A DNA stretch of 64,000 bases, taken from sequence record OQ790161.1; one strand, given 5' to 3'. The notes below the pieces were generated by a model, which made no database searches, was not told the DNA's origin, and saw only the letters and a list, made by a program, of their open reading frames with translations. The translations under genes and the position numbers were made by a program. Below, one piece after another: positions 1-64,000 of this stretch. Within the stretch, counting starts at the first letter, position 1. The number at the start of each line of letters is the position of its first letter.

Positions 1-819
1 ATGTCCGACAACAATCGAAATCCGAACCAGAAACCCCCGACCGTCCTGAGCGAATTCGCTCTGCGTCTGACCGGCGAGCCGCTGAACAACGGGGGCAAGC
101 GCCCGCCGTCGCTGATGGTCAACGTGAAGCGTGACGGCAAGTCCGGCCCGTGGGTCGTGCTGTTCGAAACCCGCACCAACGTCGAGAACGACAAGGACTT
201 CGGTAAGATCTCCTTCATGCTCGACATCCCGACCTGGACCATGGTCATCGGCCTGATCCAGCAGCACGCCGACGCAGCAGCTGCCGGCAAGGAAGCTGAC
301 TTCTCCAAGATCGAGATCGCCAACCGTCGTTACATGCGCAACCAGAATGCCATGTCGAAGGAACCGATGCTCGACGGCGCCATCGTGGTCGGTCACACCG
401 GCTCCGGCCAGATCTACATCGGCGTCAAGTCGTGGGACAACGATCGCCCGAACTGCAAGTTCATCTTGCGTCCGGTCGTGGACTTCCGTCGCACGGTCAA
501 GCTGTACAAGAAGGACGGCAGCGAATGGACCGAAGGTCCGCTGTCCCAGCTCTACGCACATGCGTGGGCCAAGGGCATGCAGCAGCTGGTCGCCCACATG
601 TACATCACCGAGTTCACCCCGGCTCCGCCGCGTGAACAGCAGGGTGGTGGCGGTGGTTACGGTGGCGGTGGCGGTGGTAACCGCGGCGGCTACGGCGGCA
701 ACCAAGGTGGTGGCGGTGGCGGCTACGGTGGTGGTGGTAACAATGGCGGTGGCGGTAACGCCGGCGGCAACAATGCCAGCGCCCAGGGCGGCTGGAGCGA
801 CGACGACATCCCGATGTAA
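1..819 (+). CDS. ChmC-like (phiKZ gp67-like) nucleic-acid-binding protein with Gly/Asn-rich tail and SSB-like acidic C-terminus
   Basis: Globular ~205 aa N-terminal part, then a GGGGGYGGG/GN low-complexity tail ending WSDDDIPM. Lies directly upstream of gp68-like, PicA-like and nvRNAP genes, as in phiKZ-like core synteny. Confidence 0.6.
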   Translation: MSDNNRNPNQKPPTVLSEFALRLTGEPLNNGGKRPPSLMVNVKRDGKSGPWVVLFETRTNVENDKDFGKISFMLDIPTWTMVIGLIQQHADAAAAGKEADFSKIEIANRRYMRNQNAMSKEPMLDGAIVVGHTGSGQIYIGVKSWDNDRPNCKFILRPVVDFRRTVKLYKKDGSEWTEGPLSQLYAHAWAKGMQQLVAHMYITEFTPAPPREQQGGGGGYGGGGGGNRGGYGGNQGGGGGGYGGGGNNGGGGNAGGNNASAQGGWSDDDIPM

Positions 820-838
820 TCAGTATCGGGAGATCGAG

Positions 839-862
839 ACGGGGCCCCTTCGGGGGCCCTGT
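839..862 (+). terminator. GC-rich hairpin, UUCG loop
   Basis: acggggcccc-ttcg-ggggccctgt immediately after the first ORF. Confidence 0.7.
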
Positions 863-1103
863 TCACCCCTCTCAAAAATTGGGCCTTCTGAAAGCCTAAT
901 TCTATTTACCGGAGGTTTTCCCATGAAACAGACTTCCAACGCAGCACAGTAAGACCTTAGTCAAACTAAAAGAATCCCTCACTCTTAATGACGGTGATCC
1001 GCATTGAGGGTGGGCGAGAGTTAGAGTGCCTAGAAAGCGCGGGGACGGTACGCCGTCAAATAAATCGCCGAAACAAAGTCCATTCAAAAAAGAAATAGGC
1101 GTA

Positions 1104-1118
1104 TACTATCCCCATGTG
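1104..1118 (+). promoter_or_regulatory. Putative phage promoter (TACT-N7-TG motif)
   Basis: TACT atcccca TGTG in an AT-rich intergenic region; same spacing as five other intergenic sites. Confidence 0.45.
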
Positions 1119-1149
1119 TAGTACCATCCCGCAAGGATAAAAGTCCGTC

Positions 1150-2727
1150 ATGAAAATCACCGCAGTATCCGCACCGAGCTCTGGGTTGACGTCCATCACC
1201 CTGGAGCATAAGGGCAAGATCAGCAACTGGGACGTGAGCAGTACTTACTCGCGCACCCAGAACCGCAATGAGGAGGAGATCGACACCGAAACCCTCTTCG
1301 CAGAAATCAACTCATACTGGGCCAGTCTGTCCGTGGATCGGCAGGCCGGTATCTGGGAAGCCTTCGAAAGCATCCGCCTGATCTTCGAAGCTGACTACCA
1401 GCTGGAAGCTGCCACTGCTAAGCTGAAGCAGAAGGTGGCCGTTCTGTACAACTACATGCCGTTGGCAGAGATCCAGCATCACCTGAACTTCCATGCCGAC
1501 ATCCAGTATCCGTCCTCGGTCCGTGAGACCTTGGATCAGACCTCAGGGAACAGCCGCGCTGAACGGACCTACCTGCGTCAGGATTACTTCGGACTGGTAT
1601 CGCTGTCGGTGGCCTTGCGCCCGATGATTCCGATCTGGGGTCAGTTCATCGACATCTCCCGTCGTGAGCTGGGCAACAACTACAAGGAGTTCCAAGCCTT
1701 CGGGTTGTTGTACGATACCCATCTGGTCCGCTCCAATGAGATCGAACGACTGCGTGAGTTCATCCAGTCCTCGATTGCATCGCAGACCACCGGCGATAAG
1801 ACCTTCACTCCGGTGCTGGGTGGCCTCGGGACTACCGAGCTGCCGTACTGGCTGATGGCCATGACCTGCGTGCGTCGCCTGGCTCCGGCCACGGTGTCCG
1901 GCTCGGGTGATGTGGTGAACCTGATCGCCAAGGTCCACTACTACGTCGACAGCAAGATGAAGTCACTGGATCGTGACTTCGGTCGCGGCTTTGGCGGCAA
2001 GGTGTCGGAGAAGAAGCAAACCGGTGCGGCAGACGATTCCAATACGTCCGTCGTGGAAATGTACAAGATCAAACCGGACATCTCCGATGGTGACATCGTC
2101 ACCCTCAACGTCTACGCAGAAGATCCCTTCCGCATGGCCGCTGTGCGTTGCCCGGATCTGCCGCCTGAACTGCTCGAGGCATCATTGGCTGTTGCGCTGA
2201 AACTGGCAGCTGAAGATACCTACGACCAGCAGAAGTGGTTGGTCAAGTGGATCATCGATCCGGTCATCACGGCCAAGGCGGTGGACCTGCTCACGATCGA
2301 ACCGTTGCTCAAGTGCATGGCCGTCACCCAGGCGGTTCTGTGGCATTGGGGCTTCTACGATCTGGCAGCGATGGTCACCTCCATTCCCCAAGTCAGCGGG
2401 GATGACATGATGATCGGCGTTTCCGAGAACCGCTCGCGCATTCCCAAAGAACACCTGATGCGCATGCAGGATCGCCATCCCTTCTCACCGCCGGTGAAGA
2501 AGAACTCCTCGGCACGGCAAGCCAATGTCGCCGCACGTGCGGTGGACCGCTTGGCCGATGTGCTCTCCAAGAACGACTGGATCCTCAACGCACCGCCTGC
2601 GTTGGCGGAGAAGACCAGCCGCATTGGCAACTCGCGCATGCTGAGCGCCCCGCCGAATCTCAAGATTCAGCTCAGCGATTTGCTCGAACATCCTCAATTT
2701 GCACTGAAGCGAGTCCAGACTCCATGA
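1150..2727 (+). CDS. Non-virion RNA polymerase promoter-specificity subunit (phiKZ gp68-like)
   Basis: 525 aa helical protein; size and position two to three genes upstream of the nvRNAP beta/beta' subunits match gp68. Confidence 0.65.
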   Translation: MKITAVSAPSSGLTSITLEHKGKISNWDVSSTYSRTQNRNEEEIDTETLFAEINSYWASLSVDRQAGIWEAFESIRLIFEADYQLEAATAKLKQKVAVLYNYMPLAEIQHHLNFHADIQYPSSVRETLDQTSGNSRAERTYLRQDYFGLVSLSVALRPMIPIWGQFIDISRRELGNNYKEFQAFGLLYDTHLVRSNEIERLREFIQSSIASQTTGDKTFTPVLGGLGTTELPYWLMAMTCVRRLAPATVSGSGDVVNLIAKVHYYVDSKMKSLDRDFGRGFGGKVSEKKQTGAADDSNTSVVEMYKIKPDISDGDIVTLNVYAEDPFRMAAVRCPDLPPELLEASLAVALKLAAEDTYDQQKWLVKWIIDPVITAKAVDLLTIEPLLKCMAVTQAVLWHWGFYDLAAMVTSIPQVSGDDMMIGVSENRSRIPKEHLMRMQDRHPFSPPVKKNSSARQANVAARAVDRLADVLSKNDWILNAPPALAEKTSRIGNSRMLSAPPNLKIQLSDLLEHPQFALKRVQTP

Positions 2728-4232
2728 AAATCACCAAGCTCCTCCTGCTCGAAGTCGGCACCTTCAACGACCAGTTCCAGCGGCCGTTCCAGGCACACGT
2801 TGACGGGCACTCCATGCAGATGTTGCAGGAGGCGACCCACTACGGCCAGAACCTGACCCCGGCTGCGTTGGGAGCCGTCGGCTCCAACATCATGCGCATC
2901 TCCTCGGTCACCGCCGGCGGCGTGCTCATTCCCAACAGCTTCGACACTCCGCGTCTGTGTCTGATGATGGAAGTCGAGTTCCCCGGCACCGGCGGTATGG
3001 TGCAGGTGGAATGGCTGATGGGCTACACCGACCAGATCGGCATCTCGAACATGTATGGTAACAACCATATCTCGTTCGACCGCAACATGAACATCTACTT
3101 CAACAACGTCATGAAGGGCCGGCGCATGGTGAATAACCACGCCTTCGGCCGTGCCCAGACCACCAGCGTCCAGGGCACCTACCAGCTGATCAATCATGAC
3201 TACCGCCCGAGCATGAACACCCTGCATCAGGAACCGCATCTGATGCGGCCGCAGGACGTGTTCTACTCCCAGTCGATGTCTGGCGCCCGCCAGCTGCTGG
3301 GATCGGAAGAAGTGATCGACGCACGGCCCACCCATGGTCCCGAACGCGTGGCTGTCTCGCATCGTCGCAACACGGTGCCGGGTCAGTACCTGTCGGCCAT
3401 GCTGGAAACGTGGAAGAGCAACAGCGTGTACGATGAAGTCGATCCCGGTTCGATGGCCTCGCAGATGGCCGCATCGATCGCCGAGCCGACCATCTCCCGT
3501 ATCCGCTCGCTCTATGAGCTGGCCAACGTGTCCGAACTGCGGCAGGGCGGCAGCATGACCTGGGGCCAGCTGTGCAGTCTGGATGACACCGGCACGCTGG
3601 AAGACCGTACCGTCGTGGTGCTGGCACAGTCCGATCGTCACCGGGCCAGCCTGTCCCAGCGCGGTGCAACCGAAGGCTGGCAGGGCAATGGCAACGCAAC
3701 GGTCATCGCCAGCCAGTTCGTGCAGGCCGTGCCGGGCATGATGATGGCACTGATGCTCACCGAGCTGGACTTCTCGGTGACCAACATGACCCCGAGCGGC
3801 GAATGGGATGTGCTGTTCGAGAACGTGCAGTCCTTCACCGACGGTGCCCATCAGGTCGATCACGTGCAGGCCTTCCGCTACAAGCTCATCAACGAGCTGA
3901 TGCCGGGGCTGAGCCGTGGTGGTCTGATCCCGCTGGAAATCCACGCCAGCTTCAACGTGCTCGGCCAGACGTTCGTGCAGATCAACATCGATGGCGAAGG
4001 CTACGTGCCGTACATGGCACCGAGCTTCTGCGATGGTCTGTTCGCACCGATCCGTGCACCGGACTCCAACACGCTGGATCGCTTCGCCGACAACCTGAGC
4101 CGGATCACCGGTTCGCTGGAGCAGGACCTCAGCGCCGGTGGTTCGGGCTATGAGCCCAACGACCCCCAGTTCAGTAACAACAACAACAACTCCGCAGGGA
4201 ACAACAGCTATGAAAATTCGGGCTCTCTATAA
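2724..4232 (+). CDS. Phage-nucleus import factor PicA/Imp1-like (phiKZ gp69-like)
   Basis: 502 aa, ATGA overlap with the gp68-like gene; assignment by synteny and size only. Confidence 0.55.
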   Translation: MKITKLLLLEVGTFNDQFQRPFQAHVDGHSMQMLQEATHYGQNLTPAALGAVGSNIMRISSVTAGGVLIPNSFDTPRLCLMMEVEFPGTGGMVQVEWLMGYTDQIGISNMYGNNHISFDRNMNIYFNNVMKGRRMVNNHAFGRAQTTSVQGTYQLINHDYRPSMNTLHQEPHLMRPQDVFYSQSMSGARQLLGSEEVIDARPTHGPERVAVSHRRNTVPGQYLSAMLETWKSNSVYDEVDPGSMASQMAASIAEPTISRIRSLYELANVSELRQGGSMTWGQLCSLDDTGTLEDRTVVVLAQSDRHRASLSQRGATEGWQGNGNATVIASQFVQAVPGMMMALMLTELDFSVTNMTPSGEWDVLFENVQSFTDGAHQVDHVQAFRYKLINELMPGLSRGGLIPLEIHASFNVLGQTFVQINIDGEGYVPYMAPSFCDGLFAPIRAPDSNTLDRFADNLSRITGSLEQDLSAGGSGYEPNDPQFSNNNNNSAGNNSYENSGSL

Positions 4233-5394
4233 AGCCATCCTGGAAGCGGCGGGCGCCATCATCGATGACGACGGCCTGATCTCCATGACGCGACCGGGCG
4301 ATGAGCCCGTTCCGTTCATGGTCGACGACAAGCGCCTGGCCATGCCGACCGAGGCACTGCTGAACAAGGGTGCCTTCAACCCGGACGGCGCGCTGATCGC
4401 CTTCCATCCGATCTGTGAGAACGTGGTACTCGACACCGGCCCGGTGCTGAGCAAGTTCGAAACGGCCATGACCTACCGGCTCACCCACGTCCTGCGTCAG
4501 CTGATCATCCAGCTGACCTCGATCGCCGCCGATCCCAAGCAGCACAAGAAGCTGAAGATGCGGGCCCACGGCCTGCTGTCGGCGCTGCCGGAAGCCGATG
4601 AGAAGACGCGCGATGCGTTCATCAAGGCGATGGAGAACACCACCATCACCGGCGCCAAGAAGCTGATCACGCTGTACGTGCGCAAGGGCGGTAGCTACGG
4701 TGGTGAGAAGGTGAGCCGTCATGCTCGCTTCTACCCGCACGTGGTGGATCTGCTGGACGAAGCCAAGCGCACCCTGGTGGGCGTCACGCTGCGTAAGGCA
4801 GACGTGCCGGCGTTCCTGACGCTGATCGAGTACATCCTGCCCGAGTACCGGGATCCGGATCGCTACTCCTCCCCGTCCAACAGCCAGGTGGCCCCGACGT
4901 TCCATGCGCTGGTCAAGACCTACCACAAGGTGGCCTCCCAGCTCAACAAGATCGTCAACATCCACGCCGACCATCTGCAGGACGCCGAGTCCCTGCTGAT
5001 CAACACCGAATGGTTCGAGGACGTGCAGGACCTGTCCAAGTACCGTGAGCTGATCCCGGTGCTGCCGGGCAACGACGGTGTCGGTGGTACCAAGGCCGTC
5101 AAGGCACCGGCCGCAGCGCCGGTGGTGGGTCAGCCGGCTGCCAAGGCTGCAGCTTCCGGTGCGGCCAGCGGTCGTTCGGTCGATGACTTCCTGCGCAACA
5201 TGATGCCGGCCCGTCCGGTGATGAACGCAGGTGGCTGGGGCGGTGGTGCGCGTGCAACCGGTTGGGCCGCAGCCTCCAATCCGGACAACGACCTGCCGCC
5301 GTGGGCACGTACCCAGGCAGCTGGCTTCACTCCGAACAACGGTGGTAACCGTGGGTTCGGCAGTCGCAGTCCGGGCGGTACCGGCGCGCTGTAA
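4210..5394 (+). CDS. Conserved core-block protein (phiKZ gp70-like), Ala/Gly/Pro-rich C-tail
   Basis: Start reassigned to ATG 4210 (MKIRALYKAIL), overlapping the end of the previous gene; strong codon bias; synteny. Confidence 0.6.
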   Translation: MKIRALYKAILEAAGAIIDDDGLISMTRPGDEPVPFMVDDKRLAMPTEALLNKGAFNPDGALIAFHPICENVVLDTGPVLSKFETAMTYRLTHVLRQLIIQLTSIAADPKQHKKLKMRAHGLLSALPEADEKTRDAFIKAMENTTITGAKKLITLYVRKGGSYGGEKVSRHARFYPHVVDLLDEAKRTLVGVTLRKADVPAFLTLIEYILPEYRDPDRYSSPSNSQVAPTFHALVKTYHKVASQLNKIVNIHADHLQDAESLLINTEWFEDVQDLSKYRELIPVLPGNDGVGGTKAVKAPAAAPVVGQPAAKAAASGAASGRSVDDFLRNMMPARPVMNAGGWGGGARATGWAAASNPDNDLPPWARTQAAGFTPNNGGNRGFGSRSPGGTGAL

Positions 5395-5396
5395 GC

Positions 5397-5436
5397 GGCA
5401 TAAGAGCCAGGACCCTTCGGGGTCCTGGCCAATGCT
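5397..5436. terminator. Bidirectional hairpin between convergent genes (GGCATAAG flank)
   Basis: ggcataaga-gccaggaccc-ttcg-gggtcctggc-caatgc. Confidence 0.75.
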
Positions 5437-5783
5437 CAGGTAATTTTCTTCTGCGTCGTAGCTGCCACAGCGGCCAGCGAATTGAAGGTCTCTTGCAAGG
5501 GGACCATCAACATCACCGCCTCTCCCTTGAAATCGGCAGGGGACAACAGGCCGTTGATGCGCATGATCGTCCAGTGCATGTACCTCGGAATGTTCAACTC
5601 CGTCAATGCACCGTACAAATCACCTTCGTACTTGTAAGCGATTTGCGGAGTGACCGCCACCATCTGCGACTCATTGCGAGCCCGCAGCCAGGTCATGTGG
5701 GTCTCCACCAGCAACCGCCACGTGTTGGTGTAATAGATCTCGCCGCCGGTGAGGCCCATCAGCGATAGAACTTTCATCGACAT
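5436..5783 (-). CDS. Small conserved jumbo-phage protein, possibly LysM/baseplate gp53-like
   Basis: 115 aa; YEGDLYGAL..LNIP..MHWTIMRINGL resembles the LysM-like motif of baseplate wedge proteins. Confidence 0.45.
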   Translation of the reverse strand: MSMKVLSLMGLTGGEIYYTNTWRLLVETHMTWLRARNESQMVAVTPQIAYKYEGDLYGALTELNIPRYMHWTIMRINGLLSPADFKGEAVMLMVPLQETFNSLAAVAATTQKKIT

Positions 5784-5803
5784 GGGTTAACCCCTTAAAA
5801 TAG

Positions 5804-5830
5804 TTTCGAGCACATACTATCAAGATAGTA
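5804..5830. promoter_or_regulatory. Divergent promoter region with palindrome TACTATC-AA-GATAGTA
   Basis: TTTC-N7-TACT motif; 16-bp inverted repeat at 5815-5830 between divergently transcribed genes. Confidence 0.5.
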
Positions 5831-5897
5831 GGGTCTCACCTACAAATGCCTGTTCCGCCAAACAGGTAGCACCACCTAACGGGGACAATCGTGAATC

Positions 5898-8348
5898 ATG
5901 AGTAAATACCCAGTAAACGAACACCGCGCTGAACTGGCGTCATCGGGTGGTTGGAATCCCACCATCATGCATGACTCGGCTGCACGCGTCCAGATGATGG
6001 GCTCGCACCTCAGCCAAGCTCTGCCGGTTATCGGTTGCGAAACCCGCCGGATCCTCACCGGCATGGAACGCGAATTTGGACGTGCCACGTTCAAGATCGA
6101 AATGCCCGTGGATGCCGAGATCGTCAAGGTCATCCACAAGTTCCCGCCGACCATCGGCGAGGGCGGTATCAAGAAGAACCCCAGTACGATCATCGTGTAC
6201 ATGTGCGCCCACACCAAGGTGTACGATGTGCTGGAGTTTGACAACTACCACTGCATGCATCAGCACTTCGGCTTCAACTATGTCTTCACCAAGGACATGA
6301 AGCGTGTGGTGCCCGGCGCTCGTATTCCGGCCGGTACGGTGTTGGCCCATTCGCCGACGCTGGATGATCAGGGCAACTACCGCCTGGGTGTAAATGCCAA
6401 GGTGGCCATGATGTCCCTGCCGGGGATCATTGAAGACGGCATCATCGTCTCCGAATCCTTCTGCAAGCGCAACACGACCAAGTGTATCGAAAGTCGTGAT
6501 CGCAGCTGGGGTAAGAACTGGTACCCGCTGAACCTGTACGGCAACGACAAGGTCTACAAGCCGTTCCCGGACATCGGCGACAAGATCCGCGAAGACGGCC
6601 TGATCTTCGCACTGCGCCGCGTCCCGCAGGACGATGACATCATCCTGGCTCCGCTGGAGATGAGCGTGGATGCGTTGCAGGAAGTGAACTACTTCTTCGA
6701 CCGCTGCGAGTACGGCCAGCCCGGTGCCACGGTGACCAACATCACCGTTCGCCACGATGATCGTCCCAACGCTCCCACGCCGCAGGGCATGGAAGTGCAG
6801 ACCATGAAGTACTACCAAGCAGAGTGCCTGTTCCATCAAGCTCTGCTGGACTGCTACCAGAACCTGTTCGGCAAGCTGCGCGAGAACCTCACGATCTCGC
6901 CGGCGTTCCAGATCCTGCTGCGCGAAGCACGCATGTATCTGCCGTGCCCGATCCGCTCCAAGTCCACGCAGATGTACCAGCTCAATCCGCTGGATGACTG
7001 GCGTGTGGATCTGACCTACGAGTACGACTTCGTTCCGACCATCGGCTCCAAGCTGACCGGTCTGCACGGGGACAAGGGCGTGATCTGTCAGGTGTGGCCG
7101 GATGCGGACATGCCGGTGGATGCCTGGGGTACCCGAGCGGAAGTCATCGTGGCGGCACTGTCGACCATGGACCGCATGAACATCGGTCGCCCGATCGAGC
7201 ATGAAGTCAATGGCTCAATGGAAATGCTCACAGCCGCCCTGCGCGAAGCCATGGGCGTGACCCAACCGCTGTGGAGTGCTGATACCCAGCATGCGGTGGA
7301 TCGCGTTCACGCCAAGCTGGAGCGCTTCAACGCACCGACGCCGGCTGGCCAGAAGGCCCACGAAGAGATCGTGGCCCGTATTGGCGGTGATCCGGCCAAG
7401 GCCTTCCAAGAACTGCTGAACTTCTACGAGCTGGCATCGCCCAAGATGCGCGCTCTGTTCGATGACCCCAACTACCAAGGGTCGCCCGAACACCACTTGC
7501 AGCAGGTGCTCAAGCACGGGATCTTCCTGTGGGCACCGCTGGATACACCCAAGCCCTGGGTGCATCTGGAGTGGAACGAAGCCGAGTTCGATCGTGATGG
7601 TTACGATGCGGCCATGCAGGAATACCGCCGCGAAGTGGCCACGGGCAATCAGGATGTCATGGAACCGACGATGGAATCGTACGGTACGCGCTTTGTCAAG
7701 TTCGGGGGTGTGGTCGGCGATCTGACCGAACATTACCCGGCTCGACGTGGACCGCTGTGGTTCCGTGGCCGCTCGGGCAACGAGCGTGTCACCCGCGATG
7801 ACATCATGATCGCTGACACCTACATGGTGTTGCTGGAAAAGACCGGTGGTGATTGGTCTGGCGTGGCCTCGGCCCGTCACCAGCACTACGGCCTGCCGGC
7901 CAAGCTGTCCAAGCAGGATAAGTACTCCCTGCCCAGCCGCGCCAACCCGGTGCGTATCTTCGGTGAGGCAGAAGTTCGCCTGACCACCACAGCCACCGCA
8001 GGTGACGTGGTTTCGGAGATGCTGGAGATGTCCAACAGCCCGGCTGCCCACAAGAACGTGGTAGCCAACATCCTGCGGGCGCTGATGCCGTCCAACATCG
8101 AAGACGTGCTGGATCATGACCTGATCAAGCCCGGCTCGAACCGTTCGCAGATGTTCGTCAATCACTCCCTACGGTGTGCGGGTGTGGAGTTCTTCTACGT
8201 GGATCACTCCGACGAAGAGGAAGTCTATCCGGCAGATCCGATCGGCGTTCGTGCCGACCTGGGCCTGAGTGAAGGGGAGGACGAAGAAGATGATGCCGAC
8301 GCCGAGGAAACCGACGACGATACCGCCGATGATGAAGCCGATGAATAA
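5898..8348 (+). CDS. Non-virion RNA polymerase beta subunit, C-terminal part (phiKZ gp71-73-like)
   Basis: SARVQMMGSHLSQA, IEDGIIVSESF, GSKLTGLHGDKGV, MDRMNIGR and NPVRIFGEAE are beta-subunit motifs; acidic C-tail. Confidence 0.9.
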   Translation: MSKYPVNEHRAELASSGGWNPTIMHDSAARVQMMGSHLSQALPVIGCETRRILTGMEREFGRATFKIEMPVDAEIVKVIHKFPPTIGEGGIKKNPSTIIVYMCAHTKVYDVLEFDNYHCMHQHFGFNYVFTKDMKRVVPGARIPAGTVLAHSPTLDDQGNYRLGVNAKVAMMSLPGIIEDGIIVSESFCKRNTTKCIESRDRSWGKNWYPLNLYGNDKVYKPFPDIGDKIREDGLIFALRRVPQDDDIILAPLEMSVDALQEVNYFFDRCEYGQPGATVTNITVRHDDRPNAPTPQGMEVQTMKYYQAECLFHQALLDCYQNLFGKLRENLTISPAFQILLREARMYLPCPIRSKSTQMYQLNPLDDWRVDLTYEYDFVPTIGSKLTGLHGDKGVICQVWPDADMPVDAWGTRAEVIVAALSTMDRMNIGRPIEHEVNGSMEMLTAALREAMGVTQPLWSADTQHAVDRVHAKLERFNAPTPAGQKAHEEIVARIGGDPAKAFQELLNFYELASPKMRALFDDPNYQGSPEHHLQQVLKHGIFLWAPLDTPKPWVHLEWNEAEFDRDGYDAAMQEYRREVATGNQDVMEPTMESYGTRFVKFGGVVGDLTEHYPARRGPLWFRGRSGNERVTRDDIMIADTYMVLLEKTGGDWSGVASARHQHYGLPAKLSKQDKYSLPSRANPVRIFGEAEVRLTTTATAGDVVSEMLEMSNSPAAHKNVVANILRALMPSNIEDVLDHDLIKPGSNRSQMFVNHSLRCAGVEFFYVDHSDEEEVYPADPIGVRADLGLSEGEDEEDDADAEETDDDTADDEADE

Positions 8349-8364
8349 GTGAGGTCGTAAAACC

Positions 8365-10320
8365 ATGCAACGCTACCATGCGCGTGACTTGGCTCTGATG
8401 CCAAAGAACCTGCTCTGGGAACTCCCGGAAGAAGACCTCACCATCATCTTTGACGACGGGGAGGTGGTGAGCAATCAACCCACCGCCATCTTCTCCGCCT
8501 ACATGTGGGGGCTGTACGCACAGCTCCCGCATACCCCCGCCGTCAAGGCGCACTTCATTGCAGACGCCCGTCTGTCCACCGATACCCACCTGAAGTTGAT
8601 CAACCGTGTTATGTGGGCAGCTTACGATGCCTACAGTGCAATGGGTGAGGAGTTGAACATCGAGCAGCTGTCCAAGCGGGCACTGATGGCGGTGAACGAC
8701 TACTACAACGACCTGACGGAAGGGACCGAAGAGTACGCCACCACCCTGAGCATGCTGGACATCATGGAAGTGATGGCACATCCGGAGATCATGGATGTTA
8801 ACCAGAACGTCTCCAGCTCGGACAAGTCCATCGTCCATGCTCATCGCACGATCGAACGGATCCTCAAAGATCCCAACCAACTGACCACAAATATCCTGGC
8901 GCGCTCGGTGCGCTCAGGACTGGTGAAGCTGGGGCAGGTGTTGCAGTGTATCGGACCGCGTGGTTCGGTAACGGACATCGACTCCAACATCTTCCCTTAC
9001 CCGACGCTGTCGGGCTTTGCCGGTGGTCTGTACCGCTTCCACGACAGCTTCATCGAGTCGCGCACGGCGGCCAAGTCGCTGACCTTCACCGAAAAGCCGC
9101 TGCAGGATACGGAGTACTTCAACCGTCGCTTGCAGTTGTTGGCAGCTTCCATCCGTGACATCTACGATGGCGACTGCGGCACCACCGAGTACCTGAGCTG
9201 GCACATGTCAGCGGGTGACTTGGCAGCTTTCGCCGGCAAGTACTATCTGCTGGAAGATGGCAATGGGGCACTGGGGATCATCGATGACAACGAGTACTGC
9301 CGCAAGAACCTGGTCGGACGGACGCTGAAGATCCGCTCGGTCTTGTACTGTGACTCGCCGGATGCAGGGTACGTATGTGCCACCTGTTATGGCGAGATGC
9401 AGCGCTCGATTCCCTACGGGACCAACATCGGTCACGTGGCGGCGACCTCGGTGTGTAAGCAGGCCTCCCAGCAGGTGCTGTCGGTCAAGCACTTGGATAC
9501 CTCGGCTAGCTCCGGCGGTCTGCGACTGTCGGACTACGAGCAGCGCTACGTGCGCTTGGGCAACGATCCGAACCTGATGTTCCTGGCACATCGCCTGGAC
9601 GGGGCCAAGGTCATGCTCTACGTGCGCGGTGATGAAGCCCAACGACTGTCGGAAGTGAAGTCGGTGGAGAACATCGAAGTGCTGCTGCCCACGCACATCA
9701 GCTCGCTCTCGCAAGTGGGTTTCAAGGTGCAGTCCAAGAACAAGGAAGAAGCAGATCTGGTGCAGGTGTCCAACGGTAGCCGTACCTCCTCGCTGTCGCG
9801 AGAGATGCTGGCCTATCTGCGGGCGCACTCCTGGAAGCTGACCCCGGAAGGGGACATCGAGATCGACCTGACGCATTGGGACGTGGATCACCCGCTGTTC
9901 TCTACGCCGCGCCGGCAGGAGAACATGCTCGATTACATGGCCACGATCGAGAAGTTCCTCAAGGCGGTCAAGCGTGGTGGTGCGGTCAAGTCCCTCAAGG
10001 ATTACGACACCGCTGCCGATGCACTGCGTGGGTTCTACGAACTGGTGAGCTCTCGCCTGTTTGTGAACATCATCCATCAGGAGATTCTGGTGAAGGTGTG
10101 CATGGTGCGCTCTTCTCGTCACCGCGATTACCGGGTGCCGCTGCGGGGCAATCAGCTGGAGTTCGGCAAGTTCGACTTCAACATCTTCAACCGTTCCATG
10201 GGCCCGGCAATGGCCTACCAGAACCACAAGCAGCAGTGGAACAACCCTGCAACGTATCTGACCATGAAGCGTCCGCCGCATCCGCTGGATCAGATTCTGT
10301 TGCCCCGTCCGCAGAAGTAA
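8365..10320 (+). CDS. Non-virion RNA polymerase beta' subunit, C-terminal part (phiKZ gp74-like)
   Basis: QCIGPRGSVTD, YFNRRLQL, DCGT, Zn-site C..PD.GYVCATCYG, and SQQVLSVKH (trigger-loop-like). Confidence 0.9.
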   Translation: MQRYHARDLALMPKNLLWELPEEDLTIIFDDGEVVSNQPTAIFSAYMWGLYAQLPHTPAVKAHFIADARLSTDTHLKLINRVMWAAYDAYSAMGEELNIEQLSKRALMAVNDYYNDLTEGTEEYATTLSMLDIMEVMAHPEIMDVNQNVSSSDKSIVHAHRTIERILKDPNQLTTNILARSVRSGLVKLGQVLQCIGPRGSVTDIDSNIFPYPTLSGFAGGLYRFHDSFIESRTAAKSLTFTEKPLQDTEYFNRRLQLLAASIRDIYDGDCGTTEYLSWHMSAGDLAAFAGKYYLLEDGNGALGIIDDNEYCRKNLVGRTLKIRSVLYCDSPDAGYVCATCYGEMQRSIPYGTNIGHVAATSVCKQASQQVLSVKHLDTSASSGGLRLSDYEQRYVRLGNDPNLMFLAHRLDGAKVMLYVRGDEAQRLSEVKSVENIEVLLPTHISSLSQVGFKVQSKNKEEADLVQVSNGSRTSSLSREMLAYLRAHSWKLTPEGDIEIDLTHWDVDHPLFSTPRRQENMLDYMATIEKFLKAVKRGGAVKSLKDYDTAADALRGFYELVSSRLFVNIIHQEILVKVCMVRSSRHRDYRVPLRGNQLEFGKFDFNIFNRSMGPAMAYQNHKQQWNNPATYLTMKRPPHPLDQILLPRPQK

Positions 10321-10340
10321 TCGACCCCGAGGAAATCGCT

Positions 10341-10535
10341 ATGAACAAAGAAGAACGCAAGCAGCGCGTCCTGAACACCGTGCAGGAACTCTCCGGCATT
10401 CCGATGGAACGGTTCCAGGTTCTGTGGAGTCGGGAAGAGCAGCCCACGCAGGAAGAAACGGCGAAGTTGGCCGATGCGCTGTTGTCCCTCCAGGACAGCA
10501 ACTTCGAGCAGATCCTCACCGATGCACCGCAATAA
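10341..10535 (+). CDS. Hypothetical protein (64 aa)
   Basis: ATG 10341 with GAGG RBS; followed by a hairpin. Confidence 0.65.
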   Translation: MNKEERKQRVLNTVQELSGIPMERFQVLWSREEQPTQEETAKLADALLSLQDSNFEQILTDAPQ

Positions 10536-10555
10536 GTGAAATGATGTGACAGTAC

Positions 10556-10579
10556 GGCGGCGGGGTAACTCCCGCCGCC
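10556..10579 (+). terminator. GC hairpin
   Basis: ggcggcggg-gtaact-cccgccgcc. Confidence 0.55.
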
Positions 10580-10613
10580 TCTACTGAGTGTATTTTCATT
10601 TGGAGAATTAGCA

Positions 10614-13253
10614 ATGTCGGCGATTTCTGCGGAGCATGCTCCACCGTCGAATGGGTTCACCGCCGACGACATCATCAAAGCCGTACTGGCTCCACGTGCC
10701 CGACTTGATGTCTGGTCACATGGTGTTCGGATCAGTCACTTCGGGGCTGAAGTCCGCAGCTTGATGATTGAGCTGTGTCGGTTGGAATGGGGCGAATTCG
10801 GTACTGTCCGAGTGGATCGCTTCCGCTCGGAGAAACGCATCAAGCGCGTGTATGTGGGAACCACCAAAGATCGGTCGGCCTTCCACTTCCACCGCAATCA
10901 GCTGGACTTTGTCCTGAACCGTCTGATGAAGATTGGTATCGGTCCTGAGAAACTGGCCATTACCTACCATGAGATGTACGAACCGGTCAAGGTTAAGCAT
11001 CCTCTTCACGATGAGCGACCGCCTCGCGAAAAGCAGGTACCGATCATCAGCTACATCAATGCCCCCTGCGATGCCCGGTACGCCCCGTCCAAGGTGGTGA
11101 CCCTGCAAACCGGTGGTGGTAAAGCGACGACGTTGGATACCCAGATCAAGATTCCTGGTGGCTGGACCACCATGGGCGAGATCAAGCTGGGTGACACCGT
11201 GACAGCCAAAGACGGCACACCGACCCAGGTGACCGGAGTTTATCCTCAGGGTAAACTACAGGTTTATCGAGTTACGTTTGGCGATGGACGTAGTGTGGAG
11301 GTGTGCGGCGAACACCTCTGGAAGGTGTATTATGTCAACACACAACCCCATAAGCGCTGGCGTGTGGTCAATACACTGGAAGTCTTGCGTCTGATCTCCA
11401 TGCCGAACCCTCGCGTCTATGTCGATCTCGTCGATCCAGAGGTGGGTGTCGACATCAATCTGCCGATCGACCCCTATGTGTTGGGCGCATTGATTGGCGA
11501 TGGACATCTAGGTAACGGTAGTGTCTCCATCACCAATCCGGACCCCTTCATCATCGACCAACTCACCGCCGCCCTACCCGACATGAAAGTCGAATTGGCA
11601 AGTCGTATCCAGTATTACATTCGCCCGGCCGTAAAGGGCGCAGGTAACTGGGTGATGAAGAGACTCATCGATCTAGGCCTTTATGGAAAGCTGGCTAATC
11701 GAAAGTTCATTCCTGAAGTCTATTTCCAAGCTTCTGCTGAACAGAAGTGGGCGCTCCTTCAGGGACTGATGGACACTGACGGTTACGTGGACACCAAGAG
11801 TACCACGACCTACACCACTGTGAGTCCGGAGCTGGCGGCCAACGTCCAGTACTTGGTGCGAGAGCTGGGTGGTATAGCCTCCATCACTGAGAAGAAGACC
11901 CAGTACACCTACCTGGGTAAAAAGCTTGATGGACAACTGGCGTACAACATCCACATCCGGATGAAAACTCCCAGTAAGATGTTCCGTCTGCCTCGTAAGA
12001 AGGAGCGCGCCAACGACGATCATCAGTATTGTAAGGACCTGAAGTTGCGTGTTGTGAGTGTTGAGCCTACGGAGGTAAAGCCGGCTCAGTGTATCTCGGT
12101 CGACCATCCCGATCGACTGTTCGTGGTGAATGATTTCATTGTCACGCACAACACCTTCCTATCGTTGACGGCTATCCGTAACGAGCAGGTCCGTGTGGCC
12201 ATCATCCTCAAGGGCATGTACGTCGACAAATGGATCGGCGACATCGAAGGGGCCTACGGCGCTGAGAAGGGCGCCTTGATGGTCATCCGTGGTATCCCGC
12301 AGCTGCGCGCTGCGTTGGAGATGGCCCGACTGGGTGCGCTCAAAGCGCGCGTGATCGTGTTCTCGCAAAAGACCATGTTCATGTACCTGCAGTACTACGA
12401 AAAGCACGGTGTGGATGAGTTCATCTCCGTGTCCCCGATGGATCTGTACAAGCATCTGGGGGTAGGCCTGCGACTGATCGACGAAGTCCACCAAGAGTTC
12501 CACTGCAACTTCCGTCAAGACCTGTACACGCATATCCCCAAGACCCTGTCCCTGTCTGCCACCTTGGAGCCAGATCAGAAGTTCATTGAGGACATGTACC
12601 GTATCGTCTGGCCGGTGGGTACGTGGGCTCCGGAGATGGAGTACGATCGGTTCATCGCCGTCAAGGCGTTGTGGTACCGCATCTCTGAACCGGGTCGCTT
12701 GCGCTGGCTGAACTTCCTGCGCCAGTACAACCACACCGAATACGAGAAGTCCATCTTCAAGCGCCCTCAGGTGCTGGAGAACTACACGGACATGATCCTC
12801 GACATCGTCGAACGGGCCTTCATGGAAAAGAAGGAGAAAGGCCAGAAGATGATGATCTTCGTGGCGACCGTCCAGATGGCGACCTTGCTGGCAGACATGC
12901 TGGCAACCAAGTATCCCAAAGAGCTGGTGAACCGTTACGTCTCTGAAGACGAATACGAAGATCTGGTGGCAGCGGATATTTCAGTGACGACCCTGCAATC
13001 TGCCGGCACTGCGGTAGACGTACCGAACCTGCGCATTACCCTTATGACGACCGCCTTGAGTAGCAAGCAGTCCAACATCCAGGTGTTGGGTCGCACGCGA
13101 CGCTTGATAGGCTGGCCTGACGTGACGCCTGAGTTCTACTTCTTGAGTGCACGGGACATCGACAAACATGTCCAGTACACCAAGGAGAAGAAAGTCAAGC
13201 TCGAGGGTAAGGTTCTTTCGTTCCAGGAACTGGGGACGAACTACGTGATTTAA
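10614..13253 (+). CDS. SF2 DExH helicase (phiKZ gp75-like), intein-containing
   Basis: Walker A QTGGGK|T split by an intein; Walker B LIDEVH; motif III LSAT; motif VI QVLGRTRR. Confidence 0.9.
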   Translation: MSAISAEHAPPSNGFTADDIIKAVLAPRARLDVWSHGVRISHFGAEVRSLMIELCRLEWGEFGTVRVDRFRSEKRIKRVYVGTTKDRSAFHFHRNQLDFVLNRLMKIGIGPEKLAITYHEMYEPVKVKHPLHDERPPREKQVPIISYINAPCDARYAPSKVVTLQTGGGKATTLDTQIKIPGGWTTMGEIKLGDTVTAKDGTPTQVTGVYPQGKLQVYRVTFGDGRSVEVCGEHLWKVYYVNTQPHKRWRVVNTLEVLRLISMPNPRVYVDLVDPEVGVDINLPIDPYVLGALIGDGHLGNGSVSITNPDPFIIDQLTAALPDMKVELASRIQYYIRPAVKGAGNWVMKRLIDLGLYGKLANRKFIPEVYFQASAEQKWALLQGLMDTDGYVDTKSTTTYTTVSPELAANVQYLVRELGGIASITEKKTQYTYLGKKLDGQLAYNIHIRMKTPSKMFRLPRKKERANDDHQYCKDLKLRVVSVEPTEVKPAQCISVDHPDRLFVVNDFIVTHNTFLSLTAIRNEQVRVAIILKGMYVDKWIGDIEGAYGAEKGALMVIRGIPQLRAALEMARLGALKARVIVFSQKTMFMYLQYYEKHGVDEFISVSPMDLYKHLGVGLRLIDEVHQEFHCNFRQDLYTHIPKTLSLSATLEPDQKFIEDMYRIVWPVGTWAPEMEYDRFIAVKALWYRISEPGRLRWLNFLRQYNHTEYEKSIFKRPQVLENYTDMILDIVERAFMEKKEKGQKMMIFVATVQMATLLADMLATKYPKELVNRYVSEDEYEDLVAADISVTTLQSAGTAVDVPNLRITLMTTALSSKQSNIQVLGRTRRLIGWPDVTPEFYFLSARDIDKHVQYTKEKKVKLEGKVLSFQELGTNYVI
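11124..12152 (+). mobile_element. Class 3 intein (Ala1) with LAGLIDADG homing endonuclease, 343 aa
   Basis: N-term ATTLD; block B GRSVEVCGEHLW (Trp B12); block C LGALIGDG; block E LQGLMDTDG; block F PAQCISV (Cys F4); block G FIVTHN/T (Thr G5). Confidence 0.92.
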
Positions 13254-13263
13254 GGGGTTGGCT

Positions 13264-13899
13264 ATGTCGGACCAAGAGATGGCGATGGATCGTAGCTTTG
13301 TCTACGAGAACGCCGAGGCGAAGTGGGCGGCGGTCTTGGCCGTCGCCCCGGCCATGGGTAGGCTGCCGGATATGGTGGCCGGACACTACAACGGAGACTC
13401 CTTGACTGGAGAGATGACCGTTGAGGACTTGCAGGACCATGTCCGTAGCCGTGTCCAAACAGGCATCATGTTCGTCTTTGACCTGATCAAGGACAACGTC
13501 AACACGATGTTTGAGAACTTTGGCATTCACTTCGGTGAGGCCATCGATCTGCTCATGGACGACATTGAGGATGCGTTGACGTCAGATGAAAACGCGATCC
13601 AAAATTACACGCCTGAGGAAGTATGTGGCAGGCTCTACGCCTACGTGGCCATGCATGTCTACTGCCGGGACCGCGACAACCGTGAGTCCAAGTCCGAAGC
13701 GTGGGACCTGATCGATGAACGGACCGGGTTCTACACGGACATGTCCTTGCTGGGCTGTGAGCATTTCCTGGCTAAGGTCCTCTCGTCTGTGAACATGGAT
13801 GAGGAGTTCTACAAGAGCACGCATGCATGGGCGATTGCGACCCTCCACACCACTGTCTTCCTGTTGGCCCCCAAGACCGAGCACACGACCGAGCACTAG
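13264..13899 (+). CDS. Hypothetical acidic protein
   Basis: ATG 13264 with AAGGGG RBS; 211 aa ORF. Confidence 0.7.
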   Translation: MSDQEMAMDRSFVYENAEAKWAAVLAVAPAMGRLPDMVAGHYNGDSLTGEMTVEDLQDHVRSRVQTGIMFVFDLIKDNVNTMFENFGIHFGEAIDLLMDDIEDALTSDENAIQNYTPEEVCGRLYAYVAMHVYCRDRDNRESKSEAWDLIDERTGFYTDMSLLGCEHFLAKVLSSVNMDEEFYKSTHAWAIATLHTTVFLLAPKTEHTTEH

Positions 13900-13912
13900 A
13901 GACAAGAGAACG

Positions 13913-14455
13913 ATGATGGAAACAAACGTATTGGCCACACCCGAGCAGGTAGTTGCCGCGCTGTCGCCCGGCCGACTCTACTGGAAAGAACTGCGTCGTA
14001 AGTGGGAAGCTGCTGAAGACTACGTGCAGGCCATCATCGACACTCCGCTGTTCCGTCATGTCTACCGTGAGCGCCATGGGCGCAGTCTGGAGGACATGAT
14101 CATGGACGTGCGCTCAGCCACCGGTCTGCTGACCAATCAGCTGATCACCGCTGAGGAGTTGGCGATGTTCGAGGCGCGTGGGTTGATCCCCTACGTCAGT
14201 CAAGGACTGGCTCTGGCCGCGCGCAGCATGCGCCCGCGCCTGAATGCGCTCAACCAAGGCGACTTCATCACCAACGTGCGCATTGCCTGTTTCTCCACCA
14301 TCTTGAAGTTGATCGGTGAGGACTTGTGCGAACCGCGTCAGGTCCTGACTGAATTGGTCGACCAGCTGGAGTTGGAACCGTCTCGCCGCATGTCCCTGTT
14401 GGCTGCCGCTGTAGCGTCGGCATCTGACAAGTCCCAACGCATTACCCTGCAATGA
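13913..14455 (+). CDS. Hypothetical protein
   Basis: Start reassigned to ATG 13913 (MMETNV), just after the previous stop. Confidence 0.7.
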   Translation: MMETNVLATPEQVVAALSPGRLYWKELRRKWEAAEDYVQAIIDTPLFRHVYRERHGRSLEDMIMDVRSATGLLTNQLITAEELAMFEARGLIPYVSQGLALAARSMRPRLNALNQGDFITNVRIACFSTILKLIGEDLCEPRQVLTELVDQLELEPSRRMSLLAAAVASASDKSQRITLQ

Positions 14456-14461
14456 CTTCAT

Positions 14462-14498
14462 CCGTCCTACGCCTTGGTCCGGCGTAGGACGGGTTTTT
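14462..14498 (+). terminator. Rho-independent terminator
   Basis: ccgtcctacgcc-ttggtcc-ggcgtaggacgg followed by a T-run. Confidence 0.75.
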
Positions 14499-14520
14499 GC
14501 CCGCTTAGAAAGGAGAGAGA

Positions 14521-15066
14521 ATGTCCGCCTCGTATGAAAGGAAAGCCTCCGAGAAACTCTTGGAGATGTTCGCCCTGTTCCCGCCGGTTCCGGAGGCCTG
14601 GGGTAACCGCGCAGTCACCACCCGCTTCCACGTGTTGAACTCGCTCAAAAGCTGTGTGCTGTTTAAGCAGACCGTGGATGAATCCTACCACGATCGCCCC
14701 AGTGAAGGCATCACGGCGTTCCCTGATGGCTTTAAGAGTGGCACGATCAACGCGGACGGTAGGGTGACTGAGGTCACTGATTTGTTCCACTGTCGTCTGA
14801 TCATGATGCACTACCACGGCGGCTGGTACATCACCGTGGTTGATGACGTCAATGCGCTCAAGCCGATCCCCAATCCAGCCGAATGGGCCAAGCGCATTGC
14901 CCGCCTGCAGGACGATCGGATGCGCGAGGACATGACGGTGGCGTTTGCCAACTTGATGTTGGGTATCACCCGGATCGAGGACCACTACGCCTACCTGAAT
15001 ATGGCGCACGATTGTCATTCCCGCCAGCACATCGGGTTCAAAGACAAGTCCATTCAATTTGCCTGA
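14521..15066 (+). CDS. Hypothetical protein
   Basis: AAGGAG RBS; 181 aa ORF. Confidence 0.7.
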   Translation: MSASYERKASEKLLEMFALFPPVPEAWGNRAVTTRFHVLNSLKSCVLFKQTVDESYHDRPSEGITAFPDGFKSGTINADGRVTEVTDLFHCRLIMMHYHGGWYITVVDDVNALKPIPNPAEWAKRIARLQDDRMREDMTVAFANLMLGITRIEDHYAYLNMAHDCHSRQHIGFKDKSIQFA

Positions 15067-15094
15067 GTCTAGGCCCGCAGGAAAACAAGGCACG

Positions 15095-15496
15095 ATGAAC
15101 AAGAAAAATACCTTGCCGCGGCTTCGTGAAACCGCACTACCCTTGGCTGTCTCATTGATTCGCAAAAGCACACTCCTCACCCAGGTACGTCCGGGTGTGG
15201 TAATGCGGCTGCGGATCGAGAACAAATTCAAGGCTGTCGTCCACTGGTTCTCCGAGGAAGGCGACGGAGAAGAGCTGCTCAAAGAGATGGTTGTCAAGGA
15301 ACGGCGACCGCCCTTGCACGATGAGCTGTTCATCGTCAAGAAGGCCAAGAACACCTTTGGCTATCTCTGGGCACGCTACAAACTGGGCAATGGCTATTAC
15401 CTGACGGAAATGCGCATTAGCGAAGGTGCTCACTTTGCGATGATGCTCTCGGCCAACCTGCGTCGCTTCAAGACGCGTGAGATCATGCTCGACTAG
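15095..15496 (+). CDS. Hypothetical basic protein
   Basis: ATG 15095 after an AAGG RBS. Confidence 0.65.
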   Translation: MNKKNTLPRLRETALPLAVSLIRKSTLLTQVRPGVVMRLRIENKFKAVVHWFSEEGDGEELLKEMVVKERRPPLHDELFIVKKAKNTFGYLWARYKLGNGYYLTEMRISEGAHFAMMLSANLRRFKTREIMLD

Positions 15497-15502
15497 ATCA
15501 CC

Positions 15503-15549
15503 GGCATAAGCCCCTCCCACTCCCGTCAGGGAGTGGGAGGGGTCATGTG
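15503..15549. terminator. Bidirectional hairpin, GGCATAAG family
   Basis: ggcataag-cccctcccactccc-gtca-gggagtgggagggg-tcatgtg between convergent genes. Confidence 0.75.
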
Positions 15550-15562
15550 CTGCCTATTTTTC

Positions 15563-17314
15563 TTAGGCAGCAACCAGCTCGTTGGCTGGAAGTTCACTAC
15601 TGAAGTGGTGGGCTTGCTTATCAAACTCTGCCAACAGTTGGGTGAAGCTGGGCGCTCCGTACACCTGCTGACAGATCTCTGCGGCGTTGACAAACCCGCC
15701 AGAGAGATTGACACCGACCGCACGTCGGTAGATCTCATGCACATCTTGGATGTAGCACAGTTCCTGAGCCGTGGTTTCCTTGGAGATGTTCATCAGGATT
15801 TCCACGTTCGGGTACGTACCTTCCACGTCCAAGTCGGCCACGTGTGCACGGACCTGACTACGTACGTTGGGCAAGTCTTCAAACAAGCACAAGCCGTTTT
15901 CTTCCACCAGATGCGAGGGCAACGTCACGATCCAGTCGGTGATGTCAATCACGTGCTGGTCGTTCTCATCGATCATCTTGTTGGAAGTGGCCGCACATAC
16001 GAGGTTGTTTTCCAAGGCCAGGAAGTGCAAGTCGTCACAGGTACGACGCGGCTGGCTGGGAAAACGCTTGTACTCGGAGTGGGCGCACATCAGAGAGATC
16101 ATCGACTGCAAGTCGGTGGTCTTCTCATCGAGCATCTCGACGGAAATACAGTCAAACAAGTTGTAGATGCAGTATTCGATCTTGTAGTGCATCTGCATGA
16201 ACTTGTGCCAGCTGGGGCCACTGAGGTGGTCAGCTTCCTTGAACTTGAGCTTGCGGATGCCCAGCTTCTTGTTCAAGATGGCGTCGAGGGAATAAGACGG
16301 TTCTTTACCGCCGGCGATACGCAGCTTCAGATAGACGCACATGGCATCCAGTGCATACCAGCTGGCTGGACAGATCACTTCGTGCCAACGCTCAGCCGGA
16401 GCCAGTGCCATCGTCTTGCCCGAGGCGGTGACCTTCTGCGAAGGACCCTGCTTGTACTCGAACTGACGGAAGGGCTGGGGGATAGCCGGATCGGAGAACA
16501 CGTTGGCCAGATTATAGCCGCGCTTCTCCATGGCTTGGATCATCTTCTGCATATCGAAGTCGATGTTCCAAAACGCCATAATGTCCGGGGACCACTCGTG
16601 GGCCGATTCGATCATCCGCTTGGCTGCAAGGCCGGCGTCATCGACGAACTCCACTTCCAACTTGATGCCGCGCTTGGTGATGATGTCACCGATAGACGAA
16701 TTGGGATCGCCTAAGTAATGCTTGAACTGCCGATGGATTTCCGCTTCCGGGTCATGGACCCCTTCGAGGAACTTCTTGACCACCACCAACCGCGCTCGAT
16801 CTTTCATCGTGATCGAGGCCATGATGATCTCTTCGTGCCCGTCGATCATGTCCGTTTCGGTATCGACCACCGCCACCATGTTGTCCGTTACCCGGTTGGG
16901 CCACTTGGTCAGGTAGTGATGTTTGGTCAACACACAGGAGTTGACGTCGGTGCCGTAGACGAAGGGAGACTGGGCCACCTGCCGCAAGTCCATCCGGCCT
17001 GCCGGGACACGTCCCAGCTTGCGCATGATGTCAGCGCACAGATTGATCTCTGTGGACTTGTGCATGACCAAGTTCTCTTGCTTCTCCCACTCTTTCTTGT
17101 CTTTGTGGTTGCGGTAGATTTCCTTGGTGATCCAGTACGGCCGTTCGTGGTTGTATACCTGACGCAGCCGTCCCACACGAGGACCGCCGTCTGCCGGGTA
17201 TTCGTATTCCTTGATCAGCAGTAGATCGTTGGGGCTCTCGTCAGTTGCCTTGAAGTAGAGCGCGTGCTTGCACTCAAACTCTTTCTTTGGAACAAGGAGT
17301 TGCTGTTCAGTCAT
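15563..17314 (-). CDS. Split family B DNA polymerase, 3'-5' exonuclease-containing subunit (phiKZ gp82-like)
   Basis: ExoI VVDTETD, ExoII WNIDFD, ExoIII YCIYNLFD, and PolB motif A-like DLDVEGTYP; lacks motifs B and C, consistent with a split enzyme. Confidence 0.85.
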   Translation of the reverse strand: MTEQQLLVPKKEFECKHALYFKATDESPNDLLLIKEYEYPADGGPRVGRLRQVYNHERPYWITKEIYRNHKDKKEWEKQENLVMHKSTEINLCADIMRKLGRVPAGRMDLRQVAQSPFVYGTDVNSCVLTKHHYLTKWPNRVTDNMVAVVDTETDMIDGHEEIIMASITMKDRARLVVVKKFLEGVHDPEAEIHRQFKHYLGDPNSSIGDIITKRGIKLEVEFVDDAGLAAKRMIESAHEWSPDIMAFWNIDFDMQKMIQAMEKRGYNLANVFSDPAIPQPFRQFEYKQGPSQKVTASGKTMALAPAERWHEVICPASWYALDAMCVYLKLRIAGGKEPSYSLDAILNKKLGIRKLKFKEADHLSGPSWHKFMQMHYKIEYCIYNLFDCISVEMLDEKTTDLQSMISLMCAHSEYKRFPSQPRRTCDDLHFLALENNLVCAATSNKMIDENDQHVIDITDWIVTLPSHLVEENGLCLFEDLPNVRSQVRAHVADLDVEGTYPNVEILMNISKETTAQELCYIQDVHEIYRRAVGVNLSGGFVNAAEICQQVYGAPSFTQLLAEFDKQAHHFSSELPANELVAA

Positions 17315-17403
17315 TGCTTCGATTTCCGCTTTTTACCCTGCCGGTATAGTATTGATATGAACCATATCTTTTCACTTTTCCTTTCACTTTGGGACTCTGA
17401 GAC

Positions 17404-18750
17404 ATGCGTAACGCCAAGTTGCCGCAGATCTCGATGGAGGCCATTGCTATCCAGAGGCAGTCGACCTTCCTACTGGACATCGCCTCACTCATCGACCAGC
17501 TGCGGATGCAGCCGGTGATTGACCAGGCCGTGTTGGACCGTTCTGGTCTGACTGAATTGGTCAAACGCCGTACCGGACTGAACCTCCAGTTCGTCCTCAA
17601 CACCCCCACAGGTAAAGTGGACCACAACGTCCCGGCACAGTACACCACTGCCGCTGCGGAAGTCCCCATGCTCAACCCGGACAGCGCATACTTCAAACTC
17701 ATGAAGAATGTGGTCAGTCCCCGCGCGGTCTCCCAGCTGGCCCGGTTCCAGTACATGCTGCGTGGGCTGGGTAGCCTCAATGGCGCAATCGATCTCAAGA
17801 CCGGTCGCGTCAGTGGTGTGTTCAGCCAGATCCCCTGCCGGGTGTTTCTGCAAGATCTGATCTTGCATGCACGTTCGCGTGCTACCAGCAAGCAGGCCGC
17901 CGCCGTGGTGATCCACGAAATCGGCCATGTGTTCTCGTTCTTTGAGACCGTCCTGCACACCACCATTACCAACAGTGTCATCTCCACGGCACTGGATGCG
18001 ATGGGGGAAGCCAAGGATCCGGTCATCCGTGTCAAATTGGTTACCAGCGCCTTGAAGGCATACGGGGCCGATGAGTCCGACGCACAAGTCATCGCTGAAG
18101 CGGGCAGTAAAGATACCCAACGGATCTTGCTGCTGAAGTCCTTTGAGGATGCCGCACAAGGCCGTGTACAAGCTGCCTTCGGTCCGCAAGACACGGCCAA
18201 CTACCGGTCCGTCGAGTTCGTCGCCGATCAGTTTGCTATCCGTCACGGCGGAGCGGCGCTGCTGGCTCAAGGTCTGAACCTGATCTTCGAACACGAGCGC
18301 ACCAACTACGGTGTCAGCCCCGCCAAGTACTACGGCGTGGAAGCAATCCGCTACGGCGTACTGGCAGCTAGCCTGTGCACGCCTGTATGGCCCGCTGCGG
18401 CCGTTGTGGGCGTTATCTGTGCGATGGTCTCAGCTGTGCAGAACAAGGCTGACGATGCCGTACCGAGCCCTCTGGAGCGCATGGGTGCCATCAAGCAGGA
18501 TCTGGTCCAACTGCTCAAGGATATGAGCCTGCCTACCGAGACCCGCAAGCAACTCTTGCAGGACGTCGAGTTCGTCGACACCCTGCGCAGCGAGGCTAAG
18601 CAGTACGATAGCCTGGCACGGTTTGTCTGGAAGAACCTGGTCCCGGCCGGTCGCCAGCAAACCAAGATCCGTGAGTTCCAGAAGGGACTGGCGGATATGA
18701 TTGACAACGACCTCTTCGTCCACGCGGCCCGCTTCCGGGTCATGAAATAG
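17404..18750 (+). CDS. Virion head protein with zincin (M48-like) motifs
   Basis: N-terminal ISME cleavage motif; VIHEIGH; downstream EFVADQFA; hydrophobic segment near the C-terminus. Confidence 0.6.
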   Translation: MRNAKLPQISMEAIAIQRQSTFLLDIASLIDQLRMQPVIDQAVLDRSGLTELVKRRTGLNLQFVLNTPTGKVDHNVPAQYTTAAAEVPMLNPDSAYFKLMKNVVSPRAVSQLARFQYMLRGLGSLNGAIDLKTGRVSGVFSQIPCRVFLQDLILHARSRATSKQAAAVVIHEIGHVFSFFETVLHTTITNSVISTALDAMGEAKDPVIRVKLVTSALKAYGADESDAQVIAEAGSKDTQRILLLKSFEDAAQGRVQAAFGPQDTANYRSVEFVADQFAIRHGGAALLAQGLNLIFEHERTNYGVSPAKYYGVEAIRYGVLAASLCTPVWPAAAVVGVICAMVSAVQNKADDAVPSPLERMGAIKQDLVQLLKDMSLPTETRKQLLQDVEFVDTLRSEAKQYDSLARFVWKNLVPAGRQQTKIREFQKGLADMIDNDLFVHAARFRVMK

Positions 18751-18771
18751 CTTTTACCAAGGAACCGTACC

Positions 18772-19188
18772 ATGAAGATCAATGCCTCCAACATCGCCTC
18801 CACCTTGGTGGAACTGGGCATTCCCGCCGAAGCCAGCCACCAGTATCTGGTCGTGGCGTTGGCCCGTGTCCTGGGTTACCTGCTGCCGGTTCCGGCCGCA
18901 CCGGTCGAACGTCCGGGTGACTTCTTCCAGAGCACCTACAGCGACAGCATCAACGGCGCGCTGGACGCGCTCAATGAACGCATGCCGGTCGACTACGGCG
19001 TGGTCGTGGATCTGGCCAGCAAGGTGTGGGAACTGCGCTACGGCATCGTGCATCCCTCGCTGGACCAGCAGGTCTGGGCTACCCTGGACAAGGTGCTGGA
19101 CAAGAAGTACCTGGGCATCGAGATCGACCTGTTCGATCCGGCCCTGTCGCGCCTGGGCAACGTCATCGCTGCCGGCGTGGAGCAGTAA
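18772..19188 (+). CDS. Probable virion structural protein
   Basis: AAGGA RBS; strong codon bias; within the structural operon. Confidence 0.6.
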   Translation: MKINASNIASTLVELGIPAEASHQYLVVALARVLGYLLPVPAAPVERPGDFFQSTYSDSINGALDALNERMPVDYGVVVDLASKVWELRYGIVHPSLDQQVWATLDKVLDKKYLGIEIDLFDPALSRLGNVIAAGVEQ

Positions 19189-19189
19189 G

Positions 19190-20158
19190 GTGCAGGGCGG
19201 TCAATCGACCGCCGGTGAACCAACCATCAGTCAGCTGGAGGCCACCCTCCAGCTGACTATGGCGTTCAAAGACCAGATCACTCGACAAGGCGTCATCTCT
19301 CGCGAAGAAATGCGGGTGGCCATGGAGTCGGTCGGTCTGGAGTTGCCGGCGGATATGCCCCTGAACTCCTACACCCAATTCCCCAGTACGACCAACCATG
19401 CTCGCACCTTGCACGCCATGACGGTACACATGGAGCAAGCTTTGGTCAATCTGGTCGGTAGCTTCAAGCGCACGCTCAAAGTGCACATCGAAGGCATGAT
19501 CAAAATGGTGGGTCAAGACGAACCCCACACTGATGACATGATGGCCAAGCTGAAACTGGTGGTCCCAACTATCAGCGACTTTGACTGGAGTACTGCCCGT
19601 GAGGTGGACACTCCGGAAGTCAAGGCTGAGCTGGAACACATCGACGGCTACATGGGCGCGTGGGATCATCTGGGCCAGTTGTCGGCCGAATCCCTGTTCG
19701 TCAAGGATTCGCTCTATGCGCAGATGGTGGAGCTGATGCCGGAAGTCACCCAAGTGTTGGAACGGGATCTGGTATTTGACAGCCACGAAGCGGCCCGGTA
19801 CTTCGAAGACCGACTGGGACAGCTGCACGTTGCGATCAGTACGGCCCGCCAGTGTGAACCCAGTGAACAGTGGACACCTACCCAGCTGATCAACTACGTG
19901 CTGGAGCAGACGCCCCAATTCCAAGGCGCACTGCCTTATCGCTTCCAAGTGGAGACCATCAACTTTGAGCGCATGCTCGAGAAGGTGGAGACCATGAGCG
20001 AGCAGGACGTACTGGAGAGCCAGATGCTCCGCACGGCTGAAGCACTGTGTTCGTTCATCAGCGATGGCTGGCGCTTGGAGAAGGCCCGTTACCGCACGGT
20101 GGACATCGCCTTGGGTCTTGCCAAGTCGATCTACAACCTCAAGGTACTGACGGCATAA
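19190..20158 (+). CDS. Probable head/inner-body protein (start uncertain: GTG 19190 or ATG ~19258)
   Basis: AMES cleavage motif followed by a PLNSYTQFPS..N segment typical of processed jumbo-phage head proteins. Confidence 0.55.
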   Translation: MQGGQSTAGEPTISQLEATLQLTMAFKDQITRQGVISREEMRVAMESVGLELPADMPLNSYTQFPSTTNHARTLHAMTVHMEQALVNLVGSFKRTLKVHIEGMIKMVGQDEPHTDDMMAKLKLVVPTISDFDWSTAREVDTPEVKAELEHIDGYMGAWDHLGQLSAESLFVKDSLYAQMVELMPEVTQVLERDLVFDSHEAARYFEDRLGQLHVAISTARQCEPSEQWTPTQLINYVLEQTPQFQGALPYRFQVETINFERMLEKVETMSEQDVLESQMLRTAEALCSFISDGWRLEKARYRTVDIALGLAKSIYNLKVLTA

Positions 20159-20189
20159 CAGCCAGCCCCTTCGGGGGCTGGCCTTATGC
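20152..20189. terminator. Bidirectional hairpin, GGCATAA...TTATGC family
   Basis: ggcataaca-gccagcccc-ttcg-ggggctggc-cttatgc. Confidence 0.75.
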
Positions 20190-20195
20190 GGCGGA

Positions 20196-20591
20196 TTACA
20201 GCACCGGTGCCGGCGGCACGGCGGGCAGGGCCACGGCCGGCTTCTTGCGGGCGACCTTCTTGACGGCCTTCTTGACCTGCTTCTTCTGCGCAGCCTTCTT
20301 CACCGTCTTGGTGGTGGTCACGGCTGCCACCTTCTTGGCTGCCTTCTTGGCAGCTGCGGTCTTGCGACGCGCGTCGAGCTTGGCCTGATGGACATCCCAC
20401 GCCAACTTGGCCTTTTCAGCAGCTGCCCAGTTGGCTGGCATGCCGTCACTGGCGATCTTGATGGTCTTGCCACGCAGGAAGTTCGGATCCAGCGTCAGGG
20501 CGTTGACGTAGTTGGGGTTGCGCAGTGCGAAGCCATCGGTGGTGCGAGCACCGGTCTTCTTGCTGTAATAGGCGGTAACGAGCTTGGTCAT
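20196..20591 (-). CDS. Histone H1-like Lys/Ala-rich basic protein
   Basis: Start MTKLV (20591); C-terminal KKAAKKVAA..KKAAQKKQVKKAVKKVARKKP. Confidence 0.65.
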   Translation of the reverse strand: MTKLVTAYYSKKTGARTTDGFALRNPNYVNALTLDPNFLRGKTIKIASDGMPANWAAAEKAKLAWDVHQAKLDARRKTAAAKKAAKKVAAVTTTKTVKKAAQKKQVKKAVKKVARKKPAVALPAVPPAPVL

Positions 20592-20696
20592 GGGATTCCC
20601 CTGTTTTGTGATAGACATATGTCACATGACCTAAACGAGCCAGTAAAGAAAAACTGAACCCTGTAAATCTGTGAAGCATCCACCCTTGGAATAAAC

Positions 20697-21158
20697 ATGA
20701 GCGATTTTGCATCTTCCCTGCTGCCGCCTGAAGCGCAGCTGGTCCTGAAGTCGGTGGACGACCGACTGACCGAGTACGTGACCAAGATGTCACCGGGCGT
20801 ACGTATCACCTCCACCGACGGTGGGTTCCAGCAGCGTCAGCTGTGGCAGGGCATCATCCAGACCCTGCTCAAGCAGCGCGCCGATGTCTTCCTGGTCGGC
20901 TGGGCACACTTCCTGAAGGTCGTGGCTGAAAACCGTGCGGGCGTGTTCTCCCCGGCGTACATGAACCGCTTCCGCGAAGAGCTGACCCTGACCGTCGGCG
21001 AACGTCGCAACTTCGAGCGCATGCTGCACCTGGCCTACGTCACCGCCGACCAGCGCACCCGCGTGTTGTCGATGAAGCAGCTGGACATGCACCAGATCCT
21101 CTCGGGCCTGCCCACCGAAGACCAGCGGCAGAAGGTCAGCGCGTTCTACGAGCTGTAA
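20697..21158 (+). CDS. Conserved hypothetical protein
   Basis: 153 aa; GGA RBS; strong codon bias. Confidence 0.65.
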   Translation: MSDFASSLLPPEAQLVLKSVDDRLTEYVTKMSPGVRITSTDGGFQQRQLWQGIIQTLLKQRADVFLVGWAHFLKVVAENRAGVFSPAYMNRFREELTLTVGERRNFERMLHLAYVTADQRTRVLSMKQLDMHQILSGLPTEDQRQKVSAFYEL

Positions 21159-21162
21159 GCAT

Positions 21163-21198
21163 CATAAGCCCCCGCCCCGTAGGGCGGGGGTCTATGCC
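21163..21198. terminator. Bidirectional hairpin, CATAAG...TATGCC family
   Basis: cataag-cccccgccc-cgta-gggcggggg-tctatgcc between convergent genes. Confidence 0.75.
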
Positions 21199-21200
21199 GG

Positions 21201-22235
21201 TTACTTTACCACGCTACCTGCCAGATCCAGCGCGTAGCCAACGATCCGCAGACGCTCTTGCAGACCCGTGCTGGAGGCATGGATGGTGTAGTTGGTCAGA
21301 TTGACCACGAACTTGGCGTTGTTGACCGCACCAACCTTGGAGACATTCTGCAGCTTGGTTACATCGCGCTCGATCTCGCGCAAGTTGCGTTCGATGTTGG
21401 TAGCAGTGGAGACCATGTTCAACTGCATACGGTTGAGGCGATCCAGGTGACCCACCAAGGCCGACTTGCTGAGCGTGAGACTGTTACCCACCTTACCAGC
21501 ACAGGTCCGTCGCAGGTCGGTGGCGAATTCACCACTGCTGGGGAACTTGCGGTATTGTTCGCTCAAATAGGTCGCATCATCGCCCTTGGTCCAAGGATCG
21601 ATCTCATAGGCCGGATGATCGGTCTCGCCGGTCAACCAGAGCGCCGCACCCGAGGCGTAGTTACCAAACCGCTCACGGCTGACGGTCATCTTGTCGCTGG
21701 CCACTTCACCGGTGGCCAAGCGCAGCCATTCGAACATCTGCTGCAACCCTTGGTAGTCATCGATCTTGACCACGTTGGGTTGGAACATCGACAGGCCTGC
21801 ACGCTCACTGAGCTTGGTGGCATGGAAGGTAAAGGTGGGTTGGTTCAGTGTACTGAACTTGGTCTTCAGCGCACTGATGCGCTCGCCGATCTGTTGCAGC
21901 TTGACCTTGACCCAAGCGATGAACCGCTTGCCCAGATCTCGGATCTTCTTGAGCAGGATCGGAATCCACTTCTTGAGGAAGTCCACGACCTGCTGAACTT
22001 GATTGCTGTTGACGTGGATGTTCACCGCTTCGAGGGAAACCCCGAACGATGCCATCTGGAACCCGTGGATTTTCTGGGCTTCCTCGATTGCACTCTGGTC
22101 ACCGTGAGTCACGCGGTGCAGCAGTTCATTGTCGCGGTTGAACGCTTCCAGAGAAGCTTGCAGCTCCCCCAGCAGATGCTGACCGTCGTGGTATCCAGCT
22201 GAAGCCAGCTGGAAATGTTGGTGCAGGCGCGTCAT
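21201..22235 (-). CDS. Head/inner-body protein paralog
   Basis: ASLEA and VSLEA cleavage motifs followed by a VVDFLKKWI..LLKKI amphipathic helix like the other inner-body paralogs. Confidence 0.6.
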   Translation of the reverse strand: MTRLHQHFQLASAGYHDGQHLLGELQASLEAFNRDNELLHRVTHGDQSAIEEAQKIHGFQMASFGVSLEAVNIHVNSNQVQQVVDFLKKWIPILLKKIRDLGKRFIAWVKVKLQQIGERISALKTKFSTLNQPTFTFHATKLSERAGLSMFQPNVVKIDDYQGLQQMFEWLRLATGEVASDKMTVSRERFGNYASGAALWLTGETDHPAYEIDPWTKGDDATYLSEQYRKFPSSGEFATDLRRTCAGKVGNSLTLSKSALVGHLDRLNRMQLNMVSTATNIERNLREIERDVTKLQNVSKVGAVNNAKFVVNLTNYTIHASSTGLQERLRIVGYALDLAGSVVK

Positions 22236-22285
22236 GTCACTATGTCCTTATTTGGCGAAAAGATCTTCACACAAAATAAGTCGAC

Positions 22286-22323
22286 GACATAAGCCCCCGC
22301 CTCGAAAGGCGGGGGCAGTATGC
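22286..22323. terminator. Hairpin, CATAAG...TATG family
   Basis: gacataag-cccccgcct-cgaa-aggcggggg-cagtatg. Confidence 0.7.
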
Positions 22324-22455
22324 GCTTATGTGGCTCGAGGCCTGTCCCTTGATGCGGGACTCTTGGTAGATCTGGAGCTGCCAGCCAGACCACTGGTGTG
22401 GTTGTGTTTAATCAACCACAGAATTACCGAGGCCGTGGAAAGTTACACATCTGCC

Positions 22456-23751
22456 CTATGAGAGCATCGTGTCCAGATCCACCACTTGGGTCTTGAGCGA
22501 CTTACCGTGCATCAGCTTCATGAAGATGTACATCATGGTCGAACCGATGGCCGCCGCGTAGGTGCCCAGCGCCTGCGGGGTTTCAGCGATCTTGTCACCG
22601 ACGCAGAACTTGCAGAAGTTGGCACCCTCGGTACGGCAGTACGCCGGACTGCGCACGAACATCGTCTGGCCGATCTTGTCAGCCAAGTACGCTTCGGTCA
22701 GTACGCGCGAGACGCCCTTCTTGATTTCGTAGTTGCCTTCGTAGTGACGGGCGTTGTCCTTGGTGATGATCACCTCGATACCACGCTCGGTACCACAGTC
22801 TTCAAAGACCACCGTACTGTTCTGGAAGATGCGGTTGTTGAACTTCACTTCCACACCGCCCAGTGCGGTCTGTGCACCACGACCATAGGAACCGTCACGC
22901 AGCTGGTTGACCATCGCCGGCAGCTTGCTGATGTCCCAGGCTTCATCCAGCGAGGTGGGGATCAGCTCACCTGCTTCACCGAAGCCAGTACTGATGCCCT
23001 GCATGATGAAGACCTTCAGTCGGACCACGTCGTAGGACTTGTCCTTGAAGTAGAACCGTTCGCCCGGATCACCCTTCATCCACTGGCGGTCCATCTGCGT
23101 CAGCTCTTTGAGGATCTCTGCCAGCACGACCGGGTCGTGCAGCTTGTCCTTGTTGAGTGCCAGCAGTTCGTTACGGCGTTTGATCATCGCCGGATCGGCC
23201 GTCATGGTCTTGACCGTGGCCGAGGGCACGCACAGCTGAGCAAAGCCCGGCAGCTGACCGACCGCTTCGTTGAACTTGTGGTACTCCAGCGTACGGATCG
23301 GCTTGAGCTCCGGTGCCACGCCTTCTTCGGGAGCGTTGTCGTCCCAGCGGGCCACGATGTTCTTTTCGATCACCGGGATCTTGATCAGCCCGGACATGAA
23401 GTCGATCTTGTCACCGAAGGGGTAAACCAAGATCAGCTGGTTGACCAGCGCGTTGCCGTAGGTGGTGGTGATCGTGGTACGCACGTTGGGCAGATCGCCC
23501 GGACGCAAGATCAGCTTCTCCAGCGGCCGGAACAACGGCTCACCGGGCATGGCATCTTCGATGACGTTGATGCCATCGTCTTGTTCCTTGTCCATCATCG
23601 CATAGCGGCCATCATCGATGGTCGTCAGCCCGTGGGTGTACTCGTGCGGAACAGGATTGGGCCGGGTCATGGCAAAGGCTTCCAAGACCCAGCGCTTGTG
23701 GAGATACAGACCACTCTGCATCGCCAACAGGAAATAGTCACGCTTGAACAT
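22456..23751 (-). CDS. Virion RNA polymerase beta' subunit (phiKZ gp80-like)
   Basis: DCGT; Zn-site RSPAYC...NFCKFCVG; C-terminal trigger-loop-like IFMKLMHG. Confidence 0.8.
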   Translation of the reverse strand: MFKRDYFLLAMQSGLYLHKRWVLEAFAMTRPNPVPHEYTHGLTTIDDGRYAMMDKEQDDGINVIEDAMPGEPLFRPLEKLILRPGDLPNVRTTITTTYGNALVNQLILVYPFGDKIDFMSGLIKIPVIEKNIVARWDDNAPEEGVAPELKPIRTLEYHKFNEAVGQLPGFAQLCVPSATVKTMTADPAMIKRRNELLALNKDKLHDPVVLAEILKELTQMDRQWMKGDPGERFYFKDKSYDVVRLKVFIMQGISTGFGEAGELIPTSLDEAWDISKLPAMVNQLRDGSYGRGAQTALGGVEVKFNNRIFQNSTVVFEDCGTERGIEVIITKDNARHYEGNYEIKKGVSRVLTEAYLADKIGQTMFVRSPAYCRTEGANFCKFCVGDKIAETPQALGTYAAAIGSTMMYIFMKLMHGKSLKTQVVDLDTMLS

Positions 23752-23760
23752 GGAGTCCCC

Positions 23761-24573
23761 TTACAGCAGTTTCTTGATGTCCGCATCCAGGGACATCAAA
23801 TCGGTGATGGACAGGTTGAAGGATTCTTTCAACCGGTTGAGCTTGAGCGGGATCTCATCGGTGGTGGCCGAAGACGCCAACGCAAAGGCGACCAGCTCAC
23901 GGCCCAGCTTGTTGAGTGGCAACTGATGCAGCGCATCCAGATGCGGTTGGAAGGTCAGCTCGAAGGACAGACCCAACCGCTGGTTGGCATCCATCGCCTT
24001 GATGAACAGGCTGTCATCATCGAACTGCGCTTTACCCAGCAGGGCGCGCAGACGCATCTGAGCAGAGGCCACAGCCACCGAATCCGGTTGCGGTTCCGGC
24101 CGGTCTTCGCTGGTCATCTCATCGATGCGGGCAATCAGATCCGGGGAGACACGCTCCAAGGCGTTCATGTAATCGCCGATGGTCAGATCACCCACGATGA
24201 CCAAGATGTCAGCCAGCGCCGCTTCCTCGCCTTCCAGTGCAGCGGTCAGGCCGTTGATCGATACCGGGTCGTCCCAGTCTTCGATCAGCAAGATGCCCTT
24301 GAAGATCGAGTTGGCCGTACGCAGGTCCACACCTTCTGCGGTGTAGACGCCGAACTGCTTCAGTCCGGTCAGCAGCTGGGGCAGGATCGCTTCGATGACA
24401 CCTTCCAGTGCCGAATCCGAATCCAGCCCTTCCCCGATCGCCATGGCCTGTTGGATCTGGTATTCGTGCATGTCCAGACCAGCACTGCTCAAGGTCTTAC
24501 ACGCATCGAGAATCAAGTCACTCAGCTCCGGTGTGGTCACAGAGTCGAGGTACTCTCGCAATTGTTCCAACAT
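23761..24573 (-). CDS. Conserved acidic protein upstream of vRNAP beta' (phiKZ gp79-like)
   Basis: 270 aa, co-oriented with the vRNAP gene; synteny inference only. Confidence 0.5.
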   Translation of the reverse strand: MLEQLREYLDSVTTPELSDLILDACKTLSSAGLDMHEYQIQQAMAIGEGLDSDSALEGVIEAILPQLLTGLKQFGVYTAEGVDLRTANSIFKGILLIEDWDDPVSINGLTAALEGEEAALADILVIVGDLTIGDYMNALERVSPDLIARIDEMTSEDRPEPQPDSVAVASAQMRLRALLGKAQFDDDSLFIKAMDANQRLGLSFELTFQPHLDALHQLPLNKLGRELVAFALASSATTDEIPLKLNRLKESFNLSITDLMSLDADIKKLL

Positions 24574-24669
24574 TAGTTAACTCCCAAGGGTACATGTATT
24601 AAACTTTACAGCAAAACTGTTCTCATATGGAGAAGCCACGCCTTATCACTTTAATTACGAGCCAAGACC

Positions 24670-25116
24670 ATGGGCAAGAGTAACAAACGCAGCCAAGGGC
24701 AGAGCACGCCGGTATGGGACGTCCTTCTGGGTCTGTCTCAAGCCGTCGGCCAACTGACCAACATCCCCGCCACGCTGATTCCGTACCTGCGTGATCAGGA
24801 AGTGGTCCAGAAGATCAGTGACCAACCGCGCTTCAGTCGACTCGCCGTTACGCTGGAACAGGACATCCGTGCCCTGACCCAACGCTTCCGCGACATTCAA
24901 GTCCAACACATCCATCGCAAGGGTGCGGCCATCGGCGGTGACGCCTTGATGCAGTCGATCAACCTGCACGAGATGTATGTGGCGTGGGCGGCCGATTTCG
25001 ACGACATCATCATGCCCACCTATGCGGACATGGTGACGATGATCGCCAACACCGGTGCCAATATCGATACCACGTTGCCCTCGGCAACGGGCATCACCCA
25101 GCAGCATTCACCCTGA
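24670..25116 (+). CDS. Hypothetical protein
   Basis: 148 aa helical ORF after an AT-rich divergent intergenic region. Confidence 0.65.
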   Translation: MGKSNKRSQGQSTPVWDVLLGLSQAVGQLTNIPATLIPYLRDQEVVQKISDQPRFSRLAVTLEQDIRALTQRFRDIQVQHIHRKGAAIGGDALMQSINLHEMYVAWAADFDDIIMPTYADMVTMIANTGANIDTTLPSATGITQQHSP

Positions 25117-25132
25117 TTTAGGATTGCTTCAG

Positions 25133-26862
25133 ATGAGCAACGAACAGACCCCGCCGCAGGAAGATACTGCGGTTGGCATGGAGGTCGATAGCGACTTCGC
25201 GCAGCCGGAAAGCCTTACCCCTCCGGTTGACGAAGCAGCTATCGTCCCCGCTACCTCCCCGACCCCCGAAGCGGTCCCCAACGAAAACGTCGACACCGAC
25301 GTCGGCCTGCCGGCCGATGATGAAGGTGGACTGGCCGTCGATCCGCCGGCAACCGCCGAAGAACTGGCCACTGCCGAGAACGTGGAACTGCTGGCCGTCT
25401 TCCTGCGTCAAGGCGTGAACCTCAACGCCGAACTGATCAAGGGCATGGATCCGTCCCGCCCGCTGGACCCGCGTCGTGCGTGGCGCGAAGGCGAGTCGCT
25501 CTTCATCGTGCCGGCCACGGCCGAAGAGTTCAACAACCTGGTCATCAACACCCGTCGTCTGGACCCGACCCAATCTGAATCCGGCGCCCGTTGGCGTTCG
25601 GCAGTGGGCCTGGGCCGTGAACTGATGCCGCGCGCCGATACCGGCCTGGCTGCTCTGATGCGTCAGGACTCGCTGTGGCGCCAGAAGGTGCAGGTCGATG
25701 GCGAAGGCAGTACCGAGATCGCTGCAGGCCGTCCCTCGGCCGGCGAGCGCCGTGGTGATGCACCGCTGGTTGGTGAGGAAGCACTGCAGCACATGCAGAC
25801 CATCCTGGGCACCGGCCAGATCGTGCGTATCCCGCTGTGGCATTCGGGCATCTGGGTGAACTTCAAGGCACCCACCGAAGCGCAGCTGCTGGAACTGGAT
25901 CGTCGCATCGCCAACGAGAAGATCGACCTGGGCCGTGCAACGCAGGGCCTGGCGTATTCGAACATGTCGGTGTACCACAACGCCTACCTGTTCAACTTCG
26001 CCCTGTCGATGATCTTCGACTGTTCGATCTCCGGCTACACGATCGACCGCCTGAAGGAAAAGATCCTGCTCACCGACCTGCCGCTGTTGCTGTGGGGCCT
26101 GCTGTGCACGATCTACCCCAACGGCTATCGCTACCACCGTCCGTGCGTCGTCGATCCCTCGGCCTGCCAGCACGTCGTCGAAGCCCTGCTGGACATCTCC
26201 AAGCTGTGCTGGACCGACAACAAGGCACTGGACAACTCCCAGCGCAACCACATGGTGCGCAAGGCGACCAAGTTCACCGACATCGAACTGACCAACTACC
26301 TGGCCAAGCACCGTTACAACGGCATGGGCAACCTGCTGGTCAAGGAAGTCAACGGCAACAAGACCTACGTCGAACTGCGCGTGCCGACCCTGGCCGATTA
26401 CGAGCAGTCCGGCTATTCGTGGGTCGAAGGCATCGTGGCGTCCACCGATCAGGCCTTCGGTTCGCAGTTGGCCGGTGATGACCGCAACGAGTACATCCTC
26501 GACCAGGCACGTGCCACGGCCCTGCGCCAGTACGCGCACTGGATCAAGCGCATCAACACCGAAAGTGCCGACGGCACCCAGCGCTACATCGAAGATCGCA
26601 ACACGATCGAGCAGCTGATCAGTCAGCTGACCGGCGATCAGGAAGTGCTGACCAACTTCATGAACGGCGTGCAGAAGTACATCAACGAGGCGACGATCTC
26701 CCAGATCGCCATCCCGTCGTACAAGTGCCCGGCCTGCCAGAAGGACCAGCAGACGGATGAGGAAGCCAAGCATCCGCACCTGATCCCCCTCGACACCGGT
26801 ACGATTTTTTTACCCTTCTCGGCCAGCGCACCAGCCTGTTGCTGGGTTCGGCGCCCCTGTAA
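25133..26862 (+). CDS. Baseplate-hub/tail assembly chaperone-like protein (T4 gp26/gp51-like); true C-terminus lies in the -1 frame after the T7 run at 26805-26811
   Basis: ATG 25133; acidic N-tail; PCVVDPSAC and CPAC Cys pairs. The -1 frame gives TLLGQRTSLLLGSAPL* ending 26862, just before the next RBS, while frame 0 runs into non-protein-like sequence overlapping the next gene. Confidence 0.55.
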
Positions 26863-26888
26863 TCGACGCCTCCGACGAGGAGGGGCAC

Positions 26889-27335
26889 GTGTTGCTCCCC
26901 TCGTTCGGACAAACCAAAGCTCGAGACCTCGAGCCGGTACGTCGGTTGATGGAGGCGATGAAGGAATCGGACAAGAAGAAGCTCAACAGTATCGAAACGC
27001 AGCTGTTGCTGCGTGAGCTCTACGATGACACCTTCCGCATCGCCTACCACAACGATCCGCATAATCCGCTGTCGCTGGTAAGTAAGCATGCCAAGGAAAC
27101 GTTGGGGCCGTACTCGCGGCTGTATCGCACTTACTTCCGCTTTGCGTCACTGGGAGTGGGTGAGATGTTCAAGATCTCGGTCCAAGACTTTCTGAACCAG
27201 CCACGGGAGATGGTCGAGATGATGTTCACCATCGCCGAGAACAAGGCGACGGTTAAGAGCAACGAGGACAAGCGTGTGCTCGATAAGATCGAGAACTCCA
27301 TGCGCGATCAAGTCCAAGGTCTGGTAGGCCGCTGA
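26889..27335 (+). CDS. Downstream chaperone partner (T-like segment)
   Basis: GTG start with GAGGAGG RBS; frame is open back to 26784, across the T run; ISVQDFLNQPREMVEMM resembles the C-terminal motif of tail chaperone T segments. Confidence 0.55.
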   Translation: MLLPSFGQTKARDLEPVRRLMEAMKESDKKKLNSIETQLLLRELYDDTFRIAYHNDPHNPLSLVSKHAKETLGPYSRLYRTYFRFASLGVGEMFKISVQDFLNQPREMVEMMFTIAENKATVKSNEDKRVLDKIENSMRDQVQGLVGR

Positions 27336-27348
27336 CAAAGGAGACCGG

Positions 27349-27807
27349 ATGGTCATCTACGAAGGAGCAGGCAACGTGTTTGCCTGCCACATGCAAACGA
27401 TCGTGTGTAGCATCAACACGGTTGGGGCCATGGGTAAGGGGATTGCCCTGTCGTTCAAGAACTACGTTCCTGGACTGTACGAGTACTACCGTGAGCGCTA
27501 TCGGGATAAGGAACCTGACTTCCCGAGCGTGAACCGTCTTGAGGTGTACACGGTGGATGAGCAGCGCAAGGTGCTGCTGTTTCCCACCAAGGATCATTTC
27601 AAGTACCCCTCCAAGTTGTGGATGATCGAACAGAACCTGCGTCAGCTGGCTCAGCGGTACGAAGAGCTCGGCATCACCTCGATAGGCATGCCCTTGATTG
27701 GCTGCGGTGTCAACACCGGACAGCTCAATTGGGAAAAGCAAGTGCGCCCATTAGTCTACGACTACTTGGATCCCTTGCCGCTGCCTGTTAAGATTCTCAC
27801 CGGTTAA
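27349..27807 (+). CDS. Macrodomain protein (DarG/Appr-1-p processing-like ADP-ribose hydrolase)
   Basis: TIVCSINTVGAMGKGIALSFK, LLFPTKDH and SIGMPLIGCG..GQLNW. Confidence 0.85.
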   Translation: MVIYEGAGNVFACHMQTIVCSINTVGAMGKGIALSFKNYVPGLYEYYRERYRDKEPDFPSVNRLEVYTVDEQRKVLLFPTKDHFKYPSKLWMIEQNLRQLAQRYEELGITSIGMPLIGCGVNTGQLNWEKQVRPLVYDYLDPLPLPVKILTG

Positions 27808-27812
27808 TGGAT

Positions 27813-27846
27813 ACTCCCCCCACCCTTCGGGGTGGGGGCATATGCC
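27813..27846 (+). terminator. Hairpin, UUCG loop, TATGCC flank
   Basis: cccccaccc-ttcg-gggtggggg-catatgcc. Confidence 0.7.
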
Positions 27847-27861
27847 CTTGATTGAACAGGA

Positions 27862-27887
27862 TTTCAAAACTATACTGTTCCGGTGAA
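27862..27887 (+). promoter_or_regulatory. Putative phage promoter TTTC-N7-TACT-N7-TG
   Basis: TTTC aaaacta TACT gttccgg TGAA. Confidence 0.55.
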
Positions 27888-27970
27888 CACAGGCAATGAA
27901 CAACTGTCTGCGGTCCACTTAACCCATCGCGTGGCCATAGGGCGTCACGTCTACTCAAAGGAGCATCACC

Positions 27971-28396
27971 ATGAACTACAATCTCAACGCTGTCCTCGAA
28001 GCAAACCTGCGCCAGTTGACCGCTAACACGGTGCGCATTGAAGCTGACAATCAAAATCTGCAGGCGTCCCTGTATTCGCAGGAAGACGTCTTGGAGTTCT
28101 TCCGCGAGACCTACGAAGACAAGTCGTTGGCTGAACGCATGGAGATGGTCCACGACTTGCAGCGTCAGGTGGAGTCGATGGAAAACCTCGTCGATCTGCT
28201 TGCCGAATGCAAGTATAAGTTCGAGAAAGAAATCCCGACCATCCTCACCAACGTGCACGTGCGTCCGCAGTTGGCCAACGACTACGTGCAGGCCACGCGT
28301 CTGTACGCTGAGAACGTTGACGCACTGGTCAACACGATGGCTGCGCATACCCGCGTCCACCGTTCGCTCCAGAACATGCTGTCGGGTCCGATGTAA
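27971..28396 (+). CDS. Hypothetical coiled-coil protein
   Basis: AAGGAG RBS; helical heptad pattern. Confidence 0.7.
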   Translation: MNYNLNAVLEANLRQLTANTVRIEADNQNLQASLYSQEDVLEFFRETYEDKSLAERMEMVHDLQRQVESMENLVDLLAECKYKFEKEIPTILTNVHVRPQLANDYVQATRLYAENVDALVNTMAAHTRVHRSLQNMLSGPM

Positions 28397-28452
28397 TCCA
28401 GTCACCATCGCGCGGTCAATCCCGACCGCGCTCACTCTGCAAGGAAACGAAC

Positions 28453-28818
28453 ATGAGCAAGTTGCAGCACATCCAGCTGGCCACCAATCTGGCCGGTCAG
28501 CACACCGTGACCTTCCTGGCCTCCGCCGAGTACCAGGCCAATGTCGCCATGCTGGAAGACACCCTCACCAAGGGCGAAGCCGAATCCAAGCAGCTCATCA
28601 ACGAAAGCCGTACGTCGCGCAAGCGTCTGCTGCGTCGCCTGAAGAACCTGCGCAAGACCATCGAAGCCTTCGGCCCGTTCGGTAAGGGCAAGGAAGATCG
28701 CATCGCCGCCGATGCCCTCAAGAAGATCTACAACGACTTCCTCGAGGACGTCAACGAGACCGACGCAGATCTCACCGCTGCGGTGGAAACCTTCAACGCA
28801 CTTTACAAGGCCAACTGA
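28453..28818 (+). CDS. Hypothetical coiled-coil protein
   Basis: AAGGA RBS; strong codon bias. Confidence 0.7.
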   Translation: MSKLQHIQLATNLAGQHTVTFLASAEYQANVAMLEDTLTKGEAESKQLINESRTSRKRLLRRLKNLRKTIEAFGPFGKGKEDRIAADALKKIYNDFLEDVNETDADLTAAVETFNALYKAN

Positions 28819-28820
28819 TC

Positions 28821-29264
28821 ATGAAGCAGGAACTCATCGACGCGCGCCGCGCTGTCATCATCAAGATGCTGGAAGACCTGGACGATCTGCGCCAGTTCTA
28901 TTTCGGCAACCTCAAGGCGCTGGTGGAAAAGAGCGATTCGGTGGACAAGCGGTTGTTCGAACAAAACCGTGAACGCCTGAACCAGCTGACCGAACTGCTC
29001 ACCGAGATGGTCACCGGCCTGCGGAATCGCGATCCAATGAACGCGGTGCTCTACCTGGAAAAGGTTGACTCGATTCCGAAGACCCCGCAGGACTTCGAAG
29101 GTCTGTCCATCCGTCAGCTGCGTACGCTGTTGGCCATCTGGCCGGACGTGGATGGCGACGGTAACGAACTGGGAGTGCGTGTGGATGGCTTGGACAGCAT
29201 CTCGTTCCCGGCCGATCAGGTGCGCGTCATGAACGATGGCGATCTGTACCTGCGCCACAAGTGA
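28821..29264 (+). CDS. Hypothetical protein
   Basis: Adjacent to the previous stop; followed by a hairpin. Confidence 0.7.
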   Translation: MKQELIDARRAVIIKMLEDLDDLRQFYFGNLKALVEKSDSVDKRLFEQNRERLNQLTELLTEMVTGLRNRDPMNAVLYLEKVDSIPKTPQDFEGLSIRQLRTLLAIWPDVDGDGNELGVRVDGLDSISFPADQVRVMNDGDLYLRHK

Positions 29265-29305
29265 GCATAAGCCCCTCCCACCGTTTGGTGGGAGGGGTAT
29301 GTGCC
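29265..29305. terminator. Bidirectional hairpin, GCATAAG family
   Basis: gcataag-cccctcccacc-gttt-ggtgggagggg-tatgtgcc. Confidence 0.75.
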
Positions 29306-29325
29306 GGACGTTTTGTTTTTTGTCC

Positions 29326-32235
29326 TTAGGTCGAGCTGTGCTGCACGAAGGCGACCATGACGTCGTCTTCCACACCGATCGTACCGTCAGCCTTGGCCAC
29401 CGCCTTCTTGCGGATGGACAGACGTGCCGAGTGATCGATCAGGGTCACCGTGTCATACCCGTCCGCCCCGCCCAGACCAGAGACCTGCACCGCGATCGAA
29501 TCGCCGGAGACCTGCAACTGGAGTGCGGAGATGATGCCGGAGATGGACACCACCGAGTTCTGCAACTGCTCGTGGATGACCGAGATGGCCGCATTGGTGA
29601 GGGCCGTACGCAGCGCCGCATCGCGGTACTGACTACCGGAGAGGTAGAAGGTAACCGAGAAGCTCTGGGCCGAGTTGATCGAGACGGTCTTGTCTTCCAT
29701 GACCTTGACGTTGATGTTACCCAACGTCGCCTTGGGATACAGGAACAGACTGGTCTGCTCCAGCAGTGCATCTTGCACCAGCGCAATGTCTTCGCGCAGC
29801 CAGCCCACGATCGTACCCGGTACCTGCTCACGGTAGTCCACCGTGGGTGCATCGGTTGCGAACCAGTAGGCGCCATCGATCAGGAACAGGTCGACCTGAC
29901 GCAGCATGCGGCGGGAGGACACCACGATCGGGTTGCCTTCCACATCCATCATGACATCGCCAGCGTAGTGACGAATCACCGGGTTGCCTTGGTCATCGAG
30001 CATCGGCGAACCCTTGGCATGGAGCACGACGAACTCGACATCGCCAGCGTCGTTGACCACCCATTCCCACGCACCGGTTTGCGGATCGGTTTTGTAGATG
30101 GTGTTCTCATAGACCGCCGGGACATCACCTGCGTAGCGCATGTAGTCCTGCGAGCTGGGCACCGAACGCGAAGCGGCCCACAGGCCCTGCATGGCTGCAC
30201 CCAGTTCGACCGACAGGCGTTCCTGAGACAGGCCCAGGGCGTCGGCAGGCAAGATGTTCTTGCCCATGTCCTCATCCACCGTGGACGGCTCAAAGCCTTC
30301 GATGGCCACCTGTGCGATGGCAAAGAACACATCGAAGTCCGTGGTCAGACCACAGGCGTAGGTGTGCACCGGATCATCGAACATCTGGAAGGTATCCACG
30401 ATCAGGCTGTCGGTGACATCCAGGTCGTAGTTGGTGCCGATCAGGAAGGTGTAGACACGCTCACCTGCTTCGGTCTTACCTGCCAGCGTGCCGTTCTGGA
30501 ATGCACGGTTGCGTTCACCGGTCGGGTAGAAGCCCAACTGACAATACACCTGCGAGTCTTCCAGATCTTTCCACGTCTGTCCCGAGCGCAGCACCAGCGT
30601 GATCAGGTAGCCTTCCGGCACCCGGCTGATCTGGTAGCTCTTGACGCCCACCGAGATCACGGCCGTGGGGTTTTCTGCCACGAAGCTCTTGCTGGTGATC
30701 GAGGGCGCATCCAGGAAGTACGGACGATGCTCGAAGCGATCGTTGGTCATGTCCAGCACGTAATGGAACGGCGAGTACAGGTAGTTGTTCTCGTTGATCC
30801 GGCGGGCACGCACATCGATGGACATGGCGTTGAGCGAATCGATCGTGGTTTGCGGAACGATCGAGATCAGCCCATTGATGTTCTGATACAGCGTGGAGGG
30901 CAGCATCGTGATGCGCTCACCGTTGTCGGTGACCGTGCTCAGCTGCGCCAGGTTCTCCATCGACTCGGTCATGGTCAGCATCGTGCAGCCGGCGCCCGAG
31001 ACGGTCGAGCCGTCAATGGGTTCAGGCAGCGAACGGGTGGCCAGGAACTGCCGGTTGGTGATGTTGTCGATGTCCAACACCATGTCATAGCCCATGTCGG
31101 CCAGACGCGAACCGATGTTGACATTGGTGATCGGCACATCCACCTTGCCCAGCGAGTTGGTGATCACCCGCTCACGCAGTTCGGCCAGCGTCAACTGGGT
31201 ACGACCACCCACCACGGTTTCATCGGAGAACAGCACGTAGGTGTTGAAGGCCTTCAGCGGAGCGACGTAGATCTCTTCGCTGACCGCATCCATGTCCAAC
31301 CACTTGGCCTCGAACTGACTGTCGGTGTAGTCGGAGAGGATCATCTCCAACGGACCCTTGGTGGTATAGATGTCCAGCCGGATTTCGGTGTCCACCATCT
31401 GCGTGGTCAGGTAGACCTGCGGGATGCGCACCTGCACGTTCTGACCGATCACCTGCAAGACCGCGGTGGGCTTGTTGGGATCAAAGACTTGGTCGGTGTG
31501 CGTGGTGATCATCTCCACCCATTGGCCGGCACTGTTGGTGTAGAAGGCACGGGCGTAATGGAAGGCATCGGTGAAGCCGAAGGTGCGCTCTGCCAACTGC
31601 GAACGGTTGAGCGAGAAGCGCTGGCTCTGCAACGTCATCTGGTAGACCGGGATGTCGATGCGCAGGAACGTTTCACCGTTGTAGATCACCGTGGCCGAGG
31701 GCACGATGTTGGAGACCAGCTGTTGCAGCGGACTGGCCTTGGTGGTGTCATAGACCACCGACAGCGCGTTGTGCGTACCGATGCGGATCTCAATCGGATA
31801 CTGCATGGTGAAGGTAACTTCGGCCACCTTGAACTGCGTGTGGCGCGGAATCACGATCTTGCGCGTACCGGTGTTGCCCACGGCCACAGCGCGCTGGTAG
31901 ATCTCACCTTGGGACAGGTACAACCGGAAGGTCGTACGGGCCGGCTGGGCGAAGCGGTTGGCGTAGTCGGCATTGGACATGTGCAGGTACAGGTCTTCCT
32001 GCGACATGGACATGGACGGATACATGCGACGGTTGGTGGCTTCTTGCTCCAGGAACAGAGCCGAAACGTTGACAGCACCGGCTTCGATCAGATGCATATA
32101 CGGGTTGGTCGGATTGACGATGTCAATCGTTCCATTGAACGTAGCTTCCAGCTGATCGAGCGCATCGGTGATGACCAATTGCGGATTGGCCAAATGCCGG
32201 CGAGCATTGGCAGTCCAGTCAGGGATACTGACCAT
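29326..32235 (-). CDS. Large baseplate wedge-like virion protein
   Basis: 969 aa beta-rich protein; N-terminal NPTNPYMHLIEA and A.SQEDLY.HMS..DY resemble baseplate J/gp6-type N-termini; structural context. Confidence 0.55.
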   Translation of the reverse strand: MVSIPDWTANARRHLANPQLVITDALDQLEATFNGTIDIVNPTNPYMHLIEAGAVNVSALFLEQEATNRRMYPSMSMSQEDLYLHMSNADYANRFAQPARTTFRLYLSQGEIYQRAVAVGNTGTRKIVIPRHTQFKVAEVTFTMQYPIEIRIGTHNALSVVYDTTKASPLQQLVSNIVPSATVIYNGETFLRIDIPVYQMTLQSQRFSLNRSQLAERTFGFTDAFHYARAFYTNSAGQWVEMITTHTDQVFDPNKPTAVLQVIGQNVQVRIPQVYLTTQMVDTEIRLDIYTTKGPLEMILSDYTDSQFEAKWLDMDAVSEEIYVAPLKAFNTYVLFSDETVVGGRTQLTLAELRERVITNSLGKVDVPITNVNIGSRLADMGYDMVLDIDNITNRQFLATRSLPEPIDGSTVSGAGCTMLTMTESMENLAQLSTVTDNGERITMLPSTLYQNINGLISIVPQTTIDSLNAMSIDVRARRINENNYLYSPFHYVLDMTNDRFEHRPYFLDAPSITSKSFVAENPTAVISVGVKSYQISRVPEGYLITLVLRSGQTWKDLEDSQVYCQLGFYPTGERNRAFQNGTLAGKTEAGERVYTFLIGTNYDLDVTDSLIVDTFQMFDDPVHTYACGLTTDFDVFFAIAQVAIEGFEPSTVDEDMGKNILPADALGLSQERLSVELGAAMQGLWAASRSVPSSQDYMRYAGDVPAVYENTIYKTDPQTGAWEWVVNDAGDVEFVVLHAKGSPMLDDQGNPVIRHYAGDVMMDVEGNPIVVSSRRMLRQVDLFLIDGAYWFATDAPTVDYREQVPGTIVGWLREDIALVQDALLEQTSLFLYPKATLGNINVKVMEDKTVSINSAQSFSVTFYLSGSQYRDAALRTALTNAAISVIHEQLQNSVVSISGIISALQLQVSGDSIAVQVSGLGGADGYDTVTLIDHSARLSIRKKAVAKADGTIGVEDDVMVAFVQHSST

Positions 32236-32250
32236 CTGAGGTCCTCTAGG

Positions 32251-33348
32251 TTACGCGGTGGGAACCGCAGTGGCAACAGCGGCGGAGAGGCTGGACTGCG
32301 CCGAGGCGTTCTCAGCCATGCGCTTTTGATAGGCTTCGTTGAAGTCCCACCATTCCAGTTCATTGGTGTCCATGTTGATGCGCGGGTAGCCGCCGTAGTT
32401 GTACGTTTCCAGAATCTCACGCGGGATTCTGGTCATGTACTTCTCACGGTACAGCGGATGCATGCAGGGATTGAACATCTCACCCACGTCATTGAACTCA
32501 CGCATCAAAATCGGATCTTGATACATCGCTCCGAAGCAACGGAACGGAATCGAGATCTGGTTGGCACGGCCTTGTTCGAAGGGCGTGTCGGAAGAGAAGT
32601 CGAAAGCCTGGCCCAACGCCGAAGACGTGGGGAAGGCAGCGCCGCATGCAGCGATCTTTTGCACGTAGGTACGCGTCGGATCGAGGATGAGGCGATAGAT
32701 GCGCGTTTGGTAATCGATCTCACGCAACATCTCGCTATCCGGGTAGGGCAGCATCCGGCCTTGGTACACCAAGGACATGTAGATGAGCCACACCTGGAAG
32801 AGTAAAGATATGGGATCGCCCGCAATATTCCGGAAATTGGCTTGGAGATCGAACGCACTGTAGATGGTGTCAATGCCATCGACCATACCCCACGTCTCTT
32901 TTGCCATGCCTTCATCGGAGTTGTAATACTCCGCAATCGGATCTGGCCAACCGCTCAGCGAGAGCAGGTTGTTGGACAGCATAGCGATGAACGGCGTATT
33001 GGGATCCACCATGTGCGTGAAGTCGCCTGCGGCGTACAGCGCCTTGGACAGATCCGGGTCCAGCCATTGGCGAATAGCCGAGGGGTAATGTCCACGCTTG
33101 TTACCCTTACCCGCACCGAGGATCGACAGGCGTCGGTCAGCGGCTAGGTTATTGTATGACAAGTTTAGACGCGGCCTGGTGAAAAAGGTCAGACCTTGGT
33201 TATCCTGATTGTAAGGTACCGGATTGCCAACGCCTCGGTGGTTGAATCCCACCAATGCATTGATCATGGCCTCGGACAGGTTTCCCAAACCCGACCCGCG
33301 TGCCATCCAGTCGACCTGTTCAATCAGTTTGTCGTAGAAGTCACTCAT
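32251..33348 (-). CDS. Tail-tube-fold / baseplate virion protein
   Basis: Start reassigned to ATG 33348 (MSDFYDK); GLTFFTRP.LNL, AACGAAFP and ISIPFRC pattern of tube-like proteins. Confidence 0.5.
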   Translation of the reverse strand: MSDFYDKLIEQVDWMARGSGLGNLSEAMINALVGFNHRGVGNPVPYNQDNQGLTFFTRPRLNLSYNNLAADRRLSILGAGKGNKRGHYPSAIRQWLDPDLSKALYAAGDFTHMVDPNTPFIAMLSNNLLSLSGWPDPIAEYYNSDEGMAKETWGMVDGIDTIYSAFDLQANFRNIAGDPISLLFQVWLIYMSLVYQGRMLPYPDSEMLREIDYQTRIYRLILDPTRTYVQKIAACGAAFPTSSALGQAFDFSSDTPFEQGRANQISIPFRCFGAMYQDPILMREFNDVGEMFNPCMHPLYREKYMTRIPREILETYNYGGYPRINMDTNELEWWDFNEAYQKRMAENASAQSSLSAAVATAVPTA

Positions 33349-33375
33349 CGTTAAAGTCCAGCAAGGAAAAAGAAA

Positions 33376-34563
33376 ATGGTCGGTATTGTTGCCGCGAAGA
33401 CGGCGGTCGTCGGCGTATTGGGAGCTGTGGCAGGTATTGCCAAGACCCTCGCCACTACCCAGAAAAACGATTCGTTGGTGCAGTTCACCAGCGTCCTGCG
33501 CGCCGAGCCGATCACGATGATCGACAAGCGACTGGAACGCGTGGACTACCTGCCCGACGTCCTGCAAACCCTGCTCAGCATGTTCTGTGGTTACTACATG
33601 CAGGCGGTGTCGTGCCTGATCAAGGTCGGCGACATCAACGTCCTGCGCATGCTCGATGCACTCAACCCCAGCCGCGACGGCGCCATGGCAACCAGCTCGC
33701 TGGTCGATGCCATCAATGGCAAACAGTCGGTGGGCATGCTCTCGATGGAATCCTACGATGGCAGGGCTCTGCCCATGCCGTCTCAGGTCAGCCTCGAGGA
33801 TCTCTCCTTCGGCAAGGCGCGTGCCTTCCTGAAAGACTCCGATGCTTTCGTCAAGCGTCAACAAGTGGGCGGAACGCTCGACGGCAAACTGACTGACTCG
33901 AGCAAGGCCATCAAGGCTGCGCAGGAAGTGGTCAACCTGGCTGTGGGCAAGATTCTGGAAGTGAACGTGGAGTCCAACGGCAATCGCGGCGTATTCCCGG
34001 TGTCGGTCCGACTGGCCACCGCGGTCATCGACCACGAAGTCCTCCTTCATATTCTTGGCTCTTCCGGCCGTGACAACTCCTACCGCGAGCGCTTCCACCG
34101 CTGGAAGTCCGGCGATCTGCAGTTCTGGCGCGACCTGGTTCTGTGTCAGGACCTGATCGAGGAGAACAAGAAGCTGTTGATGAAGGACAAGACCGGTGCG
34201 CTGGCTGAACTCAATCAGCGTCGTGCAGGCAACTCGTTTGCTGCACTGGCTTCGGGCACCCCTTCGATCGGTTCGGCTTCGGCCATGGCTGTGATCTCCA
34301 AGGACACCGCCAACGAACTGGAACGCCTGAGCCTGGGCAAGTTCACCGACGTCAAGTTCCGCAACCGCATCATGCAGGACTCCATGTCCATGCTGCTGGT
34401 CGTGGTCGATACCGACTACGAAAGCATCACCATCTATACCCGCGACATCCAGCTCCCGTCCAAGTTCTCGATCCGTGAACTGAAGGCGGCCAACAAGGGC
34501 AGTGGGCCGGACATCGGCGAACTGCTCAAGATGTACAAAGCTGGCCAGTCGCCGGTCTTCTAA
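33376..34563 (+). CDS. Virion head protein (phiKZ gp89-like)
   Basis: Internal LSMES and VSLED cleavage motifs; first gene of the head cluster. Confidence 0.55.
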   Translation: MVGIVAAKTAVVGVLGAVAGIAKTLATTQKNDSLVQFTSVLRAEPITMIDKRLERVDYLPDVLQTLLSMFCGYYMQAVSCLIKVGDINVLRMLDALNPSRDGAMATSSLVDAINGKQSVGMLSMESYDGRALPMPSQVSLEDLSFGKARAFLKDSDAFVKRQQVGGTLDGKLTDSSKAIKAAQEVVNLAVGKILEVNVESNGNRGVFPVSVRLATAVIDHEVLLHILGSSGRDNSYRERFHRWKSGDLQFWRDLVLCQDLIEENKKLLMKDKTGALAELNQRRAGNSFAALASGTPSIGSASAMAVISKDTANELERLSLGKFTDVKFRNRIMQDSMSMLLVVVDTDYESITIYTRDIQLPSKFSIRELKAANKGSGPDIGELLKMYKAGQSPVF

Positions 34564-34586
34564 GCTTTCAGTCGGAGAACATTTCA

Positions 34587-35486
34587 ATGAGCCTCAAATC
34601 CTTCCTGTCCTCGCTGGTGCCGAACTTCGAACGGAACCGCATCATCGAAGACATCGACAGCCTGGCCACGGACATCGAGTCCAACCTGGCTCCCAGCTAC
34701 GACGCTGCCACCAAGCAGCTGCGCGGGCGCAAGCTTGCCTCCAACGCAGCCAAGACCATGGAGGCGATGTTCCACCTGCGCTTCCCGCAGGAACGTCAGA
34801 CCACCCATGTGGCCTTCATCACCGCCGCCCTGCTCAACTCGCTGGACGTGCTCAAGGTGATCGAGCGTCTGGTGCCGGAGCTGTTCAACCGCGACGTGAC
34901 CAAGGACTCGCTGACCTACAAGAAGGCAGCGGTGCTCCAGTACCTGTCGGTGGTGCGTTACTTCGCCGACTTCTCCGGCCGTCACCTGCTGCGCATCATC
35001 GCCGCCGAAGACGCAGCGCTGAAGGGCCAAGCCGAAGACGCCGAGCTGTTGCCGGTGGACAAGAAGTTCTTCGCCGAGAACCTGGAGACCTTCCTGCAGG
35101 TGCTGGCTGTGGTCAGCATTCCGCCGCAGGCCATCGCTGAACGTCTGGGCCAGATGCAGGACCTGTCCATCGTGGTGGACAAGATCAACACGATCTCGGC
35201 CACGCTGGGTGTGGAGAATGTGGATCCGCTGAAGCTGGGCTTCATCGGCGTCAACGCCACCTCCAGCCCGATCTACAAGATCCGTTCGGCCTACGGCAAC
35301 TACCAGGTCGCCTGCCACAACCGCAACAAGGAGCTCACCAAGGCCATCCAGTTGCGCCTGTACGCCCTCAAGGACGCGCAGGCTGGCAAGAACGACCCGA
35401 AGCTGCAGCAGCAGATCGAGTACAACACCGGCCGGCTGGCTCGCCTGAACGAGGAAATCGCAGGCTTCCAGGAACGCTACGGCTAA
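34587..35486 (+). CDS. Virion structural protein (phiKZ gp90-like)
   Basis: 299 aa; very strong codon bias; synteny. Confidence 0.55.
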   Translation: MSLKSFLSSLVPNFERNRIIEDIDSLATDIESNLAPSYDAATKQLRGRKLASNAAKTMEAMFHLRFPQERQTTHVAFITAALLNSLDVLKVIERLVPELFNRDVTKDSLTYKKAAVLQYLSVVRYFADFSGRHLLRIIAAEDAALKGQAEDAELLPVDKKFFAENLETFLQVLAVVSIPPQAIAERLGQMQDLSIVVDKINTISATLGVENVDPLKLGFIGVNATSSPIYKIRSAYGNYQVACHNRNKELTKAIQLRLYALKDAQAGKNDPKLQQQIEYNTGRLARLNEEIAGFQERYG

Positions 35487-35508
35487 GGCCGGGGCGAGGA
35501 GATAGAAC

Positions 35509-36012
35509 ATGACCATCATCGTTTATCCTCGCCTGTATACCTCTCGCCTCCCCGGAGGCGAAGGTGTCCAGGTTTCCCAAGGTGACGAAAGCATCGAACT
35601 GCTGTACAAGGTGCTCGTCGACCGCAACACCAACACCCGTGCCTGGCCGTTCCAAGCGAGCGTGCTGGAAAACGCGATGCGCCTGTTTGGCGACTTCCGC
35701 GAGTGGGCACAGGAACAGCTGTCCAACCCGAATGTGATTGGCTACAACCGCCAGTTCATCCAGGACACCTTCAACTTCATCGAGAACGGTCAGCGCGAGC
35801 TGTCGGTTCAGACGTGGCTTGACCTCGTCAGTGAAGGCGGTGCGGGTCATCATGCCCATGCCATCCCGCAGCGTCTGCTGGACACCAAGCTGCTTCTGCA
35901 AAGTTCCCAATCCTCGCTCGAGCTGATCCAGAAATGGGTGAGTCAGCGTAATGGTTTGGAGGACCTGCTCAACACCATGCACCTGCTTTTCGGCAGGGCC
36001 TGCAAATCCTGA
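35509..36012 (+). CDS. Conserved hypothetical/virion protein
   Basis: GAGGAG RBS; between structural genes. Confidence 0.6.
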   Translation: MTIIVYPRLYTSRLPGGEGVQVSQGDESIELLYKVLVDRNTNTRAWPFQASVLENAMRLFGDFREWAQEQLSNPNVIGYNRQFIQDTFNFIENGQRELSVQTWLDLVSEGGAGHHAHAIPQRLLDTKLLLQSSQSSLELIQKWVSQRNGLEDLLNTMHLLFGRACKS

Positions 36013-36033
36013 TTTTTCCCTGGAGTCTCAACC

Positions 36034-38826
36034 ATGAAGAACACCCGCATCGCCGCGCAGCTGCGCAGCCTGTCGCTCAAGCCGTCGTTGGAAAGCGATG
36101 AGCAGAGCACCATCGAGACCGGCCCGGACGGCGAAGGTGTCGTCAAGCAGAAGCTCGACGAAGACGCCGCTTCCCCGAACCAGACCACCGAAGAAACCAC
36201 CCCGGCCGAAAACAAGGACCTGACGACCACGACCACCGAAGTGGGCGAGCGTTCGGAACTGGAAAGCGCCGAAACCACCGCAGCTGAAGACGGCGAAAAC
36301 GTCGTGGTCTCCACCGAAGGCTTCAAGGGCGCTTTCAAGGCGTTCGGCAAGACCTGGTCGATCGGCCTGCGCAACATCTTCAACAGCAACCTCGGCATTG
36401 CCAAGGCGTTCGCCAAGTTCGACGTCGAGCAGAAGCGCGAAGCCGAGAAGCTCAAGCAGCAGATCGAGCGCATCGCCGCCCGCATCAACGCCTACCATGA
36501 AGGCGACATCGAAAAGGCCAAGGCCGAAGGTCTGTCGACCGGTCCGGTGAAGGACCTGGACGATGACCAGATGATGGACGCCATCCTGAAGGGCGGCGTC
36601 GTTCCGTTCTACACCACCTACTACGGTCACAAGGTCGAGTCGCTGGAGAAGGAACTGAACGCCAAGCTGAACCAGCTGAACCAGCTGCTCAAGAGCAACG
36701 GCGTGTCGATGGAAGGCGAAGGCGACGAAGGCGAAGGTTCCGAGATCGAAACCGGTCCGGGCAGCGAAGGCGTGGTCAAGGCCACCGTCGATGCTTCTGC
36801 CGAAACCCCCAACCAGACCACCGAAGAAACCACTCCGGTCGAGAACGAAGACGTCACCGCCAAGACCGTGGACGTGGGCGAACGCTCGGACCTGGAATCG
36901 GCGCAGACCGAAATCACCGCCGGCGAAGGCGACGTGGTTGTTTCGACCGAAGGCTTCAAGGGCGCGTTCAACGCCGCCGGCAAGGTCTGGAACGCTCACT
37001 GGAAGTCGATCTTCAAGAACGAAGGCTTCTTCAAGGCCAACAAGCGCATGTCGCAGATCGACATCGATCAGAAGCGCCAGGCTGAAAAGCTGAAGCAGCA
37101 GATCGAAGCGCTGGCTGCGCGCATCTCGGCATATCACGAAGGTGACGTCGAGAAGGCCAAGGCTGAAGGCCTGAGCACCGGCAGCACCAAGCCGCTGAGC
37201 GATGACCAGGTGATCGATGCCGTGCTGAAGGGCCGCATGATCCCGTTCTACACGACCTACTACGGTCACAAGGTCGAAAGCCTGGACAAGCAGTTCCAAG
37301 CCAAGCTGAAGGAACTGGACACCCTGCTCAAGGCGGGCAACGTGTCGGTCGAGTCCTACGACGACGCCGGCGTGGAAGCTGCGCAGGCCTTCGCTGACGG
37401 CGCCGCTGGCGCTGCCGCCGCTGCTGCCCAGGCCACCGAAGGCGGTGATGGTGAGCAAGCTGCTGCCGTGGAAGTGGTCGAAGAAGCGGCTGCTGTGGTC
37501 GAAGACGTCACCGACGCCGTCGATCCGGACGCTGAAGAAGACGCTGCGATCGAAGCCGGCCGTGCCGAACTCGATGGCCTGGACGCCGAGATCGCCGATG
37601 GCGAAGCACACGTCGAGGAATACGAGCAGGCCGAAGCCACCCTGGAATCGCTGATCGAAGCACTGCAGGATGCGCAAGCCTCCGGCGGCCTGACCCGTCA
37701 GGCAGCTCGCTTCGCCACCATCAGCTTCGAGTCGATCGGCGTGCGCCTGACCGGCCGTCCGTTCGTCAACGCCCAGGGCGACAACCTGATGCCGTCGCTG
37801 GAATCGTTCGGCACCACCATGCGCCGTGACGAAGCCACCACCGTGTCGCTGGAAGGCGCCAAGGAAGTGCTGCAGCAGGTCTGGGAAGTTCTGAAGAAGA
37901 CCTTCACCACCATCAAGGACTGGATCGTCAAGTTCGTCAAGGCCGTGTTCGACCAGGGCGAGCGCTACAACCAGCGTGCCGACAAGGTGCTGGCTGCTGC
38001 CGCCAAGGCGGGCAGTGCGCCCAAGTCGCAGACCGTCAAGTTCAGCGGCGCCTCCAAGGTGGCCATCGGTTCGGAAGTCAGCCTGGCTGGCCTGGACGTG
38101 CTGGTCAAGATCGCCACCGAAGCCGGCGTGCGTTCCTCGGATGCTTCCCGTGCCATCATGGCTGCCCGTCAGGGCATGAACAACGCCATGCAGGCGGCCG
38201 GTGACATCGAGAAGGTGCGCGAGCAGCTGCTGAACATCGGCCGTGAGGCTGGTGCCAACGCCGCCGCCGGTGCGTTCCGTTCGGAAGTGTTCAGCAAGGA
38301 CGCCGAAGTCGAAGGCAAGAAGGGCTACTCCACCGACGTGCTGCCGGGTAACATCACCCTGGTCAACGTCGATCCGATGGAAGAAGACAATGCCTTCAAG
38401 GCGATCTTCTACATGGCCAAGGGCGGTCGCGTGACCGTGGTTGCTGATCCGAATGCTGGCGAAGTCAACTCCGAGCAGAAGACCCTGTCGGCGGAAGAAA
38501 TCAAGACCGTGGCCAACAAGGTCAAGGCCGTGGTTGCTGCTGCCGCCAAGTCCAAGTCGGAGCTGAAGGAAGAAGCGCTGGACTTCGGCAACATCAACGT
38601 GCCGGAGAACACCCCGGACGAAGTGGCCAACCTGTTCAAGACGAACGCGAAGTCGCTGGGCAAGCTGCTGCACATCAGCACCGGCTCGATCGCCAAGCTG
38701 CTGAAGTACTCGGTGGGTACCTCCGGTTACTACCTGGACTACGCCAACGCGTCGCTCAAGCAGTACGGCGCCGCCATCGAAGGCGAAGCCACCAAGCCGG
38801 AAGCTGCGGAAGCCGCTGCGGCCTAA
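36034..38826 (+). CDS. Inner-body/head polyprotein (phiKZ gp93-family C-terminal module) with a duplicated N-terminal module
   Basis: At least eight S-x-E sites (SLES, STEG, SMEG, STEG, SVES, SFES, SLES, SLEG); ~212 aa internal duplication. Confidence 0.7.
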   Translation: MKNTRIAAQLRSLSLKPSLESDEQSTIETGPDGEGVVKQKLDEDAASPNQTTEETTPAENKDLTTTTTEVGERSELESAETTAAEDGENVVVSTEGFKGAFKAFGKTWSIGLRNIFNSNLGIAKAFAKFDVEQKREAEKLKQQIERIAARINAYHEGDIEKAKAEGLSTGPVKDLDDDQMMDAILKGGVVPFYTTYYGHKVESLEKELNAKLNQLNQLLKSNGVSMEGEGDEGEGSEIETGPGSEGVVKATVDASAETPNQTTEETTPVENEDVTAKTVDVGERSDLESAQTEITAGEGDVVVSTEGFKGAFNAAGKVWNAHWKSIFKNEGFFKANKRMSQIDIDQKRQAEKLKQQIEALAARISAYHEGDVEKAKAEGLSTGSTKPLSDDQVIDAVLKGRMIPFYTTYYGHKVESLDKQFQAKLKELDTLLKAGNVSVESYDDAGVEAAQAFADGAAGAAAAAAQATEGGDGEQAAAVEVVEEAAAVVEDVTDAVDPDAEEDAAIEAGRAELDGLDAEIADGEAHVEEYEQAEATLESLIEALQDAQASGGLTRQAARFATISFESIGVRLTGRPFVNAQGDNLMPSLESFGTTMRRDEATTVSLEGAKEVLQQVWEVLKKTFTTIKDWIVKFVKAVFDQGERYNQRADKVLAAAAKAGSAPKSQTVKFSGASKVAIGSEVSLAGLDVLVKIATEAGVRSSDASRAIMAARQGMNNAMQAAGDIEKVREQLLNIGREAGANAAAGAFRSEVFSKDAEVEGKKGYSTDVLPGNITLVNVDPMEEDNAFKAIFYMAKGGRVTVVADPNAGEVNSEQKTLSAEEIKTVANKVKAVVAAAAKSKSELKEEALDFGNINVPENTPDEVANLFKTNAKSLGKLLHISTGSIAKLLKYSVGTSGYYLDYANASLKQYGAAIEGEATKPEAAEAAAA
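36112..37350 (+). repeat. Tandem intragenic duplication, period ~633-639 nt
   Basis: IETGP at 36112 and 36745; YGHKVESL at 36622 and 37261; shared PNQTTEETTP, VVVSTEGFKGAF and RI.AYHEGD.EKAKAEGLSTG. Confidence 0.9.
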
Positions 38827-38841
38827 GTGTCACCTGAAGTA

Positions 38842-38882
38842 GGCATATTGCGAGGGGTCCTTCGGGACCCCTCGCTTATGTC
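38842..38882 (+). terminator. Hairpin, GGCATA...TTATG family
   Basis: ggcatatt-gcgaggggtcc-ttcg-ggacccctcgc-ttatgtc. Confidence 0.75.
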
Positions 38883-38948
38883 GGGTATTGTATGTGTCCC
38901 GCGAATATGTGCGCGGACTCATGCACACTTTTTCGCGAGAGAAACCTA

Positions 38949-40286
38949 ATGAAGAATCTCAAAACGCATTTCACCGCCGCCTCCGCGCAGGTTGCGATGG
39001 AAAGCTTCGATGAAGGGGCTTCCATTGCCCTGGACCACACCGAAGCTTTCGCCGCCCAGTACGAGCGTGATGAAGCGGCCGACGGCCGTGCAATCGATGC
39101 CGCCGCAGATGCCGTGGAAGCTGGCATCAACGATGTCGCCTCGCTGGAGTCGCTGATCACTGCGATCGACGAGGCCCGTGACGTGGGCATGGAAGCTGGT
39201 TCGGCCCAGTTCGCCAAGCTGCAGCTGTCCACCATCCAGAACCGCTACCAGATCACCGGTACCGAATCGGCCATGCCGTCGCTGGAATGCTTCGACGGTC
39301 GTCAAGCCCGTCTGGCCACCACCGTTACCATGGAGTCGGTGAAAGAAACCCTGAACAAGATCTGGGAATGGATCAAGGAGATGGGTCGCAAGTTCATCAA
39401 GATGGCCCGTGATGCCTGGCATCGCATGACCAAGAACATCGACGTGCTGCTCGCCGACGCCGACAAGTTGAAGAAGTTCGTTCAACGCAACAAGTTCGAA
39501 GGTGGTCGACAGATCAACATCGGTGGCTTGGCCAATCGCCTGAGTGTGGACGGCCAAGTACCGCGCGACTGCACCTCGGCTTTGCAAAAGCTGGGTCAGC
39601 TGACCCGCGTGGGTGAAGAAACGGTCGAGCGCGTCCACAATGAAGTTACCGCAGCGTTCGAGCGTAAGCTCAAGGGCGAACGTGCTGACCTGCGCCGGGA
39701 AGTGATGATTCCCTCCACCTGGCATCAGGTCGATCCGGGCAGGTATCCCAGCCTGTTTGCGCAGCGAACCGGTGCGGAAATCTACGTCTCCCCTTCCCTG
39801 CCGGGCGAGATCGCCCTGCTGATCACCACCTTCGGCGGTGAGGATCGTACTGACAAAGCCACCGTGCGCAACTGGGACGGCAGCAGCACGACCTACACCA
39901 GCACGGTGGGCGTGATGCGTCTGGAAAAGGACCGTACTTCCCCGATCTTCGAAACGCTCAGTTCGCAGGAAGTGTTCACTCTGTGCCAGCGCGTGCAGAA
40001 GGCCATCACGGCCATGCAGAGCTCGCGTCGTGCGATGGACGATCACTTCAAGCGCGTGGATGCATCGATCGCTCAGTTGCAGCGTAAGAGCCGTGACCTG
40101 CCCGAAGATTCGGACATCCCGGCACCGGCTCGCCTGTCGGCGTGGTTCTTCAAGAACAACACCGTCTTCGGCACCGACCTGCTGCGTGCAATCGAAAGCC
40201 AGACCTATTCGGTCCTGCGTGGCTTCCTGCGTCTGGGTGAGCTGTGCGTTCCGAACGAGCTGCGTGAGCAGAAGGCCAACGCCTGA
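38949..40286 (+). CDS. Inner-body protein paralog
   Basis: Start MKNLKTHF (38949); AMES, SLES, SLEC and TMES sites then an ETLNKIWEWIKEM helix, as in neighbouring paralogs. Confidence 0.7.
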   Translation: MKNLKTHFTAASAQVAMESFDEGASIALDHTEAFAAQYERDEAADGRAIDAAADAVEAGINDVASLESLITAIDEARDVGMEAGSAQFAKLQLSTIQNRYQITGTESAMPSLECFDGRQARLATTVTMESVKETLNKIWEWIKEMGRKFIKMARDAWHRMTKNIDVLLADADKLKKFVQRNKFEGGRQINIGGLANRLSVDGQVPRDCTSALQKLGQLTRVGEETVERVHNEVTAAFERKLKGERADLRREVMIPSTWHQVDPGRYPSLFAQRTGAEIYVSPSLPGEIALLITTFGGEDRTDKATVRNWDGSSTTYTSTVGVMRLEKDRTSPIFETLSSQEVFTLCQRVQKAITAMQSSRRAMDDHFKRVDASIAQLQRKSRDLPEDSDIPAPARLSAWFFKNNTVFGTDLLRAIESQTYSVLRGFLRLGELCVPNELREQKANA

Positions 40287-40292
40287 CCTATC

Positions 40293-40315
40293 GGCGGACC
40301 TTCGGGTCCGCCTTT
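40293..40315 (+). terminator. Hairpin, UUCG loop
   Basis: ggcggacc-ttcg-ggtccgcc-ttt. Confidence 0.7.
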
Positions 40316-40340
40316 AGTTCACCTGACAAGAGAAAGCAAC

Positions 40341-41702
40341 ATGTCCCGTCTCTCCCAGAAATTGCACGTCGTCCATCAGGCGGCTGTGGCACGGGTCAGT
40401 ATGGAGTCGCTTCTCCAAGATCTGGACACCGACACCGTTTCCTTGGAACAGCAGCTCGATGAGATCAGTTCGCTGACTCGGCTGGCCAATGGATTGGGTG
40501 ATGTGGTCCTGAGTTTGGAAGCCATCTCTGAACCGACCTACGATCATCATCACAGCGCCCGTATGGACGCGGTGGACCTACTCAAGGCCAGTGGCCTCAA
40601 CGGCCGTGAAGCGGCCAATCTGTTCCCCTCGTTGGAAGCAGACAACCCCAGCTCTGGCTGGGAGAAGTTCAAGGCGTTCTTGAAGCGTCTGTGGGACATG
40701 GTGGTTGATGGTGCCAAGAAGTTGCTTGCCCTGATCGACAACATCTTCAAGAAGTCCACGCTGGCTGAAAAGGCAGCGATGAACCGCATTCGTCAACTGA
40801 ATGTGGAGTTGGCCAAGCGCAAGGACATGATCACGCGCCTCGCGCAGATCAAGCTGCGTGCCAGCCATCGCTACGTGCTGTCCAATGAAACGGCCAGCCC
40901 GCTGACCTACCAAGCCGTCAGTGCAAACATCACCCACTTCAAGAAAGCACGTGATGCGGCCTTGAAGGTCCTGCCCGATCAAGTGATCGAGTCCGGTCGT
41001 GCGCTGGGTAAGGCCATCGATGCGATCAATGTCCGTGTGGCCGGTTCGGTCACCGCAGGTGGCACCAACACCCCGACGTACACGATCGACTCCGAAGCCA
41101 TGGTTGCTGCCGTCGCCCCGATGGAAGGAACCAAGTTGGCCTCCAAGCTGGGCTTTGATGAAGGGGTGCTGGAACTGATCTTCGATCGACAGTTGGTGGT
41201 CAATGAAGGTCAGGGCGCTCTGGACACCGACAGCTACGGCATCTCGCTCAAGCAGAACCCCGGCGTCAAGACCGACCTGTTCGATTCGCTGGAAGCTTCG
41301 GCTTTCTCGATCGCGGACATCACCCGGACCTTGGCGTTGGCTGCTGATCTGATTGACTCCGGTCATTCGGCTGATCTGCAGCGCAAGTTCGGCCGCACCA
41401 AGCTGTTGTCCAAGGCCATGTCCGAAGTTGCCAGTGAGACCCTGAACAAGGTGCTCAAGCTCAAGGACCTTGCCGTGGATGAACGCAAGGCAGTCACCTT
41501 CGTGTTGCGCATCAACCAGAGCCTGCCGCAGTGGGCCTCGGTGGCCTATGGCCAGCTCAATACCCTGAACGTCCATGTGGTCGACTCCCTGTTGGATTTG
41601 GCAGCCGATCAGATCAAGAACTACGGTTCGGATGAGACCAAGGAAGAGCCGGCCAAGTCCAAGGACGAAAAGAAGTCCGACGACAGCGATAAGAAGGCAT
41701 AA
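40341..41702 (+). CDS. Inner-body protein paralog
   Basis: SMES, SLEQ, SLEA and SLEA sites then WEKFKAFLKRLWDMV. Confidence 0.7.
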   Translation: MSRLSQKLHVVHQAAVARVSMESLLQDLDTDTVSLEQQLDEISSLTRLANGLGDVVLSLEAISEPTYDHHHSARMDAVDLLKASGLNGREAANLFPSLEADNPSSGWEKFKAFLKRLWDMVVDGAKKLLALIDNIFKKSTLAEKAAMNRIRQLNVELAKRKDMITRLAQIKLRASHRYVLSNETASPLTYQAVSANITHFKKARDAALKVLPDQVIESGRALGKAIDAINVRVAGSVTAGGTNTPTYTIDSEAMVAAVAPMEGTKLASKLGFDEGVLELIFDRQLVVNEGQGALDTDSYGISLKQNPGVKTDLFDSLEASAFSIADITRTLALAADLIDSGHSADLQRKFGRTKLLSKAMSEVASETLNKVLKLKDLAVDERKAVTFVLRINQSLPQWASVAYGQLNTLNVHVVDSLLDLAADQIKNYGSDETKEEPAKSKDEKKSDDSDKKA

Positions 41703-41746
41703 GTCAAGGCACTCTAGGGTTTGCGCCCTAGAGTGCCATCTTATGG
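41696..41746 (+). terminator. Long hairpin, GGCATAAG...CTTATG family
   Basis: ggcataagtcaa-ggcactctaggg-tttgcg-ccctagagtgcc-atcttatgg. Confidence 0.7.
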
Positions 41747-41799
41747 CGTCTGTACATTCGGACGTACTGGCCCAATCAATCCACTTTGGAAATATGCAT

Positions 41800-43971
41800 A
41801 TGTCCAACATTGCCCGACACCTCCGCGAACTCGCCGCTGCACGGCGCGTGAGCCAGGAGGCCGCTACCGACCCGACCGTGCAGGGTCAGGAAGGTAACCT
41901 CGACGAAAACGAACTGAAGCAGGTGGCTGATGCCGCCGCTGCCGATGTCGATACCACCGAAACCTCCAGTGCCGACGGCGCTGATCCGACCAATACCGAG
42001 CCGCCGGCTGTTGAGGGCGGTGATGAAGGCGCTGGCGAGCCCGAGGCTGCCGCCGAAGGTGACGCTGCTGCCGATACCGCTCCCCCGGCCGAAGAAGGCG
42101 CTGCTGCGCCGGAAGCGGGCGCTGAAGAAACCCCGGTCGAAGAGATCCAGACCCCGGCTGAAGCCGAACTGGCCCAGATCGATGGTGGTCCCAGTGGCGA
42201 AGAGCCCGGCGCGGCTGATGCCGACCTGAGCGCGGCTGAACCGCCGGCCATCGAAGGTGGCGAAGAAGCTGCGGGTGAACCCGCTGCTGATGCTGGCGCT
42301 GTGGAAGGTGGGGAAGGCGGTGAACTGCCTGCCGCCGACGCAGGTGAGCCGGCCGCCGCTGAGCCGGCTGCTACCGATGCCCCGGTCGTCGATGACGCCG
42401 CGGCCGCTGAAGTGCCCGCCGATGCCACCCCCGACGCTGCGGTGGTCGATGAACCCGCCCCGCCGGTGGCTGACCTGGGTGAAGATGCTGGTGCTGCTGC
42501 CGAACCCAATGCGGCCGACGCTGCCGATACGGCCGGCCCCAAGGAAGCACCTGCTGCAACTCCCGAAGCCGTGGAGAAATCCGATGCGGTGATGGAAGTG
42601 GTCGAACTGACCGAAGCCGCTGCCGAAGCCTCCTCGGCTGAAGAAGTGCTCCAGCAGGCCCGTGGCATCGAAGACGGTCTGACCGAACTGGCCGATACCG
42701 CCGAAGCGGTCAACGAAGCCGGTGGTGTGGACATGCAGTCCTACGCCATGCTGGAACTGGCCGCCAAGGCCATCTCCGCTCCGATGTGCCGTGGCAAGAT
42801 CAACTTCGGCATCTCGATGGAAGGCTTCATCGGTGGCGAGCGTCAGCTGGTGTCGCTGGAAGACATCCAGACCCTGATCGGCGACATGCAGCTGATCCAG
42901 CCGGAACTGGAGCGCGAAGCTCTGGACTCGCTGGACCGCATGGTCTGCTCGCTCAAGGACGCCCTGCCCTCGGCCCGTGAGCGCATCCAAGGCGTGGTCG
43001 CCCGTTCCAAGGCCAAGACCGCCGAGAACAGCGGTTCGATCGAGATGGTGCCGGAACTGCAGGCTGCCCTGTCGGTGAACGGTACCGTACCCGATGACCT
43101 CACCGATGGCCTGTTCGATTACATCGAGCTGGGCAAGTCGCTGGTCAACAGCTACACCCCGGCCGCCTTCCGTGCTGCCACCGAAGCGTCCCTGCTGACC
43201 AACTCCGTCGAGTTCAACTCGGTGGAAGGTTTCTGGGAAAAGGTCGGTCAGCGTATCGACACCGTGGCCGATCCGCGTTGCCTGATCCCGGCCTCGCTGC
43301 TGTCCATCGATCTGCCGGGCGGGCGTTGCCTGTTCAGCGAAGCCGGTGGTGGCGTGGAAGCCTCCAACCCGACCGCAGCCAAGCTGTACGAGTACACCGA
43401 CGGCCTGGTGCCGCTGGAGTCCACCGTGGCGGTGCGTGCGGGTGAAGGTGCCGGTTCCAGCCAGTACAACGCCCTGACCAATGCCAAGATCACCTCGATC
43501 GGCGCTGGCTTCCTGGACGTGCTGGACATGGACAAGATCTGCTGCCTGCTCGAGCAGGGCGGCAAGCTGTGGCCGGATGCGCAAGGCGCCATCCGTCACC
43601 TGCGTGAAGTGCTCAACGGCGCCCCGCAGGACATCGCCCAGATCGCCGGCGGTGATTTCCCGCAGCTGGTCAAGTTCCTGGAAGTGAACTACTCGCTGGC
43701 CACCTGGCCGCTGCTGAACTACCTGACCAACATGGTGTTCACGGCCAATGCCTTCGTCATGCTGGCCGAGCTCTCGCTCAAGGCCACCGGCGAAGTGGCT
43801 GCCGAGCCGGTCGTCGAAGAAGCTCCGCTGGATCCGGTTACCGATGTGGCTCCCGAGTCCACCCCGGAAGTCGATCCGGCTGCCGAACCGGCTGCTACCG
43901 ATGACGTTGCCCCGCCGCTGCCGGAAGAAGGTACCGATCCGTCGGTCTCCGACGAACCGCCGGCCCTCTAA
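41800..43971 (+). CDS. Head protein with a long acidic Ala/Glu/Pro propeptide
   Basis: Start MSNIARHL (41800); ~270 aa low-complexity region, then ISMEG/VSLED and a globular domain. Confidence 0.7.
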   Translation: MSNIARHLRELAAARRVSQEAATDPTVQGQEGNLDENELKQVADAAAADVDTTETSSADGADPTNTEPPAVEGGDEGAGEPEAAAEGDAAADTAPPAEEGAAAPEAGAEETPVEEIQTPAEAELAQIDGGPSGEEPGAADADLSAAEPPAIEGGEEAAGEPAADAGAVEGGEGGELPAADAGEPAAAEPAATDAPVVDDAAAAEVPADATPDAAVVDEPAPPVADLGEDAGAAAEPNAADAADTAGPKEAPAATPEAVEKSDAVMEVVELTEAAAEASSAEEVLQQARGIEDGLTELADTAEAVNEAGGVDMQSYAMLELAAKAISAPMCRGKINFGISMEGFIGGERQLVSLEDIQTLIGDMQLIQPELEREALDSLDRMVCSLKDALPSARERIQGVVARSKAKTAENSGSIEMVPELQAALSVNGTVPDDLTDGLFDYIELGKSLVNSYTPAAFRAATEASLLTNSVEFNSVEGFWEKVGQRIDTVADPRCLIPASLLSIDLPGGRCLFSEAGGGVEASNPTAAKLYEYTDGLVPLESTVAVRAGEGAGSSQYNALTNAKITSIGAGFLDVLDMDKICCLLEQGGKLWPDAQGAIRHLREVLNGAPQDIAQIAGGDFPQLVKFLEVNYSLATWPLLNYLTNMVFTANAFVMLAELSLKATGEVAAEPVVEEAPLDPVTDVAPESTPEVDPAAEPAATDDVAPPLPEEGTDPSVSDEPPAL

Positions 43972-43983
43972 GGGGAATGTACC

Positions 43984-44442
43984 ATGAAACTGAGCGTGGC
44001 CTTTGAGGCCCTCGACAATCAGGAACTGGTACAGGTGATCCGCAAAGAGATTGCTCCGGCACTCTTGGAAGCGGAGGAAGTCGTATTGGCAGCTTCGGCC
44101 GCCAATACCTCGGCCGACCAAACCCTGTGGGAATCGGCAAGCAGCGAAAGCGGTGACATCGCCGTGGGTATGCAGGAGGTCATTACCGAACTGCAAGGTC
44201 AAAACGGTACCGGCGGTGTTTCGCTGGAATCGCTGGCCTTTGCCCAGGTGGCACTGACGGCCATGGGTCGTCGCAGTAACGTTCCGGTGCAGCTGTCCAT
44301 CGCTTCGCTGGAAGACGTTGCTGGAGTCGACAAGGTCCAAGTGAGCACCAACGTGCTGGAAGCACTGACCGATAGCTACACGAACCTGACCGCCAAGGCC
44401 AGTCGTGAAGCCCAACGTCTGGGCGAGCTGCTCAAGCGGTAA
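43984..44442 (+). CDS. Small head protein
   Basis: AFEA, VSLES and ASLED motifs. Confidence 0.6.
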   Translation: MKLSVAFEALDNQELVQVIRKEIAPALLEAEEVVLAASAANTSADQTLWESASSESGDIAVGMQEVITELQGQNGTGGVSLESLAFAQVALTAMGRRSNVPVQLSIASLEDVAGVDKVQVSTNVLEALTDSYTNLTAKASREAQRLGELLKR

Positions 44443-44444
44443 AG

Positions 44445-44489
44445 CGCATAAGTAGAGCCAGAGGGGATCAACCCCTCTGGCTTTATGCC
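44445..44489 (+). terminator. Hairpin, GCATAAG...TTATGCC family
   Basis: gcgcataagt-agagccagagggg-atca-acccctctggcttt-atgcc. Confidence 0.75.
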
Positions 44490-44615
44490 GTTCTACGTAT
44501 TTTGACACTCCGTTCACATTTAGATAATTCTCTACCGATGTGAATGACGATGTGGAGAAGGTATCTCGAGAGACCTTAACTCCATCGTCGTCACCCAACG
44601 AAAGGAGCATTGATC

Positions 44616-44990
44616 ATGCGACTTATCGACCAGCGGCCAATTTCCCATCAGCAACCTTTTCCGCTGATGGTAATGGCCTTGGGAGACTTGCAGCAAGGGG
44701 ATGTGTGTCACCACTACCGCGTAGCACGGAACTACGGCGATCACATGACGGTTGGCGGACCGGAGATCGTGCTATGTAGTGGAGCTGTAGAGGGCGGTAC
44801 TCATGATGGTCTCACGCTGGATAGCGTATTGGCCATTTGCGAGGATTACGCCAAAACCCAGTCGCATGGTTCGCCGAGTATGCGAATGGTTACATCGCAG
44901 TTGCAAGCAGCTCGCAGGCTGTTGGCAGCTGATGAATCGAGTGGGCCCCATCCCACTCATACAGGGGGCGATTCAAGCTTGGCCAATTAG
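44616..44990 (+). CDS. Diverged Tad1-like protein (paralog 1)
   Basis: AAGGAG RBS, ATG 44616, 124 aa; HHYRV...IVLCSGAVEGGTHDGLTLDSVLAICEDY matches the Tad1-family H.Y.I...I.FQ.G....G..G.T.E.LL.I..DRL pattern (recalled). Confidence 0.5.
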   Translation: MRLIDQRPISHQQPFPLMVMALGDLQQGDVCHHYRVARNYGDHMTVGGPEIVLCSGAVEGGTHDGLTLDSVLAICEDYAKTQSHGSPSMRMVTSQLQAARRLLAADESSGPHPTHTGGDSSLAN

Positions 44991-45074
44991 CGTCCGCAAC
45001 CGCTAGTGAGCTAAGACGGGATACTCGGGGCAATACCTACCCTTTCCCAATGTACTGACCAGAGGAACACCATC

Positions 45075-45506
45075 ATGCGCCAGATTTCCAGCCAGAATGC
45101 CCATGGCTCAAGCGCACTTCGCATCACCGCGGACGAAGTTCCCTTCCGTGGTTTCTCAGCCCACCGCTACGTCGTCGAAGGTTTCGACACCAGTGCAAAC
45201 CGGGCTGTCCGCGCGGACGGTTTCGTTCCGCGTTTCCGTGAGCTCTCGATCATCTTTGCGACCGAAGAAGCGGCCAACGATGTCCTCCCGGATGGCGTCA
45301 CCATCGACGCACTGCTGGCCATTGTGGCCGACCACTTGAGTGCCAAGGTCAATGGACCCAACGGCACGATGGGCAAGTCTCTTGCCTTGGAGTACATCGA
45401 AAGCGCGCGTGACGTCCTCGCCCAGGACGCTGTTTCCCACGCCGCCTTCGATACGCCCGTGTTCAGCGGTAACGCTTTCCAGCGTACCGGCACCGGCGCT
45501 CTGTAA
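45075..45506 (+). CDS. Diverged Tad1-like protein (paralog 2)
   Basis: LRITADE...SAHRYVVEGFDTS...IIF......LPDGVTIDALLAIVADHL...GP......ALEYIESA follows the Tad1-family consensus (recalled). Confidence 0.65.
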   Translation: MRQISSQNAHGSSALRITADEVPFRGFSAHRYVVEGFDTSANRAVRADGFVPRFRELSIIFATEEAANDVLPDGVTIDALLAIVADHLSAKVNGPNGTMGKSLALEYIESARDVLAQDAVSHAAFDTPVFSGNAFQRTGTGAL

Positions 45507-45512
45507 ACAGAG

Positions 45513-45549
45513 GACATGACCCCCACCCTACGGGGTGGGGGTTTATGCC
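45513..45549 (+). terminator. Hairpin, TTATGCC flank
   Basis: gacatga-cccccaccc-tacg-gggtggggg-tttatgcc. Confidence 0.75.
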
Positions 45550-45571
45550 GTCGATTTAGTGGATTGAAAGC

Positions 45572-45597
45572 TTTTTCAGACATATAACACTACTGTG
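45572..45597 (+). promoter_or_regulatory. Putative promoter, variant of TTTC-N7-TACT-N7-TG
   Basis: TTTT tcagaca TATA acactac TGTG. Confidence 0.4.
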
Positions 45598-45666
45598 AGT
45601 TGAGCTAGAGATAAGTTCTTCTCACCACTAAAACAAGAAACACCCACTCACCAAGAGGTAATCGAA

Positions 45667-45855
45667 ATGAACGAGAACACCAAGTCCACCATCAAGTCCA
45701 TTGCCAAGAACGTCGGCATCTTCGCAGCTTCCTTCACCGTCACCTACCTGGTGATCAAGGGCGTCCAGAAGGTGGCCGAGCAGATGTCCGGTGAGGTCAT
45801 CATCCTCGAGCCGGTCGCCGGCGTCAGCGAAGTGATCGTCGACGCGGTCGGCTAA
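45667..45855 (+). CDS. Small single-TM protein
   Basis: GAGG RBS; VGIFAASFTVTYLVI hydrophobic helix. Confidence 0.7.
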   Translation: MNENTKSTIKSIAKNVGIFAASFTVTYLVIKGVQKVAEQMSGEVIILEPVAGVSEVIVDAVG

Positions 45856-45866
45856 GCAACGTCCCT

Positions 45867-45898
45867 GGCCCTACCCTCCGGGGTAGGGCTTTTATGCC
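45867..45898 (+). terminator. Hairpin, TTATGCC flank
   Basis: gccctaccc-tccg-gggtagggc-ttttatgcc. Confidence 0.7.
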
Positions 45899-45953
45899 AC
45901 ACAACCCATCGAGAGTCGTTGACTCTTCCATTCTCTCTCTAGAGGTACTCGTA

Positions 45954-46715
45954 ATGTCCAACAAGCTCAAGACCCTGATCATCACCAACGCTGTCGCCAT
46001 CCGTCTGCTGGACATTGCCGGTAACTCTGGCATTCTCCACCATGATGTCCACGGCACCCACGACGAAGGCGTCGATGGTCTGTCCATCTCCCATGAACAT
46101 CCCGAACATGGCCCGCAGGTCATGCGTGCTGACCGCATCAGCGAGAACTACTTCAACGTCACCTTCACCGGCAGCCCGGACTACCTGAAGTCCATCGGCG
46201 TCAACGGCTGGACCAGCAGCATCGAAACGCTGTTCCAGTATCTGGGCAATGTCGATCGTCGTCTGCTCGGTCTGACCGAGGAGTTCGTCAGCGTGGCCAG
46301 CGAAAACATCGTGCTGTTCAGCACCAACGATGAAGTGTTCGGTGCGCAGGAAGGCGTGCATGAACTGGAGCTGCTGCTGCATCCGATCAGCACTGCGGTC
46401 GATGCGTTGCTGGAAGGTGCTGCCGAGGAAGTGGCAGAGATCGTCCAGCCGGCTGCTGAAGAACTGCTGCGTATCGCCGAGTCGGCCGTCCAGGAAGATG
46501 AGATCCGCGCCGAAGAAGCCCAGGCTGATCCGGCCCCGGAAGCCGAGCAGGTGGCCGCTGAAACCACCGTGGCCGGTTTCGGTCAGAAGGTGCGCAAGTT
46601 CATCAGCTCCCCGTGGGGCGTGGCGGTTGGTACCCTTGCAGTCACCAGTCTGGTGGCCGGCGGTATCTGTCTGCTGCGTAACAAGGCTGGCGTGGATTCC
46701 ATTCCCGAAGCCTAA
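45954..46715 (+). CDS. Acidic protein with C-terminal membrane anchor
   Basis: ATG 45954 with GAGG RBS; WGVAVGTLAVTSLVAGGICLL near the C-terminus. Confidence 0.7.
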   Translation: MSNKLKTLIITNAVAIRLLDIAGNSGILHHDVHGTHDEGVDGLSISHEHPEHGPQVMRADRISENYFNVTFTGSPDYLKSIGVNGWTSSIETLFQYLGNVDRRLLGLTEEFVSVASENIVLFSTNDEVFGAQEGVHELELLLHPISTAVDALLEGAAEEVAEIVQPAAEELLRIAESAVQEDEIRAEEAQADPAPEAEQVAAETTVAGFGQKVRKFISSPWGVAVGTLAVTSLVAGGICLLRNKAGVDSIPEA

Positions 46716-46732
46716 CCCACGATTCAAAAGAG

Positions 46733-46758
46733 TTTCAGAAACATACTGTCATGGTGAA
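46733..46758 (+). promoter_or_regulatory. Putative phage promoter TTTC-N7-TACT-N7-TG
   Basis: TTTC agaaaca TACT gtcatgg TGAA. Confidence 0.55.
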
Positions 46759-46819
46759 GTCGGGCACAACTAAATCAAACCGGCTTCATCTCACCCCAGT
46801 CCAATCTACGAGGTTTACC

Positions 46820-46951
46820 ATGTTCAAGAACATCAAGCCTGAAACGAAAGCCGTGATCGCCGAAACTGCCCGCGTGGCCCTCGGCATCTCGGTGGTGGTC
46901 ACCGTGTCGATGTGCATCAAGAAGGCCGTCGAGAAGGCGGTCGGCGTCTAA
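46820..46951 (+). CDS. Small single-TM protein (43 aa)
   Basis: GAGG RBS; VALGISVVVTVSMCI. Confidence 0.65.
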   Translation: MFKNIKPETKAVIAETARVALGISVVVTVSMCIKKAVEKAVGV

Positions 46952-47010
46952 CTGACGCCACCCTCTCTGCGGTACTGCAACACCATCCCTCGACTTCCAA
47001 GGTAACGATC

Positions 47011-47139
47011 ATGTTCAAGAAGCTCCTGCCCCAGTCCGAAATCGGCAAGCTGTACCTGGCTTCCTTCACCGTTGGTACGGCCATCAGCCTGACCATCGCC
47101 GTCACCCAGACGGTGGTCGGCCGCGTCCTGTACCGCTGA
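47011..47139 (+). CDS. Small single-TM protein (42 aa)
   Basis: AAGG RBS; LYLASFTVGTAISLTIAV. Confidence 0.6.
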   Translation: MFKKLLPQSEIGKLYLASFTVGTAISLTIAVTQTVVGRVLYR

Positions 47140-47288
47140 CCCCCGCCGTGCTCATCCGAGGCGAAAGCTCTCCTCGGTACGGCACCCAGGAGAGACCCAT
47201 GGGATCTCCCTTCCAAGATTCATTCCGCCGCAAACCGCCGGGTCACAACCGACCCGGTCCAATCCCCAATAGCGAGAAGACCAAAACC

Positions 47289-47643
47289 ATGAACCAGAAC
47301 AACGCCGAAACCATCGACCTGACCAACGCCGAAGCCGTCGCTGCCCATGCCGAGAGCCTGCGCCGCCAAGGCCAGCGAGATGGAAGAGCGGCTGCGCGTG
47401 CTGCGCGGTGAAAACGATGCGGCTGCCGTCGGCGGTCCCATCAAGAAGCCGCAGAGCCAGGCCGTGAAGACCGCCAAGAAGATCACCGGCTGGGCCCTGG
47501 GCGTGGGCGTGGTCACCCTGGGCGGTGCCTACCTGTACAGCCGTCTGCGCGCCGCTGGCGTGAACGTGCCGGACGGTGAAGCTGTCGGTGCCGCCGTCGG
47601 CGATACCGTGGCCACCGTGGTCGACGCCGCCACCGGCGGCTGA
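47289..47643 (+). pseudogene. Membrane-anchored protein interrupted by a +1 frameshift at ~47364 (or sequencing error)
   Basis: MNQNNAETIDL...ESLR then an extra C; continues AKASEMEERLRVL...WALGVGVVTLGGAYLY in the next frame. Confidence 0.55.
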
Positions 47644-47728
47644 CTTCTACCCTCTCGGTCTAGTAAACTCGCTAGAGACAGCGTCTCTCCGAGGCCAGCA
47701 GCGCTGTGGCCATCTAGACCGAGAGGAC

Positions 47729-47762
47729 CATACACCCCCTGCCCTTCGGGGCAGGGGTTTTG
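47729..47762 (+). terminator. Hairpin, UUCG loop, T-tail
   Basis: cataca-cccctgccc-ttcg-gggcagggg-tttt. Confidence 0.75.
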
Positions 47763-47839
47763 GGAGGTGCTTAATTTTTTGGTTTCCGTGGCCGATCTTA
47801 TGACTGATCTTCAACCCATCCCTAGGAGCGACCCACGCT

Positions 47840-49504
47840 ATGCCTCGGATCGTCGCAGAACTACCGGAGACGTATGACAACATCATTCGTCCGGTGTCTC
47901 TCGAAGTCGCCCGCCAAATTGCCAAGATGCTCAACCTTCCGGCTGAGATCAACGTTCTGATGCCGGGTCAGGCTGAGACCACACTGTTTCCGAAGACCGC
48001 TGTGGGGAGCAACCCCACCGGTAATCCCGCCACGTTCGGTCACAACGAACGCCTGCTGCTTGAAGTTGCTGAGACGCCGGTGGAGGATCGTATCCTTACC
48101 ACTGCGGTCCATCAAAAGGAGAACGTTCCGTTCTTCTACGACGGCAAGCTGGGCGTGCGCATGTATCCGGTCTACTCCGGAACCGAACTGAGCTTCAACT
48201 TCACCTACCGTGCTGAAGGTCGTGCCACCGCACGGCGCTTCCGCAACAACCTGCTGTCTCACACGGCGGCCATGCGAGAAGAGATCCTCCATGAGGTGAC
48301 CTATTACTACCATGTGCCGTATGTGTTCTTGCATCTGCTCAAACACGTGCACGAACTGCGTGAGAACATCGCAGGCTACGGACAAGACCTGGACCAGTGG
48401 GTCAGTGAGCACATCACGGACAAGGCCACCAATATCACCAACCAGATTGGTGAGAACCAACAGCTGGTGATTCGCGAAACCCAAACCCACGGCATGGGTG
48501 TGTTCCAGTATCTGGGCACCACCGAGCCGGAGGAGAAGGACAAGGAAGGCGGCACGTATCTGGTCAACTTCCAGTACCGCTTTGTCTTTGACCAAGTCAT
48601 CAATGCGGTGGCCGAGTATCCGTTGCTGGTCCATCAGCAATTGGTCGAAGATCACTGGCGTTCCCAGCCGTGGGCCTCGGGTGAGTTGGTTGACCCCAAC
48701 CGCCGTAAGCGTACCCCCAGTCTGTCGCGCTACGCCTTTGATCACTTCGTCAATGGCTTGTACACCGATCCGTGCAAGGTGCGTCTGCAAGACGGCATCA
48801 TCATCCCCAACTTCGATGAGTGGCGTCCGGGCTTTGTCATGCCCAACACCAGCTCGTTGATCACCGCGATGATCGGTGTGGATCCCACCGCTCCCAGTAC
48901 CCTATTTGAACTGATGGGGGATCTAGACGGTCATCAACTGGATCCGGAGCTGACGGAGTTTCTGATCGGCGAAGCACCGCACATGACCACCAAGGGCGCA
49001 TCGATCTTCGATCTGCGGTTGTACGAAGGTGACAACCCGATGGACGATGGTCTGCTCTCGGTCTCCGTGCCGGATCTGATTGTGCTGTCCAACGCCAACA
49101 AGGATCTGCGCAAGGTCTACCACGTGCGACTGGCGCTGGTCAATGACCTGTTCACCTTGAACCCGGCTGCGTGGGAACGTCTGCGTAGCGGGGGTAAGGC
49201 GGCCGTCAAGATCCTCAACTGCCTGCAATTCAAACTGCTGGGCAAAGCATTCGAACCCAAGCTGTTGGGTGGTTACCTGATCAGCAATGCCGATCTGCGT
49301 TTGATCGCCCAACGTATCAACGACTTGAAGGTCCCTCATAAGGGCGGACTGGAACATGTCATGCTGACCGTCAACCAAGTTGTGGTCGTCACCCACAGGA
49401 GTAATGAGAATGTCGCTGATCAGCAGCGGACCGAAGGCACCCAAGCCGAAGGACCCGATCCAGCCGAAGATCCATTCACCAAGCCTGCGGACTGCTGTAG
49501 TTGA
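47840..49504 (+). CDS. Virion structural protein (neck/tail-associated, phiKZ gp99-101 region)
   Basis: 554 aa; AGGAG RBS; start of the second structural operon; synteny inference. Confidence 0.5.
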   Translation: MPRIVAELPETYDNIIRPVSLEVARQIAKMLNLPAEINVLMPGQAETTLFPKTAVGSNPTGNPATFGHNERLLLEVAETPVEDRILTTAVHQKENVPFFYDGKLGVRMYPVYSGTELSFNFTYRAEGRATARRFRNNLLSHTAAMREEILHEVTYYYHVPYVFLHLLKHVHELRENIAGYGQDLDQWVSEHITDKATNITNQIGENQQLVIRETQTHGMGVFQYLGTTEPEEKDKEGGTYLVNFQYRFVFDQVINAVAEYPLLVHQQLVEDHWRSQPWASGELVDPNRRKRTPSLSRYAFDHFVNGLYTDPCKVRLQDGIIIPNFDEWRPGFVMPNTSSLITAMIGVDPTAPSTLFELMGDLDGHQLDPELTEFLIGEAPHMTTKGASIFDLRLYEGDNPMDDGLLSVSVPDLIVLSNANKDLRKVYHVRLALVNDLFTLNPAAWERLRSGGKAAVKILNCLQFKLLGKAFEPKLLGGYLISNADLRLIAQRINDLKVPHKGGLEHVMLTVNQVVVVTHRSNENVADQQRTEGTQAEGPDPAEDPFTKPADCCS

Positions 49505-50813
49505 TAGTCAGTACACCCCACGCGCCTCGCTGTTGCAGTATGTGGACGGCAGCTCGTGGGAGGTAATTTACTACGCCCAAGTGTTGGGACAAGACGACGA
49601 ACCGAAACCTTGGTCGATCGATCTCAGTGCCACCACCCAGCAGTACACCCGCATCACGAACATGGAACTGAAGGTGACCTCGTCGCTGGATCGTTCCATG
49701 AACGAAGAACAACCGGGCCGGAGCTTTGAAGTCTCCGGTACGGCCACCGTGTATCCGACCCACAAGCCCAACAAGGGCGACATGTTCATTGCCGATGCCG
49801 GCGATGGACGTTCGGTGGTGTTTGCCATCGAAGAGGTCGTACGCAAGACCTACCTGCAAGACTCCTACACCGAAGTCACCTACCGCTTGGTGGACTACGT
49901 GGACACCCGACCGGAAATCCTGTCGGATCTGAACCGCAAGGTCGTCAAGCGCGCCGTGTTCGTCAAGGAGTACTTGCAGTACGGGCAGAACCCGCTGTTG
50001 ATGGAAGGTGAGTTCGACGATGTGATGACCATGCACCGTTTGTATGCGGACCTGGTCAACTTCTACTTCAAGGACTTCTACTCCTGGGAGTATCGCACGT
50101 TGATGATCCCCAACCAGAAGCTGCCGGCGTATGATCCGTTTGTCACCTCCACGGTGTCCGAACTGATCAGCACCGATGAAGTGCCGCAGATGTCCCAGTT
50201 GCGTATGCCGGTGGTTTCGGCCAACCGCAACGCTGACAGCTACACGCTGTGGGATGCTCTGATGCGCATGAACGACAGCTACCTCGGTTCGGCCATCCAT
50301 CAAGTCCGCCTGCTCGATACCACCGCCTTCCGTGCACTGCCGGAAGTGTCCAGCATCTACTACACCGGTATCCGGTTGGTGGCATGCCCTCAGGACGCAC
50401 GTACGGACGTTGACGCCCCGTACGAGGAAAGCGCTCCCTGCTTCCGCGGTAACTCGTTGCTGGCCAGCACAGGACTGCGCTGGCGTGATCTGATGCGCTA
50501 CCTGCCCAGCACCAACCTGAAGGGCTTCTTCAAGTACGACGAAGGCGGCCAGCTGTTGCTGCCGGAGTTGCCGGACATTGTCCCGGTGACCGTCGATGAC
50601 TACTACGTGTTGTCGGAGAAGTTCTATCGCCCCGCCGGGCCCTACGCATCCAAGCTGGAGGTCTTGACCAAACAAGCCTTGATGCGTGAGCCCATCGACA
50701 AAGTCACTCTGCTGATGCTTGCACAGAACTGCATGAAGTGGCCCAACCTCGAACGCTTCTACTACATGCCGATCCTTTTCGCTTTGATGAAGGTGGCACT
50801 GAGGACCAACTGA
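49410..50813 (+). CDS. Virion structural protein (neck/head-tail connector-like)
   Basis: ATG 49410 at 8 nt from AGGAG; SSWEVIYYAQVLG and PNKGDMFIADAGDG pattern resembles head-closure/neck proteins. Confidence 0.5.
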   Translation: MSLISSGPKAPKPKDPIQPKIHSPSLRTAVVDSQYTPRASLLQYVDGSSWEVIYYAQVLGQDDEPKPWSIDLSATTQQYTRITNMELKVTSSLDRSMNEEQPGRSFEVSGTATVYPTHKPNKGDMFIADAGDGRSVVFAIEEVVRKTYLQDSYTEVTYRLVDYVDTRPEILSDLNRKVVKRAVFVKEYLQYGQNPLLMEGEFDDVMTMHRLYADLVNFYFKDFYSWEYRTLMIPNQKLPAYDPFVTSTVSELISTDEVPQMSQLRMPVVSANRNADSYTLWDALMRMNDSYLGSAIHQVRLLDTTAFRALPEVSSIYYTGIRLVACPQDARTDVDAPYEESAPCFRGNSLLASTGLRWRDLMRYLPSTNLKGFFKYDEGGQLLLPELPDIVPVTVDDYYVLSEKFYRPAGPYASKLEVLTKQALMREPIDKVTLLMLAQNCMKWPNLERFYYMPILFALMKVALRTN

Positions 50814-51472
50814 TGCGAAGCCGTGTCATTGAAACATTCCTGCCTGATATTCCTGCTCCTTCCGAGCAGACCGCAGCGTACAAGATCTTCAATTACGACT
50901 GGGACATCTTCGTACCCCACATGTTCGTCTACTCGGACGAATACATCCGCCAGGCAGGCACACTGATCAGTGACCCGGCCTACGATGCAGAGCTCCCCAG
51001 CCAGATGGTTGGGGGACGGTACAAGATCGTGGATATGGCCGTGTTGCTCGATGAGGGTGCGCAGCTGCGGCTGAACAACCCCGTCGATGCCAAGACCATC
51101 TACGACATCGTCTCCCAGCATCTGGAAGACTGGAGTCAGCACCTGCTCAAGACTGGCAGCTTCGATCACCGCAATGCACCGCTGGATGATCTGATGAAGC
51201 TGTCGCAGTTGGCCGATCACCTGTACGGCTTTGCTGCGCGTTACTTCACCCATGAAGCTCCGCGCGGTAAGCTGGCCCGTCGACTGGATCAGCTGCGTGG
51301 TCGTATCCAAACCCACATGCGTGCAGGTCAACCTGTCCATCGTGGTGGTCGTCACCGTGTGGTGGTCGATGAGAACGCTCCGCCCGAGCAGGCACCGGTG
51401 ATGCGTCACCATAACGAAAGTACCCAGAACATCCTCGAGAAGGGTGGCGGTGGGAGGAACGGATGGAGCTGA
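50813..51472 (+). CDS. Conserved hypothetical protein
   Basis: TGATG coupling to the upstream gene. Confidence 0.65.
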   Translation: MRSRVIETFLPDIPAPSEQTAAYKIFNYDWDIFVPHMFVYSDEYIRQAGTLISDPAYDAELPSQMVGGRYKIVDMAVLLDEGAQLRLNNPVDAKTIYDIVSQHLEDWSQHLLKTGSFDHRNAPLDDLMKLSQLADHLYGFAARYFTHEAPRGKLARRLDQLRGRIQTHMRAGQPVHRGGRHRVVVDENAPPEQAPVMRHHNESTQNILEKGGGGRNGWS

Positions 51473-52818
51473 GGGATTCTGCCCTGTGGCAAGAAGTACA
51501 GTCCATTGCCTTTGGCGGTGGACAGCTGGGGGCGGTCTATGCGTGGAAGGCCACGTTCAAGGCCGGTAAGAAAGAGGTCGTCCCGTTCAAGCTGATCTCA
51601 CTGGAAGTCTTCCGTGACTTCCGTCAGGCTTACGGCGATGAGATCGTGCTGGAGATCATGATGCCAGCAGGTGATTTCATCTACGATCTCTACCCCCATC
51701 GTCAGAACCTGATCGTCACCTTGTCCAAGGAAGGCCGTCAGCGTGAGTCGGACAGTCCGATGTTGTCTCCGGACATCGAAGCGCAGCAACTGCGCGCCAC
51801 GCTGGTGGATGACTTCTCTGTGACCGTGGAAGGGGCCATGTCCGCTGCCCACAGTCGCGAAGCCTTGAACATGATGACGCCCCTGACGATCAAGTTCCAG
51901 TTGATCGATCTGGCGCTGGAACGTATCCGTTTGCACTCGGTGGGTGGTGTCTTCAAGGACACCACACCGGCTGACGCACTGGGTTGGTGTTTGACTTCGG
52001 TCAGTCTCCAACTCGGACTGGATACGGAAAACGCCATCAAGGGTGTGGAGATGGTGGAATCCACCAACACCGATCCTTACAAGCACATGGTGATCCCGCA
52101 CGGAACCAAGTTCCCGGATTTGCCAATGGTGTTCCAAAAGAAAGTGGGCGGTATCTATCCCACGGGACTGGGCATGTATTTGTACCAGCACCTGTGGTAT
52201 GTCTACCCGCTGTATGACCTGACGCGTTTTGACAAGTCGACCAAGACTTTGACGCTGATCAACGTCCCCAAGAATCTGCTCCCGAACGTGGAGAGTACTT
52301 ACCGCACCACAGCCAACCAGATCATCGCGTTGGTTACCGGTGATGTCAAGCACGTGGATCGTTCTGAAGCAATGCTGATGAACCAAGGTAACGGTGTTCG
52401 TTTCTTGGACTCGCGTCGGGTGGTGGATGGCTTTGCCGATACCTCTGAAGGTGAGAACAAGGCAACGGTGAGCCGGGCCGACAACAGCAGCGAGTTCGTT
52501 ATCGAACAACGCCTGAGTGAGCTCAACAATGTCTCCACGGCAAATGGTCGGATCACGGCCAACAAGTTTGCGGAGATGTCCAAGCTGGCTCAGCGTGTAG
52601 GTAGCGAGTTGCAGTGTCTGTGGGAGAACTCGGATCTGGGAACGATCTATCCGGGCATGCCGGTCAAGTACATGTACATCAAGGATGATCGCATTCACGA
52701 ACTGAAAGGGATCGTCTTGGGTGCACAGCACTACGTTCAAACCCATGGTGTCGGTGTGACGGAAACGCGTCATCGCACTGACACTGCACTTCACCTGTTC
52801 GTTTCGCGCGAAAAGTAA
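51463..52818 (+). CDS. Baseplate hub-like virion protein
   Basis: 451 aa beta-rich protein; IYPGMPVKY...LKGIVLG is like the C-terminal OB region of hub proteins; inference. Confidence 0.45.
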   Translation: MELRDSALWQEVQSIAFGGGQLGAVYAWKATFKAGKKEVVPFKLISLEVFRDFRQAYGDEIVLEIMMPAGDFIYDLYPHRQNLIVTLSKEGRQRESDSPMLSPDIEAQQLRATLVDDFSVTVEGAMSAAHSREALNMMTPLTIKFQLIDLALERIRLHSVGGVFKDTTPADALGWCLTSVSLQLGLDTENAIKGVEMVESTNTDPYKHMVIPHGTKFPDLPMVFQKKVGGIYPTGLGMYLYQHLWYVYPLYDLTRFDKSTKTLTLINVPKNLLPNVESTYRTTANQIIALVTGDVKHVDRSEAMLMNQGNGVRFLDSRRVVDGFADTSEGENKATVSRADNSSEFVIEQRLSELNNVSTANGRITANKFAEMSKLAQRVGSELQCLWENSDLGTIYPGMPVKYMYIKDDRIHELKGIVLGAQHYVQTHGVGVTETRHRTDTALHLFVSREK

Positions 52819-52832
52819 TCAAGGAACCTGCA

Positions 52833-53339
52833 ATGTCCAATCCCATTCCCCCCACTCCCCAGCAACGCCTCACTGCGCTCGTCAATGCGGTCAATGACAA
52901 GCAGTGGACCGCCGGTCAGCTGGTCTTCGCCAATCCCACCACGGTCACCGGTGTCAACAACACCACCGTTGAAGTCAGTGCGGCCGCCGGCCAAGTCTAC
53001 ACCGGCAATGTGACCCTGCGTTACAACCGTGTGGACCTGGACGAAGCCCCCGGCAGTGAGTCGGTCGAGTTCGCCGTCGAAGACGGGCTGGACATGACCC
53101 AGCTGATCACGCTGCTGCGTGCACGCTTCAACGTGGACCTCAGTGCCAGTGACGTGCAGTCGCAAGTGCTGCCCTCCCCGACCCTGGACGGTGTGGACGT
53201 CACCCTGACGGCAGCGCCGGGCTCGTTCCTGTGGAACGGTGCACTGACCATCACGCTGAAGTCGGCCCTGATCCCGCTGGCCGATGTCATCATGCAGACC
53301 CAGCTCAACGGCTTCACCATCGAAGACCTGCGCCTGTAA
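52833..53339 (+). CDS. Tail/fibre-associated Ig-like virion protein of the phiKZ paralog family
   Basis: NNTTVEVSA...YTGNVTLRYNRVDL motif. Confidence 0.6.
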   Translation: MSNPIPPTPQQRLTALVNAVNDKQWTAGQLVFANPTTVTGVNNTTVEVSAAAGQVYTGNVTLRYNRVDLDEAPGSESVEFAVEDGLDMTQLITLLRARFNVDLSASDVQSQVLPSPTLDGVDVTLTAAPGSFLWNGALTITLKSALIPLADVIMQTQLNGFTIEDLRL

Positions 53340-53341
53340 CC

Positions 53342-53379
53342 GGCATAAGCCCCCGCCCTTCGGGGCGGGGGGTCTATGT
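53342..53379. terminator. Bidirectional hairpin, GGCATAAG family
   Basis: ggcataag-cccccgccc-ttcg-gggcggggg-gtctatg. Confidence 0.75.
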
Positions 53380-53383
53380 TGCT

Positions 53384-53824
53384 TTATGCCTGCTGCACCT
53401 TGAGCCAGGGACGGGCGTCCTTGGGTTCGGGATTCCACGGACTGACGGCCACGAACTTGTAGCCCTTCAGTTCGCTCAGGGTGGCCAGCTTGATCTGACG
53501 GTTGTCGAAGTAGTACACCTCGGTGAAGTCCTTGGACCCCACTTCGCAGATCAGGTGCCCTTCGCCGGTTTCCACACGACAGATGACCAGACGTGCATTG
53601 AAGCCATGCGCACGGGCCTTGTCCAAGCTCACCAGCGCGAACTCTTCGCAGTCACCGGTAAAGCGCGTCACGCCCGAACGGCCGATGTTCTTGAGAGTCT
53701 CGGCACCTTCCCACTTTTCCACCAGACCGTGCTTTTCTTGATCGGTGACGTAGGTAAACTTCTCACGGATTTGGCGATGCAGATCACTGAGCTCGCCGTA
53801 CTGTCCACGTTCGAAACCGGCCAT
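53384..53824 (-). CDS. Transglutaminase-like cysteine proteinase (BTLCP/LapG-like) catalytic domain
   Basis: GDCEEFAL (Cys), GEGHLI (His), FDNR (Asp). Confidence 0.8.
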   Translation of the reverse strand: MAGFERGQYGELSDLHRQIREKFTYVTDQEKHGLVEKWEGAETLKNIGRSGVTRFTGDCEEFALVSLDKARAHGFNARLVICRVETGEGHLICEVGSKDFTEVYYFDNRQIKLATLSELKGYKFVAVSPWNPEPKDARPWLKVQQA

Positions 53825-53985
53825 TAGCAGGCACCTCCACGCTTACGAAGATCGACGCAGCCCGGAGGCGGCGCAGTTTCACCACTGGTCGGCAGTGGTG
53901 CATTGCCACGGGGTTCGGCACTGGTGCAACTGACCAGTCCTCCCAGGCACAGCGTCAGCAAGGACGCGATCACAAACTTCTTCAT
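53824..53985 (-). CDS. Small lipoprotein (53 aa) coupled to the protease gene
   Basis: MKKFVIASLLTLCLGGLVS-C lipobox; TAATG stop/start overlap with the downstream gene. Confidence 0.7.
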   Translation of the reverse strand: MKKFVIASLLTLCLGGLVSCTSAEPRGNAPLPTSGETAPPPGCVDLRKRGGAC

Positions 53986-54090
53986 GTGGCAAAACTCCGG
54001 CGATGAGGTATCTATACCATGGCGTAATTGATTACAGGCATTGTGAATGCTGTGTCTACGTCTGGGAATTACCCCGTGAAATACCAACCA

Positions 54091-54741
54091 ATGAAGTACC
54101 CGCGCTTTCTGGTCATCGAGGGCCCGGACGGTAGCGGAAAGACCACGCAGCTGCATATGCTCCGCGACTACTTGGAAAGCAAGGGCGTCGAGGTGGTGAT
54201 GGTGCGTGAACCCGGCGGCACCGTCGTGGGTGAAGGCATCCGCCAACTGTTCAAGGACAACTTCGGCAAGACCGATCCGCTGGCTGAAGCATTGATGATG
54301 CTCGCCGCACGGCAACAGCTCACCGCCGAAGTCATCGAGCCGGCTTTTGCACGTGGTGCGTGGGTCATCTCCGATCGCCATACCCCGTCCCTGTTTGCCT
54401 ATCAAGGCGGTGGCCAGCAGTTGGGCTTCTCCACCCTGATCCGTCTGCGTGAGGGACTGGGTGATCGCAACCGTAACGCCGATGCAACCGTGATCCTCAC
54501 CGTGGATCCGGAAGAGCGTCAGCGTCGTCTGGAGGCGCGTGGGGAGCTGGACAAGATCGATACCGCCGGCGAAGCCTTCTCCACCCGAGTGGCCGAGGCC
54601 TACGATGAAATGATCAATGGCAACTGGTCCTTGCAGATGGGTGTGCTGCATGACGTCGACGGCAACGGCAATCCCGATGAGGTCCATGCCACGATCCTGG
54701 ACACGCTGTACTTCGAGCTGAAGGAGCTGGATCGTGTCTGA
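54091..54741 (+). CDS. tmk: Thymidylate kinase
   Basis: FLVIEGPDGSGKTT, VREPGGT, AEALMMLAAR, VISDRH..S.FAYQGGG. Confidence 0.95.
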   Translation: MKYPRFLVIEGPDGSGKTTQLHMLRDYLESKGVEVVMVREPGGTVVGEGIRQLFKDNFGKTDPLAEALMMLAARQQLTAEVIEPAFARGAWVISDRHTPSLFAYQGGGQQLGFSTLIRLREGLGDRNRNADATVILTVDPEERQRRLEARGELDKIDTAGEAFSTRVAEAYDEMINGNWSLQMGVLHDVDGNGNPDEVHATILDTLYFELKELDRV

Positions 54742-55249
54742 GTTCACCCAAGCCAATACCTTGGGGGAGCTGCAAAAGCTGATGCGGGTCGGAGACGCTG
54801 ATCGGGAATTCCTGATTGCCCAACTGAACCTGTTGGCACAACTGCTGTACTACGAAGGTGAGAAAGAAGACGGACTGGTGCGCGCAGCGATCGGCGGCAT
54901 GCACTTCTGTCTGAATCGCCTGCGTGAGATTTACCGTGAAGAAGGTAAGTCCCCCAAATCGCTGGAGGCACTGGAAGAGATTTACGCAGGAGTCGAGTTG
55001 GGACGCTTCAGTCCCAGCCGTGAGGCCGTGCGTGAGAAAGCACAAGAGATGTTGACCGACTTCATCCGATGCAATGCGCATCGCTTTGAGGTAAACGGTC
55101 AGGAATTCTTCGTGCTCTCCAGTGCCACCAATCAAACCACACGTGAAGGTAAGCGCCTGTTCGCAGGTGAGATCATCGAGACGGGAGATCCGGGAGTTCC
55201 CAACTTCCAGAAGATCGTTGAGCACCTTCAGAAAAACTCAAGGAAATAG
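54734..55249 (+). CDS. Hypothetical protein
   Basis: GTG start with AAGGAG RBS, overlapping the tmk end. Confidence 0.65.
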   Translation: MSEFTQANTLGELQKLMRVGDADREFLIAQLNLLAQLLYYEGEKEDGLVRAAIGGMHFCLNRLREIYREEGKSPKSLEALEEIYAGVELGRFSPSREAVREKAQEMLTDFIRCNAHRFEVNGQEFFVLSSATNQTTREGKRLFAGEIIETGDPGVPNFQKIVEHLQKNSRK

Positions 55250-55252
55250 AGA

Positions 55253-56146
55253 ATGTCCAAGGTCCTTTGCCTGTACCACAGTGACTGCTTCGATGGACTC
55301 GGAGCAGCCTGGGCGTTGTTCAAGCGCTTCCCCGATGCAGAGTTCGTCGCGGTGCGCTACAACGAACCCTCCCCGGCAGTGGCTGGCCGTATCGTCTACG
55401 TAGTGGATTTCTGCTACCCCTTCGACGAGCTGTTGGAAATGGCCAGCGTGGCTGAAGAGCTGCATGTCTTCGACCACCACAAGGGCATGAGCGATACGAT
55501 CGAATCGTTCAACCATGCCTTGCAAGCCTGGGGCTTTGATCAGGCCAAGTACCGTGGCGTGTTCGCCCAAGACCGCTCCGGCGCCAAGCTGACGTGGGAA
55601 CTGCTGATGCCGGAGTATCCGGTGCCGCTGATCCTGGAACACATCAGCGACCGTGATCTGTGGACGTTTGACTTGGATGACACCAAGTCCATCACCGCCG
55701 GCCTGGGCACCTATGAAATGTCCCTGACCACGTGGGATCGCCTGTTCCGTTGGTCGCCTGAAGAAAGCTCCAACGACCACGACAGTCCCCATCAAGCTGC
55801 ACTGGATCAGCTCGACTCTGAAGGTCGTCCGATCCTGCGCAAGATGAAGCAGGACATCAACCGCATCCGCAGCCTGTGCGAACGTACGATCGAACTGGGC
55901 GGGTACACCGTTCCGTTGATCAATGCCCCGCGCCCGCTGATCAGCGAGATTCTGGAAGAGGCTTGCTTGGACAAGCCCTTTGCCGTCGGTTACTTCGATG
56001 GTCCGGACTATCGCGAGTACTCGATGCGCTCCACCAAGAACGTCGGCATCAACTTGATCGCACTGGCCCAATCGCTGGGCGGTAACGGTCATGCCCATGC
56101 AGCTGGCTTCCGAGTCAGTCGCGACCATCCCCTCGCACAAATCTAA
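55253..56146 (+). CDS. DHH/DHHA1-family phosphoesterase
   Basis: YHSDCFDG, VVDF, FDHHK and GGNGHAHAAGF. Confidence 0.85.
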   Translation: MSKVLCLYHSDCFDGLGAAWALFKRFPDAEFVAVRYNEPSPAVAGRIVYVVDFCYPFDELLEMASVAEELHVFDHHKGMSDTIESFNHALQAWGFDQAKYRGVFAQDRSGAKLTWELLMPEYPVPLILEHISDRDLWTFDLDDTKSITAGLGTYEMSLTTWDRLFRWSPEESSNDHDSPHQAALDQLDSEGRPILRKMKQDINRIRSLCERTIELGGYTVPLINAPRPLISEILEEACLDKPFAVGYFDGPDYREYSMRSTKNVGINLIALAQSLGGNGHAHAAGFRVSRDHPLAQI

Positions 56147-56155
56147 GGTGCAATC

Positions 56156-56962
56156 ATGTTTTCGAGTTTGCAAGTGATGTACCTCAAACAAGTGGCCAAG
56201 AAGTACGCCGCTGTTTTGTTGGGTGTGGCCCTGATCTTCATCGCCTGGTCCAACCATTTCGTGTATGGCGAGAAGGGCCTGATCGGCGCTGCCGCCCTGC
56301 TGATCGTACTGTGTTGTTTCCAGTACGAAGCACTGCGTTCGGACTGGGCCGAAAAGCGCCGCCTCAAGAACGAGCTCAATGAACTGCGGACCGACCATAC
56401 CAAGTTGTCCCGTGAGTTCGATGAGCTGCACACCGACTATGTCTCCCAGACGGCCGATCTGGAAAGGGAGCAACGATTGCACGAGGCCGCCCGGACGGGG
56501 TACCGCGCCGCGTTGGACAGCGCCAATCTGTTCCTGCCTCGCATCGTGGATCTGCGCCGTCAGCGCCTGCTCCTGCTGACGCTGCTGGTTCGCGCCTTCC
56601 CCTCGGGCATTCGTGCCGAGACGTTCATCCAGGAATGGGAAGTCGATCGCAGTGTGGGCATCAGCGCTACTGCCCCGCCGGTGAAAGAGCCGAAGAAGAC
56701 TTCGGATTACTTCGAGCAGTCGAATCTGGTCCCGTACCTGTACATCACCTTGCCCAATGGCGAACAGATGCGCATTCCCCTGAACGAGGAAGAAGTACGA
56801 CAGCTGCGCAGCCTGCCCGATCCGGTGGGTGACTACACCGGCGTGCGAAACGTGCTGCTGGAGACGTTGTCCTTCGACAACTTCGCCAAGTTGCTGGAAA
56901 CCCATCCGGAAGTCCAGCTGGCCCTGATGATCAAGGTCCACGAACGCGAGAGTGCCGCCTAA
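56156..56962 (+). CDS. Membrane protein (2 N-terminal TM helices plus coiled coil)
   Basis: YAAVLLGVALIFIAW and LIGAAALLIVLCCF followed by heptad repeats. Confidence 0.7.
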   Translation: MFSSLQVMYLKQVAKKYAAVLLGVALIFIAWSNHFVYGEKGLIGAAALLIVLCCFQYEALRSDWAEKRRLKNELNELRTDHTKLSREFDELHTDYVSQTADLEREQRLHEAARTGYRAALDSANLFLPRIVDLRRQRLLLLTLLVRAFPSGIRAETFIQEWEVDRSVGISATAPPVKEPKKTSDYFEQSNLVPYLYITLPNGEQMRIPLNEEEVRQLRSLPDPVGDYTGVRNVLLETLSFDNFAKLLETHPEVQLALMIKVHERESAA

Positions 56963-57234
56963 TGGCCGAGGAATATATCGGCGGGGTCACTGAAGACCGA
57001 CGTGCCACGGACTTCAAGTCCGAGGAAGAACGCCTGACGGATCGGTACGGCAGCGGGATGACCCGCTCGCTGGCAGCGACCTACGGCTGCATGATGGCAG
57101 GTATCGGTCTGGAGTTGTTGAAGGTTCCCTATGCCTTGCCCGTCAGTGGTGTGCTGACTGTGATCTCGTTCATCTACCTGTGCTACTACAGCTCGAAGAT
57201 GAACAAGTTGATGCAGGCCACAAAGAAAGACTAA
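56962..57234 (+). CDS. Small 2-TM protein, holin candidate
   Basis: Two hydrophobic helices and a basic C-tail; directly upstream of the endolysin. Confidence 0.45.
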   Translation: MAEEYIGGVTEDRRATDFKSEEERLTDRYGSGMTRSLAATYGCMMAGIGLELLKVPYALPVSGVLTVISFIYLCYYSSKMNKLMQATKKD

Positions 57235-57268
57235 GACATACCCCCACCTTCGGGTGGGGGTTTATGCC
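57235..57268 (+). terminator. Hairpin, CATA...TTATGCC family
   Basis: gacata-cccccacc-ttcg-ggtggggg-tttatgcc. Confidence 0.75.
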
Positions 57269-57303
57269 CATCCTATGACGTTTTGTCCAATAGGAGAAGT
57301 GGC

Positions 57304-58119
57304 ATGTTGCTGCGTTTGAACGACCGCGGTGATGCGGTCAAAGACCTGCAGACCAAACTCGGTCTGAAGGCTGACGGGCACTTTGGCCCGCTCACCCAAA
57401 CCGCCGTGATCGCCTTCCAGAAGAAGGTCGGTCTGCCGGCAGACGGCATCGTGGGTCCTGCCACGTTTGCCAAACTCGGTGTCAAGGAAGAAGTTGTTGT
57501 GTCGAGCCGTGCGCTCACCAAGGATGACTTCATCAACGCAGGTAAGCTGCTCAACTGCCATCCGGGTATGATCGAAGCGCTGGCCCTGAAGGAAACCCGT
57601 GGCAAGGCGTTCCTCCCCGATGGTCGCCCGGCCATCCTGTTCGAACGCCACCAGTTCTACAAGCGCCTGCCGATCGTGCGTAAGGCCGGACAGACCCAAG
57701 CCTCACTGCTGGCCATTCGCGAGCAAGCCGTCAAGAACGATGGTGACATCTGTTCGTCGGTGCGCGGCGGCTATAAGGGCGGTGCGGCTGAATACGACCG
57801 GCTGGCTCGTGCCCAGAAGTACTCCGACACCGCTGCACTGGAAGCAGCCAGCTGGGGTCAGTTCCAGGTCATGGGCTTCAACGCGGTTGCCATCGGCTAC
57901 CCGAGCGTGCAGGAGTTCGTGCGTCTGATGTATCAGGGCATCGATCAGCACCTGATCGCGCTGGTGCGTTTCATCCAAGCCACCCCGAAGGCACTCAAGG
58001 GCATCCGTGAGCAGAACTTCGCGATGCTGGCGGGTGCCTACAACGGCCCGGCTTATGCCGAGAACAAGTACGACACCGATCTGAAGAAGCTGTTCGACCA
58101 GGTCAAAGGTAAGTACTAA
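57304..58119 (+). CDS. Modular endolysin: PG_binding_1 plus N-acetylmuramidase (DUF3380)
   Basis: L.LNDRGDAVKDLQ..LG...DG.FGP.T..AV.AFQ...GL.ADGIVGP.T; ETRG..FLPDGRPAILFERH.F; ASWGQFQVMGFN; FA.AYNGPAY..N.YD. Confidence 0.9.
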   Translation: MLLRLNDRGDAVKDLQTKLGLKADGHFGPLTQTAVIAFQKKVGLPADGIVGPATFAKLGVKEEVVVSSRALTKDDFINAGKLLNCHPGMIEALALKETRGKAFLPDGRPAILFERHQFYKRLPIVRKAGQTQASLLAIREQAVKNDGDICSSVRGGYKGGAAEYDRLARAQKYSDTAALEAASWGQFQVMGFNAVAIGYPSVQEFVRLMYQGIDQHLIALVRFIQATPKALKGIREQNFAMLAGAYNGPAYAENKYDTDLKKLFDQVKGKY

Positions 58120-58793
58120 TGGCGCAGGTCACCGTATCGATGGAGAAGTTGCTGTGGCACGGTCAGCGAGATCTCCATTGGGTGCATAAGGCGATCGTGC
58201 GTTCGCTGGAAATGATCCTCGATGTGCGCTCGCTCACCTTCGACCGCAGTGATGTCAACTTCAAGGTGGTGGAGGAGATGATCCTCAACCACTCGGAGCA
58301 TCTGAAGATCATCGGAGAGTGGATTGGCCATCCCAACTACGACTTCGGCCCCAAACTGTGGGAAGCCCAGCGGGCACTGTTGCCGTATTTGAATGGATGG
58401 AAGCACCCGACCTTCTACCGTGGTTTCGATACCGGAGCCGGGCAGTCGCACATGGGACTGCAGTTTGCGCGAGGCTGGTTTGGCGCCAAGCCGCATGACC
58501 TGAAAGTGGGAGACAAGTTCTCCTACGTGGCCGATCACCCCTTGTCCTTCAGTCACGTTCAAGGCGTGGCCGAATCATTCGGTAAGATCATCGTGAAGGT
58601 CAGTGGGCGCAAGCAGTACCATCGCATGTTGCCTCTGACGCCCACGTTGGTTTACGCCGTGGACCGACTGATGTATGGCAATTCGGATATTTTCAAGAAC
58701 GACAGTAGCTGGGTGACGGAGGCAGAGACGATCCTGCTGCCGTCGAAGGAGCCTGTCGAGTTTGAGGTCGTATCCGTCGGCAAGAAACGCTAG
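58119..58793 (+). CDS. Putative R-S-E class ADP-ribosyltransferase, probably virion-packaged
   Basis: FYRG (Arg), LSFS....VAESFG (STS-like), EAETILLP...FEVVSV (E-x-E); N-terminal VSME cleavage motif. Confidence 0.55.
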   Translation: MAQVTVSMEKLLWHGQRDLHWVHKAIVRSLEMILDVRSLTFDRSDVNFKVVEEMILNHSEHLKIIGEWIGHPNYDFGPKLWEAQRALLPYLNGWKHPTFYRGFDTGAGQSHMGLQFARGWFGAKPHDLKVGDKFSYVADHPLSFSHVQGVAESFGKIIVKVSGRKQYHRMLPLTPTLVYAVDRLMYGNSDIFKNDSSWVTEAETILLPSKEPVEFEVVSVGKKR

Positions 58794-58801
58794 CCACAAG
58801 T

Positions 58802-58831
58802 GCCCCCACCCTTCGGGGTGGGGGTTATGCC
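58802..58831 (+). terminator. Hairpin, TTATGCC flank
   Basis: gcccccaccc-ttcg-gggtggggg-ttatgcc. Confidence 0.75.
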
Positions 58832-58842
58832 GCTTAACTGAT

Positions 58843-58868
58843 TTTGGAACCTGTACTATCCAAATGTG
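58843..58868 (+). promoter_or_regulatory. Putative phage promoter TTTN-N7-TACT-N7-TG
   Basis: TTTG gaacctg TACT atccaaa TGTG. Confidence 0.5.
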
Positions 58869-58942
58869 GTGGCCTCTACCCGCCGTAATTTTCCACAGCG
58901 CCGTCACATCTTTGTGTTATCATCACCCCAATGGAATAGGCC

Positions 58943-59224
58943 GTGAACACTGCCGTGTATATCGACCCGAAGAAAGTCAAGAAGCCCGAATGGAACATGA
59001 ACCTCAAGCCGCACACGGCAACGGTCGAGCGTACTCCGCCTCGCATCGTGGGTCTGGAGATCCGTCCGGATAAAGGTTGGTCCATCGACCACCTCCACCT
59101 GACCACGCACGTGGAGCGCACGCTCATGCGGCATCCGCAGTTCAGCCACCTCTCTGTGGTACCGCTGCACTGTCTGTTCCTGCGACAGGAAGTGACCCAC
59201 AACCCCAGCAGCCGCCGGCACTAA
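58943..59224 (+). CDS. Hypothetical protein
   Basis: GTG start; 93 aa. Confidence 0.55.
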   Translation: MNTAVYIDPKKVKKPEWNMNLKPHTATVERTPPRIVGLEIRPDKGWSIDHLHLTTHVERTLMRHPQFSHLSVVPLHCLFLRQEVTHNPSSRRH

Positions 59225-59227
59225 CCG

Positions 59228-59836
59228 ATGGCCGGCTTCTGGGATTACCGAGGTCGGCGTTTCATTGCCATTGTGGGAAGTCGTGAAGCTCCTGAGGAGG
59301 CGTTGTCCGTTACTCGGGAACTAGGACGTGCAGTGACTGATCGAGGCGTTGCCGTCTCTAGCGGTGATGCTGATGGGATGGACTTGGCAGGATACGAAGG
59401 TGCACTGACCTCCCCTGCCTTTGAGCAGATCGGAGCGCGCATCTTTCTCCACAAGTCCCCAGTCCACTACAAGACTCGCCCACCACGCTACGCCGATGAA
59501 CGCATCTTCTTTGATGCCTCTCAGTTCTACAACTGGGAACAGGCACGTCAGTACGCCTTCGACGCCCGTGGTTCGTTCGAAGGACTGTACGACAATGGGA
59601 TTGCCTTGCACTCCCGCAATGCGTATCAGATCTTGCTTGATGATCTTCAAACGCCAGTCAGCTCTGTGGTTTACTGGGCACGTCCCGTCGGGAAGAAAGG
59701 GCAGGTCAAAGGCGGCACCAACACCGCTGTACAACTAGCCCGTCGATTCAACGTACCCCAGATCAACATCTACACCGATGAGGGCATGGAGAAGGTCTTG
59801 AATTACATCAAAAGGAGTCGAGAGATCCATGTGTGA
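59228..59836 (+). CDS. Stand-alone SLOG-superfamily (DprA/Smf-like Rossmann) protein
   Basis: IAIVGSREAP, VSSGDADGMD.AGYEGA, HSRNAYQIL, GGT.TAV.LARRFNVPQINI. Confidence 0.8.
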   Translation: MAGFWDYRGRRFIAIVGSREAPEEALSVTRELGRAVTDRGVAVSSGDADGMDLAGYEGALTSPAFEQIGARIFLHKSPVHYKTRPPRYADERIFFDASQFYNWEQARQYAFDARGSFEGLYDNGIALHSRNAYQILLDDLQTPVSSVVYWARPVGKKGQVKGGTNTAVQLARRFNVPQINIYTDEGMEKVLNYIKRSREIHV

Positions 59837-60221
59837 CAAACACGACAAACAGGAAGACGCGGTCCAGATCAAATGGGGCAGTGAGCGCTACAAGGAGCAA
59901 TACCTGAACCTGCTGTGGGCCAAGTACCTCACCGGTTGGGCAGTGGCGCTGGTGTTGGGCTGCGGGGTTGTGTTCTTCATCCATCGCGCCTTCACCACCG
60001 ATTTCTCCCTGGCCAACGGCATCGGCATGTCAGTGTGGATGTTGGGGGTGCTGAGCCTGAGCTTCCAGCAGAGCTTCATCAACTCCAAGGTCCATCGCCT
60101 GGAGCGGTACTTCAACTTCTTCGACCTGCGCCACAAGGTCCGTCACCAGCTGTTCTGCAAGTGGTGGGGGCATTGCGCTGCGCTGCACGGTCTCAAGGAT
60201 GATCTGACCCATGATTCATAA
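59829..60221 (+). CDS. Small 2-TM membrane protein
   Basis: Two hydrophobic helices. Confidence 0.7.
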   Translation: MCDKHDKQEDAVQIKWGSERYKEQYLNLLWAKYLTGWAVALVLGCGVVFFIHRAFTTDFSLANGIGMSVWMLGVLSLSFQQSFINSKVHRLERYFNFFDLRHKVRHQLFCKWWGHCAALHGLKDDLTHDS

Positions 60222-60537
60222 GGCGACCAACACCGCTACGCAGATCATGGCGTTGTGGTACCACTACGACAACCTGCGCACCAAGTGTCAGTTCGCTCTG
60301 TTCTTCGGAGCGGTGTTCATGTTCAGTTCGCTGTGCTGCGCCGTTGGGGCCTACGCCCGACAAGTCAATTGGCTCGATAACACGCAAGTGCTGGAACGGC
60401 CAGTGCACCTGTACGCCACTGCCTTGGTACTGGCGCTGCTCGGACTGTGGATGGGCTGGTTGTATAACCGCTGGCTGCCCCGCCGGCAGTTGGCCCTTCA
60501 ACGTTACCAACAAGTGGCATCTTTGGATGTCTGGTGA
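60211..60537 (+). CDS. Small 2-TM membrane protein
   Basis: Two hydrophobic helices; overlaps the previous gene. Confidence 0.7.
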   Translation: MIHKATNTATQIMALWYHYDNLRTKCQFALFFGAVFMFSSLCCAVGAYARQVNWLDNTQVLERPVHLYATALVLALLGLWMGWLYNRWLPRRQLALQRYQQVASLDVW

Positions 60538-60549
60538 TAAAGGACGATC

Positions 60550-60870
60550 ATGAACGATGATGCATCAACGGAAACCTTGCAGGAAGAAAACCGTCTCCTG
60601 AAAAGGCAGGTGCGTGACCATGAGTGGCTGGCGCGCCTGTACAAGTACTACTGGCCGGTGTGGATGGTCTGGATTGTGACCATGTTTACCGAGAACGAGT
60701 TGGAGGCGATCTTCCATCTCTCCGCCGGTACGATCCATACCTGGGTCGTGATTCCGTGCCGCGCTGCAGTTCTCGCCAACATCATGCTGATCTTCTGGCT
60801 CTTGTTCGACGGCTACCGGTGTAACAAGAAGATGATCGAACTGCGCGATCCAAGGCGGGTGCGGCTATGA
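60550..60870 (+). CDS. Small 2-TM membrane protein
   Basis: AAGGA RBS; two hydrophobic helices. Confidence 0.7.
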   Translation: MNDDASTETLQEENRLLKRQVRDHEWLARLYKYYWPVWMVWIVTMFTENELEAIFHLSAGTIHTWVVIPCRAAVLANIMLIFWLLFDGYRCNKKMIELRDPRRVRL

Positions 60871-61160
60871 TTCCCAGTGCCGCATATGCACGTGGTAGGA
60901 TGTTCCATTGGGCCGGCATCCGCGACCTTGTGCGAACCTTCTGCTTTGCAGTGGCTGGACCGGTGTTGTTCCACGTCTTCGCTTGGCTGTACATGGGGCA
61001 AGCGGGAAGTCGTCGGGCTGTTTTCTGGGGGACGATCACCTTGGTCGTCTTTATCCTTGTCACTATCTACTGCTACCGACGCTCGGCCTACTGGCGCCGG
61101 ACATGGACCCATCTCAGCGAGGAGGAACTTCGTGCAAGACTTGGCCAAACTGCGCGATAA
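60867..61160 (+). CDS. Small 2-TM membrane protein
   Basis: ATGA overlap; two hydrophobic helices. Confidence 0.7.
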   Translation: MIPSAAYARGRMFHWAGIRDLVRTFCFAVAGPVLFHVFAWLYMGQAGSRRAVFWGTITLVVFILVTIYCYRRSAYWRRTWTHLSEEELRARLGQTAR

Positions 61161-61449
61161 GATTCAGCGTCGCGCCGAACGTCGTGAGATCTATACCAAG
61201 CTTGCGAAGTTCTTCTTCCACATCAGTGCCGCCGGACTGATCTTCTGCGTCTTCCTGATCTATGTCACCCAGCTCGCCCGCGACTTTCAAACATCACTCA
61301 ACGTGATGGCGTTGACCGGTGGTGCTTTTCTTTCCACGTTGATCTTCGGTGGCTTGCAAAGCCACTTCGGTATGTTAGCCATTGCCGATCGTCAACGTCT
61401 CGACCAACTCCGCAACCTCTACCGTCCGAAAGGAACTGTTCCACTATGA
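61132..61449 (+). CDS. Small 2-TM membrane protein
   Basis: GTG 61132 with GGAGG RBS; two hydrophobic helices; ATGA overlap with thyA. Confidence 0.65.
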   Translation: MQDLAKLRDKIQRRAERREIYTKLAKFFFHISAAGLIFCVFLIYVTQLARDFQTSLNVMALTGGAFLSTLIFGGLQSHFGMLAIADRQRLDQLRNLYRPKGTVPL

Positions 61450-62729
61450 AGCAATACACCGATCTGTTGCAGCGCATCCTCAACGAAGGCCGCCTCAAGG
61501 AAAACCGCACCGGCGTTGACACCATCTCCCTGCTGGGACCGCAGATGGAATTCGACATGGCCGACGGCTACCCGCTGTTGAACCTGCGCGAGGTTCCCTT
61601 CCAGCACGCGGTCAATGAGAACCTGTGGTTCCTGGCCGGCGTCTGCAACAACGAAGACCTGGTGGCGATGGGCACCAAGTTCTGGTCCAAGTGGGCCCTG
61701 AAGGAAGACTTCGTCGTCGAAGAAATGCGTCAGGTGCCGGACGTGGTCAACGAGTACATCTTCGTGCGTCTGAAAGAAGACGGCCTGGAGATCAACGAAG
61801 AGACCTCGATCGAAGAAGCCAACGCGATGCGGCAGAAGTACGTCGATGAGCTGATGGCCGCCGACAAGCGCGACAACGAAGCCGGCCTGGCCACGCTGAT
61901 CGATGCCAAGGGCGCGAAGAGCCACACCGAGCTGATGGGCGGTTTCGCCGAAATCCGCAAGTACCCGGACATCAAGTTCGGCGACGAACGTACCGTGGCC
62001 ACCAAGGGCTACCTCGGTCCGATCTACGGTGTGCTGTGGCGTCGCTGGATCGGTGCTGATGGCATCGTCTATGACCAGATCGGCACGATGCTGGCCAAGC
62101 TGGGCAGCGACAACCCCAAGCTGCGCTACTCGCGCTGCAACATCGTCACCGCCTACCAGCCCTCGGTCCTGCCCGATGAAACCATCGGCGCTGAAGAGAA
62201 CATCAAGATTGGTCGTCAGGCGCTGGCTGCCTGCCACACCTTCTTCCAGCTGTTCGCCGAACCGCTGACCCTGCAGGAGCGCATCGACCTGCACGCTGCT
62301 CAGATCGCCGCCGGCACGGCCGTGAACACCGGCCCGACCGAGACCATGGAAGAGCATCTGGACAACCAGGGCGTTCCGCGCGATCAGCTGTCGCTGAAGC
62401 TGTACCAGCGCAGTGCCGACTTCCCGGTCGGCGTGCCGTTCAACATCGCCGGCTACTCGCTGCTGCTGTTGATGTTCTGCAAGCAGCTGAACATGAAGCC
62501 GGCCAAGTTCATCCACACCTTCGGCGATGCCCACATCTACGTGGACCAGGTCGAGGGCGTGAAAGAACTGCTCGCACGCGTCGAGTTCCAGGATACGGTC
62601 GGCGGCGCACTGCCCACGGTCGAGATCGCCGACGGCGTGCCGTCGATGTTCGAGTACAAGCCCGAGCACTTCAAGCTGGTTGGGTACAGCCCGATCAAGC
62701 CGCAGATCAAGTTCCCGGTCGCCGTCTAA
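61446..62729 (+). CDS. thyA: Thymidylate synthase (ThyA) with large insertions
   Basis: NRTGVDT, ENLWFLAG, LGPIYG.LWR, ALAACH (catalytic Cys), LYQRSADFPVGVPFN, FGDAHIY. Confidence 0.95.
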   Translation: MKQYTDLLQRILNEGRLKENRTGVDTISLLGPQMEFDMADGYPLLNLREVPFQHAVNENLWFLAGVCNNEDLVAMGTKFWSKWALKEDFVVEEMRQVPDVVNEYIFVRLKEDGLEINEETSIEEANAMRQKYVDELMAADKRDNEAGLATLIDAKGAKSHTELMGGFAEIRKYPDIKFGDERTVATKGYLGPIYGVLWRRWIGADGIVYDQIGTMLAKLGSDNPKLRYSRCNIVTAYQPSVLPDETIGAEENIKIGRQALAACHTFFQLFAEPLTLQERIDLHAAQIAAGTAVNTGPTETMEEHLDNQGVPRDQLSLKLYQRSADFPVGVPFNIAGYSLLLLMFCKQLNMKPAKFIHTFGDAHIYVDQVEGVKELLARVEFQDTVGGALPTVEIADGVPSMFEYKPEHFKLVGYSPIKPQIKFPVAV

Positions 62730-62731
62730 GC

Positions 62732-62769
62732 GGCATACAGCCCCTGCCTTCGGGCAGGGGCTTTCTTTT
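62732..62769 (+). terminator. Hairpin with T-tail, GGCATA flank
   Basis: ggcatac-agcccctgcc-ttcg-ggcaggggct-ttctttt. Confidence 0.8.
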
Positions 62770-62777
62770 CCCAAGGA

Positions 62778-63125
62778 GTGAATGTGGATCGTCTGGAGAG
62801 GTTGGAGAAAAGTAAGTGGGCCAAAAATCGCAAGTGGTTCAACGTCTGTTCCTTTGCGATGGTGTTACATGGCTGCTTGACCTTCGGTTCGGTCTTCATG
62901 CTCTACGCGCTGTTCGTTCCCCGCTACGGGTTTGAACCGTGGGAACAAGTGCTCTGGACCGTCGTGGCGTTCCTTAATCTGGGACTCTGCAAGTGGGGTC
63001 AATGGAGACACGTGACCTGGGAGATCTATCTGGATGCCCATGAACGCCGGAACGGTTTGAATGCCGACTACCATGAGTTCGTGGACGACATGAAGCGTCT
63101 GGGCAAATGGCCCCGTTCCTACTGA
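62778..63125 (+). CDS. Small 2-TM membrane protein
   Basis: GTG start with AAGGAG RBS; two hydrophobic helices. Confidence 0.7.
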   Translation: MNVDRLERLEKSKWAKNRKWFNVCSFAMVLHGCLTFGSVFMLYALFVPRYGFEPWEQVLWTVVAFLNLGLCKWGQWRHVTWEIYLDAHERRNGLNADYHEFVDDMKRLGKWPRSY

Positions 63126-63134
63126 GGATTTGAC

Positions 63135-63308
63135 ATGGCAGACTTTCTGAAGTTCCTCACCGAAAACCCGGCCGTGGCCGACAGCCTGTTCTGGACGCTG
63201 TTCATCCTCGTCCTCGCTGCGATCATCATCCCGCTGATGATTGCTATCTTCCACCCTTCCGAAAAGAACAAGCCCCCGCGTTCGGGTGGTGGGTTCGTCG
63301 AGTTTTAA
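63135..63308 (+). CDS. Small single-TM protein (57 aa; not in the supplied ORF track)
   Basis: GAGGA RBS; MADFLKFLTENPAVADSLFWTLFILVLAAIIIPLMIAIF... Confidence 0.65.
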   Translation: MADFLKFLTENPAVADSLFWTLFILVLAAIIIPLMIAIFHPSEKNKPPRSGGGFVEF

Positions 63309-63311
63309 ACC

Positions 63312-63755
63312 ATGTCCACTGCAATCGTCGAACCGCAGATCATCAACACCTACCTGAATCTGGATTTTGGTCTGACTACCCTTCAGATCGAATCAGACAC
63401 CGCCAACAAAGGCCGTTGGGAATTTGGCTTTGCCTTGGCCGGCACGCCGGAACCGACGCAAGAAGACTTCTATCTCTTCTTGCACTTTGCCGACAGCAAG
63501 TCGCCGGGTGTGACCACCATCACGCTGCCGTATCGTCTGCACGTAACCACCCTTGCCTGCCCGCACGGTGATTGCATTTATTTCGATGAGGAAATCCAGC
63601 TGGCACTGATGCACGCTGTGATGGCTGAAATCGACATGAAGCTGCGTCAGGTGTTCTACCGCCAAGCCGATCACCAGATCACCCATGCACGCTTGACCAA
63701 TATCGTCGGCGGTGAGTTTGCACGCACCCGCCGCGCTCGTTTCCTCCCGCGTTAA
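63312..63755 (+). CDS. Hypothetical protein
   Basis: 147 aa, 3 nt after the previous stop. Confidence 0.7.
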   Translation: MSTAIVEPQIINTYLNLDFGLTTLQIESDTANKGRWEFGFALAGTPEPTQEDFYLFLHFADSKSPGVTTITLPYRLHVTTLACPHGDCIYFDEEIQLALMHAVMAEIDMKLRQVFYRQADHQITHARLTNIVGGEFARTRRARFLPR

Positions 63756-63771
63756 ATAAGGAACATACTCC

Positions 63772-64000
63772 ATGTGGTTTATGCCCAGCGATATGGAAAA
63801 ATCCGCCGATCTACAAGCACTCGATCGCGTCCTCCCGTTGTTGAAGGAACACACCTCACTTTACAACATCATCGCTTCGGTGGAGTACTACCGTGGCCAG
63901 ATCGTAGCCAAGGACGCACACGTCCAGACCTTCGAGTCTCTCGAAGATGCCACCGATCGGTTGTTCTGGTTCCGTAGCCTGCGTACGTTCTTCTTCAACT
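63772..64000 (+). CDS. Hypothetical protein, truncated by the window end
   Basis: AAGGA RBS; frame MWFMPSDMEKSADLQALDRVLPLLKEH... is open to base 64000. Confidence 0.55.
   Translation, partial: MWFMPSDMEKSADLQALDRVLPLLKEHTSLYNIIASVEYYRGQIVAKDAHVQTFESLEDATDRLFWFRSLRTFFFN

Follow-up and report, generated by a model that had tools for sequence, protein, structure and literature searches.

A probable programmed −1 ribosomal frameshift, conserved near the 3′ end of phiKZ gp77-like genes, and an extra frameshift in the deposited sequence of Xanthomonas phage RTH11

The gp77-like gene of phage RTH11 and its surroundings

The window, that is, the whole stretch of DNA analysed, comprises bases 1–64000 of Xanthomonas phage RTH11 (OQ790161.1), a jumbo phage with a genome of 312 kb. 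The GC content of these 64 kb is 58%, and they contain a single homopolymer of at least seven bases, a T-run lying in a gene homologous to that specifying gp77 of phage phiKZ (Table 1). The body of this gene matched phrog_4585 with a PHROG E-value of 3e-110, the same family being matched by all 35 relatives of the gene body, and a tblastn search with it retrieved 198 phage records, PHIKZ077 among them. The order of the gp80-, gp79-, gp78- and gp77-like genes was found to be kept in LucasX, Xoo-sp14, phiKZ, PhiPA3 and metagenome contigs, while the macro-domain gene was seen in the same place in members of the RTH11 clade (loci L006, L008–L010 and L079–L081). Judging from the full-length profile match and the synteny, the RTH11 gene is a member of the phiKZ gp77 family (phrog_4585).

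Table 1. Features of the RTH11 window at and around the gp77-like gene
Feature	Position	Strand	Remarks
Virion RNA polymerase beta-subunit homologue, phiKZ gp80-like	22456–23751	−	GenBank annotation; conserved order
gp79-like gene	23761–24573	−	GenBank annotation; conserved order; synteny anchor
phiKZ gp78 homologue	24670–25116	+	Conserved gene order; synteny anchor
gp77-like gene (phiKZ gp77 homologue, phrog_4585)	25133–26862	+	~575 codons; broken by one frameshift in the deposit
GenBank CDS WJJ54901.1	25133–27016	+	Hypothetical protein of 627 residues with an unrelated run-on tail of ~70 residues
Spacer from the stop of the short product to the next ORF	26863–26888	+	26 nt
Extension ORF	26889–27335	+	148 codons; frame open upstream to 26784
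GenBank CDS after the gp77-like gene	26958–27335		Start falls inside conserved extension sequence
Macro-domain protein	27349–27807	+	Pfam Macro, E = 8.3e-08; directly after the extension ORF

The 63 relatives of the gp77-like protein found in databases are 484–671 residues long, and in nearly all of them the distance from the last CxxC motif to the C-terminus is 36–46 residues. Disorder is predicted for the first ~80 residues of the RTH11 protein and its relatives, a segment of variable length. Four cysteines, arranged in two pairs, do not vary among 35 relatives and hint at a zinc site. The gp78-like neighbour gave a Pfam match to RVT_3 (RNase H-like) with an E-value of 0.003, below threshold. 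Further upstream, an ORF of 458 codons (18782–20158) overlaps two annotated CDS. A second split gene at 18772–20158 was considered and rejected; a PHROG match was obtained for the annotated CDS at 18772–19188 only, and the 5′ part of the 458-codon ORF can for that reason be taken as open merely by chance, the genome being GC-rich.

The initial annotation of this DNA had drawn attention to a T-run at 26805–26811 containing a heptamer of the X XXY YYZ type, and to the peculiar behaviour of the three frames that cross it. The run and its heptamer are present in the window as claimed. The main frame, said to continue into unrelated sequence as far as 27016, indeed specifies ~70 residues past the run that lack any match; the second frame comes to a stop at 26862, and the short tail it encodes matches the family profile; no stop interrupts the third frame between 26784 and 27335, where the next ORF ends. 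When a profile built from the 63 relatives was used, the main piece of the RTH11 gene aligned with positions 1–516 and the short tail in the other frame with positions 519–533, while neither the main-frame run-on nor the third-frame bridge gave a match to it. Since both the main piece and the other-frame tail are recognised by the profile, a single frameshift splits the deposited gene, which is otherwise free of stops, insertions and deletions. Unlike the RTH11 deposit, all 73 relatives compared below read the gene in a single frame.

Three metagenome contigs that include the 3′ portion of the gene (L079–L081) allowed a closer comparison. Their DNA identity to the window is 96–97% around the gene (for L079, ~92% over its whole 5.5 kb). 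Each showed exactly one one-base indel relative to the window in the 1.3–2.2 kb compared around the gene, and in each of them this 3′ portion lies in one frame. Over all 5.5 kb, L079 differed from the window by five other indels; four lie between genes, and the fifth falls at a neighbouring CDS. This last is a one-base gap at the CDS located at 27971–28396, a gene called at 141 residues in both sequences, and probably reflects an alignment ambiguity near the gene end. The extra frameshift in the RTH11 deposit is most likely a homopolymer-length miscall, a real variant of the isolate being less probable. A one-base homopolymer discrepancy hiding a programmed −1 frameshift had been one of the two options offered by the initial annotation, and the single frame found in the 73 relatives and in the three contigs supports it. 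As a consequence of the extra frameshift, all three readings are shifted in the RTH11 deposit, neither of the two conserved ones continuing the frame of the body, and the homopolymer-length discrepancy makes the bounds of the two GenBank CDS (25133–27016 and 26958–27335) probably wrong.

The T-run and the overlapping frame among relatives

Of the 73 relatives analysed, 66 are IMG/VR loci and 7 come from isolates or metagenomes. Their GC contents are 25–60% and their identities go down to 21%; clustering at 60% identity grouped them into 35 lineages. In every one of the 73, the gene ended 8–20 codons past a conserved pair of phenylalanine residues (F-F), and a T-run of 5–9 bases was found at this pair. 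The −1 frame reached from the T-run was open for 150–201 codons and closed precisely at the stop codon of the next ORF, also in all 73. As a control, the +1 frame was inspected in the same relatives; it was open for 1–102 codons, with a median of ~10. The next ORF lay in the −1 frame in 35 of 35 lineages, and the bridge was still open in genomes of 25–40% GC, for which stops in the −1 frame amount to 0.12–0.19 per codon. An alignment of homologous loci had been proposed earlier as a check, on the grounds that homologues devoid of the T-run and with stops in the bridging frame would speak against the site. The opposite was seen: all 73 loci contain both the T-run and the open overlap frame.

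The same arrangement is present in PhiPA3, Eowyn, FLC9 and Bacillus phage AgentSmith. In the last of these (200 kb, 37% GC; locus L083, ~2860–3370), the site was examined by hand; the residues are V-F-L and not F-F, and the heptamer is T TTT TTA. Its presence in a Bacillus phage means that the site reaches beyond the phages of Gram-negative hosts.

The nucleotides of the site are constrained beyond what the encoded residues call for. The first F codon was TTT in 34 of the 35 lineages (summed log10 P = −21.9), TTC being predominant elsewhere in the same genes, and the codon that precedes F-F ended in T in 31 of 35, as compared with 9.2 expected (summed log10 P = −19.4). No such constraint was seen at the second F codon (TTT in 21 lineages, TTC in 14). 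Over the 73 loci, the heptamers T TTT TTT (39 cases) and T TTT TTC (25 cases) together accounted for 64, and a G was found at the X position in 8. Once the relatives are compared, the sequence pattern of the site is far beyond chance, and the choice of codons against the genome bias is the signature of an X XXY YYZ heptamer and not that of a run of maximal length.

A search for stimulatory elements gave little. No consistent downstream RNA structure was found, the median z for the family being −0.2, with values below −2 in 6 of 35 lineages; the z value at the RTH11 site was −0.01, and a hairpin 6–7 nt downstream of the site was present in a few lineages only. No Shine-Dalgarno-like stimulator was seen by eye upstream of the T-run in RTH11 or LucasX. 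No strong stimulator is known at the site of lambda G/GT.

The apparent spacer and the start of the extension ORF were analysed on the basis of alignment columns. No ATG, GTG or TTG codon was present between the upstream stop and the conserved sequence of the extension in 27 of the 35 lineages; a start codon lacking a Shine-Dalgarno sequence was found in six, and one preceded by a 4-nt Shine-Dalgarno sequence in two. At the column of the GTG of RTH11, four of the 35 lineages have a start codon, the others having V or I codons that are not starts. The 26-nt length of the spacer is the same in RTH11 and in at least 10 relatives of its clade (L002, L006, L008–L010, L079–L081, L011 and L012). In the frame of the extension the spacer encodes conserved residues, with a codon periodicity reflected in entropies of 0.79, 0.40 and 1.00 bits for the three codon positions, and a motif ending in G-H-[V/I], just upstream of the GTG column, recurs even in phiKZ and Xoo-sp14. 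In the RTH11 clade the GTG coincides with a conserved V/I column; in RTH11 itself it is preceded by a Shine-Dalgarno-like sequence, GAGGAGG, so independent initiation is possible in this phage. Taken over the lineages, the extension ORF would usually not be an independent gene.

The extension family is large (253 clusters at 50% identity). Its AF2 model (pLDDT 86) is all-helical and has a long C-terminal helix; searches with the extension against Pfam, PDB sequences and PDB folds gave no match. Natural in-frame fusions of body and extension were absent among the 150 relatives listed of the 253, all of which are of 191 residues or fewer. Several small annotated ORFs correspond to 3′ fragments of the open −1 frame, namely phiKZ 076.4 (locus L004, 4476–4718) and those at 4512–4871 in Xoo-sp14 (L003), 3135–3368 in AgentSmith (L083) and 2997–3323 in Eowyn (L084); the open −1 frame that holds them spans 150–200 codons.

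Proposed recoding and alternative explanations

The architecture of the site, its conservation and the constraint acting on its nucleotides were established by comparing the relatives. The shared architecture and the codon choice against the genome bias indicate a family-wide programmed −1 frameshift, as yet unannotated, that would give rise to a short and a long isoform. According to this proposal, normal decoding past the T-run would lead to a stop 8–20 codons further on, rendering a short isoform of ~575 residues. A fraction of the ribosomes would slip one base back on the T TTT TTY heptamer and would then translate the apparent spacer together with the next ORF, producing a long isoform composed of the body plus an extra helical domain of ~150 residues. 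We infer that ribosomes do perform this slip and that both isoforms are made. The probability that the gp77-like gene has a conserved programmed −1 ribosomal frameshift near its 3′ end, with an extra frameshift in the RTH11 deposit, is estimated at roughly 0.75.

A joined CDS covering both ORFs was annotated in none of the eight public records examined. The site was not found described in the literature on RTH11, on frameshifting in phiKZ, jumbo phages and Chimalliviridae, on gp77 and PHIKZ077, on 201phi2-1 gp136 or on T4 hub proteins, and neither a proteomic nor a ribosome-profiling or other published record of either predicted product was found there. The 'gp77' and 'gp136' met with in this literature follow the numbering of other phages.

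The same architecture could be explained by a shift occurring at transcription, with RNA polymerase stuttering on the T-run so that a minority of the mRNAs encode the fusion; the stuttering enzyme would be either the host RNA polymerase or the multisubunit ones of the phage. The runs of 8–9 T present in many lineages, including the RTH11 clade, would fit this idea, as would the failure to find an RNA stimulator at the site and the fact that these phages use RNA polymerases of their own, a subunit gene being located next door. However, the run is only 6–7 bases long in the 14 lineages with TTC as second F codon, and only 5 T are present in four loci. The positions under constraint are X, XXY and YY, and not those that would make the run as long as possible, which favours a ribosomal slip over transcriptional slippage. 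A transcriptional origin of the fusion was thus considered unlikely.

The second option offered by the initial annotation was that the run length in the deposit is genuine. In that case the conserved short product of RTH11 would itself depend on slippage, and the fusion would call for a shift of another kind. It is true that the deposited run is a canonical heptamer in the frame of the body, that a −1 slip on it would reach the conserved short tail, and that RTH11 has been isolated and propagated. Nevertheless, this would be the sole such case in more than 76 sequences, among them three contigs of 92–97% identity; the bulk product would carry ~70 unconserved terminal residues, and the long isoform would require a rarer kind of shift. 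Given that all relatives read the gene in one frame, a genuine run of this length is disfavoured and seems quite improbable.

It is extremely improbable that the locus simply holds two ordinary adjacent genes, with a T-run that merely encodes F-F, a bridge open by chance and an error in the deposit, since the GTG before the next ORF in the RTH11 clade, the Shine-Dalgarno-like sequence in RTH11 and the existence of long chance ORFs in GC-rich genomes (such as that at 18782–20158) would have to be weighed against a next ORF in the −1 frame in 35 of 35 lineages, a bridge open even at 25–40% GC, the lack of a start codon in 27 of 35 lineages, the retention of TTT and the preceding T against codon bias, and the conserved residues located upstream of the supposed start.

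If translation proceeds by a programmed −1 ribosomal frameshift as proposed, every phiKZ-like jumbo phage would make an unannotated long isoform of a conserved protein. The products annotated as phiKZ 076.4, Xoo-sp14_233, Eowyn gp105 and AgentSmith_12 would then be fragments of the extension, and another recoding site with wide conservation would be added to those already known.

Possible function and comparison with known systems

The initial annotation had interpreted the site as part of a tail-chaperone system of the G/GT type. The elements of this interpretation that concern the layout of the frames were supported, namely the slippery T-run, a predicted short zero-frame product and a predicted −1 fusion; the identity with lambda G/GT or P2 E/E′ was not. 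A short G-like first ORF had been envisaged, but the gene starts at 25133 and its product, at ~575 residues, is about four times too large for that. No Pfam family of tail chaperones was matched at E-values up to 1, whether by the 35 body relatives or by the 59 extension relatives used as queries. The gene context also departs from that of the lambda and P2 chaperones: the gp77-like gene is flanked by homologues of virion RNA polymerase and head proteins and by the macro-domain gene, and is not located between tube and tape-measure genes.

Searches with the body and extension proteins of the window itself gave nothing in Pfam, and sequence searches of the PDB with both gave nothing meaningful; with Foldseek, the best E-values against the PDB were 0.87 for the AF2 model of an intact relative (P0002; pLDDT 79.8, pTM 0.78) and 3.1 for that of the extension. 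The P0002 model was also compared with BFVD. Besides its own family, it matched proteins named T4-like baseplate hub assembly protein, subunit or chaperone, with E-values of 1e-4 to 3e-2, probabilities of at least 0.97 and TM-scores of 0.45–0.54 by target; phage G Gp181 appeared as a weak fold match (E = 0.12, TM 0.51 by target). At the profile level, Pfam T4_baseplate (PF12322) was hit by 3 of 35 relatives, the best scoring 18.2 bits as against a cut-off of 24.5, and phrog_150 ('baseplate hub') was weakly matched by 3 of 35 (best E = 5.5e-05). A role of the gp77-like protein in tail or baseplate-hub assembly is a weak lead, to be taken as such and not as a result, since the fold and profile links are themselves weak. 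It is conceivable, although the idea is tentative, that the recoded pair acts as the chaperone system for tail or baseplate-hub assembly in phiKZ-like jumbo phages (the nucleus-forming ones and their relatives), that is, a functional analogue of G/GT based on a T4-type hub-assembly protein, in which the slip would set the ratio of short to long product. If translated as proposed, the gp77-like pair would be a candidate, open to experiment, for the assembly-chaperone function that is missing from phiKZ-like phages; if this reading is true, the principle of the frameshifted chaperone would extend to a lineage for which it had no prior description.

Two sets of phage proteins are of relevance to this possibility. 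Pairs equivalent to lambda G/GT occur in other long-tailed phages. In Bacillus phage G, gp181 and gp182 are cited as a pair of this type, Gp181 being described as a frameshifted tail chaperonin (PMC8570332). In phage T4, gp26 and gp51 are among the hub assembly chaperones (PMC3004832). The likeness of the gp77-like proteins to T4-type hub assembly proteins consists of the weak fold and profile matches; these extend over a portion of the protein only, the T4-type proteins being half its size, and all the Pfam matches are below the gathering score. To our knowledge, no frameshift is known in the T4 hub genes.

As regards the mode of decoding, the proposed pair resembles lambda G/GT in having overlapping frames, the second of which would be fused to the first by a −1 slip close to the end of the latter, in that the second frame usually lacks a start of its own, and in that the short form presumably makes up most of the product. 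It differs in that the first protein is of ~140 residues in lambda and of ~575 in the gp77-like gene, and in that the first ORF of lambda, of ~100–150 codons, is placed between the tail tube and tape-measure genes. The P2 E/E′ slip reportedly also takes place on a run of T (Christie and co-workers, 2002). Shared with it would be the −1 slip, the T-rich heptamer, the location in a myovirus morphogenesis gene and a second product extended at its C-terminus, whereas size, sequence family and genomic context are different. Gene 10A/10B of phage T7 and E. coli dnaX (tau/gamma) also specify two isoforms by means of a −1 slip near the 3′ end. The proteins are unrelated to those considered here, and in dnaX the slip yields the shorter product, but they resemble the predicted gp77-like isoforms in having a common body and different C-termini.

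Follow-up and report, generated by a model that had tools for sequence, protein, structure and literature searches.

Two adjacent genes of Xanthomonas phage RTH11, a phiKZ-like jumbo phage of 312 kb, are labelled as hypothetical proteins in GenBank OQ790161.1 (WJJ54917 and WJJ54918, here called A and B), and they raise the question of whether they encode sponges for immune signals and, if so, for which signals. Tad1 (Thoeris anti-defence 1) is a small phage sponge, normally a hexamer, that sequesters gcADPR, cyclic dinucleotides, and cyclic trinucleotides. An earlier note on this DNA had described A and B as a tandem pair of highly diverged Tad1-like proteins with remodelled pockets. We analyzed a window of 64,000 nucleotides of the record (the whole stretch that the note had covered). 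A literature search for phage RTH11 found no paper. The features of the locus are listed below.

44457-44490, + strand: terminator hairpin, with a 10-bp stem and a 5-nt loop, that belongs to the upstream gene; TTTATGCCG comes next
44513-44527, + strand: AT-rich block between the upstream terminator and the leader, conserved across related loci
44551-44583, + strand: 5' leader block of ORF A, with a small predicted hairpin and a run of invariant columns across 7 loci
44602-44607, + strand: ribosome-binding site (RBS) of ORF A, AAGGAG, 8 nt 5' of the ATG, conserved in related loci
44616-44990, + strand: ORF A, 124 aa, WJJ54917, the faster-evolving paralog, very probably of the Tad1 superfamily and without the canonical ligand pocket
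45061-45066, + strand: RBS of ORF B, AGAGGA, 8 nt 5' of the ATG
45075-45506, + strand: ORF B, 143 aa, WJJ54918, the strongly constrained paralog, very probably of the Tad1 superfamily and without the canonical pocket
45510-45550, + strand: terminator hairpin 3' of ORF B (core stem 45520-45541), followed by TTTATGCCG

The gene layout agrees with the earlier note: the two ORFs lie where it had placed them, each is preceded by its own RBS, and a single hairpin closes the pair. The closing hairpin has a predicted dG of -30.2 kcal/mol (z -4.7), and none of 200 shuffled sequences folded equally well. The upstream hairpin shows compensatory stem changes in an alignment of seven related loci. The TTTATGCCG tail occurs twice in the window, once after each of these hairpins, and the 84-nt spacer between A and B showed no significant structure on folding (z +0.64). 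The bracketing terminators and the lack of a terminator in the spacer argue for co-transcription, and A and B are thus predicted to be one two-gene transcription unit that is terminator-bounded on both sides, with the hairpin at 44457-44490 as its predicted 5' boundary. A scanner for sigma-70 promoters and intrinsic terminators gave no hit at the locus, and the terminators were identified by folding and alignment. The AT-rich block, which is unique within the window, is a candidate phage-specific promoter. The exact leader motif is also unique within the window; its predicted helix is mostly retained across the 7 loci, with scant covariation. Genes for phiKZ_IP-type internal head proteins lie directly upstream of the pair in every relative, and apart from these the neighbours on both sides gave no family matches.

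We examined the membership of A and B in the Tad1 superfamily using an alignment of 44 canonical Tad1 relatives (A5), which itself matches CbTad1 with E=4e-25. In hhalign comparisons with this set, the A family gave a probability of 98% (E=1.5e-13) and the B family 99.8% (E=1.4e-28). When the canonical Tad1 profile was run on the 646 six-frame ORFs of the window, it picked B (2.6e-21) and A (8.6e-4) only. A and B are also homologous to each other, with a BLASTP E value of 2e-5 and a family-profile hhalign probability of 92% (E=6.6e-7). The homology between A and B, together with the selectivity of the canonical profile, indicates that the resemblance is far beyond chance. Chance ORFs were rejected as an explanation, given the homolog families, the dN/dS values (0.08 for B and 0.42 for A), and the matches to the Tad1 profile. 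Against the PDB, the B-family profile matched phiKZ gp184 (E=5.6e-7, residues 101-213), which is named Tad1 in the literature, and CbTad1 (E=0.008). The single-sequence search with B gave only gp184, at E=0.27, and neither the A-family profile alone nor the single A sequence matched a PDB entry.

General annotation resources were nearly silent on both proteins. The Pfam scan of A and B gave no match at E up to 10, and both fall below the threshold of PF24729 (Acb2_Tad1_hairpin); a distant relative (P0018) scored 19.9 bits against the PF24729 cutoff of 27. The PADLOC and NCBIfam scans of the two proteins gave no match, and in the PHROGs scan B alone weakly matched an unnamed family (E about 1e-3), with nothing for A.

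The predicted structures point to the same superfamily. The AF2 model of A (pLDDT 84.1) contains strands at residues 2-4, 17-21, 33-39, and 44-53 and helices at 68-82 and 87-108; that is, an N-terminal antiparallel β-sheet followed by two C-terminal helices. The B model is of low confidence (pLDDT 64.8), and the order of its elements is the same. We compared both models using Foldseek with the PDB, in which Tad1 structures include those of CbTad1 (7UAV/7UAW/8SMD/8KBE-H) and CmTad1 (8KBB-D). The top 20 matches of each model were exclusively Tad1 (CbTad1 and CmTad1 for A), with TM scores of 0.60-0.69 for A and only 0.32-0.43 for B, which superposes poorly. The fold match of A is only partly independent of the sequence evidence because the alignment behind its model is dominated by Tad1 relatives. 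In BFVD, the matches of the A model were Acb2/Tad1-hairpin proteins. Taken with the profile and hhalign matches, the Foldseek matches bear out the diverged Tad1-like pair that the earlier note had proposed. The residue skeleton that it had described was found in both proteins, with a single deviation, in the final helix of A.

Like canonical CbTad1 and CmTad1, A and B are standalone proteins of about 125-145 aa that are acidic overall and combine the N-terminal antiparallel sheet with a two-helix hairpin. Of the structural positions that are fixed or almost fixed among the canonical relatives, they retain several: the strand-3 aromatic residue, the glycine preceding helix 1, and the helix-1 Leu-Ala-Ile core. 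B also retains the Gly-Pro between the helices. Acb2 (anti-CBASS 2), a hexameric sponge, likewise has a helical hairpin and is grouped by Pfam with Tad1 as Acb2_Tad1_hairpin. Membership in Acb2 was rejected: no Acb2 protein was found among the Foldseek matches at E below 1, and no sequence match was obtained, which indicates that the pair is Tad1-like and not Acb2-like.

To locate the ligand contacts, we used positions from published work on CbTad1 and HMMER alignments rather than the consensus letters of the earlier note. CbTad1 contacts gcADPR and cyclic dinucleotides through F82, N92, R109, and R113, and cyclic trinucleotides through R90 and T97; binding is markedly lowered in the double mutants F82A/N92A and R109A/R113A and, for trinucleotides, in the single mutants R90A and T97A. 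None of the 6 A sequences and none of the 22 B sequences retains the equivalents of F82, N92, R109, and R113, whereas among other members of the superfamily these residues are retained in 109, 123, 130, and 102 of 150 sequences, respectively (68–87%). The B family carries K, L, Q, R, or I at the F82 position, K at the N92 position (Q, L, or P in four members), D or E at the R109 position, where the charge is thus reversed, and variable residues at the R113 position. The A family carries Q (L in one sequence) and V at the F82 and N92 positions, and its helix 2 has no basic residue past R101. The MAFFT superfamily alignment shifts helix 2 of A by one turn relative to the pairwise and profile alignments, and for this reason the assignment at R109 and R113 in A rests on the alignment-independent lack of basic residues. 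Arg and Lys are absent from residues 102-124 of A and residues 113-136 of B, which indicates that both helix-2 arginines are missing under any alignment. In regard to the trinucleotide positions, B has M, Q, or L at R90 and E or D at T97; A keeps R or H at R90 and has neither T nor S at T97. Both of these positions are variable in other members of the superfamily too. The hydrophobic interface positions of helix 2, through which CbTad1 assembles as a homo-hexamer (a trimer of dimers), are altered in both A and B. The alignment positions thus uphold the earlier statement that the fold-defining residues are kept and that the ligand contacts are replaced differently in the two proteins. We conclude that A and B are very probably members of the Tad1 superfamily that have lost the known pockets; pocket-substituted homologs are a reported minority of Tad1 (12%).

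We then considered whether A and B are maintained as a pair. In all 8 distinct related genomes examined, A immediately precedes B, which corroborates their description as a conserved unit, and the two genes form an obligate tandem pair where canonical Tad1 is a single gene in single-copy loci. A tandem Tad1-like pair was also present in a more distant contig, and a scan of IMG/VR gave only one further B-family locus. A literature search for paired Tad1 paralogs found nothing relevant. The proposed duplication is supported by the adjacency of the genes and by one shared derived motif on helix 2 (A99/R100/L103/A104/D106 in A and A111/R112/L115/A116/D118 in B); it is not supported by overall similarity, for no sister relation of A and B is apparent from mean identities (21.9% between A and B and 20.5% to other relatives). 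The substitution patterns indicate strong purifying selection on B, with A the faster-evolving gene. The B family has an invariant, arginine-rich β3-β4 loop (residues 42-55). Eight arginines of B are invariant across the family and are accompanied by aromatic residues, in a protein that is acidic elsewhere.

These results leave an even chance that the two co-transcribed genes encode signal sponges that have been re-specialised and may co-assemble. The loss of all known ligand contacts suggests that they bind something other than the known Tad1 ligands, and a role as a sponge for a non-canonical signal is a serious possibility that falls slightly short of even. It is known that sponge families can switch ligand specificity; about a quarter of tested sponge homologs inhibited none of seven systems. 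If nucleotide binding had disappeared entirely, the complete absence of both known pockets would be accounted for equally well. According to the re-specialised sponge reading, A and B would still be cytoplasmic counter-defence sponges whose target would be a different small-molecule signal. The ligand of B might be held at an anion-binding site, either new or relocated, that the family-invariant arginines and aromatic residues would form; the putative site would comprise R16, R25, H30, R31, and Y32, plus R43, R46, R53, and R55 of the β3-β4 loop. Co-assembly of A and B could proceed through the shared derived motif, which sits on the interface helix of Tad1 oligomers, and a hetero-oligomer is a tentative and somewhat doubtful proposal. 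The most specific version, a hetero-oligomeric sponge with a pocket formed by the arginine-rich loop of B and the shared helix-2 motif for a novel immune signal, is unlikely as a whole; the captured signal would then come from Xanthomonas-like hosts and lie outside the known ligands of Tad1, Tad2, and Acb2.

The same loss of every known contact in both paralogs would also be expected if the Tad1 fold had been kept as a scaffold and the sponge role lost, in which case A and B would act by contacting other proteins; they might, for instance, be accessories of the virion or inner body, or inhibitors that directly bind a host protein. The closest solved relative of B, phiKZ gp184 (PDB 8Y6V chain I), which shares a phiKZ-like jumbo phage origin, bears on this explanation. 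This minor capsid protein is 230 aa long; with its N-terminal portion it forms part of the capsid vertex complex, and the head protease frees the C-terminal Tad1 domain, which is then injected. At the four pocket positions gp184 has the canonical residues (read from printed alignments), which A and B lack. The internal head genes directly upstream of the pair in every relative, the structural-protein annotation of several Bacillus phage homologs, and the conserved, predicted-disordered C-terminal tail of B fit such a role. However, A and B start straight at the Tad1 domain, without the capsid-anchoring N-terminal extension of roughly 100 residues. For the gp184 homolog of the phiKZ-like phage PA7, the first 100 residues matched neither the window nor the 152-aa ORF upstream, and the possibility that this ORF is a split-off N-terminal domain of gp184 was rejected on that result. 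Moreover, the terminator-bounded unit is separate from the head genes, and the eight invariant arginines with aromatics of B resemble a site for a small anion more than an interface with another protein. We regard the scaffold explanation as rather improbable. It is still less probable, and indeed very unlikely, that A and B have remained canonical, with one or both binding gcADPR or CBASS cyclic oligonucleotides via substitute contacts and the pair doubling dosage or breadth. The clear homology to Tad1, the Arg or His that A retains at the trinucleotide-binding R90 position, and the variation of dinucleotide spectra among Tad1 homologs through variable loops are compatible with this; set against it are the weakened binding of the CbTad1 mutants at the contact positions, the replacement of all four pocket residues in A and B with a charge reversal at R109 in B, the loss of T97 from both families, and the altered hydrophobic positions of helix 2.

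A further explanation is that only B is functional and that A is a decaying or purely regulatory duplicate, which would survive because it shares a transcript with B. The dN/dS of A exceeds that of B, its identity across the same genomes is lower (39–59% for A vs 50–67% for B), its β3-β4 loop is shortened with few invariant charged residues, and its homolog was overlooked by one gene caller. Nevertheless, none of the 8 genomes has a broken copy of A, deeply diverged though they are, and its RBS is conserved in each. In the A family, 23 positions do not vary, among them two cysteines and a helix-1 acidic pair, and the model of A is confident. The dN/dS of A, obtained from 19 substitutions, indicates that the gene is still constrained, and we consider it quite unlikely that B acts alone.

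With the re-specialised sponge pair as the preferred reading, A and B would be only the second anti-defence candidate described in jumbo phages, the phiKZ Tad1 being the first. The earlier note had called it the best candidate for a new system, which is too strong since a jumbo-phage Tad1 (gp184) is known and pocket-substituted Tad1 homologs have been reported. New bacterial immune signals have repeatedly been found via sponges (gcADPR via Tad1 and His-ADPR via a Tad2 homolog). A whole clade in which the known Tad1 contacts are replaced and which is nevertheless selected as an obligate pair therefore gives a concrete lead to a novel ligand or a novel use of the fold. A hetero-oligomeric sponge, if true, would offer a way into a new signal, just as gcADPR was discovered through Tad1, and structural exaptation, if true, would show the recycling of a counter-defence fold.

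The best annotated phage match of B was gp79c of Agrobacterium phage OLIVR5 (tblastn E=1e-7, 32% identity), which itself matches gp184 (2e-19), CbTad1 (5e-15), and CmTad1 (1.6e-12). It has the same length, β3-β4 loop length, and strand-3 motif as B. Unlike A and B, gp79c has the full pocket quartet, is single-copy, and lies in a replication and recombination neighbourhood. This protein and its relatives, which are annotated as 'ABC transporter ATPase', belong to the canonical proteobacterial Tad1 clade.

The two adjoining ORFs that the earlier note had read as a tandem pair of diverged Tad1-like sponge proteins with remodelled pockets lie exactly where it placed them and have the sizes it gave. 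These ORFs (WJJ54917 and WJJ54918 of Xanthomonas phage RTH11) and their flanking signals are listed below.

Features of the two-gene unit
44457-44481, + strand: upstream terminator hairpin, from an upstream-spacer alignment of seven related loci, with compensatory stem changes
44551-44583, + strand: strongly conserved 5' leader upstream of ORF A, with consecutive invariant columns across seven related loci and a small predicted hairpin
44616-44990, + strand: ORF A, 124 aa, annotated in the record as a hypothetical protein
45075-45506, + strand: ORF B, 143 aa, annotated in the record as a hypothetical protein

Pfam, PADLOC and NCBIfam gave no direct match for A or B, and in PHROGs B alone weakly matched an unnamed family. 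A and B are themselves homologs: BLASTP between them gave E=2e-5, and hhalign of the two family profiles gave 92% (E=6.6e-7). The B-family alignment (17 members), used as a profile, matched chain I of PDB 8Y6V, which is phiKZ gp184 (E=5.6e-7, covering gp184 residues 101-213), and the solved Clostridium botulinum prophage Tad1, CbTad1 (E about 0.008). B was also matched by tblastn (1e-7) to gp79c of Agrobacterium phage OLIVR5, which itself matches gp184 at 2e-19, CbTad1 at 5e-15 and CmTad1 at 1.6e-12. With the B profile as query, a full HMMER search over 1.84 billion representatives yielded 283 proteins at E<=1e-3, and 44 standalone relatives picked from these were aligned together with OLIVR5 gp79c. 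Because the profile of this alignment (A5) matches gp184 (1.7e-30) and CbTad1 (4e-25), we regard A5 as a bona fide Tad1 set. The hhalign comparison with A5 gave 99.8% (E=1.4e-28) for the B family and 98% (E=1.5e-13) for the A family (8-member alignment), and of the 646 ORFs in a six-frame translation of the window, the A5 profile picked B and A alone. These results show that A and B are Tad1-superfamily genes, as the earlier note had proposed. Both proteins are acidic overall, as is canonical Tad1. The misnomer "ABC transporter ATPase" is common to OLIVR5 gp79c and PDB 7UAV.

The structural model of A, computed from a 115-sequence superfamily alignment, had a pLDDT of 84.1 and matched only Tad1 entries in the PDB using Foldseek (TM 0.60-0.69; next match at E above 1), a fold match that partly depends on the sequence evidence since Tad1 relatives are present in that alignment. 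In BFVD, the A model matched Acb2/Tad1-hairpin proteins. The B model was of modest quality (pLDDT 64.8), and its best 20 PDB matches were all Tad1 entries at a TM of only 0.32-0.43. The B model superposes poorly on Tad1 structures. No Acb2 structures were found among the structural matches of either model.

According to a preprint, one pocket of CbTad1 (F82, N92, R109 and R113) serves both gcADPR and 2',3'-cGAMP, and R90 and T97 hold cyclic trinucleotides at the trimer-of-dimers interface; binding fell sharply when these residues were replaced by alanine in pairs (F82A/N92A, R109A/R113A) or, for the trinucleotide contacts, singly (R90A, T97A). That preprint also reports substitutions in the gcADPR/dinucleotide site for only 12% of Tad1 homologs, and in the trinucleotide site for 6%. 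We transferred the CbTad1 numbering to OLIVR5 gp79c and RTH11 B through HMMER alignments and then locally aligned 178 domain sequences (22 of the B family, 6 of the A family and 150 other superfamily members).

Equivalents of the CbTad1 pocket residues
F82: kept in 109/150 others; K, L, Q, R or I in the B family; Q (L in one) in the A family
N92: kept in 123/150 others; K (Q, L or P in four) in the B family; V in the A family
R109: kept in 130/150 others; D or E (G and A once each) in the B family; no basic residue after R101 in A
R113: kept in 102/150 others; variable in the B family; no basic residue after R101 in A

The full quartet was present in 88 of the 178 sequences, and none of its four residues was kept in any B-family (0/22) or A-family (0/6) member. 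The contacts are therefore replaced, and differently in each copy, which bears out the earlier note. The MAFFT placement of helix 2 of A is one turn off relative to the pairwise and profile alignments. Beyond residue 101, RTH11 A contains neither Arg nor Lys, and RTH11 B has neither between 113 and 136, so the two helix-2 arginines are absent from both under any alignment. The trinucleotide contacts R90 and T97 are not kept in either family, save that A carries Arg or His in place of R90. Judged by their sequences, A and B are without the known ligand contacts. Non-canonical pockets also occur in a fringe of other superfamily clades.

Other residues are conserved instead. Among 17 B sequences, R16, R25, H30, R31, Y32 and a Gly-Phe-Asp-Thr turn were invariant, as was nearly all of the beta3-beta4 loop, including R43, R46, R53 and R55, and the C-terminal tail was conserved; in canonical Tad1 relatives the loop is equally long but varies in sequence. 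The A family has a shorter beta3-beta4 loop and invariant C31, Y34, C75, E76, D77 and R101. A derived helix-2 pattern is common to both (A99/R100/L103/A104/D106 in A; A111/R112/L115/A116/D118 in B), and its diagnostic pair, Arg at B position 112 with Asp/Glu at 118, was seen nowhere else among the 178 sequences. In solved Tad1, helix 2 bears hexamer-interface residues (preprint).

In RTH11, its nearly identical metagenomic relative L011, LucasX (L004), L006, L008, L013, L014 and L016, the gene immediately upstream of the B-family gene belongs to the A family. Canonical Tad1 loci (OLIVR5, FLC9, PA7 and six IMG/VR contigs) carry a single copy. Within one jumbo-phage clade, the two genes stay together as a conserved unit. 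The description of the pair as duplicated is supported by adjacency and the common helix-2 motif, on which basis an old tandem duplication is the likely origin, but not by any extra closeness of A to B, whose mean identity is 21.9% vs 20.5% to other relatives. In the metagenomic contig L014, the A homologue (1980-2438) is an intact ORF that the source's gene calling had skipped, so that the locus seemed to have a gap of 650 bp. Two adjoining Tad1-like genes (2844-3787) are also present on L009, a more distant contig; the downstream one (P0027) keeps the N92 and R109 equivalents, not those of F82 or R113, and may represent a halfway state in the loss of the pocket.

Each ORF has its own purine-rich ribosome-binding site 8 nt 5' of the ATG, and folding gave a hairpin of -30.2 kcal/mol (z -4.7) 3' of ORF B, both as first read from the sequence; no significant structure was obtained for the 84-nt A-B spacer. 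The nonamer tail TTTATGCCG ends both terminator hairpins (44482-44490 and 45542-45550) and was found at just these two sites within the window. The two bracketing hairpins with their common tail indicate that the pair is a terminator-bounded two-gene unit, apart from the upstream head genes. The upstream-hairpin tail is nearly unchanged in related phages although the stems differ. The exact leader motif of 44551-44583 is unique in the window, and its predicted hairpin shows little covariation across the seven loci; the leader is a candidate phage RNA polymerase promoter or a candidate regulatory RNA.

The RTH11 record (OQ790161.1) is circular and 312,199 bp long, and its positions 1-64000 are 100% identical to the window. 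Its annotated split RNA polymerase beta subunits, virion structural proteins and internal head protein, together with a Pfam phiKZ_IP match (6e-35) of a 930-aa protein at 36034-38826, indicate that RTH11 is a phiKZ-like jumbo phage. In related genomes, the pair is flanked upstream by internal head protein paralogs and an acidic protein of ~720 aa and downstream by small hydrophobic proteins. In the RTH11 upstream protein (41800-43971, +, 723 aa), the N-terminal half is a long, acidic stretch of low complexity rich in Ala, Pro and Glu; a family search with this protein gave no match. A 944-aa antisense ORF (41776-44610, -) spanning this region looks more like a by-product of composition than like a gene. 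Downstream, 45667-47643 holds five small ORFs and one of 253 aa; the small ones measure 42-81 aa as called in the record, and the first three of them contain hydrophobic segments. The order of these ORFs is kept in related phages, and searches gave no family matches.

On the favoured reading, A and B would still be small-molecule sponges with a new specificity. Ligand shifts are known in sponge families; of 84 homologs tested, 19 showed no inhibition of any of seven systems. A rebuilt anion site would most plausibly lie in the arginine-rich loop of B, and A may co-assemble with B. The main rival is exaptation of the Tad1 fold to a non-sponge role, as suggested by the loss of the entire known pocket, by the neighbouring head genes and by the association of gp184 with the capsid. 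gp184 belongs to the vertex-binding complex as a minor capsid protein, is cut by the head protease, and has been called a Tad1 whose N-terminus is wedged in the capsid and whose C-terminal part is freed and injected at the next infection; it was until recently the sole anti-defence protein described from jumbo phages. gp184 has a capsid-anchoring extension, whereas RTH11 A and B do not.

Continued binding of the canonical ligands via substitute contacts is a less likely reading. It is possible that B alone is functional. Between RTH11 and L011, dN/dS was 0.08 for B (12 synonymous and 3 non-synonymous differences); for A it was 0.42 (8 synonymous, 11 non-synonymous). B was consistently more conserved than A in the same genome pairs; the A-then-B arrangement was found in 8/8 distinct genomes with upstream DNA. 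Tad1 in jumbo phages and Tad1 homologs with substituted pockets are already on record, and a limited literature search turned up no earlier account of Tad1 paralogs that lack the pocket and occur as an obligate tandem pair. The pair, known here from sequence and models, is a concrete lead towards a possibly new ligand.

About one third of the superfamily matches listed are proteins of 170-455 aa with a C-terminal Tad1 domain (P0036, P0038, P0054, P0104, P0120, P0133 and others), a placement resembling that in phiKZ gp184. N-terminal extensions, possibly packaging-related, may be common in the Tad1 superfamily. The 338-aa gp131 of Burkholderia phage FLC9 (LC667451.1; L003:3377-4393) combines an N-terminal cyclophilin-type peptidyl-prolyl isomerase (PF00160, 2.5e-44) with a canonical C-terminal Tad1 domain bearing the full pocket quartet.

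Follow-up and report, generated by a model that had tools for sequence, protein, structure and literature searches.

The open reading frame that follows the endolysin gene near the beginning of the Xanthomonas phage RTH11 genome raises two questions: whether its product is an ADP-ribosyltransferase (ART), and whether such an enzyme would be carried into the host by the virion. The window analysed here comprises the first 64 kb of the phage sequence (OQ790161.1), and the phiKZ-like source that had been proposed from the letters of this stretch proved correct, RTH11 being a 312-kb phiKZ-like jumbo phage. Its genome also encodes split RNA polymerase genes, tubulin and a Peptidase S80 prohead protease (record positions 262298..263089; Pfam 4.4e-80). 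No publication dedicated to RTH11 was found in a literature search.

An intact gene coupled to the endolysin

The ART-like gene contains no internal stops or frameshifts, and its GC3 is 0.76 against 0.754 for the adjoining endolysin gene (Table 1). It had been described as unannotated, but GenBank lists it as WJJ54938.1, ‘hypothetical protein’. The proposed coupling to the endolysin was confirmed, the stop codon of the latter and the ATG of the former overlapping in the sequence TAATG at 58116-58121; the late expression that had been proposed from this coupling is a possibility. Two small membrane protein genes precede the ART-like gene, and the wider surroundings consist of nucleotide-metabolism and lysis genes, with no head genes. 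The hairpin beyond the ART stop codon is terminator-like and may mark the end of the endolysin-ART pair. A sequence scan found no sigma-70-type promoters, and an intergenic k-mer scan returned hairpins but no promoter assignable to any temporal class. Adjacency of the muramidase and ART genes is kept in two syntenic relatives (L017 and L018) and, with one ORF in between, in two others (L004/L005), whilst in other phage lineages the lysis genes do not adjoin the ART gene. A spanin- or holin-type lysis accessory was considered for the ORF product and rejected, as no membrane segment is present in the protein and its gene is not beside lysis genes in those other lineages.

Table 1. Features of the endolysin-ART locus, with positions given in the window.
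Feature	Position	Strand	Description
GC-rich hairpin (9-bp stem, TTCG loop)	57240..57261	+	just upstream of endolysin gene; script scan
Endolysin gene (PG_binding_1 + N-acetylmuramidase)	57304..58119	+	Pfam PF11860 4.6e-49, PF01471 5.6e-14
ART-like gene	58119..58793	+	224 aa plus stop, ATG start; ORF list, sequence
Codons 1-9, candidate leader ending V-S-M-E (residues 6-9), then K10	58119..58145	+	predicted disordered
F-Y-R-G-F, residues 99-103	58413..58427	+	aromatic-Arg motif, predicted strand 98-103
L-S-F-S, residues 142-145	58542..58553	+	S-x-S/T motif, predicted strand 142-145
E-A-E, residues 201-203	58719..58727	+	ARTT-type loop between predicted strands 197-200 and 203-206
GC-rich hairpin (9-bp stem, TTCG loop)	58803..58824	+	10 nt past ART stop; script scan

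Conserved motifs and predicted fold of a probable R-S-E ADP-ribosyltransferase

Homologues of the ART-like protein amounted to 127 representatives, and conservation was counted over 129 domain instances, with representatives at 50% identity or less. The original prediction had recognised F-Y-R-G, L-S-F-S and E-A-E as motifs in ART order, and all three were confirmed at the residues given in Table 1. As bare patterns the R, S-x-S/T and E motifs could have arisen by chance, yet they are the most conserved sites of the family. Thus, R101 is present in 128 of 128 instances, followed by G102 in 125/129 and preceded by an aromatic residue at position 100 in 127/129; S143 is kept in 122/127, with S or T at position 145 in 123/127; and E203, the candidate catalytic glutamate, is found in all 123 of 123. 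Y-R-G of T4 ModB aligns with Y100-R101-G102 and its S-F-T-T with L-S-F-S, and the ModB E-x-E aligns collinearly, at low confidence, with residues 201-203. The protein therefore has all three features by which the R-S-E clade is recognised, namely an aromatic-Arg strand, an S-x-S/T strand and Q/E-x-E after the ARTT loop.

Two AF2 models of the protein (pLDDT 85.4 and 88.1; pTM 0.79 and 0.84) place these motifs on strands 98-103, 142-145 and 197-206, so that the modelled strands carry the R, S-x-S/T and E motifs in the canonical ART order. A Foldseek comparison with VIP2 and C3 had been suggested, and in searches against the PDB both appeared among matches that were mostly R-S-E ARTs (about 40 of the top 50 in one search, 16 of the top 16 in the other), together with ExoS/T, CDTa, iota Ia, Plx2a, Certhrax, C2-I and ART2.2; the best E-values, however, were 8.2e-3 and 5.7e-3, with TM-scores ≤0.38, and no single match was significant. 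The Foldseek matches in BFVD included named phage ARTs, the strongest at E 8.6e-4. A PDB sequence search with the ART-like protein itself gave zero matches, and the top match of a PDB profile search was 2kxi_A (‘Uncharacterized protein’), a weak hit (E 1.4, then 0.044) with an alignment spanning the Y-R-G and S-T-T motifs. We take 2kxi_A to be the NarE ART of Neisseria meningitidis and gave this no weight in the ART assignment; no papers confirming that identity were found in a literature search.

Relationship to T4 ModB, ModA and Alt

The closest profile similarity was to the small T4 enzymes ModB and ModA. When the family profile was compared with that of ModB/ModA, hhalign returned a probability of 95.3% (E 2e-8) over 79 columns, and at a relaxed threshold 167 collinear columns were aligned, the E-x-E included; against ModB alone the probability was 84.9% (E 6.5e-6), and against ModA alone the comparison was not significant. 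Like the RTH11 protein, these T4 proteins are phage-encoded R-S-E enzymes; all have a single domain of similar size (about 200-224 aa) and collinear aromatic-R-G, S-x-T/S and E-x-E motifs, at an identity of about 18-23% over the aligned columns. The Pfam family of ModB/ModA is PF26816 (a precomputed label); the ART-like protein had no match in Pfam or NCBIfam, and the Pfam set used gave none for T4 ModB either.

The original prediction had instead named the product a T4 Alt analogue. T4 Alt itself matches PF03496 (ADPrib_exo_Tox / VIP2-C3) at 5.8e-36, whereas neither the ART-like protein nor any of 56 relatives matched this family, and hhalign of the family against Alt gave a probability of 0.1. 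Membership of the Alt family by sequence is ruled out on these two results. The proteins also differ in architecture, Alt being a 682-aa protein whose N-terminal region is large, against the 224 aa of the RTH11 protein. What the analogy may retain is the delivery route: Alt is present in the T4 capsid and enters the host together with the infecting DNA (T4 database record), and the life history proposed below, in which a head-carried ART is shortened by the prohead protease before being injected along with the DNA, would resemble that of Alt. The fold neighbours of the RTH11 model do belong to the structural group of Alt.

DraT (PF07357), an Arg-specific R-S-E enzyme, was the only Pfam family matched repeatedly by the relatives. 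These matches were weak (11 of 56 relatives, best E 1.8e-4, every one below the gathering score), a scan of ten short relatives gave a single marginal match, and the ART-like protein itself did not match; nor does the RTH11 gene have a DraG partner or a nitrogen-fixation context. Few further members, none of them named, came from a word-indexed protein search in which the family profile was the query.

Since the motif positions are near-invariant, the predicted strands lie in canonical order, the fold matches are mostly R-S-E ARTs and profile homology extends to ModB/ModA, the assignment of the ORF as an R-S-E (cholera-toxin-like) ADP-ribosyltransferase with a core most like that of T4 ModB/ModA is strongly supported by sequence and model, in agreement with the original prediction.

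A candidate leader and possible carriage in the virion

The S-x-E site that had been noted at the N-terminus is present as V-S-M-E, and in 28 of 30 long relatives a corresponding small-residue motif (S/G/A/T-x-E) aligns with it at the end of a leader that varies from 8 to 80 aa. The RTH11 leader lies in a region of low model confidence, pLDDT being <50 at residues 1-16 in one AF2 model and at residues 1-7 in the other. The prohead protease of SPN3US has been described as recognising A-X-E, with V at P4, and that of phiKZ as recognising S-X-E; short N-terminal propeptides of 20-24 aa have been documented in SPN3US, as have capsid-targeting sequences of 10-20 aa in T4 (PMC10052503, PMC5694885). 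By comparison, codons 1-9 of the RTH11 gene are a candidate propeptide and capsid-targeting leader; RTH11 has both an S/A/G-x-E leader and a Peptidase S80, from which we infer cleavage. At 9 residues the leader is shorter than all documented phiKZ-type propeptides, and the conserved Glu9 could also be merely the first structural residue of the ART domain.

Among the relatives with this aligned motif is ORF124 of Ralstonia phage RP31, in which it reads G-L-E17, a homologue of the RTH11 protein (27% identity, E 3e-12) that was detected in purified virions by LC-MS/MS with two peptides (24.5 kDa theoretical, 25 kDa observed; PMC5468394 Table S3). The RP31 virion list also includes possible contaminants. 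The BONAISHI paper contains no virion proteome. Relatives of the gene are found in phiKZ-like genomes, in one case with head-tail genes and phiKZ-type capsid genes as neighbours, or close to an S80 protease gene. The ART domain occurs, in addition, within giant multidomain proteins of 700-2,100 aa of the polyvalent type, where its partners include DUF5662, GNAT, HD, transglutaminase-like, ParB-like nuclease, SNF2/ResIII helicase and SUKH domains. Polyvalent proteins as a class are predicted to be embedded in the virion and injected (PMC9503650). The RTH11 protein shares its domain family with the polyvalent ARTs (Iyer et al., 2017, 2022) but is a stand-alone domain, and the Pfam ART-PolyVal model was absent from the matches.

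Because of the RP31 detection, the conserved S/G/A-x-E at the end of the leader and the Peptidase S80 of RTH11, the virion delivery claimed in the original prediction is plausible, by sequence and by analogy, the protein seen in virions being that of RP31 rather than of RTH11 itself. Our somewhat favoured explanation is that the ORF encodes a small, predicted-competent R-S-E mono-ADP-ribosyltransferase that is packaged in the head, trimmed of its leader and ejected, and that ADP-ribosylates host macromolecules early in infection. The enzyme would be synthesised along with the endolysin and would then enter the prohead, where the Peptidase S80 prohead protease would remove the 9-residue leader after V-S-M-E9. 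On infection the mature ART would leave the head together with the DNA and the virion RNA polymerase. It would then use host NAD+ to modify at least one kind of host macromolecule at a very early stage, when the phage nucleus has not yet formed. Since transcription in phiKZ-like phages relies on phage-encoded polymerases, shut-off of the host or neutralisation of early defences would be a likelier outcome than redirection of the host RNA polymerase.

A possible, though less probable, reading is that the enzyme is active but never packaged: it would be made in the infected cell and would modify host or phage proteins there in the manner of ModA and ModB, the small-x-Glu simply marking the start of the domain. 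The profile homology fits this reading, leading to ModB/ModA and not to Alt, and ModA and ModB, the closest characterised relatives, are early, non-packaged enzymes. The position of the RTH11 gene within a nucleotide-metabolism and lysis block also fits, as does the small number of peptides (two) behind the RP31 virion evidence. Yet the homologue was detected in RP31 virions, a protease-type motif has been kept at the ends of leaders of very unequal length, where disorder is predicted, one relative sits amid head-tail and capsid genes, and the domain recurs in polyvalent-type proteins. The settings differ too: T4 depends on the host RNA polymerase, whereas RTH11 has its own phage polymerases, and its ART combines coupling to the endolysin with a protease-type N-terminal leader and a homologue in virions. 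We therefore prefer the packaged and ejected enzyme.

Residue 201 and the possible target

The first glutamate of the E-x-E motif is far less constant than the second. Position 201, two residues before the catalytic glutamate, is Q in 72 family instances, Y in 15, E in 13 and L in 9. Glutamate occurs there only in the RTH11 clade and in one further member (P0012); elsewhere the residue is Q, Y, F or L, most relatives having Q-x-E and many long ones Y/F-x-E. E-x-E is the usual arrangement in Arg-specific transferases, and in the RTH11 clade the enzyme would thus probably modify a host protein at an arginine. The arginine target originally drawn from E-x-E holds as far as the motif is present in the RTH11 clade, but Arg specificity is a weak inference, since E-x-E is confined to that clade and is not family-wide.

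The same variability bears on a second alternative, namely that the ART fold serves another chemistry, as an NAD+ glycohydrolase or as a transferase acting on DNA or RNA instead of protein arginine. Within the R-S-E clade, enzymes with Q-x-E are known that act on DNA or on residues other than Arg. NAD-capped RNA is a further substrate transferred by ModB, the characterised enzyme closest to the family (PMC9503650). With E-x-E in the RTH11 clade, however, and no sign of nucleic-acid binding in the sequence, we regard this alternative as rather unlikely for the RTH11 protein.

That the product is no enzyme at all, and is a structural or lysis-accessory protein with coincidental ART-like motifs, is highly improbable: translational coupling to the endolysin, the two small membrane proteins ahead of it and the failure of curated families to match it would suit such a role, but neither a transmembrane segment nor a signal-like region is present, the exact positions of the catalytic triad do not vary among some 129 divergent relatives, the fold neighbours are almost exclusively ARTs, the homology is to ModB, and in other phage lineages the gene is not beside lysis genes.

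A family of small ARTs in nucleus-forming phages

Phage ARTs, including those packaged in the head such as T4 Alt and polyvalent proteins, are an established theme. They are present in over 40% of jumbo phages (PMC9503650), and surveys find them commonest in jumbo phages without their own RNA polymerase (PMC7824862). In contrast, the RTH11-type ART occurs in polymerase-encoding, nucleus-forming phages, which have no need to retune the host RNA polymerase. We tentatively suggest that this unnamed family of small ModB-like ARTs may be a recurrent capsid cargo of nucleus-forming phiKZ-like phages, with a variable propeptide cut by the S80 protease, delivery in the first seconds before the phage nucleus forms, and a diversified specificity-determining residue (E, Q, Y or F) at position 201. 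If so, the diversification of this residue between lineages would fit an arms race with differing targets, such as early defences or the host expression machinery. An injected enzyme would be a concrete candidate for phage action on the host during the unprotected first minutes of infection, and its leader would offer a testable short capsid-targeting sequence for the phiKZ group.

The family has no functional label at present: it falls in PHROG 29772, a group of unknown function, Pfam has no match for it, and all eight cultured phages that encode it list it as ‘hypothetical’. The assignment made here would improve the annotation of candidate biocontrol phages of Xanthomonas, Ralstonia, Erwinia and Vibrio. 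RTH11 also encodes a NAMPT-type NAD+ salvage enzyme, which, as a possible source of NAD+ supply, was counted in favour of the explanation proposed here.

The probable RTH11 ART gene and its protein family

The window sequence is identical to bases 1-64000 of the genome of Xanthomonas phage RTH11 (OQ790161.1, 312,199 bp), so that window and record coordinates coincide. The proposed ADP-ribosyltransferase (ART) gene is present as an intact ORF, with its ATG overlapping the stop of the upstream gene within TAATG; whilst the original prediction called it unannotated-looking, GenBank carries it as WJJ54938.1, a 'hypothetical protein', and it is thus annotated but unnamed. With GC3 at 0.76, equal to the 0.754 of the endolysin gene beside it, the gene looks native to RTH11. 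The motifs quoted in the original prediction are all in place, with F-Y-R-G-F at residues 99-103, L-S-F-S at 142-145, E-A-E at 201-203 and V-S-M-E at 6-9.

Comparison with Pfam and NCBIfam models gave no match, and the only match across Pfam, NCBIfam and PHROG was to PHROG 29772, of unknown function. Five close relatives (36-90% identity) were recovered by a word-indexed search and 127 representative family proteins by an exhaustive profile search at E 1e-3 or better. Across 129 aligned domain instances, the best-conserved positions coincide exactly with the proposed motifs: R101 (128/128), G102 (125), an aromatic residue at 100 (127), S143 (122/127), Ser or Thr at 145 (123/127) and E203 (123/123), whilst the counts at residue 201 are Q 72, Y 15, E 13 and L nine. 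Judged from this alignment, the family bears the R / S-x-S/T / [Q/E]-x-E signature of the cholera-toxin-like (R-S-E) ART clade, at positions that are under strong purifying selection.

Predicted fold and relationship to named ARTs

Two AlphaFold2 models, built from alignments of 56 and 109 sequences, had pLDDT values of 85.4 and 88.1 and pTM values of 0.79 and 0.84 respectively. Both predict a four-helix N-terminal part followed by a beta core, in which strand 98-103 carries R101, strand 142-145 carries S143 and E-A-E falls between strand 197-200 and strand 203-206. Foldseek searches of the PDB gave no individually significant match (best E 8.2e-3 and 5.7e-3, TM-scores ≤0.38); each match is weak on its own, and R-S-E ARTs dominate the lists, making up about 40 of the first 50 matches for one model and the first 16 for the other. 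VIP2 and the C3 exoenzymes are among them, together with ExoS/ExoT, CDTa, iota Ia, Plx2a, C3larvin, Certhrax, C2-I, a Listeria ART-ARH toxin, HopF-type and XopAI effectors and ART2.2. Among predicted viral structures the protein's own family came top (RP12, 1e-16), followed by named phage ARTs at E 8.6e-4 and weaker.

By sequence the nearest named enzymes are T4 ModB and ModA. Using T4 ModA, ModB and Alt sequences from NC_000866, the family profile matched ModB alone with 84.9% probability (E 6.5e-6) and an alignment of ModB/ModA relatives with 95.3% (E 2e-8). At a relaxed threshold the latter alignment is collinear over 167 columns and pairs R101, S143 and E201/E203 with the ModB Arg, Ser and E-x-E, the C-terminal end at low confidence. 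Weak Pfam DRAT matches occur in 11 of 56 relatives (best 1.8e-4), and any other Pfam family in at most one member. The proposed likeness to T4 Alt does not extend to sequence, since the profile showed no similarity to Alt (probability 0.1) and Alt's Pfam family, PF03496, matched neither the RTH11 protein nor its relatives. Taken together, the family-wide motif positions, the ART-dominated fold matches and the profile similarity make it very likely that the RTH11 protein is a functional ART with a ModB/ModA-like core. It resembles Alt in proposed delivery, without belonging to the Alt/VIP2 Pfam family, and shares that proposed delivery with polyvalent-protein ARTs; by analogy, it would work like the phage host-modifying ARTs.

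Proposed packaging and injection

Four independent hints bear on virion delivery: a homologue in RP31 virions, a leader motif, genomic company and polyvalent-type architectures. ORF124 of the phiKZ-related Ralstonia phage RP31 (BAW19387.1) is a homologue of the RTH11 ART (27% identity, E 3e-12) and was one of the 32 proteins that LC-MS/MS detected in purified RP31 virions, listed as 'Unknown' with two unique peptides, a theoretical mass of 24.5 kDa and an observed mass of 25 kDa (PMC5468394 Table S3); we computed 24.49 kDa. N-terminal leaders of 8 to 80 residues are found in 30 long family members, and in 28 of these, including RP31 ORF124, the leader closes with [S/G/A/T]-x-E at an aligned position, in most cases with a hydrophobic residue in front of it. 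The RTH11 leader ends in V-S-M-E9, inside a stretch disordered in the models. The SPN3US protease cuts after A-X-E, favouring V at P4, and that of phiKZ after S-X-E, whilst documented leaders include short propeptides (20-24 aa) at the N-termini of SPN3US proteins and capsid-targeting sequences of 10-20 aa in T4 (PMC10052503, PMC5694885). The family leader thus ends in a protease-type motif, a candidate cleavage site; short relatives (~180 aa) lack the leader and contain [S/G/A/T]-x-E at chance frequency only.

All eight cultured phages encoding the family are jumbo phages (265-312 kb). One metagenomic relative has head-tail-joining genes on one side and a phiKZ-type major capsid gene on the other, and another adjoins an S80 protease gene. 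The ART domain also occurs inside multidomain proteins of 480-2,160 aa (family proteins P0022, P0049, P0075, P0106, P0107, P0109, P0118 and P0129), where its partners include DUF5662, GNAT, HD, transglutaminase-like, ParB-like nuclease, SNF2/ResIII helicase and SUKH domains. In predicted architecture these match the polyvalent-protein class, whose members are predicted to be virion-embedded and injected, with ART as the commonest modifying domain (PMC9503650).

Against packaging, the RP31 detection comprises two peptides and concerns a homologue rather than the RTH11 protein, T4 ModA and ModB are not packaged, and the RTH11 gene lies outside the head genes. On balance, we consider it somewhat more likely than not that the RTH11 ART is packaged and injected. 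That phages package ARTs in their heads is already an established idea; this analysis adds an unlabelled ART family tied to phiKZ-like phages, supporting proteomic data from RP31 virions and a conserved leader of protease type.

Phage background and acceptor specificity

Seven split 'RNA polymerase beta subunit' genes are present in RTH11, as are genes for an internal head protein, a tubulin and a head maturation protease matching Peptidase_S80 (4.4e-80). The phage is therefore phiKZ-like, as originally proposed, and very probably nucleus-forming. Its gene set also includes an NAD-dependent DNA ligase and a NAMPT-type nicotinamide phosphoribosyltransferase (PF04095, 6e-62, and PF18127), and so carries NAD+ salvage beside a probable NAD+-consuming ART.

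E-x-E in ARTs is usually linked to Arg specificity. The original prediction noted this link, and E-A-E is indeed present in RTH11, but only the RTH11 clade and one other member have Glu two residues ahead of the catalytic Glu. Most of the family has Q at position 201, and many long members have Y or F there: RP31 ORF124 has F-G-E, BONAISHI Q-x-E and many others Y-x-E. This diversity suggests that acceptor specificity and targets differ between lineages. Having RNA polymerases of their own, these phages would not need to retune the host enzyme in the manner of Alt; a review from 2026 states only that ART homologues occur in some jumbo phages that encode polymerases, and that such phages may interface with transcription in the host (PMC13282480).

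Gene neighbourhood and expression

The ART gene closes a compact series of plus-strand genes and is preceded in it by dTMP kinase, an unknown gene, DHH phosphoesterase, two small membrane proteins and endolysin. Muramidase-ART adjacency is retained in two syntenic loci (L017 and L018, 40-50% identity), and L004/L005, from a syntenic 269-kb metagenomic phage, keep the order with one extra ORF, which has no family match. These loci represent one lineage, and their agreement thus reflects common descent and does not count as independent evidence. The neighbouring genes are different in RP12/RP31, BONAISHI and the Salmonella-associated phage. Late co-expression with the endolysin is therefore plausible.

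Coordinates of features in RTH11 and a syntenic locus
Feature	Position	Strand	Details
ART gene	58119-58793	+	224 aa, intact
ART residue 201 codon	58719-58721	+
Membrane-protein gene	56156-56962	+	268 aa; hydrophobic segments ~residues 12-60, then coiled-coil-like region
Membrane-protein gene	56962-57234	+	90 aa; hydrophobic segment ~residues 53-76
Endolysin start, mechanical ORF list	57283	+	TTG
Endolysin start, GenBank	57304	+	ATG
DprA-like gene, GenBank CDS	59378-59836
DprA-like gene, longer form	59228-59836		202 aa
NAMPT-type gene	70519-71907		Beyond window (L008:519-1907)
Extra ORF between muramidase and ART	L004:7243-7995 (L005:1409-2161)		250 aa
TTCG hairpin 1	842-859
TTCG hairpin 2	5406-5429
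TTCG hairpin 3	20161-20182
TTCG hairpin 4	22293-22316	-
TTCG hairpin 5	27817-27838
TTCG hairpin 6	38850-38875
TTCG hairpin 7	40293-40312
TTCG hairpin 8	47736-47757
TTCG hairpin 9	53350-53371
TTCG hairpin 10	57240-57261		Perfect 9-bp stem; upstream bracket of endolysin-ART pair
TTCG hairpin 11	58803-58824		Perfect 9-bp stem; downstream bracket of endolysin-ART pair
TTCG hairpin 12	62739-62762
TACTATC	1104
TACTATC	5815	+
TACTATC	5830	-
TACTATC	58854

The window contains 12 perfect GC-rich hairpins with a TTCG loop and stems of 7-11 bp, all intergenic. The mutually complementary GGCATAA and TTATGCC flank many of them, a clear T-run is absent from most, and as a group they resemble terminators or RNA-stability elements of a single phage-wide family. 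The heptamer TACTATC is intergenic in four of its five window copies (expectation ~0.15); one lies ~30 nt beyond the hairpin downstream of the ART gene and may be a promoter element of the next gene.

The two membrane-protein genes overlap directly upstream of the endolysin, and their products, for which no Pfam or PHROG family was matched, are candidate holin-like or lysis-control proteins. Of the two endolysin starts, the ATG is more likely, because AGGAG precedes it at a suitable distance. The DprA-like gene probably starts at the earlier ATG; its long form matches Pfam DNA_processg_A over residues 10-62 and a PHROG over residues 11-196, and syntenic homologues are 194-199 aa long.
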